Shown here one piece after another: positions 1 to 64,000 of a stretch of 64,000 nucleotides of DNA. The notes beneath the pieces were generated by a model. That model saw nothing but the letters and a program-made list of their open reading frames with translations, did no database searches and was not told the origin of the DNA. The DNA lies in assembly GCA_047967505.1 (NCBI GenBank), contig CM106538.1; one strand, 5' to 3'. This stretch comes from Dipteris shenzhenensis (taxonomy: Eukaryota). Position numbers and translations under genes: made by a program. Each line of letters starts with the position of its first letter. Within the stretch, counting starts at the first letter, position 1.

Positions 1-857
1 TGGGTGTTTGTGAGTGGAGGTTGAGTGGACGAAGTGACAGGAGGGGCACTGGCGCAGCAGCATCAAATGGAGCAAATTGCAATGCTTCTTTTGCGTGGTG
101 TGTTTCAGAGGCAATGAGAGCTGAGGCCCATGTGCCATTGCTGTTTTTCACCGTACGTTGATCCAAAGCCAAACTGACTGAGTGGAAGTTCAAGGAAGAA
201 CGCCGATGAGCATGTGCGTTGTGGGAAGCAAGGCCTGCCTGCCGCCTATCACCTCAACAAAAACAAGTCAGCCATGAATGGGGAGTCTGAGACTCTGAGA
301 GAGAGGGCCGTGCTTCTTCGTGTGTGTTGGGCTGTGGAACGAATGACAAGAAGGCCAGCTGAAAGTTGATGATTGTTTTGTGCTCATCATCTATTGAACG
401 TTTATTTGTCTGTTTGTTTTTGGCTGAACGTTTATTTGTATGTTTGTTTTTGGCCTGCCACAGGCGAGGGCTCTTCAAAGCGAAAAATCATTTTATTAGT
501 TTTATTTTGTAAATACTGTTTTCTTTTCCTCATTTGTATTTCAAGGCCCTCTCTCTCTCTCTCGCTCTCAAGTTTCTCCCCACCCTCGATCTCCATGCCC
601 ACATTATCGCAATGCAGGCAAGAAGCTACACCCTTGCTCCTCCATCGCTTCCAACTCCTTTTGGGAAAGCCTATGAATGACAAAAGTCAGTCAACTTGTT
701 TCTTCAATTAAGTTGGAGACTGAGCCGCATGGGTGATGTGCAAAGACTCAATAAGCATATATGAGCTATGCAAGGATGTGATGTCATACCTCCATCATCA
801 AAAGACTAAGGAAGATTGTACCTACCCTTTTGTCTACCCCACTTTAGGTGCCTGTTA

Positions 858-1196
858 GGCCTGTTTCCACCCACCTATGGCACTGAGGGTTGTCACTTCT
901 ACCCTGGCTATGGGGTTGCCCAACCGCCACCCACCTTCCCGTTTATGCGCTATGTTTCAAAAAAATGGCAGGTGGGGAGAGCAGATTGGGTGATTGGGTG
1001 GATGCCCTGCCTGAGGCTGGAGGTTCACCTTTCGCTGCAAGTGGCACTCTGACAGCCCATAGGATCATAGGAAATCTGCTGGATTCATACCACCACCGAC
1101 GGCTCCCTGCGCCCACTCCTCTTGGCACTTGGGAATTGTCCAAATGGGTTGTCCCGCATTCAAATGGGCCATTTGCCCCTGCGTGGAAACGAGAAC
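858..1196. mobile_element. Putative Tourist/PIF-Harbinger-like MITE
   Basis: TTA at both flanks (855-857, 1197-1199); imperfect terminal inverted repeat GGCCTGTTTCCAC ... GTGGAAACGAGAAC (8-bp core GTTTCCAC); no credible ORF. Confidence 0.35.
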
Positions 1197-1499
1197 TTAG
1201 CAAAAGCCAATGTAGGCCATGGGCTAGATGTGTCCCTTGTAGATGGCCACATGTGTGTGAGTGCAGAAAGAGAACGACCACAAAAGATTTATTTATTTAT
1301 TAAGCCTACCCTACAAACACTCTCAAAGATAAGATGCAAACCATCTCCATTTAAAGTTCACACCTCCCATGTGAATAGAATATTTTGACATTTGAAAGGA
1401 AATCAACTGTCGAGATTAGTTGCCTTGCTAATCGAGATTAGAGGCCTTACTAAAACGAAAAGTCTCAAGTCACTCATTGTGACGATTTCATCACACAAT

Positions 1500-1953
1500 A
1501 CTTATGCAATCACGGCTCAATGATCGTCTTGCCAAAATGCAAAGTTACTTCGTAGTGGAATGAGATGCATATCTTCTGGGAGTGTTTGATGGTTAGGGAT
1601 GCCTAGTGGAAAGTAAGCAACTGGCTCGAAGTTTTCTCTGTTTTTATTAGACCGAATTGGAAGTTGGCTCTACTGGGTGATGGAGGGAAACTCAATAATG
1701 TACTTTATGGAATCTTGCAGCTTACCAGGGCTCTCATTATGCTCCATATATCAATGCTAAAAAATCATGACCATGACAGTCAAGTATTTTGCTAAAAAGC
1801 ATGAAATGCTTTGTCAACTGTCGGTCGTTATTGGCCCCATTGAGACTTTCTGTTGTTGCCTTCCTGTCTCAGGAGGTTGTTCTCTTTAATTTTTTGTATA
1901 CTCAAATTTTCCTGTCTTAATATAGTTTCCCCCTCTTTTTATCATGAAAAAAA
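1500..1953 (+). mobile_element. Degenerate LINE 3' fragment (zf-RVT region and A-rich tail)
   Basis: Translates to HIFWEC near 1568-1585, typical of the LINE zf-RVT C-terminus; shares the CAGCTTACCAGGGCT stretch with the relic near 4466; ends in an A-run. Confidence 0.4.
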
Positions 1954-2360
1954 GGTGTGGACTTTGGATGAGTCCTAGCTATCGTCATGCACTTACATAA
2001 CACAATGACAACGAGGGTGAAATTTGAACAAAACAAGGACTAGAGGACTACACCATTGAGGAGCTCTTTCTTTGAGCCCTTTTGGGATGTGGTTAAGTTG
2101 GGAAAAGGCTACCCCCCTCATCCCTATGATGCAGATGTAGACCTCGTGAAATGGTGATGGGAGCTCACCTAATATGGAGAAAGCACCCTCCCACTAGGCT
2201 AGCGACATTATACCTTATGGGAATTGTACAATTACCTTTGAAGAGCTTTCAGATAGTGACCTAGTCTCATGTAAAGGAAGAGGCAAAAATAAAGGGAGGT
2301 CCGGTACAATCTACTAAAAAATAAAGGGAGGTTGGGTAAAACAAAAAGGGATAGACCTTA

Positions 2361-2669
2361 AGGTTAGTGCACACGGCACCTTTGGAGTGACACTAACGCT
2401 GCATTTCATATTTTTCCGTGTGAACCAAAGGCCCTGAGCATTCACTGCACAGCCAATGAACATTCTGTCCGGGAATGCCATCTGACAAGCTGCTGTAGGA
2501 GCTACATAGTTTGTGAGTGGCAAGTCTTCATTGGCTGGAACAGAGCATTGAAAGCACTTCAATGCTTTTCAACCCACTATCAGAGACCAATGGCGCTCCA
2601 AACGTGCCTCGATTACTGTACAAGTCCCAAAAACTGCCCGTCAATTGGCGCATTGTGGGCACTGAGCCT
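2361..2669. mobile_element. Putative MITE, family shared with 4625-4984
   Basis: Termini AGGTTAGTGCACACG ... TGTGGGCACTGAGCCT are imperfect inverted repeats in a TTA/TAA context; internal TTCATTGGCTGGAACAGAGCATTGAA resembles 4799-4825. Confidence 0.5.
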
Positions 2670-3399
2670 TAGAGAAAGCAATGGTAAGTTTGGGTATCAA
2701 TCACTTTATGCATAAAGTAAAGGGAAGCTACTCATTGCAAGAAAAGATCGATCATATGATAAAGCTTTCGAGCCAGGTTAGAAAGAGCGCTTATGAAAAT
2801 TGTAATGATTTCAAAATTTTGTTTTAAAAAACTTTTGTCTATCACTTATAGAAGTAACAAAAGTTGGGCATTGCTCTATAAGTGCTCGAGCATCATAAGT
2901 TCTCAAAGAGCAACCAAACTATAAAAGACATTGTATGGCAACATCCTTGATCTTATTTTCAATTATAGATAAAATGCATTTTCTTTTTAAAGAATGACAA
3001 TCTAGACAATTTCAACACATAAAATCGACAATCTAAATTTAACTTTCTGTTCTCAAGTGAAAAATTAAACTTGTCTCATATCATAGTATCAAAAAATGTA
3101 CCTACACGTGCACAAAGGAAGCACTAGTGCATATTCTCTATCACTTTTACAGTAATCATAGCCATAATACTAAAAGTTGTTGCTTGAATGGATAAAATTT
3201 GGTAGAACTATATTCACTCCTCTACGAGGCCAAAGCGTTTTGTTGCTAGTTTCAGCGTAGGCCTAGTAGTAGCTAGCCCTTGGGATAGGCCAAGTTTTGT
3301 CAAAGTCCTTTTCTTTTCTGACCAACCCCTTAATATAATTACTCTTTAAAAAAAAAAGAGTCCAGAGCATCCTAAATATACCATTAAGATTTAAGAAAT

Positions 3400-4621
3400 T
3401 AATTGGAATAATGGACAACCACACCTACACATTAAAGAGGCTAATAGTATGGCTATCGGTAATTTTGAGGAGTTTTCAGTATATGATTACATATCTTGCT
3501 TTGCAACCTTCCATCATTTCCAAAAAATATGGAATAGAAGCATGCTTCCTAAGTGGGTAAACCCATGGTGATAAATATGGGTTACTTTTGTGACACGAAG
3601 GTTAGTTATAATACATTTTTTTGGTAAATAAGATCATTCCACCTCAATATTTTATTGATAGTGCAGGAACTCATGAGGCCTTGTAGTGTGTGAGCAAAGT
3701 GGTCTGAGGTGTGGAGAACGGAGATTTTGCATTGCCTTTAATTTACAGACTAATTTTTGTGCATGGTAGTTTTAAAAATTGACAAGTTAATCATTTCAAC
3801 TTGTAAAACCGATTATGTTTAAGAGTAAACTTCATTGTATCATGTTTATGGTGGGGGTTAGCCAATGGCCATACAACTTCTAGTCTAGCCCCTCTACTCT
3901 GGGGTCTAAGATTTAATAATGGGATGTTGTATTATGAATATTTCTAGCTCGAAAAGGAGTTGGAGAAGTCGTATTGCTTGGATTTTGCTTCTATCCAAGT
4001 CAAAAAGTTCTTGTTTTAGTATCTACCAACGAGAACTCAGCTTTCCAAAATCTTTAGTATGATCCTGATTGTGCCCTTTGACTTGATAGATTGGACACTA
4101 CCTAGCATCTTTTATGGTCTTGCTAGGTGTTTCGCTAAGAGTTTAGGGTGCTATGTGAATAGTTAGGAGATACCTTTGGTTTTCCAATCCTCTTTTGTTC
4201 TCATATGGCAAATCATTTGAGCGTATGTTCTCTATCAGGTTTGTTCGAAATCAAATAATTTTTGGATCAAGGAATAGGAAAGCGAGTGAGGTCGAAACTC
4301 CTGTAACCCATGTGGGGCAAGGATGCGTCTTGCCATGCAATTGGGGGAAAATACCAATATGTTTTATTTATTGTTTTGGGAATGCTCTGATATTTGGGCA
4401 ATATTCAACCTTCATGGAAAAATTCATTGCTTAGAAGCTTGAATGAATTAACCTATGCTGTGTGGCAACTTACAAGGGCTATAATAGTCTCAATTATATG
4501 GAAATACTACAATGAGGTAATCTTTCACAAAGGTTTAACAAGGGTCTCTCTTTTTTATTGGACCGTTGAAGAAGTAGTAAAGACCTCTAGGTTCTTTGCC
4601 AGGAAGAAATGCGGCTCTTTG
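3400..4621 (+). mobile_element. Degenerate LINE ORF2 C-terminal fragment
   Basis: Broken frames give LLFWECSDIW (about 4368-4397) and AVWQLTRAIIVSIIWKYYNEVIF, matching the zf-RVT and W..RN..IF pattern of plant L1 C-termini; A-rich end near 5075-5082 beyond the MITE. Left boundary approximate. Confidence 0.45.
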
Positions 4622-4624
4622 TAA

Positions 4625-4984
4625 GAGCTAGTGCACACGGGAGGAAAAATGATGAACCAGTGCGACATTTGAGCTTGTAGATAAATAAATCATGTGAACA
4701 GATTTTGGTGGACATTTAAGAACTCTGAGCACTTGTAGGGAGCTCTGAAGGTGCTTCTAATGAGCTGAAAAGAGTTTGCAGAGTGCTACTGGCCATTTTT
4801 CATTGGTTGGGCAGAGCAATGAAGACACTCCAGCCAGTACAAAATGGAATGCGCATCCGGTGCCGAAATTGAGACCCTCAAATGTTGAGTTGCGATTTCT
4901 AGCACCAGTGGCGCTTCAAACTTGCTTGGAAATATGTGCCATCCACCACCAGCTGCACATTTTTAGCATCGTGTGCATTGGCTC
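4625..4984. mobile_element. Putative Tourist-like MITE inserted in the LINE relic
   Basis: 15-bp TIR GAGCTAGTGCACACG (4625-4639) versus CGTGTGCATTGGCTC (4970-4984), 13/15 match; flanks TAA and GAA. Confidence 0.6.
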
Positions 4985-7572
4985 GAACTAAAGCTATCAA
5001 AGCCTGCCGTTTAAGGGAGGCTGCCTTGTCATATTTTTGTATTTTTGAGCTTTAATATAAGATCTTTTTAATCAGGAAAAAATATGTTTTATTTTTATAT
5101 TTCATTTTATTTTACACACCCACCCACTGGATTTGAGGCTATGTAGGGGGACCCGCAGGTACCTTGGGATCAAACTCGTCAATAATAAAAAAGACACACA
5201 CAATCAACGGTTGGTTTGCTACTTTGCTTAGCTTTGTTGCGTTGATAGAAGAGCTGTGGTAAACGCCCAAAATCAGAAGGTGACCAAAAGAGGGTGGAAA
5301 ATAAAAAACAAAAACAGCACAGTACTCAAGAAAAGAGCACCCAAATTCTAGGATGGTCCCTTCAGAGTGATTGATGTACCTTTCCCTTATAGTGATTGAT
5401 ATATGCAACTTTGCACTCTGGCTCTCTGCACCCCGTTCATGATAATCATGTTGACATCTGTGCTTTCACTGCTGTCTCCCTTTCTCTCTATCTCGATCAA
5501 CCAGATTCCACAACACTGTGAATAAAACTCACTCAAATTATGATTCATGGATTATTCCTCCATGCGTGTGTACATCCAAGTTCCTGTGATGTATACACTA
5601 CAATATACTAGACACAGTTCCTAATCATGGCAAACAGGCCACATGCTTGATGGAGGACCTTACAGACATTGGAACACAAGCCCATGGATTTCAGCAACGA
5701 TTAAAAATGCTGGGTTGTAAGAGCATCGAGATGACAAGGCGACGTCTTGTGTGGTGATTGGATCGAGCAAAGATGAAACTTTGGGAGTCTATCGAGAGAG
5801 AGAAAAGCAATGAAAGATGAGTAAGGATTTAGTGTATGAAAGTTTGTGGATGAGCAAACTCAGACGATGTATTCCGTCGATGAAAGTTGCTTATGAGCAA
5901 TTGAGATGAAGATTTTGCTAAATGAGCAGCTAAGATGAACAACTTTTCAGCTAAAACTAGATGAACAAAGCTGCTTTGCTAATGAGGAGGCAAGATGAGT
6001 GAAAGCAATCAACATGGAAAGCTGCAAAAGAAGAACAGAAGAGATGAAAGATTGTCGTTGAAGGGAACAAATGGGCAGGAAGCAAACGGCCAAAAAAGTC
6101 TTAAAAGGTAACAAAGTTTGAGGGGTACGAGATTCTTGACAAGAGGAAAAATGTAGATGGGTGAGTTCTGCAAAGCTGACATTCCTGCTCTGGACACTCT
6201 GTTCCATCTCCTCGGCTACTTCAACGGCTCTCTTTCACTCAATCTCTTTTCTGTAGTACCTAGTAGTGCAGTGGAGTGTCTGCAGACTCCCATTGCCCGT
6301 TTGATAAGCTCATCAGTGATCACATCTTCCCATCATTCAAATCTTGACTTCTCTTCTTCCTTTCCAAAGCTCTTATTTTGTCTGTTCTTCCACCTTCCTC
6401 CTGTTCTTGCTCTCCTCCCTTCCTGAGAAATTTACACTCTTCTTGAAAGACTTCCTTCTCTCTGCAAATCTCCTCCTTGTGTGTGTGTACAGTGTGTGCT
6501 CTTTTTCTCGAGTAAGTACTTTGAAGTTTGCTTCTTGTTTGCCACATGCAAAAAGCCCAATCTATCTAGACTCTCTCTCTCTCTCTCTCTCAACATTGCC
6601 TCCCTCTGTAGTACTTATCAGGGCCTGTTCCCATTGCTTTTACCATCATTCATCTCTCACAGCTTTCCTTCAGCTTCCATCAATGCTGCTTCAATCTCGT
6701 ATACCTCTTTCCATGCGCTGAAAAAGCTCAGGCCTTTGCTTGCCCCTTCCTTGCCTCCCCCAGCTTTAGATTTTCCCCTCCTTCGTTCTCAGTGTCTTCC
6801 ATTCGGCTTCTGTAATCGCCCTGTGCCCTTCATTCATTCTTGAGCTTTCGAATGACTCCCTGCTTCGAAAATCGCTCTCTGTCTCTATTCTCCTGTGTGA
6901 CCATCTTTTTCCGATTCTTGATGAGAGCTCACTCTCCTCATCCGAGCTTTTTGTGATCGCGCGCGTGTGTTTTCTATACTTGATCTTTTAACTGAGCTTT
7001 GAGCCCAACATTCTCCTCCTGTCTCCACTTTCGGCTCCCTCCCAGGCTCCAGCCAAGCTCCACACGATTCGCCGTCCGATTCTGTATCAATCTCTCTTCC
7101 TTCCTTACGCAAACCCCTCCACATCAAGCCTTTTCCCTGGCAGCAAAATTGAATGCCTGTACTACTTTTCTTGTTCGGTGTTTACGGTCCTCTGTGATTG
7201 ACATACGTGCGAGCGATTCGTGCCTCTACTTTCTTGTCCACATTCGCACTTCTGATTGCTGCGAAATCCTGCATTTCGTACTTGGGTCACATACTGTGAC
7301 GTCCATTCCGCAATTTCATATGTCGACTCAAACAACAATCACCAATTAAGGGAAAGGGGCCTGTAAGTGAGCTAAACCAGCAAGAGACTGATAGAGCAAG
7401 AAGTACATGAATTTTGTAAGCTTGGGCTAAAGACACAGACGCTCATACCTGGAAAAGTTCATGTCGGCATAATCAAAGCGCATTACGAACAGTAGGAAGA
7501 TTGTTTCCATTCTGTTGGTTCTCTTCGGTATCGTGACAAAGAACAAAGACTCTCAAAGTAAACGAGCCAACT

Positions 7573-9167
7573 ATGGCAGATAGGAGACTTAATTATGGGC
7601 TCAGCTGTCTCGCGAGAGAAGTTTGCTTCTGGCTCATTAATGTGCTTCTTGCCTGCGCTAGAGCGGAAGTATACATAGTAACACTAGACGGTGCCGCTGC
7701 TGGTGTAAAATATTCTGTGAAGGCTGCCGAAGGGGGTTTGGTTCATCGCAGGGTTTTCCATTCGAGGTACTCTCCCTCTGTTTCACTGCGTGTCCTTCAA
7801 TTCGTGTTTTGGCATCACCTGTCCATTTGGTTGTATTCCCAATCTTAAGGAGGAAGATAGGAATGGCCTTTGCGACATGTGCACCTCTGGCCATTGCGAC
7901 ATTCTTGTTATACAACGGCACTTCTAAATTAGTTCTTTTGGAACAGAAATGTGGATCAAAGTTTTCCGCTTGTAATAAGTGGTCGGTGAAACTAACGCCT
8001 GTCTTTAATCAAAATGATTTTTTTTGGTGTGATAGTCTAGCAGCTCGAGCCTACTCTGCACAGTTGGAAAACCAGCACGACACCCTTTTGAAGAGCACAT
8101 TTGAAGCCGCAACTTATAAAAAGCTCTACAGCTACAGCCATGTCATCAACGGGTTCGCGATAGACGTTTCTGCCGAGCAGGTACCTTTTTTTTTGCACCT
8201 TCGGAGGCCTTAGCCGCGTAATCCTTATAGTTTTATTCGAAAACGTCACTAGCCATTATACTTTGTCCCCTATAGGAAAGCTTTAACGTATGCTTATGAT
8301 GGTTTCAAAAGGCAGATACCTTGCGAAGATTGCCTGGGGTGATAAAACTCGAGAGAGACTGGCAGCTCAGAACGATGACTACTCACACGCCAGATTTTTT
8401 GGGTCTCCCTACTGGGGTTTGGCCTTTGGATGGAGGAGCTACAAGTGCAGGTGAAGGAGTGATAATTGGCATTATTGACACAGGAATTGACCCAACTCAT
8501 CCTAGCTTCTCGGCAGACGGCTCCATCCCCTATCCACCTTTAGACAAGTTTTATGGGAAATGCGAGGGAGCCGCTAGTGGTGTCAATGGCAGCTTTTGCA
8601 ATGGCAAAATTGTTGGAGCACAACATTTCTCGGCGGCTGCAGAAGCAGCTGGTGCCTTCAACTCGTCGACTGATTTCGCCTCTCCACTCGATGGAGATGG
8701 CCACGGAAGGTAAATCGCAATGCAGGTTACTTTGCAGGTTGGCAGCTTGTAAGTAATTGTAGGATGATAAGGTGAGACATGATCATCATCTGCATTGGAA
8801 ATTACTGAATCTATCGTCGCTTTGCTTTCAGCCATACTGCTTCAATAGCAGCTGGAAACCGTGGAATTTCAGTCGTTGATTATGGCTTTTACTTTGGTAG
8901 TGCAAGTGGAATGGCTCCTCGTGCAAGGTAGGGAAATTAAGACTCTTACAAGGATTGTGTGCTTAAATTTAGGACTCTAAGCCCTTTGTGAGCACTTAGC
9001 TATGAAATTTTTTTTGGGGAAAGGGGGGGTGGGGGGAATTTAGTAAAATTATGGGATCGCTGTTGGTTCGAGTCATCATCGCTACTAGACACATACAATT
9101 GCCGACTGTGGATATGGTAGTGTAGGACATTTACCAATCATGTACTGACGTGTCTTGGTGCTTGCAC

Positions 9168-9206
<39 letters not shown>

Positions 9207-11982
9207 TATATGACTCACGTAGAGAGAGAGAGAGAGAGAGAGAGAGCTCTGTATGACTCACTTGTTTGGACCGACCTTCCTTCGCAGAATATCTGTATAT
9301 AAAGCTCTTTACAGACAATTTGGAGGCTTCGTAGCTGATGTTGTTGCAGCAATAGATCAGGTAAGCTGGGGCATTGAACTTGTTTATTGCTCTCTTAAAA
9401 ATTTAGCAGCGCTATCTCAACAAGATTAGCAGTACACGACCGCAAAGTAGGGGAGAAGATAAACATGCCAGTTCTTATGATAACTGGAATTTATAAACAA
9501 ATTTGATTCAGCTCTCATCATGTTTTTTGGTTTGCCTTGTCTGAAATTTGGAGATGGGGATGACTTGAAAGCTTAAACCCAACCATATCAAACAACTTCT
9601 GTTCTATTAGACACACCAGTCACCTACTTCTTTGCCTAATGTCAGATTGTCAGGTTCATGTATTTGTACTGACTCTGCGTTTGGATAAATTAACAGGCAA
9701 CTAAGGATGGGGTGGATGTGTTGAGCCTATCCGTGGGACCGAGCAGTCCTCCATCAAGCATGCACACCACGTTTCTCAATGTCTTTGATGTGGCTCTCCT
9801 GTCAGCAGTGAAGGCAGGGGTGTTTGTAGTGCAGGCAGCAGGCAACGGTGGACCTTATCCCAGAACAATGACCTCTTTTAGCCCATGGATTGTCTCAGTT
9901 GCTGCAGGAATCGACGATAGGAACTACGCAAATTTACTCTCTCTTGGAAATGGAGCTAACTTGGCAGGGGCAGGACTTGCTCGTAAGTCCCACATCATCT
10001 GTGCCAACTCTACTTGCAAGCAAAATCTCCCACATAATGAAATTCTTCCATAACCTTCGATCGATGATTTTACTGAGTTTTGGATTTTGCGTGCCATGAA
10101 GAAGCCTGAGAATCAGCCATGGTTGGACAAACCATGGGACTTTGCTTAAGAATTGCACCAGTTCCCTTTTCCTAACATCTACTCTCAATATTATATATTA
10201 TTGGCAGCTGCCACCCCTGGAGATCAGATGTATAATTTGATGCTAGCTGAGGATGCACTGGTTAACAGCACGGGCTTCTTATATAATCCTAGCAACTGTC
10301 AGCAACCTGAGGCCTTCAATCAGGCTCTTGTTAAAGGCAAAATCCTGATGTGCACGTACTCGTTCAGCTTCATATATGGAGGGTCAACAGTGAAGAGAGT
10401 CTCAGATACTGCTCAAAACCTAAGTGCTGTGGGATTTGTGTTGCTCACAAGAACAGACCTGCCTGGGACAAAATTTAATCCAGTTCCCATTGAGATTCCT
10501 GGAATTGTTATAACGGATTTGCAGAACTCTCTTGTACGTAATTCATCAAGGTCCAGCTATATGTCCTTCAGATTAAAGCATTTCGTAGCTGGCTTTTCAA
10601 TCATTTGCCTCACTCGGAAGTTAGAACAATTACAAAGGACATTGTATTCAGTCAGTCTAAACTCCTACATTGCATCCATAATTAGAGTCAAATGTCACTG
10701 CGAGGCTAATCTCGTTGCAGTTTGTTTACTTTGTCAGGCTCTTCTGGACTATTACAATTCATCGATTGTAAGAGATTCAACGGGACAAATCACAGACTCT
10801 GGAGCCCGAGCCAAAATCGGAAATGGTTTAACTCCGGAGTATCTGGGAGGCGCCCCACAAGTAGCTCTTTATTCTTCGAGAGGGCCAAATGTAAAAGACT
10901 TCAACTTTGAAGACGCAGACATTCTAAAGCCTAATATCCTGGCGCCTGGCTCTTTGATATGGGCTGCGTGGACTGCGATTGGTATAGACGAGCCAGATTT
11001 TCAGGGTAAGTTCTGTGCATTGTGAAGTTGGAACTTGTAAGTGGGAATGCTTTGCAGTGGAGCCAGATTTTCAGGAGTGGAGCTGGAATTTGTAAGCTCC
11101 AGGGTCCAAAGAGCAAAATGGTTTCAAAATTCAAGGTTTTCAAGCGCTGATTGCAGGCATGAATTGGTTGATTGCTTCAGGTCAGACTTTTGCCATGATG
11201 TCTGGAACAAGCATGGCTACACCCCATATTGCTGGCATTGCTGCCTTACTGATACAAAGGCGTCCGAATTGGAGCCCAGCAGCCATTGCCTCGGCAATGC
11301 TGACAACTGCCTCGGTCGTCGATAATAAAGGGGCACCACTCCTTGCTCAGCGCTTCTCCGACTCTGGTGCTCTTGTTTTAGATCCTGCTACTCCGTTCGA
11401 CATCGGCAGTGGAGCCGTGAATGCAACTGCTGCTCTTGACCCTGGCTTGATCTTTGATGCAGGCATGTAGAGAGCAATGTGATTCTGTGCTTGGCTAATG
11501 CCATCTGGTATACATGATTGATTACTTACACACTACGGTTGATTTCTGTATCTCTCAATTTGGCAGGTTACGACGACTATATCAATTTTATCTGCTCAGT
11601 AACGAAGGTAGACTTTGCCCAGGTTCTCAACGCGACTGGTTCAAGCTGCAGCTCGCAGGTTGGGCAGCCTGTAGATCTCAACACTCCCTCCATCACCATC
11701 TCGAGCCTTTCAGACATTCAAACTGTCAAAAGGACAGTGACAAACGTAGCCAGCAACACCGAGACGTACACAGCAACATATGTGGCACCAACAGGCATAT
11801 CGATGCAAGTCGAACCTCAGTCAATCACGGTGCCAGCAGGGGAATCGGTGCAATTCTCCGTGGTTCTGAGGGCGGCCGCCTCTTCCAATGGAGAGTACAC
11901 GTTTGGTGCCCTGTTCTTGAGGGGTGATCAAGGGCATGAAGTGCGAATTCCTATCACCATACGAGCTGGGAAGAACCGCTAA
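7573..11982 (+). CDS. SBT2.5: Subtilisin-like serine protease, SBT2.5/2.6-like (signal peptide, I9 prodomain, S8 peptidase, PA, Fn3-like), 827 aa
   Basis: Exons 7573-7766, 8036-8180, 8312-8709, 8832-8927, 9288-9360, 9697-9982, 10208-10533, 10738-11005, 11181-11462, 11567-11982 total 2484 nt in one open frame. Motifs: TTHTPDFLGL maturation site, IIDTGI (Asp), DGDGHGSHTAS (His), AAGNGG, MSGTSMATPH (Ser). Intron 9 needs a GC donor. The symbol denotes the closest recognised subfamily. Confidence 0.95.
9166..9261. repeat. Duplicated CACGT(AG)n-GCT.TATGACT unit in subtilase intron 4
   Basis: Two (AG)n tracts, each preceded by CACGT and followed by CT(A/G)TATGACTCAC. Confidence 0.85.
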
Positions 11983-12101
11983 TCACCGAAGCAAGCCTAC
12001 TTTCTGTTCTTGAGGGGTGATCAAGGGCATGGTGCGAATTCCTATCGCCATGACTCGAGCTGGGAAGAACTGCGAATCGCCGAAGCAAGCACACCTTCTG
12101 T
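11911..12101 (+). repeat. Tandem duplication (about 93 bp) of the subtilase C-terminus and stop region
   Basis: CTGTTCTTGAGGGGTGATCAAGGGCATG... starts at 11911 and again at 12004; the second copy has small indels and has lost the stop codon. Confidence 0.9.
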
Positions 12102-12109
12102 CAAAATCT

Positions 12110-12672
12110 GATCATTATTTTGTAGCTTTAGAACAATAATCAGCCCCAGCTTCGTAGAATCGCAAGCAATTGTACTATAAAATACAGAATGCATTTGCCT
12201 GTCATCCACAAAATCGCATCTTTAACAGGAAATTCACAATCACACTGCCATAAATTGCTTTGCCACCGATCGATCATTGTTTGTAGCTTTAGGACAAATA
12301 ATCAGCCACAGCAATTCGAAGAATTGCAGCACTTTTACCATAAAACACAGAATGCATTTGCCTGTCATCCAAAAAATCAGATCTTGAACAGGGAATCCAC
12401 AAATTGCTTTGCCGATCGATCATTGTTTGTAGCTTTAGGATAATAATCAGTCCCAGCTTCGGAGAATTGCAGCACTGGTACCATGAAATACAGAATGCAT
12501 TTGGATGTCTTCGCAAAATCACATCTTTAACAGTTATAATTCACAATCACAGTACCATAGATTGCAACACTTGTACCATGAAATACAGAATGCATTTGCA
12601 TGTCTTCCGCAAAATCAGATCTTTAATAAGTATAATTCACAATCACACTGCCAATAAATTGCTTTGCCGATC
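12110..12672. repeat. Degenerate tandem repeat, about 3.7 units of roughly 120-160 bp, 3' of the subtilase
   Basis: GATCATT.TTTGTAGCTTTAG starts at 12110, 12272 and 12418; CAGAATGCATTTG recurs four times. Confidence 0.85.
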
Positions 12673-13012
12673 AACCATTTACAATTTCCCTCAGCAAGGA
12701 TTGCTTCAACGTTGCTCTCCTTCAACCACATCTTACATATAGCACACAACCACACTGCCAAACTCTGCATTTTTAAGGCCTTGCCTCTGTTTGATTCAAA
12801 GATTTGTTGAACAATTCGTCTCGTCCAGATCAAAGTAGACTGAATTCAACTCACAACCGACAGCCACAATCAGATGTTTACAGTGTTCACAGAAAACCTA
12901 GAAAAATTTTAGAGGCGAGATGTGACACAAGGTCCGTTGGGGATTTGATCCTTCTTGTAAATGTCAGAGTAGCGCTTTTATTAGCACTTTGTTGCCACTC
13001 TGCCCCTTCTAT

Positions 13013-13052
<40 letters not shown>

Positions 13053-13349
13053 GGAGTTGGCAAATCATTCGAACTTTCCTATACACGGCTTCCATCGCAT
13101 GTGTTGCAAATTAATCATTCATTCATCTTGACAATTGTTTTCCTTTGACAGAACCAACTTGAAGGCAATGCTCACGAGTACTTATACTCCCTTGTTATAT
13201 GTGATGAGCAAAGATTAGCACTTTTTAAAACTGAAACCAACAAATACATAATTAAAAGATTGCTCGTATGAGCTTGTGAGTTCTCTCTTCGATAATATGG
13301 AAGTAATCATCACCACAACCTTTTAGATATTATGAGCTTGATTATGATC

Positions 13350-15290
13350 ACATGGATGATGGTGTTATTATCTATCGATTATGCATTTATCATCTTTCGA
13401 TTCCTTAGCTCTCTCGCTCACTAAGAAGAACATGCATAACAAAAGAGAGGGCTCGCTAAGTATAATCATAAGTGTGAATGCGTCATAAAAATGGAACTCT
13501 ACATACTCAATCGATGAATAGGATGACCTTCCCCTTTTTAAAAAATCCAAAATAATAAAATTCAAAGAGAAAATTAAAAAAATTATAAAAGAAAAAAGAA
13601 AAATGCATAGATGATGTATGGGGAGAGGCGGCACACTTTCTCTCCAATTATTTTTAATATGAGAGGGTGTGCCCCCTCTCTCATCAGCTTTGGTTTCAAT
13701 CCTACATTTAGCTTCGCTTTTAGCTCTATTTTTTGCTTAGCTTTTTGTTCTACTTTATTGAATTTAAATCTCAAAAGTTTACCTATAATGGTTTGCTCAT
13801 ATGCTCCTTTTGTTGATAGCGATTATGTTGGAATTAATACCTACAAAGCAAAAAAAACACATTTCTAGCAAATGGGAAAGACTAGTTTGACAATAGAAAA
13901 AAATATGTAAGAATTATTTGTGGTATATATTTGTTTTATTGAATACCATGTTGAAGAAGATGAACATCCAATTAAAGGAAGTGTCTTTCTCTGTGGGTGT
14001 GACAAATTGAGATCCACTCCCCAACGCCACTATGTTCAAAACAAAGAATAAAAAGGATTTTAGCCTACTAGGTAGATGTTGTGTGTGAGAATTCTCTTGC
14101 AATGCTATTGCGTTACCTACTAGCATGTAGACCTATGTTGATATCAAGCAAAAGCTTAACAACCTGATTTTGTTGGACTATTTAATTCAACTTTGAATAT
14201 TCTTTGTTGAGGACATGCAAAAGCTCACCATTGCAAAGATGATTTGAAACTTGCTTCCCTTCCAAACTCTAATCAGGTATAGTTCAAAGAATTCATTGAA
14301 CGCAAAGTATCCACAACCTAGTGTAATTTTTCCATAGGTTTCTCTTGTTGTTAAGTATTGAATCCATGAAGCAAAGTCCATCCCTTGGTCCCCTTGTCTA
14401 CTTCCTCCTCCAAATTTTGTGGCTTCCTTACTCCTATGCAAATGCAATGCTCGAAGGAGTGGCATAGCTAGAAATGTTATGTAGAAAAGTAGCCTTGATT
14501 AGAATATTGCAAGTCATTAGCAAATAACCAATGCAAGAAAAAAGTGTTGGTGTAGCCCTTGAGATGCACAATTCCACTAGTCCTTTTAACGATGTGCCTT
14601 ATTCTTTCTTCCAAGACAAGTTGGTAGACTCATTTTGGATTGCAATTTTATTTTGATTAGTACGCATTCTTGTTTCATATTTTGTAAGTAGACCACTCGC
14701 CCTTATCTTTGATGATCCATGTGCTTCATCAGCATGGTCTTCCTCATTGTTTCCCTTTCCCTCACAATTGTTGGTTTGCCAATGGACGAAAAGCGATACT
14801 TTAATCTGGCAACAAATTTATATCAATGGAAATATTTGTGTATCCTATTTCACAAGCAAATTTTATGTTTAACTCATAGATATCTCGTAGTACTCAAGGC
14901 ATTACCCTAATGTTTTCAGGTACAATAATGTTGTCTTTACATGACCAACCTAGTCTATCAAACAAAAAGCTAGCCTCTCCTCAAGACACGTTTTTATCTT
15001 GGAGCCCTTAGATTTCTTATGATCTAAGGGGTCTAAGCGTTTCTTTACGCTACAATCGGTCGACTTGTTGTTGCTTGCCACTTAGGCTTCTTTGTTGCTT
15101 TTGATTCTTCCACTTCTTCATATATATGCCATGGCCTATTGCTAAGCATCCTAGTTGTCCTCCTCATCTACTTTTTTCCACTCCCAACTCCTAGCCCACA
15201 CTAACCTATTGGCTACTATGAAAGGACTGGACCTTAGCCACACCATAAGTTTTCTTAATGCAATCGAGATAATCATGACAATGTTGATCT
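13350..15290 (-). mobile_element. Possible highly decayed LINE (RT region)
   Basis: AT-rich, no long ORF; weak RT-like remnants on the minus strand (VKLLLDI near 14140-14162). Boundaries approximate. Confidence 0.25.
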
Positions 15291-15569
15291 TTGTGTTGAT
15301 GCACTAATGTTCACTGGCACATCAATCATCATTGTTGATCATGCAATCCTCATGGTAGAAGAAGCTTAGATGGGCTGAATTCAAAGTGTCTAGGAATAGG
15401 GGCTTGGCCGGTATAGAGATGGATACGGAGAGAGTAGAATAACCTTGCCAATCATGAGTCTCCCTAGGAGGGAAATAGTAGCATTGCCTATATGGAGCCA
15501 GATATGAGCTTGGCAGCAGCACTCTCTACTCTCTCAATCATGTGCTAATTTTATTTTTCCTTATGCATA

Positions 15570-17538
15570 TCTACTGGAGAAGTTCTACTAAGACGCATTC
15601 ATGATATTCAATGTATGCGCCTGTCACAAACCCCTCACAAACGAGTATTTCATTTCATGCAAGCAAGTCGTGATATGTGGATGCATCGTTGCCATCATTG
15701 GGATACAAATCTCTATACTAGTTCAACAAGATAGGGAAACCCATCTTCCTTGGATGATATCCTAATCCGGGTGTGATTTCTTAGCGATCTTAGACCACGA
15801 AGAGTTATTAAAGTTGGACTTTTTGAATGCTTAGATTCCCTTTCAAAGAAAACTGCATTGAAAACTTGATGCTTGACATAGGGAAGGAGGCATGAGGTTT
15901 TTTTTTTAAGTCCATGGAAATACCCATTTGCAGTAGGAGTCGAAGTGTACCTCATAAGATTAGAGGCAGAGTTGTTGTGCGAAAGGATGTATGGAGGAGA
16001 ATCAGCTATGACAAAAGCAAGTAGGGCGGGCAATAGTTAGATTTGTGGGGTTTAACTCTTGTGTTGGGTGAAATAATCAAGGAAGTGGGATGATACATCT
16101 CAATCATAGAAGAGCACAATCTAGAGAGAGCAAGCCAGGAACGTGGAGGCATTGAAGGGGTCGAAAGAGTCGCATTCAAATTTGAAGTGGTTTTTTGACC
16201 AAACCGATATCCCAAGTGTGATCAAAGGTCGTAACAATGGCGAGTTACTTGAAGTTGAGGGCTATGGATCCTACTGTGTAGAATGGCATCTAGCTGTTGA
16301 CCTCAAGACTGTTAAATTTATGTTTAATGTGGCACATGGAGAAAATACAAGCCATCCTTGTCCACCGTGCATGCAAACGAGAGTACCTGCAAAGGGTGGT
16401 AAAAAGAATCAAAACCAATGGGCTTCTAAACTTGCAGAGATAGATCAAACTAAGGCATCGGATAGGGATGCTCCAGGGAAAGATCCATCATGGAGCCCAA
16501 TTCTTGAAATTCCTCTTGAGCGAGTACACATTTGTGCGCTTCATGCTATTGTGAGAATAATTGAAAAGTTGGTGCATTTGTACATCATTGATGCATATAA
16601 CTTGAACCCCAACAAGAGAGTGAGAGCATGATTGCAAGAATTGAAAAGGTTCTTTCAGATATGGGACTACACTCTAGGCAAGTAAAGATTACAAAAGATG
16701 AGAAAATATGAGAAAAGATCTAGAAAAACAAGCAATGTTCCTTGTAAGCCAACCTTTGGTGGTGTCAAGGCTTTAAAATTCATTTTTGCAAAGAGGAAGA
16801 ATGACAAGCTCAAACGTGCTAATGAGTTTGATGTATGAGAAAGTTACACAATGCCTATTGTGAAGGAGGGGGGAAGGGACAAAAAAGATTGGAAAAGGCA
16901 CAAGTGTGGTGAGCTCTTGCTAGCTTGGTACCTTTACTACAAAAGAAAAGATTCGAAGATGATGATGCATAGTGTTTCATCAATGCTATGAATGACTTTA
17001 GCTGGAATATGGAGATAGCTTGGGGAAAGAATCATTTCACACAGTACATAGTAATCTCTAGCTTGGACATTGAGATGTGCATATTGAATGATCCTATATT
17101 TACTAATTTGTTTTTTCTATTTGGCAGCACATTTTATATGCGCATGCATCACACATGGCATGGAATTATGGAAGCGTTGGAGTGTGGTCCACTCACGGCA
17201 TGGAAAGATCACATTAGCAAGCATGTTGTGCATATAATAGAGCGACCCAACATGGGGGAGGTAGAACTAAGTCAAGCCCAATGGTTCAATTGGTTCAATG
17301 GTGATACTACAGGTTTATCGAAATAAGAGCAGCTGTAACACTAGCATTCAAAGAGTCCTTGGTGTCCCATGCAGTGCAAGATGTTAATGCAGAACGTAAA
17401 AAAAGAATATACAACTCATCAAATGCAAGATAGAATCATGCACGGTGGTATGCAACCCGTCAAAAACAAGGGCGCATATGGGTGGAGATAGATGAAAATG
17501 ATGGTGTAGACTCTTCCAATGTGGATGTCCATGCATAA
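15570..17538 (+). pseudogene. Decayed DDE transposase of RAG1/Transib-like type, with a 77-nt intron
   Basis: Colinear motifs: ISYD (D at 16010, tentative), KESHSNL, HLAVDLK (D at 16299), CPPC, ICALHAIVRIIEKL, TFGGVKALKF and, after splicing GT-AG intron 17051-17127, TQYIHILYAH...YGSVGVWSTHGMERSH (E at 17203). Several stops and frameshifts. 5' boundary uncertain. Confidence 0.8.
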
Positions 17539-17718
17539 GTTTCAGAATTTCATTGTAATTTTAGTTATGTGATTTGCAGTAAAGTCAACATATAATGGCC
17601 ATAAGTTGTAGTATAAATGAGAAATTTTGAGTTATTAGATGTTAATTATAAGTATTCTCAAGGTTGCACCAATTTTACTTTTATTAGAGTTTTCATTAAA
17701 ATAACTATTTTTTAAAAT

Positions 17719-17741
17719 TAGGGTTTTGGGCCCTATATAAA
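17719..17741 (+). promoter_or_regulatory. Telo-box + site II + TATA cluster upstream of the histone H3-like gene
   Basis: TAGGGTTT (17719-17726), TGGGCC (17727-17732) and TATATAAA (17734-17741), 133 bp before the ATG at 17874. Confidence 0.5.
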
Positions 17742-17873
17742 AGAATGGGTCCTCATTTTTATTTCATTGTTTAAATAGCTCTCCAATACCACACCACCTC
17801 CCACTTGCCCCTGACATTTCCACGCTATCTCTTGCCACCTGACCCTTTCTCTCGCACACTCTCTCCACCCCCC

Positions 17874-18656
17874 ATGGGTAGGCCCAAGATCAAGGCACCA
17901 TGGAGACTGGCACAGCAAGACCCACCTCCAGATTCAAAGACATAGAGTGATAGCATCCCCCCCTCTCCCCTCGATGATCCCCTCGAAGGGAGAAACTGCC
18001 AATCCGGAAGCTAGATAGAGATCAAGGAGTAGGCCCGTAGACAGAGGGATAGAGGAAGTCACAAGAGGATCATTATGCAAAGGCCAATGGATCAGAGAAC
18101 ACAGAGGAGGGGCGCGTCGAAGAGGAACAATGAAGGACAGAGCAGAGGACTTAGGCAAGAATAGACAATCAGGGTCCATGCAACTGGGGGAGAGGACACT
18201 GAGCTCCAAGTCTAGGGCAAAGAGTCCCTAAACATCCAGGAAGAGGCCCTCCACATCAAGGGCAAAGAGGCCCTCCTCCAGTGAGAAGATACAGATTCAA
18301 GCCGGGGACGGTGGCACGTTAGGAGATCAGAAAGTTTCAAAAGTCCATCGATCTGTTCATCCCGATGGCGAGCTTCGCAAGGGTACGCGAGGTCATGCAG
18401 GACCTCAACAATGGCTCAACGTCCTGGTTTTATAGGTGCAGAGTTGTGAAGGCTCCCTAGCGTATTTCTAGGGACTCCTTGCTTGCCATGCAGCATGCAT
18501 TTGAGGCCTACCTAGTAGATCTACCTCATGGATGACACCCAGTTTGTTGCCATCCATAAGAAAAGGGTCATGGTGACCGCCAAAGACATGCAGTTTATTG
18601 TCCATCTTAGGAACCCCAAGGGCACTTACGAATGTTGTATGCTCTGCCTTGGGTGA
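17874..18656 (+). pseudogene. Decayed divergent histone H3 / CENH3-like gene with long N-terminal tail
   Basis: From 18284: RRYRFKPGTVAR*EIRKFQKSIDLFIPMASFARVREVMQDL-(long loop)-RISRDSLLAMQHAFEAYLVDL, frameshift at about 18521-18524, then MDDTQFVAIHKKRVMVTAKDMQFIVHLR. This is a recognisable H3 histone fold. Probable start MGRPKIKAPWR at 17874. Stops at 18320 and 18458. Confidence 0.9.
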
Positions 18657-18716
18657 TAGTTAGAGTTCATGTACTCTGCCTATGGGCATCTGTCTTGTAT
18701 CAGCCTCTTTTCAATA

Positions 18717-18838
18717 TAATAAAAAGTCTTTTTTTGATTTGTCTTGTATGTGCAATCTCAAATTTATTTTCATTGTAATAAAATGTCTTTTTTTGAATTG
18801 GCTTTGTATGTACAATCTCAAATTTATTTTCATTGTAT
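18717..18838. repeat. 60-bp AT-rich tandem duplication in the H3-like 3' region
   Basis: AATAAAA.GTCTTTTTTTGA...CAATCTCAAATTTATTTTCATTGTA occurs twice, each copy with AATAAA. Confidence 0.85.
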
Positions 18839-19081
18839 TTGCAATCTATTAATTTACTTACATGCATTTACTTATGAAAGACTTTCTAATGATGTATACA
18901 ATAGCAAAATGAAATAATAAACATCGAATCTTAATAGAACATGCAAAAGGAATAATACTCAATTTTACTTAACATGGAAAAGGAAGCAATGTTCTGTAGC
19001 GAGAAGATAAAATAATTTGAAAATGGTATTCTTTATTGATATAGAGTAGTATTACAAAGAGCACCCACTTAAATGCACAAG

Positions 19082-19530
19082 CTACTCTAGTCTACGCCTA
19101 CACTTCTTTCTGCTTGGCTCAGTTCCCTTTTTTGCTTGCTCAAGTAGAGAGGGTTGCACAATTTCATTCTCTATAGCCTGGGGATCTGTAATGCTAGCTA
19201 GCCTTACAATAGCTATGATACTATGGAGAGGACCAGATCGTGTGGCCAAGAACAAAAATAAAGCTACACGATGCCTAACCAAAACAACACGATCTGCAGT
19301 AGGACGGATGGGCCTCATCTTCACCATCCAACTGAGGACCCTAAACTTTATGATATTCAGCTTTCCATCCGGCGATGCGATGGAACACCAAAATGTGTTG
19401 AGTCACTCTGTTGATGTAGTGGCCGATCAAAGTCATCCCCCCACCAGAAGACCCTCTGGTTCCACTCTTGCGTCTGGTATATTCATCAACCCATAAGATA
19501 TCCTACAACCAACATATCCTTATAGAAATT
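19082..19530 (-). pseudogene. Unidentified decayed coding-like segment convergent on the H3-like gene
   Basis: Balanced-composition block between AT-rich DNA and the fold-back repeat; minus-strand ORF 19082-19327 ends in a basic stretch (RKKCRRRLE). No family recognised. Confidence 0.3.
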
Positions 19531-20270
19531 GGGCTCTGGTCGCATGATGTCAGATTTAGGGCTTGCAGGGGTTTTTTTGTCATACAAATCATGCACATGG
19601 TTGTTGATGTCTCAGTGGCCTCCCAAATATGATTTTTTAAACATATTATTTTTCATATGTGAAAAAACCGTAAAACTAATTATATTCCATGTGGCCTAAA
19701 TAAAAACCATAAACCTGTTATCTTCCCTATGTTACAAAACCATAACCCTTAAAATTTGGTTGGGTTTTGTATCCTAAAGCCTAAACCCTATTTTTGGGAG
19801 GCCACTGAGACATCAACAACAATGTGCATGACTTGTATGCAAAAAAGCCCCTTGCAAACCTTAATATCATCCCCTCTCTCTATACTCAAAAAGGTAGAGA
19901 AAGAGCGAAAAATGATAGAACACTCGTTTTTCTCACTCCTTTCGTTGAGGGATGATTGAGGGAGAGAGACAGAGATTGTATTTCAAATTGCTAGGCTTTA
20001 GAAGTATTTGAGAAAGAAGGAAGAAAAAGAGATCCTAATCAAAGAGTTTTGGGAGGGAGAGAGAGAGTGATATAATATTGATAATGTTTTCTTTGTTTAT
20101 GGAGAAACAGAGTAGGAAGAGAGCATATCTTAAACTAAGTATTTCAAAATAATTTGATGTTTGTTTGTGTGAGGGGTATCTTGGAAGACAGACTGAGAGA
20201 GATAGAAGTATTCTATGTTCTTTGAAATAATTTTTGTTTGTTTTTGTGAGAGGTTTAGTTAAAGGAGAGA

Positions 20271-20306
<36 letters not shown>

Positions 20307-21650
20307 CTTGCAAAGAAAGAGAAAGAGAGAAGAGAAGACATAAATTTTGAGGGTCTATGGAAGTAGAAAGCGGTAGAAAGAGCTAATTTTAATCATATGG
20401 TACAGGGGCAAAAACTATGAAAGTAGAAAATGATAGATATAGAAGTAGTTTACAGTCTGTTGTACTGAAGAATGTTAAGGATGAGCATGGGGAATGGATT
20501 CCTAAGCTCTACAGGAAATATTCTTGGATCACAATGCAAGCCACTAATCGTGGGTGCTACAAAGTGGGTTGGAAGGATGCAATGGACATCTCCAAACATT
20601 GGAAGGGAAGAATCTTAGATTTTGAAATTTCTCCTGGTAGCAACACAGTGACACAGGTATATATTCAGCACGTCTTTACCCATGCAAACATATACGTGAA
20701 TTCAAATGCATGACTTCCATATCGTAAGCCCAATTGTAAGTTTTTCAAAGTGCACTAGTACTTCATTTGCATTTTAGAGTATTTGCATTTATTTGGGGAC
20801 TTTGACACAACTGTCTTATGCCTTGTATTTATTTTACAGATTTATATCCATCTACTTTACAAAGAGTGGGAGCCTGCAGCATGCATAATTGGGGTGTTGC
20901 ATGTCCATGTTGAGATCGGGAGTCTTCAATATGAAGGTCACACACCATCAGAATTAAAAAAGGATGGGATCTTCTTCTATGACTCAATGTTCATTGTGCT
21001 AGATGAAGAAGGATAGTATGGTAGTCTAGGTTCCATTTTAGCAACAAATATCATTGCTTTGTTTTCAACTAGTAGGGAAAAAAATAGGGTTTAGGGTTTA
21101 GGGTACAAAATCCAACCAAATTTTATGATTTTAAACCTAGGACATCCTACCACTGCCACTTGCCCCTGCAACTCCATTTGTGGAAAAAATTAGGGTTATG
21201 GTTTTATAACATAGAAAAATAATATTTTTAAAAAATCATATGTGGGAGGCCATTGAGACATCAACCATGTACATGATTTGTATGTAAAAAAACTCCCTGC
21301 AAACCCTAAATCTGACATCGTGCGACCAGAGCCCTATTTAGAGTACAAAACCCAACCAAATTTTATGGTTTTAAACCTAGGACATCTTGCCACTACGACT
21401 TGCCCCTGCAACTCCATTTGTGGAAAAAATTAGGGATATGGTTTTGTAACATAGAAAAATAATATGTTAAAAAAATCATATTTGGGAGGCCATTGAGACA
21501 TCAGCAACCATGTGCATGATTTGTATGCAAAAAAACCCCCCTACAAACCCTAAATTCGACATTGTGCAACTAGAGCCCAGTTTGACTCTCTATACTCCAA
21601 AAAGGTAGGGAAAGAATCGAAAATGAGAGAGCCGTTTTTCTCACTCCTTC
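19531..21650. repeat. Fold-back repeat complex: long inverted repeats plus a 240-bp tandem pair
   Basis: 19531-19690 is the reverse complement of about 21180-21334 and 21420-21578; 19553-19632 also pairs with 19790-19865; 21101-21340 and 21341-21580 are tandem copies; 19790-19942 is a direct repeat of 21479-21650. Confidence 0.9.
20406..21016 (+). pseudogene. Decayed two-exon fragment encoding a BAH-like domain
   Basis: Acceptor at 20405 and intron 20736-20839 (GTAAGT...TTTACAG). Joined peptide WKGRILDFEI...VTQVYIQHVF...KPNYLYPST-(fs)-KEWEPAACIIGVLHV...DGIFFYDSMF follows the BAH pattern (W.ARI.E, V.V.W, NEL..S, I.G...V, FF). One stop (20711) and one frameshift. Assignment is by eye. Confidence 0.5.
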
Positions 21651-22860
21651 CAACCAGATTTAGGTCGCAACTTTGGTTCCTAAGAGAGAGTGAAATAAGT
21701 AGAGAATGAATGGAAGAGAAGATGGATGAACAGAGCTTGGCCAGAAGTTTCTCTGAGAGATTTTCAAATGTGGAAGAAAAACGTGAGCAAAGAGGAGAGA
21801 GAATGACTAATCAAGAGTGGAGGAATGAAGATATTTTGAAACCAGCTATACTAGAAAGTGGTAGGAATGAATGTTTGAAACGTTTTGGAAGAGAGAGAAT
21901 AGGGAGAGAGCTAGTTAGGAAGACAAAGTTTGGGCCAAATGGTTGAATCAAATGGAAAACGTGAGCATAGTTCTAGCTAGGGGATAGTTTGCCATGGGAG
22001 GAAAACAAGGAATCCTAACATGTTCAGGGCAAGCCTGCCAAAGATAATTTTTAATTGTAAAGCACCAATGACGTTTTTTGGGGTCTTTAAAAAAAAACCT
22101 GAAATTTCCTCTAGATTTGGGGAGCCTCTATTAATAGAATCCACATGGCATGATCTCCTTCATGGATACCATAATCTCTTATCCAAGCCTCTAATATTTT
22201 AGTAATTCTCCAAAGGGCCCCTTTTTGAGTCCACTCAGCTTGCCCACAAAAATATACGAGACCAAGAAGCGACAGTTGTCATAGAAAGAGGTTGTCAATA
22301 GATATACTGCTGGTCAAGGCTTGCTTTTAAGCCTGCTAAGTAATACTATGCAAAAGATTTGTGTGTGATCATCTCAAGTCTAAGTGCTAGCCATGGACAC
22401 TTTGAAAAAAAATAAGGCTGAGGCCACTATCATCAAGTTCAACGGTTGTAACTTTGCTACCTAGCAATTATCTACATGATTAGGGCTCATACAAAATAGC
22501 TTATGAAGCATAGTTTTGGGAGACAAAAAGAGACCATCAAATGGAGATGTGGAAAAGTTGGCTTGGGACAAGAAGGGGAGGGGGGGGTAAGCTCAATATG
22601 TCCATAATAAAAACTCCAAGAGAAAGGAAAGGGAGGCAAGGGGAGAGGGAGGGGGGGGGGGAGAAGGTAAAAAGAGGGGTAAGTAACTCATAAGTAATTA
22701 AGTGTTAGGGGAAGTATGTGTGTGTGTGTGTGTGTGTGAATTGTTAATGAAAGGAGGGGTGGTGTGTGTATTTGTGCATGTGAGTGTGTAAGTAGAGAGG
22801 GAAGTGTTATGTATGTGTGATTGTGTGTGTGAGAGTCAGAGTACAAGGGGGCAATAAAAT

Positions 22861-49100: not shown

Positions 49101-51743
49101 GCTTGATCCCATGCTTGCGACAAAATGTATTAAACTCACTTGAGGTGAATTCTCCCCCCCTGTCTGTGCGAAATGTCTTGGCATCCTCCCCTGTCTCCTT
49201 TTCAACTCTAGCCCTCCAGTCTTTGAATTCCTCAAAAGCCTGAGACTTTTTAGCCAAACAATATACCCAAGTCATTCTACTGAAATCATCCACAAAGAGA
49301 AGTGAATACCTGGATCCTGCCCATGATGCAGTAGACATTGGACCACAAATGTCGGCGTGAACCAACTCAAGTGGTTTGCTGGCCCGAAACGAAGCTTCTT
49401 GTGGGAACTTATCCCTGTGCTGCTTGCCTTCTAGACAAGCCCTACAGACATCATCCTTGCCTGTAATTGGTGGAAGTCCATCCACCATTTTCGACTTTGA
49501 CATTTCAGCCAAGATTCCATAGCTGACGTGACCGAAGCGCTTATGCCAAAGTTTGGACTTTTCGTGATCGTCATGAACCAACATTGCACTGAGACGGTAC
49601 AGTCCATTCTCTTCAACACCCTGTGCCACCACTTGCCCACTCCCTTTGGATGTCACGGTAACCTTGCCATCTTGAAAAAGAACTGCCATGTTGTTTTTGT
49701 CCATCTGACTTACAGATAGTAAATTCTTGCAAAGGTCGGGTACATAAAGTACTCCAGAGATATCCTTCTCCTCACCCGCCGTGGTAATGAAAGGAATGCT
49801 ACCGATGCCCTTCACAGGACATGTCCAGCTATCCCCGACAGAAACTTTGGAATCCGGGTGTGTACTTTCCATGGTTTTGAACCACATCCTTGTGTTGGAC
49901 ATGTGCTTAGAAGCACCGCTGTCAACATACCAACCCTCTTTACCTTCACTAACTGCATAAGCTGAACAATGTTCACTGAGTAAGAATAACTGTCCAGTTG
50001 TCACATTGGCAGAATCACTCTTAGGCTCTTCTTTGTTTTTGGCTTCTCTTTTCCGCTTTTGATCCGCCTTCTTCTTCCGGCATTCTTTGGCGGAGTGGCC
50101 AAGCTTTTCACAGTAAAAGCACTTCATTTTCTTCTTATGTTCAGCATCCTCTGATTTCTTGGAATCCTTTGACTTGCCTTTGCCAGGCTTGTCTTTGGCA
50201 ACCAATGCCTTTTCGTCAGTTTGCGTAAAGAGTTTCTCTCGAGCCTCCTCCTGAAGCAGGAGTGGTGGACAAAGCTCCTCAAAGGTGATTGGCTTTGTCC
50301 GTTGACCCGCAGTGACCATAGTCACAAAACTTTTGAAACTCCGTGGCAACTTGTGGAGTGTGAGTAATGCTAGTTGACTCGTGTCCACCTTCTGACCAAC
50401 CGTTGCGAGCTGGTCCCGCACAACTTTCACCTTTGTCAGATGATCATGCACACTATCACCCTCATTCATATCAAGTTTATAAAGCTGATGCTGCAGTGTG
50501 ATGATACGAGCTGTATTATCGGTTTCATACAGCTCCTTCAATATGGTCCACGCTTCTGAAGACGTCTCTACCAACTGGATATGAGGAATCACAGCATCTG
50601 CTGTCGTGCCTATAAGCATTGCTAAGGCTTGAGCATCCCTCTCCTCCCATGCACAGAGTTCATCCGCATCTGCTTCAGCTAGAACTTCACCTCTTTTGTC
50701 CACAATGTCCTCCGGCTTTTCTTCGGTCCCATTGACAATCTTCCACAACCTCCGTGCCAACAGATGGCTTCGGATCTTGACTTTCTAGATTGGAAATTTC
50801 GTACCATCGAGCTTTCCAGCTTCACCGAAATTAGGGATAAATGAAGAAGGAAGATGACTGGAGAAGGAGGAAGGACGAGCAATGGATGTAGAGGCTTCTG
50901 ATCACTGATCCATCTCGGTGAATAGCTAAAAAAACTGAATAACTGAAACAGAAATAAATGAACTAACCTTCTGTACTAGACTGAGCTGAAAACAGAGTTG
51001 CCTTATTGCCAAGGAACTCCTTCCTTCAGAGAGTGTTTTTGATGAGGAAGAGTCGAGAGCCTATGGCTCTGATACCATGTTAGAAAACAGAAGGAAAGAA
51101 TCACTCCAACCTCCAGCCAAGATCTCTCCCGCTCTAGCAACACTCAACTCAGATAACTGATCACAGATACAATACTCACTCAGAGAAAACCTAGACAGAG
51201 AGAGAATATATTCATCCACCGGATGGTGGGCAGAAAACTGGTTCCAGGGGAGCAATACAAAACTCAGCCAAGTGCTGAGGCGAACTGAAGGAACTCTCTC
51301 TGTCAGAAGATACCAAATCTGAGTGCACAGCATAGCCTAAAACTGAGGCTTTCTATCCTGCGCTGGATGCCAAAATGGAGGGAAGTGTGGGCCTTTTATA
51401 GGCACTGCCCAGGCCTTCTGGTTTGGCCGACCAGCAGGGTCGCGGTCCCCTGACTGGTGACCGACCAGATCAGTCTGGAAAACCGACCAGGGTCGGTGGC
51501 CCTGGTTGGGCCGACTGGCCCTGCCACAGGCCCCTATAAAAGGGTGCCCTGTGCAGCCAGTCCATGCTTCTAGGAAGGCAAAGGGCCCCCCCCAAATCTC
51601 TGCTGTTTGCTGATAGCAGCCAGCCCGTGTGCTGGTTGCCAACTCTGTTTGCCTGGGTCTCTCTTTCCCAGCCCTCCTTACTCTCACTGCCCCTTGTCCC
51701 CACAAAACGGGGGCTCACAGGTGGGTACAGTGAGTCTCTAACA
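46175..51743 (-). mobile_element. Full-length Ty1/Copia LTR retrotransposon
   Basis: LTRs 46175-46826 and 51078-51743 (TGTTAG...CTAACA), PBS 51065-51077, PPT 46827-46836, complete gag-PR-IN-RT-RH order. Confidence 0.97.
46840..50913 (-). pseudogene. Copia gag-pol polyprotein, single frame with three premature stops
   Basis: Zn knuckle CFYCEKLGHSAKEC, protease WYVDSGAS, integrase HADICGP/RTDRGGEF, RT QMDVKSAFLNG/LYVDD, RNaseH DSDWAG. ATG at 50913; in-frame stops at 50902-50904, 50785-50787 and 49051-49053. Confidence 0.95.
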
Positions 51744-52894
51744 TGTTCAGTAAGTGCAAGAGAAGGAAGAGCAGACAAAAGCCGAGGAAACAAAGGTAGA
51801 GGGCAAGCATTCAATCGAGTTGAAGGAAGTTGTGGGAACAAGACAGAGTCGTGACAGTGTTGTGCTAAAACACAGAGGCAAACGAGGGTGCAGAGAGTTC
51901 TATAGCCAGGGGAGCTGGATATAAAAGGAAAATCTTGATAAGTCCAGATTTTGAAAAAGATTGTGCAGAGTCTGAAGGAGATCTTAATCACCAAAAGTTT
52001 GATCCTCTGATATAACAAATGTCTAGCATCTCCAGAGGGAGGTGATACGAATCAGAGAGGTGACACACAAAACTGCGAGGAGTGTGATAATTGCAGAAAG
52101 AGATCTAGGGAAATGAACAGGCATGAGCTATGGAGATGGCGAAGCAGATAGATGGAGCGACGTAGACAAGCAGTCAAAGAAGTAATCAGAGACATTCACG
52201 TGAGGCATTCCAAGTGAAGAGCGTTACAACGCCACCTGGAGCAACTCAAGCAGTGGCAATACAAGGAGATCTCATCATCTCATAGTTGTTTCAAGATCAC
52301 GGGAAAATACAAGTCTGCAATCACGGAGTGCAGACACTGAGAATGCAAAGAAGTCAGACTATGGGCGCAATATGGGATCCTCGCTTATTCAAGCACTTAA
52401 TGAAATCCTTAGTTTTGGCCATTTATCTGTGGAGCTACCTGATACAAAGAAGCCAAAGACCATAGGGCAGTGATATAAAAGCCAGAGTTCGATTTGCTTT
52501 GCTGTGTTTTTGAACAGCTGTCATGGAGGAGTTCACTACAAGGCATCTCTGGAGAAATTCAAGATGTTTACTCAGTAGTCGAACCACTACAAAAAGCATC
52601 AATGGAGGTGCTTATTGCTCTCTTGTTGCTTGCACAGTGGCCCAAGCAACCTTGAAGAGCTTCTGGAGAAGGACGTCGCTTGCTCTCCAAGACATTTGTT
52701 CCCAAGAGTCCATTTGTATAATTCGACCCAAAAGCTGTTTGCAGAAGATTTCAAGTTCTCCTAAGGTTTAGTTAAGGCCTTGGATGTAAGATTGGGTGCC
52801 TTAGAATCCTTGAGCATTTGCCATGTTTTTCACTCAAAATCAAAGGTTGTTCCATGCAATTAAAGAGAGCCCCATGAAGAGGTTGTTAACCCTA

Positions 52895-53269
52895 TTACAC
52901 ACAAAAGTTATTGAGCTTCTTAAGCTGAATTTTCCTTGCCTTCGTGCTTGTGCCATACAATTTGTGAATGATCTCCCAAGCTTCTTTAGGCCTACTAGCC
53001 TTTTTTATGTGAGGAATGAGTGTATCGGAAATGCATAAAGATGTCCAATGCAACACCTTTCTTGATTTCTCAACCCATGTCTTGTATTCCAATTTCAGCT
53101 CATCCGAGGGCTCATCCCAAGGCAACTCTGGGCATTCATCTTCACCCGTGATCAATCCCCAAACACTTTTTTTCATGAGGAAGTTTTCCATTCTATAAGA
53201 CCAAGCGCTATAATTATCATTTGTTAGCTTTTCACCCATGACTTGGGTTACTTGAGTGGTCTCACTCAT
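52895..53269 (-). mobile_element. Copia gag N-terminal fragment
   Basis: EKLTNDNYSAWSYRMENFLMKKSVWGLITG...KEAWEIIHKLY. Confidence 0.85.
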
Positions 53270-53989
53270 ACTTGATTAACAATATTTTTACTTCCAAATG
53301 CAACTTAGCAAACCTCAAGGCAATTGCGCTTTTCTGAATTTTTTGAGCACACTCACTTCAAGTGAGGTAAATGGCATCAAAAGCTGAGAATTCACCTTCT
53401 TTCCAAGTATTCACACTTGCTCAAATTTTAGGCATCCAAGAGCATCAAATGTAAGCACTAACAGTCCACTTTCGAGCATCAATTCAAGCATCTACCAATG
53501 CACTTATGGCATTTTCCACTTTCTGTAAATGAGCGTATTTTGGCATTAACCGGCCACAAATTGCCTTCCAAATGTGCTTTTGCAATGGTTCACCAAACTA
53601 AAAATTTATCCCACGCTTTAGGCATCATATATGCATCCGATTTTGGGCATACACACACTTATTTGCATCCTCCAATTCAAATTTACTGGCAAAAGTTTAC
53701 TTCATGTGCACAAAGGCATTTACACTTCACCAACTGAGCATATGACCTCCGGTATCAACACTTTTCTACCCAAATATGCAATTTCCTGCAAACAAGTGCT
53801 ACCCCAAATGGCAATTGCTTCCACCATGATACTCACGGGTACTATGCCAAGCTTTGCAAAGTGGAACTGAAGTAAATGTACGAAAGAGCAATAAGTGCTT
53901 ACTTGGTGTCCCACAAAATAGGCATCATGTATCCTCCTTTGTATTCAAATATTAATAAAGCACACGTCCTTTAATCCCATTTAAAATTT

Positions 53990-54560
53990 CACTCAGATAT
54001 TTGGGGACCAACGGATCATACAACACATGGGGAGCAAGATATTACATCACTTTTATAGATGATTATAGTCGAATGACATGGGTCTATTTTTTGAAAGCCA
54101 AAAGTGATGCCTTTCAAGTGTTTTGCCAATTCAAAAGAATGATAGAGAAGGAGCTTGGATGTTGTATCAAGTGCTTTCATACGGACAATGGTGGAGAATA
54201 TATGTTCTATGAATTTGATGAGTTCTCTATAGTCAAGGCATCAAGAGATGGGTTACTTGTAGATACACTCGTCAACAAAACCCCATTGCAGAAAGAATAA
54301 ATAGAGTGATTGGTGACATGGCTAGAGCTATGATGGATGAGATGAATATGCCATTGAGTTTTTGGGTTGAAGCGGTGCATATGTCCTTGTATATCATGAT
54401 AGAATGCCCAAGGATGCCATACATGGGTTGACATCTTTTGGAAAGCTTTATGGGTACAAGAAAACCTTGGCTTATTTGAAAGAGTTTGGATGCATTTGTT
54501 ATGTGCATGTGCTGAGTGAGATAAGGAAGAAGTTGGAGCCAAGGGCTATCAGAAGCATGG
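53990..54560 (+). mobile_element. Copia integrase fragment
   Basis: GARYYITFIDDYSRMTWVYFLKAKSDAF...HTDNGGEY; downstream FWVEAV and FGCICYVHV remnants. Confidence 0.85.
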
Positions 54561-57500
54561 GATGAATATCTATTTCATAAAACAATGCACTAAGTGGGCA
54601 AACTTTGAGGCATGGAACAAGAAAGGGTCCATTCATCAATAATGTCTCTCGCCAAAATGCCAAAAGCCATATTATCTTGATATAGCCAATAAATGACATG
54701 TTGCATGTTTCCCCAAATCCCAAAGATTGCATAGTCTATGAAATGAAATCTATTGTACAATATCAAAAGCAATATCCACTTGCAATAAGAGGACATCCTG
54801 ATCAGTGTTCTTGGCATATACAATCCTTTTATAAGCATTGGCAATATCATCTGCAATATGTCTGTGGTGGAAAATCAACCCACATTGGCTAGGATGTAGA
54901 CCATCATGCAAAAAACTTTTGATATGCGTCACTATCATCTTAGCAACCATCTTAAATATGTGTCACTATCATCTTAGCAAAACCATCTTAAAGATGACAT
55001 GCATGAATGTGATGGGTCTCCGATTTGCAAATGACTCACACAAATGTTACTTGGGGAATAATTTGATCAAACCTTGTCTCCAACTAGCTGGCATTTGTTG
55101 GACTTTCCAAGCATGAGTAAACATAAATGATAACACATGTGAAATGTCATCCCAATATTATAGAAATAATTCCATAGTAAGGCCATCCCAACCCAGCGAT
55201 TTCCATTTGGCACATTATCTGATGGCATCTTTGAATTCTCTATCCTTGAAAGAAACTTCAATTTGCATGGCTTGATGAGGAGAAGAATTGGAATGACATA
55301 TTGAAGAAGTTCCTGCCATGCAGACATCACAACATGTGACGAAGAAACAACATTCTCAACTGTTTAGCAAAGGGAATAACACATGCTCGAGCAAGTTGTG
55401 CCTGCAAATGGGTCCAGCTACTACCGACATTTTCAACCCTACAAATATTTTCACTTTGCCTCTTATAATGCAAACCTTTAAAAAACTCCTTAGAGGAGTA
55501 GTCTCTATCAATAAATGCCTCTTCTTGGCCCTAGTTTCCCACTTCTCAGTCTTCCTACGATAATTACATTGTAAGTATGTCAGCTCGGCATCTCAAGGGG
55601 TTCACCTCACAAAATTTTAGTGTACCATGTGCATTCAAAAGGAGGGCATTTTAATTCAACTTTTGACAAAATTTTAACAAGATGACAATAACAAGAGGGG
55701 TTACGAAATTCAACTTTAGGAAAAAATCCATTAGATCATAAGTAAAGAGGGGGGGTTTTATTTGGGGGGGATTTTAGTTGAGGGGTTTTTAAATAACCCT
55801 TTGAATGCATGTGATACCTGGGGTGCATCCCCCAAGCTCGGCATTGGCACGTAGCCTCAGCAAGACATAATTCTTGGAGTTGGCTAAGTTCAGTCAAGTG
55901 ACAGGTACTTTTAGCCTTGACAACATCCTCCGTGAGAGTTGGATGTAGTTCTTGCCATACTCATGTATCACATGCTATATAAAGGTAAGAAAAGCAATCG
56001 ATGTATAATCATCATCCATGTGACAATGTGCCCAAAGAGGAGCAATAACATCACACACCATGTCCTTGTATACCTCATACTTTAAATAACTATCATTATA
56101 ATAACTAGCCGTGTATCAGGCAGTTTTTCATTTTGCATATCATAAAAAGATAGCTACAACCAAAGTGGAGTAGCAGGAAAACATAATGAATCCACATATT
56201 GCAAGTAAAAGAACCATTTTGATTCAAAATGGGCCTAATAAGCAGACTGTGGATTATGCTGAAAAGTATAGCCAGGAAACGAAGCCCATGTCTTTTTCCA
56301 AAGGTTAGCAAGACCAAACAAGAGAAGTGATTGAGTTCGCTACACTCTCTCCAAGGCACGCATATGTGTATGACCAGATGTATTATCTCCTAGCAGTAGA
56401 GCATTATTGAAATCCCAATAAAGAAAAGCATTTTGCCTCCAAGGGTCAAGCTATGCCAGATCAATGCTCTACTATGTTATGATTGTGGGGCATAGACTGA
56501 GGAAAACTCATGTATCTCTCCTTGCAAAAGACATTTTGCATAACAATCCATTGGCCATAGAGGTCATTAAAAGACACAACAGGGTGAAAGAGCATGTTTG
56601 AAAAGAAGAAAAGACTTGTCACCTTCATTGAAAATATCATATCTTGATGTAGTTTAATAAGAGAGAATGCTAGGAGTGTGTCGAGCATCTCTAGACATAA
56701 AATTTCTACTTTGATAGAATAGTAGGTCTTTAGGACAGAGATGGAGATGGACTCTGGAGGGAGAGAGACTCCCCCCAACTTAGTGCCAACTATTCCTTCT
56801 AGCTCAAAGCTAACTGATAAGACATCTTTCTCTTTTCTGCATGGATTTGCTACTGGCTCACTGAACTACAAGATGTCCTCAACTCATCATGAGAATGAGT
56901 TTTGGAGATAACAATTTGATGTGTCAAAGGAGCTTGACACTTCCGTCCACTTCCCTCCTCTACTCAGCATAAACAATGCCTGCTCCAGAGGAGGAAGCCT
57001 TTGTGACAAGCATAGCAACCCTACCCATCACAAAAGACTTCAAGGTCTTTTTTCGTGGGAGTCGAGTTGAAGGGAGGGCTGCTCATCCCTCCCTTCATGC
57101 GTGGTTTTACAAGCCCTCCCAGCGTTGAAAGAAGCAAGAAAGGAGATAGTGCTATCGCACAGGAAACATGCCCTAATTGTTCAACCAAAGAGCTCTAGGA
57201 GGAGGTGATAGCAAATTATCAGGAACCCCAGAGGATGGAGACAGATTCAGAAGAAGAGCATCACCAACCTCTCCATGCTCTCCACGAAAGGAAGGCCTTC
57301 AAGGTCAGAAAGAAAGAATGTACCATAGACTAGCAAGGACTCTTCCTACCAATCCCGACAGGGAGACAAACTAGATGGAGTCACAATAGACTTTGTCGAA
57401 AGTAGAGGTGATGAGACTAAGAGAGGTACTAGTGGCAGAGCCAATCCAGCAGACGCAAGCCTCCCAGGAACCCTCAGTGCACCAATAGGCCCATGGCCAC

Positions 57501-57600
57501 CATAGCAGGAGAGTCCTCAGTCTGAAGATGAGGAGGAATCATATTTTAAAGGTTAAGTGGCCGATTTCTTGGATGAAGATGGAATAGACCAATAGACATG
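54561..57600 (-). mobile_element. Decayed LINE (RT and upstream region)
   Basis: Minus-strand LHPSQCGLIFHHRHIADDI...DVLLLQVDIAFD matches the LINE RT motifs Q.GF...R.I.DNI and LD..KAFD; the upstream part is heavily decayed and its boundary approximate. Confidence 0.65.
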
Positions 57601-57609
57601 CCTGTTGTT

Positions 57610-59101
57610 TTTCTATCTGTTGTATGAGCTTCTATTGATCATTTTCCTTTTGCTCTTTATACAATTGAACATTTTTCTGTAACTGTGCCAAGTCTTGTTT
57701 AATCTTCTGCATCTCAGTGCTTTCCTGGACCTGTTGCAACAATTTACGATTTTCTTCTTGTAGATAAAAAATATCAGTACCAGCCTGACACTGGGCTGCA
57801 TGCATCTTATTTCCAAAACTTTGTACAATTTCTACTGCATGGTTGAATTGCTCAAATGAAATAGCAGACACCGATTTCTTACTGTGTGACGAGTGGTGTA
57901 TCCATTGCATCTACACCCTCCATGCTCAGGTCCTGAGACATGGCTAATCTTTTCTTCAAATCCATCATAGCTCCCTTTCTTACCAGAATTTTTGACTTCA
58001 TAACAGGTTGATCTTTATGTAGTAGCTTCTCCTTGCTCACAATAGGTGTATTCCATAAAGCTGAAGATAGTGATTTACAAGTCACCATCTCTACTGACTG
58101 TTGATAAGTGTATCTGGCTTGCACCAAATCATCAATTGTATTATTGACAAGCTCATCTGCATCACCAAACAACTGCTTGCCCTTCTCCTTACGAGATAGA
58201 GTTTTCCCGCTTTTAGGAGTAACATGACTGAATAAGGGTGTGACATAAAGAGCGATTCTCAAAAATTGATTCGAAGTGCAAACCTTCTTGGAAAGTTCTT
58301 GCAACAGCTTTGTGCACAACAGTGTAGCCCATGCCACCTTCTCTCCTTGTTCTACTGCCACCAAATAAGCGTAATTTTCCTTTGCCATATAGTCATTGTG
58401 AACCAACAAAACCACTCGCTCCACAAACTAAGCTAATTGTTGTTTCTTGACAGGATCTCGTACCTTGCTGATAATATAGGAATTCCTTGATGAGTAAGGA
58501 TTCCCAAACTTTTCCATCATCACCTCATCCGAACACTTGTCTAGTTGAATCTCTTCCTCATGGTAAGACAAATGAAAAACTGTAGCTATCAACTGTGGTG
58601 TTATTCTAACTCCCAAAGCAATCTCTCCCACTATGCGTTGTAGTGTCTGGAACTCAAAACTTCGGGATTATCCCGCCACAGCTCCCACGGTAAGCATGCA
58701 AAGTCATACAACTTGATCTTCTTTAGCCACACTTTATTTATTGTCAAATTGAGAAATACCTTGGATTGCTGTAAAACTGGCGGAGTCTCAAGTATCTGCT
58801 GCTTCTTCAACATTTGCTTCTTCAGTGGTTCCAACTGCATTTCTGAATCTTCTGAAACATCTAGCAAATCCTCCTCTAGTAGCTTCTCCTCCATTTTTGC
58901 CCTCTTGCTGCATCGCACAGGTGCTACTTTTGATTTTGGGGCCATCAATTCACTTGCCACAACCGACAATAGATCAAGCTTTGGACACAACCTTGGGAGT
59001 TCTTCGTCGTTATGAATATCCACATTCACCAAGGACATCCTCCAAAAAATAATGGTTGAACACAACTTTGAACAGAAGTAAGAGCAAACTGATTCTGGCA
59101 A
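57610..59101 (-). pseudogene. Extra ORF downstream of the Gypsy integrase (same strand as pol)
   Basis: Chain of minus ORFs 58631-59101, 58428-58631, 57879-58424 and 57632-57910 broken by stops or frameshifts; coiled-coil-like C-terminus. Confidence 0.65.
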
Positions 59102-59469
59102 GGATAAAAATAACTAAACCTCACACACATCAATTCAAACTGAAGAGAATTTTTATAATGATGAGATGTTACCGACCATAATCTGACTAGACAAATCGAC
59201 CATGCCAAATATCGCCTCAGCCTCCTGCCTTGGGCATGAAGAATCATCATCGACATGCATGAAACGTCACCATTAGTATAGCCAGTACAACCAATGGATT
59301 TGAAACTTTGGAACTTCGAAACCGGAATCACAATTCCGCATTCGAATCTTGCATCGCTTTGGAATTTTGGATCTCGAACCACTGTTCCACATTCGGATCT
59401 CGCATCGCTTCAAAATTTTGAATCTTCAAACCTGCAAGCAACCACTGAACACAACTTTGTTGCCATGCA

Positions 59470-62400
59470 CTGCACCACCAAAACCTCTACTACAACCTCC
59501 ACATAAAGTGTTGGAGCATGATATGGCTTCAACCGATACCCATTGACTGGTTTCAGAATTGCATTCCCATACATATCCTCCAATTTGAATGTTCCCTCTC
59601 CAAAGACGTCAACAATCTTGTAGGGACCATTATATCTCAACTTCAGTTTACTAGGACGAGGGCCCAGTTTAGAATTAAACATCAATACTAGATCCCCCTT
59701 TCGGAACACCTTAAATTTGATATCCTATTGACCCATGCTTGTCTCCTCTTTTAGATCACATCTAAAATGTATGAGCTAACAACCCGATCCTCTTCCAACT
59801 TTAGCAACTGTTGGATCCTATGATGAACCGACTCTTCTAGAGACAACCTGCATTCAGCCACTATTTGAAGACTTGGTCCAATAAACTCCATTGGAACCAC
59901 AGCTTCACACCCATATACCAGACGAAACGGTGTCATTCCAGTATAGTCACTTTGTATGCTGTTCGGAATGCCCATAATGCCGAGTGTAACTTCTGGTCCC
60001 AGTCAGTTTTGTTCTCTAAAACTATTCTCCTGAGGATTTTCTTAAATGTCTTATTTGAATTTTCAGCCTAACCATTAGCTTGTGGATAATAAGTAGTGGA
60101 CTTCTTATGCACAATCATATGTAAACTTGTTAGTGTTTTCATTACTTTGTTCAGAAAATGAACTCCCTAATCCAAAACTATCTCAATTGGACACCCAAAT
60201 CTAGTCATGATATTATAATATAGAAACTTAGCTGTGCTTGTAGCTGTATTATCCCTCAATGCAATTGCTTCCACCCACTTTGTACAGTAATCTGTAGGCA
60301 CCAGAATATACTTGTTCCTAGTATACTTGGCAGGTGGTTTGATAGGACCCATAAAGTCAAGCCCCCATTTCTGGAAAGGACCTAGAGGTAGCACGGGTTG
60401 GTGTGACATTCTATCTGCATAGTTGGTCTTCCATTTTGTTGACACGGTAAACAAGTCTTGGCAAATTCATGAGCATCCTTCAAGACTTTGGGCCACCACA
60501 AACCGGCCTGAAGTATCTTTTTGTCAGTGATGTCCCCCGAATAGTGCCCTCCCAAACTTCTAGCATGTGCTTCCATGAACATAGCTTTTCTCTCATAATC
60601 GGGGACACACCTCCTGATCACTTGATCAATGCCTCTCTTGTACAACACCCCAGCTATGACCAGAAATGGTTTACTATGTAGTACAAATTTCTTCCTTTGA
60701 TCTCGGGATAATGACTGAGGTACCACGCCATCTATTAGAAATAACAACATCTAATCATACCAATCGTGCCCTTCCTCCGTACTGATAAAAAATAAATGAG
60801 CATCATGTAGATCATCTTGTACCCCCACATGTTCTTCACCACTCAGCAATCTGCTTAAATAATCTACAACAACATGCTGTTTTCCTGGTGTATGCACAAT
60901 GTCATAATCATATTCTTGAAGCAAAAGTATCCACCTAGCTAGTCAGCCAGACAATTGTGGTTTATTCACCAAATAAATAAGTGCCTGATGATCCACATGT
61001 AGTACCACTATATTTCCCAACAAATATTGTCAAAATTTTTGGAGAGGATATGCCATCCCCAATGCTTCCCTCTGAGTCACACTATAATTTTGTTCTGCTT
61101 TTGTCATTCTCCTACTTGCATAGTATATAGGCTAAAACCAACCTTTAACAAATTGTTGTATCAACACTGCTCCAATAGCCACATCTGAAGCATCCACAAA
61201 ATATGAAATGGCAACTTCCAGTTAGGTGGTTTGAGGATGGGTGCTACCACTAACATTTTCTTTAATAGAATGGAAGCCTTTTGTTGTGGTTCTTCCCATG
61301 TAAACAATTCCCCCTTCTTGGTAAGCTTTGTCAGAGGTACACAAACATAAGATAGATACTGTAAAAATCTGCTATGCCACTTAATTTGCCCAACAAAGCG
61401 TGATAACTGCTTTAAGGTTCTAGGTGTAGGGGCGGTTTTGAATGACTTCCACTTTTCGTGAGTCTATGGTCATCCCTTCTTCGGAAATTATATGTCCCAG
61501 CAAGACACCCCTTTTTACAACAAATGCACATTCCTTCGAGAATCTAGAAAAACTCTGATGAAAGTAGTCAACTAAGGAGCAAAGACTTCCTGGATCCATT
61601 TGTGAAATGTGGGAGGTGCATTCTTAAAACCAAAAGTCATAACATTACAGGCAAAAACTCCCCACTTTGTGATGAAAGTTGTCTTCTCTCTGTCCTCCAG
61701 AGCCATCCTTATCTGATTGTAGCCACTAAAACCATCCAAGAAACTATGCATTTCATGACTAGCTATAGCATCAAGCATTGTGTCACAAAAAGGTAATGGA
61801 AAAGGGTCGATTATTGTTGCTACATTTAATTTTCTGTAATCAACACATACTCTCAGCTTACCATTCTACTTAGGTACTATGACTCTATATAGGTGAAAGC
61901 CAAGTTCCCTTATTAACTAGATAAATGAACCCCACCTTGAGTAGCTTATCAATTTCCTCTTTCATCCTCTGAGCACAGTTTGGATTCTCATTCTATATCT
62001 TTGTTGAACCACTGGGATAGCATCTTTCTTCAAGTTAATTCTATGTTGGCAAAAAGATGGATGAACTCCTTTCATATCCGTGTAATGCCAAGCAAACTCA
62101 TCCTTGAATTCCAATAACAATATATGCAAAGCTTCAGAAAAAGTTGCATCTAACAAAGCAATAACATGTACCAATTTTGGACCTTGTTCTGTTCCAAGGT
62201 TCATCTTAGTTAAATCATCCTCCTAGACTCTCGCACACTTCCTTAAGTGATCCTCAAATGCTATTTCGGCTTCAATGATTGGTTTGGTTTTAACATAAAC
62301 TTCTTCCTTCTCCTCATCAACGTCACACTTGTCTGCATAAACTCCATCTGACTTCTTTTCTTTGCCCTCTTCTTGGGCTTCCTTCGAACTGAGACTGTCT

Positions 62401-64000
62401 GAGATCGAAACTGCGGACATCTCCATTGCTCGAAAACTGCACCTTGAAAGACTCTTGTACTGATCAAGAATACTCAGCACATCCACTTTAAAAATTGGCA
62501 CAAGAGATGGATTTCTTTTTAGAAACCATTCCTCCTCATCATCCTCCACCACCATATTAGCCTTCAGCTGCCAAGGGTTGAACCCTTTTCGGTACATTTC
62601 TTGTTGGAACCATTGCCATCTTGAATTTCTTCTTTCCTTTTCTGATAGTCACCCTATCATCCCCCCAATCCTGCTTGATCTTGGCTACCCAAAACCATGG
62701 CCTGCCAAGCAGCATCGAATAAGATTGCTCATCTCCCTCCAATCTTAGGACCACAAAACTGACCATAAATGTCAATCCACAAACTCCAATCTGCTGATTC
62801 TACAGAATTTTTAGAGGTTGGACCCTTCTTTGGTCCGCCATCTTCACCTGAAAAGGGGCTGGTTCTAATTCATTGAGGTAGAATTTCCTATAAAGGTCTT
62901 CAGACAAGATGTTTACCCTCGACCCACCATCTAGCAGGACTTTTGGTATCATCTATGACTTATATTCCACCTGAATAAGTGGGGCAGTATAATCCACTTC
63001 CTCTATCTGTGCTACATTCATAGCTGGGTCAACTTCAAAAGACTCTCCCTCTTCCTTTTTTGCCTTATCCATTAGGCGCCCCATGTCAACTAACAACTTA
63101 GCCAACAACTGCGTTTTGAATTCCGGTACCAGATTAAGAAGCTGATCCAGTGGGATATTAATCTTCACCTTGAGCAGGATGTGAAACAATTCTTCTTGTT
63201 CCCTCGTAACCTCCTTTTCTGATTCCTTAAGCACGCCAATCCTTTGCTAAGCCTCTCTGCAAGCCCCTTTCTTTTTCAGAATGTCTACTTTCTGGATGTC
63301 GTCTGCCCTATCAGATTCCTCAGGTTGTACTATGCTCCTTTTACTGTCTTCCTTTGGTTCCAGCTCAATCACTGCTGGATTTGCACATTGAGGTTGGACC
63401 TTGTTCTCTGGTGGTTGTACTAATACACCCATTTTCCCTTGGGCATGTATAGATTGTGTGGTGTCCATCAATGCCCACTTAACCTTTTTCTCTGCATTCA
63501 CCTTATCCAAGGCCTTAAGAACCTCATGTCAAACTTTCTTTTGCTCATCCCAATCAATTGGGTGCTTACATTTATTTGCCATTGGTATTTTTTCCTCCTT
63601 TGGGATTGGTCCTTTAGACCTTCTTACAGCCAGTGCTGCTGGATCATTTTGTCCTTCTGACATGTCACTTCCTGCTAACATCCTGAGCAATCACATAAAA
63701 TAGCCAATAATGGCTCCATACCCTTCTTCTTTTGTGCTTCTGTTTGCTTCAATTTTCTCGGTCCTTCCCCTACCACATTCTGCTCGAGCTGTATTATCAT
63801 AGCATTGACCTAGGCTGGTGGTGGACGAGGTGCATTTTGTGCTTGTGATTGTGTCTAGTATTGAACAATTGGGATGCCCCTCTCATTGCGATGTTTACAC
63901 CAAAGTTCACATCTTGGACCTTGTCTGTGTCCAGCTTTTCCACAATATGTGCAATTCTATGCATCAGCACTTGTATTGGCTTGTCGAGGATTGTTTCCCC
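59470..64000 (-). mobile_element. Decayed Ty3/Gypsy (non-chromovirus, Athila/Tat-like) gag-pol running off the window
   Basis: Protease LLDGGS and MLLGRPW, RT FLDGFSGYNQI and MTFGFKNAP, RNaseH VDASD, integrase GPFQKWGLDFMGP and DYCTKWVEA, C-terminal GDLVLMFNSKL...YNGPY; order PR-RT-RH-IN. Confidence 0.92.

Follow-up and report, generated by a model that had tools for sequence, protein, structure and literature searches.

A broken histone H3-type gene copy in a fern-like genome, probably the remains of a CENH3-type variant with a long loop 1

Positions 17874-18656 (+) of the window, by which we mean the whole 64,000-nt stretch of DNA analysed here, raise the question of what kind of histone H3 gene once stood there and how this copy came to its place. 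The preliminary description had read a single H3-type histone fold across these positions, and every residue feature that it listed was found again when we re-read the window. Taken as a whole, the locus is best explained, and with good probability, as a dead gene copy in a fern-like plant genome, the gene having encoded a histone H3 variant of the CENH3 type. The recognizable parts of the relic are the following:

17874-17945, plus strand: MGRPKIKAPWRLAQQDPPPDSKT, the putative start of the old coding frame, in frame 1 and closed by a TAG at 17943-17945
17946-18283, plus strand: degenerate tail region rich in R, G, P, and E, lacking a continuous frame as judged from the stop positions in each frame
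18284-18322, plus strand: equivalent of alphaN, RRYRFKPGTVAR (18284-18319), with an in-frame TAG (18320-18322), frame 3
18323-18403, plus strand: EIRKFQKSIDLFIPMASFARVREVMQD, the end of alphaN and alpha1, frame 3, with Ala at the H3 Gln68 position
18404-18460, plus strand: loop 1, 19 codons made up of LNNGSTSWFYRCRVVKAP and the TAG at 18458-18460, homologous to the 20-residue loop of the protein family introduced below
18461-18523, plus strand: RISRDSLLAMQHAFEAYLVDL, the start of alpha2, frame 3, with Ile at the Phe84 position
18521-18528, plus strand: frameshift inside alpha2 from frame 3 to frame 1, placed at 18524 and marked by two tblastn HSPs in different frames
18525-18659, plus strand: LMDDTQFVAIHKKRVMVTAKDMQFIVHLRNPKGTYECCMLCLG (LMDDTQFVAIHKKRVMVTAKDMQFIVHLRNPKG...LG, 18525-18653), the end of alpha2, loop 2, alpha3, and the C-terminal extension, frame 1, followed by TGA TAG

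The Pfam Histone model matches the locus in three collinear pieces (model positions 41-69, 74-94, and 94-122; E 3.9e-4, 0.027, and 1.2e-3), each of which by itself lies below the gathering score. In a tblastn comparison of 14 H3-family proteins with the window, all 11 queries from the long-loop family described below matched the relic at E 3.7e-24 to 8.4e-18 and the three other H3 queries matched it at E 1.1e-14 to 1.1e-13; no locus in the 64 kb besides the relic was found at E < 0.1. Our own frameshift-aware alignment confirmed the path through the fold, and its alignments across the tail were unreliable. Within the fold, the residues reported earlier are all in place: Ala at the Q68 position (SFAR within LFIPMASFAR), Ile at the F84 position (RIS), a Thr that is kept (DDTQ), and 19 residues between the equivalents of D77 and R83, where canonical H3 has 5. 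There is no intron-sized interruption, as had also been stated, the 121 codons from PGTVA to the stop spanning 364 nt. Alpha1 is one residue short relative to its relatives (FAR-VRE), the step from the D of AYLVD to the H of AIH takes 40 nt in the relic versus 12 codons in canonical H3 and in the family, and the C-terminal extension has nearly the length of the family's.

The tail is harder to read. It does begin with MGRPK, from the ATG at 17874 in frame 1. The roughly 135-aa tail that had been proposed corresponds only to the 410 nt between the ATG and alphaN, and no single frame is open across them. Open stretches lie in frame 2 (18019-18228) and frame 3 (18203-18319), at least two frame switches are needed, and a 21-nt unit is repeated 2.8 times in tandem at 18214-18276. 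The region is rich in R, G, P, and E and is unlike H3 beyond MGR.K. MGRPKIKAPWRLAQQDPPPDSKT resembles the family start MGR[ILV]KQCAKRLP... and the DSERTESD block by eye only, and a profile comparison of the first 46 residues of the relic with the family tail gave E 0.25, which is not significant.

The locus is a broken H3-type gene copy, a pseudogene that cannot make protein. The fold carries three lesions on its homology-supported path, namely a TAG at 18320, where the relatives have the Arg of ALREIR, a TAG at 18458 inside loop 1, and a frameshift near 18524. Splicing cannot remove any of them because all three are sited in residues that align gap-free to the relatives. We also considered repair of the TAG stops by RNA editing and ruled it out, since the frameshifts would remain and, in the portions of the literature available to us, known fern editing is organellar. 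The relic stands out from its flanks in GC content (0.516 versus about 0.38), the mark of an island that used to be coding. Its CpG observed/expected ratio has dropped to the window background (0.39), the value for an intact F-box ORF in the same window being 0.69.

Of 52 candidates found with a read-through translation of the relic carrying X at the two TAGs (P0001), 47 proteins reached E <= 1e-3. The best match was a 168-aa protein, P0002 (E 7.2e-17), with the next at E 1.2e-8. P0002 has ten full-length relatives (P0056-P0065, 61-89% identity); P0281, P0282, P0285, P0290, P0291, P0292, and P0297 came in addition from searching 1.84 billion representatives with a profile. All sequences of this long-loop family are ENA or Logan records. 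Intact members are 155-210 aa long and share a start of the form M-G/A/V-R-x-K, LLIP.A.FAR in alpha1, a loop 1 of 19-20 residues, and an 11-residue C-terminal extension, RNN.DAF..DP.MP. Among the 18 family rows of our alignment, loop 1 has 20 residues in 15, 19 in 2, and 15 in 1 (P0292), while 47 of the 134 aligned rows have a loop of 5 residues.

The loop of the relic matches that of P0002 at 9 of 19 residues (LN......FYR...KA.P). The relic and the family also have in common LFIP.ASFAR (LLIP.A.FAR in the family), REVMQDL, M.DD, and T.KDM, and in tblastn the family members score 83.6 + 36.2 bits at the relic versus 58.2 + 28.5 for a canonical-like H3 (P0007). Part of the long loop had earlier been taken as a possible intron remnant. 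We reject this idea because intact family proteins carry a loop of the same length, 19-20 residues in 17 of the 18 rows, and share residues with it. On sequence comparison, the long loop 1 of the relic is an inherited family trait. Several members in other assemblies (P0162, P0281, P0290, P0291, and P0297) look degenerate or truncated at otherwise invariant positions of the fold, so dead copies of the long-loop family seem to be common.

Searches elsewhere added little to this picture of the family. A scan of JGI metagenome contigs with the family alignment kept 80 loci whose best identities were 45-58%; these were generic H3-like sequences, and no close family member was among them. An ESM Atlas look-up of P0002 returned broad histone clusters only. 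An AlphaFold monomer model of P0002 from a 21-row alignment reached a mean pLDDT of 63.2 and a pTM of 0.36, and it predicts, at low confidence, a short helix at residues 91-99 within the loop insert; we give this model no weight. An ORF upstream of one family member had looked like a transporter fragment, a candidate that we dropped when Pfam returned no family in it.

Phylogeny supported the grouping with the family and left one canonical-like alternative standing. The full set held 134 rows: 148 representatives minus the two-fold rows and those longer than 235 aa, plus the family rows, the relic, and seven rows from the P0001 search. A quick tree of this set contained an exclusive clade of the relic and 18 family rows (SH-aLRT 76). 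That tree had not converged, and we regard it as superseded because a constrained search reached a likelihood 39.9 higher. In a careful tree of 41 rows hand-picked from the 134, built on 152 columns that include about half of the loop columns, the relic and 14 family rows form one clade with support of 97/92, and a 99/94 branch separates this clade from the canonical-like rows. Within the clade, the relic has no fixed place after P0292 and sits on a long end branch (1.73). A placement of the relic beside three canonical-like H3 rows lowers lnL by 9.63 and is not rejected by an AU test (p-AU 0.201). The case for family membership is thus made by the tree in combination with the loop, the motifs, and the scores.

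The AU result also bears on a plainer explanation, namely a decayed canonical H3 or H3.3 pseudogene in which mutational noise, or a small insertion, produced the long loop and the residues that look like CENH3. The retained Thr107 would fit such an origin, as does the canonical-like grouping left standing at p 0.201. Noise is nonetheless a poor account of 14 extra loop codons that keep the frame and look like those of the family (FYR, KA.P), of LFIP.ASFAR, REVMQDL, M.DD, T.KDM, and a C-terminal extension length common to relic and family, and of family bit scores about 33 bits above those of canonical-like H3. We regard a canonical pseudogene as hardly credible and retain the reading of the relic as a dead member of the long-loop family.

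Is this family of the CENH3 type? In the excerpt available to us, PMC4359364 gives, after Malik & Henikoff 2003, an extended loop 1 and the lack of Gln68, Phe84, and Thr107 as the CenH3 diagnostics. The same excerpt of PMC4359364 prints the Thr position as 118, which we read as 108 counting Met (EDTN), Gln68 being 69 on that count. The relic has an H3-type fold (collinear Pfam Histone matches, tblastn E 3.7e-24), and its loop 1 is extended, with 19 residues, as it is in 17 of the 18 family rows (19-20 residues), versus 5 in canonical-type H3. At the Gln68 position, the 15 family rows of alignment A2 have Ala in 11, Asp in P0058 and P0059, and Ser in P0282, with Gln kept in P0292. Where H3 has Phe84, the relic has Ile (RIS) and the family Trp (RWS). 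Thr107 is still present in the relic (DDTQ) and is absent from the family, every intact member of which has Gly or Val. The relic is no intact gene, its frame being broken by stops and frameshifts. The earlier recognition of CENH3-type features in a decayed H3 variant was largely right.

Judged by its residues, the long-loop family itself is in agreement with the published CenH3 diagnostics. Among solved structures, P0002 matches S. pombe Cnp1 best (E 7e-28), with H3 entries narrowly behind at about 1e-25. In the careful tree, the clade of relic and family lies in a polytomy of non-canonical H3s that includes named CENH3; the quick tree placed the family with named CENH3s at a support of 49. 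Green-plant CENH3s are the nearest relatives that carry names. The neighbors of the family in the trees are the Humulus lupulus CENH3 (P0370), the tomato record P0345, and a Chlorokybus protein, a position that is weakly supported. We think it reasonably likely that the long-loop family is the CENH3 of a fern lineage.

A bolder reading, which we hold only tentatively, is that the relic records an H3 variant lineage of ferns or related plants that has yet to be described, derived from CENH3 and distinguished by a conserved, structured loop 1 insert of about 15 residues, a conserved DS.RT.SD tail block, and the RNN.DAF..DP.MP extension. The paralogues of such a lineage appear to fall into two groups or more (P0002-like and P0061-like), and dead copies of it to arise again and again. 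These plants could have it as their only centromeric histone, docking kinetochore proteins through a surface of a new kind, or it could instead be a second, noncentromeric H3 variant, confined for instance to the germ line.

How the copy arose is best judged from its flanks, in which two features stand out:

17718-17741, plus strand: promoter-like cluster of TTAGGGTTT (17718-17726), TGGGCC (17727-17732), and TATATAAA (17734-17741), 133 nt upstream of the ATG
18708-18837, plus strand: 60-nt unit repeated 2.2 times in tandem in the 3' flank, with an AATAAA-like signal in each unit, found by reading and by repeat search

The promoter-like motifs, all of them short, are what we take to be a telo-box, a site II element, and a TATA box. 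The 15-nt composite of the cluster occurs once in the window, and AAACCCTAA occurs 5 times versus 0.69 expected. No E2F-type site (TTTSSCGS) was found upstream of the relic; the window as a whole has 3 matches to this pattern versus 5.3 expected, one of them inside the relic on the minus strand.

With promoter-like motifs kept and neither a poly(A) tract nor transposon ends in evidence, a copy duplicated at the DNA level, or an old locus silenced and then left to decay in place, fits better than a retrocopy or a transposon passenger and is the most likely origin of the relic. A processed pseudogene, made from a host long-loop CENH3-type gene by a LINE-type reverse transcriptase and then decayed, would explain why 364 nt hold the 121 codons of the fold without an intron-sized interruption. 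Angiosperm CENH3 genes have introns in the fold, and in the tomato record P0345 the translation runs on through such an intron inside alpha1; the other degenerate or truncated family copies (P0162, P0281, P0290, P0291, and P0297) would suit the same process. The flanks speak against it, however. At 18.71-18.79 kb the AATAAA-like signals are not followed by an A-run, the sole direct repeat in the flanks, and thus the one candidate for a target-site duplication, is an 18-nt pair of 89% identity at 16723 and 18977, 2254 nt apart, and TATA, telo-box-like, and TGGGCC motifs precede the ATG. The intact 168-aa family ORFs, moreover, sit on contigs of 3.4-6.9 kb, and the parents may be intronless; if these contigs are genomic, the parents are intronless and the lack of introns in the relic says nothing. 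We consider a retrocopy unlikely.

A transposon-borne H3 variant, the other origin that had been put forward, was not borne out: the 64-kb window offers no terminal repeats around the relic, no adjacent transposon ORF, and no second copy. In this scenario, a Helitron, Pack-MULE, or similar element would have captured the gene and carried it as one of a set of dispersed copies. In its favor, repeats are frequent in the window (a Copia element at 46.2-51.7 kb, MITE-like inverted repeats at 19.5-21.6 kb, and fragments of Gypsy and Copia elements), and several degenerate family copies exist in other assemblies. Against it, neither terminal inverted repeats nor long terminal repeats bracketing the relic were found in the window, and the relic with its flanks (17300-17880 and 18650-19500) has no other match in the 64 kb at E < 0.009. 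Fifteen ORFs of 100-168 aa that we tested at 13-34.5 kb contain no Pfam family at E <= 0.01, the lone match at a looser cut-off of 0.1 being a PHD at chance level (E 0.069). Capture by a transposon is accordingly very improbable, well below retroposition, and we keep to a DNA-level duplicate or a locus decayed in place.

The rest of the window is plant-like and contains genes and mobile elements in their own right. A multi-exon subtilase gene at 7662-11982 (+) has a Peptidase_S8 match, and its exons resemble plant SBT2-type subtilases by eye. At 39157-40590 (+) lies the intact, intronless ORF of an F-box/LRR-repeat protein 14-like protein, whose closest named relatives are from Adiantum nelumboides (69%) and Ceratopteris richardii (66%), with Taxus, Magnolia, and Diphasiastrum at 54-55%. 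On these matches the host looks like a fern, one not close to either Adiantum or Ceratopteris. The Copia LTR retrotransposon (46175-51743, minus strand) has two open frames of 577 and 736 aa with gag, zinc knuckle, integrase, RVT_2, and SH3-like domains; an identity of 96-99% between its LTR segments suggests a young insertion. A Copia-type gag piece follows at 52898-53275 (-), and a Gypsy-type integrase zinc-binding (H2C2) domain lies at 60385-60750 (-). A 121-aa ORF at 34057-34422 (-) looks by eye like a Pif1/Helitron-type helicase C-terminal motif (RRQFPIRLAFGMTINKSHGQTL) and has no Pfam match at E <= 0.1. The MITE-like inverted and tandem repeats at 19526-19864 and 21080-21583 consist of units of about 240 nt with arms 87-94% complementary and telomere-like TTTAGGG, and they hold 3 of the 5 AAACCCTAA sites of the window. 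Starting 1.2 kb upstream of the relic, a 168-aa open frame at 16125-16631 (+) has no Pfam family and contains a Cys/His stretch (HPCPPC ... HICALH). A GC-rich stretch holds a perfect 126-nt tandem duplication (29092-29343, 100% identity), and a GA/GAGG microsatellite, purine-rich and about 3.5 kb long (34900-38400), in which GC skew reaches 0.89, gives spurious long ORFs in all frames.

Homosporous ferns are said, after Pichersky et al. in 1990 (a reference of PMC13496105), to carry many defective gene copies. The relic itself is an ordinary pseudogene; the intact long-loop family is the more interesting object and appears to be little described. In the literature as far as its text was available to us, we found nothing on the loop structure of fern CENH3 or on a long-loop family; Zedek & Bures 2016 (PMC5024113) analysed 8 fern CenH3 sequences, according to the part of the paper at hand, and its supplementary alignments may already show the loop. 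A 2026 review describes, in the section accessible to us, the centromere structure of homosporous plants as scarcely known except in hornworts, which would make intact family members natural reagents for mapping fern centromeres. The relic serves as a pointer in this respect, as it brings a fern-like genome into the range of an H3 variant family with CenH3 hallmarks and an unusually long, conserved loop 1. We note that CenH3 hallmarks by themselves are no proof of a centromeric role.

Loop 1 of CENP-A is part of the centromere-targeting region. By analogy with CENP-A/CENH3 biology, an intact family member may replace H3 in nucleosomes, most likely centromeric ones; its loop 1 and alpha2 would then give specificity of deposition, and its C-terminal extension might dock kinetochore proteins.

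Comparison with known histones places the relic and the family as follows. With canonical H3 and H3.3, the relic has in common the fold and the PGTVA..EIR..QKS, AYLV, and AIH.KRV motifs; it differs in that Gln68, Phe84, and the 5-residue loop are replaced and the tail appears not to align, and canonical H3 scores lower at the locus (E 1.6e-14 versus 1e-24 for the family). S. pombe Cnp1 (CENP-A; PDB 9lrv) is the best sequence match of P0002 among solved structures at 101 bits (E 7e-28) and likewise has RW at the junction of loop 1 and alpha2, whereas nine residues of the family loop have no counterpart in Cnp1 in this alignment and the C-terminus differs. Green-plant CENH3s, such as that of Humulus lupulus (XP_062091534.1, P0370), resemble the family in the H3 fold, a start of the M(A)RTK type, LLIP.A.F.R without Gln68, the RW(T/S/Q)A(E/Q)AL of the family at the start of alpha2, the absence of Thr107 from the family, and a C-terminus longer than that of H3. 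The family loop 1 is nevertheless 12-13 residues longer than that of P0370, the green-plant C-terminus reads GGKGRPW where the family has RNN.DAF..DP.MP, and the relic departs from green-plant CENH3 in being broken, in having Ile rather than Trp at position 84, and in keeping Thr107. Arabidopsis HTR12 is a further green-plant CENH3. The closest system is the long-loop family (P0002, P0056-P0065, P0282, P0285, P0292, and others). Its members are intact where the relic has stops and frameshifts, are only about 51-56% identical to it, have tails of about 40-100 codons versus a tail region of about 136 codons, and carry Gly or Val rather than Thr at the T107 position and Trp rather than Ile at position 84. 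Relic and family are nonetheless alike in loop length (19 versus 19-20 residues) and shared loop residues, in the alpha1, alpha2, and alpha3 motifs, and in the length of the C-terminal extension.
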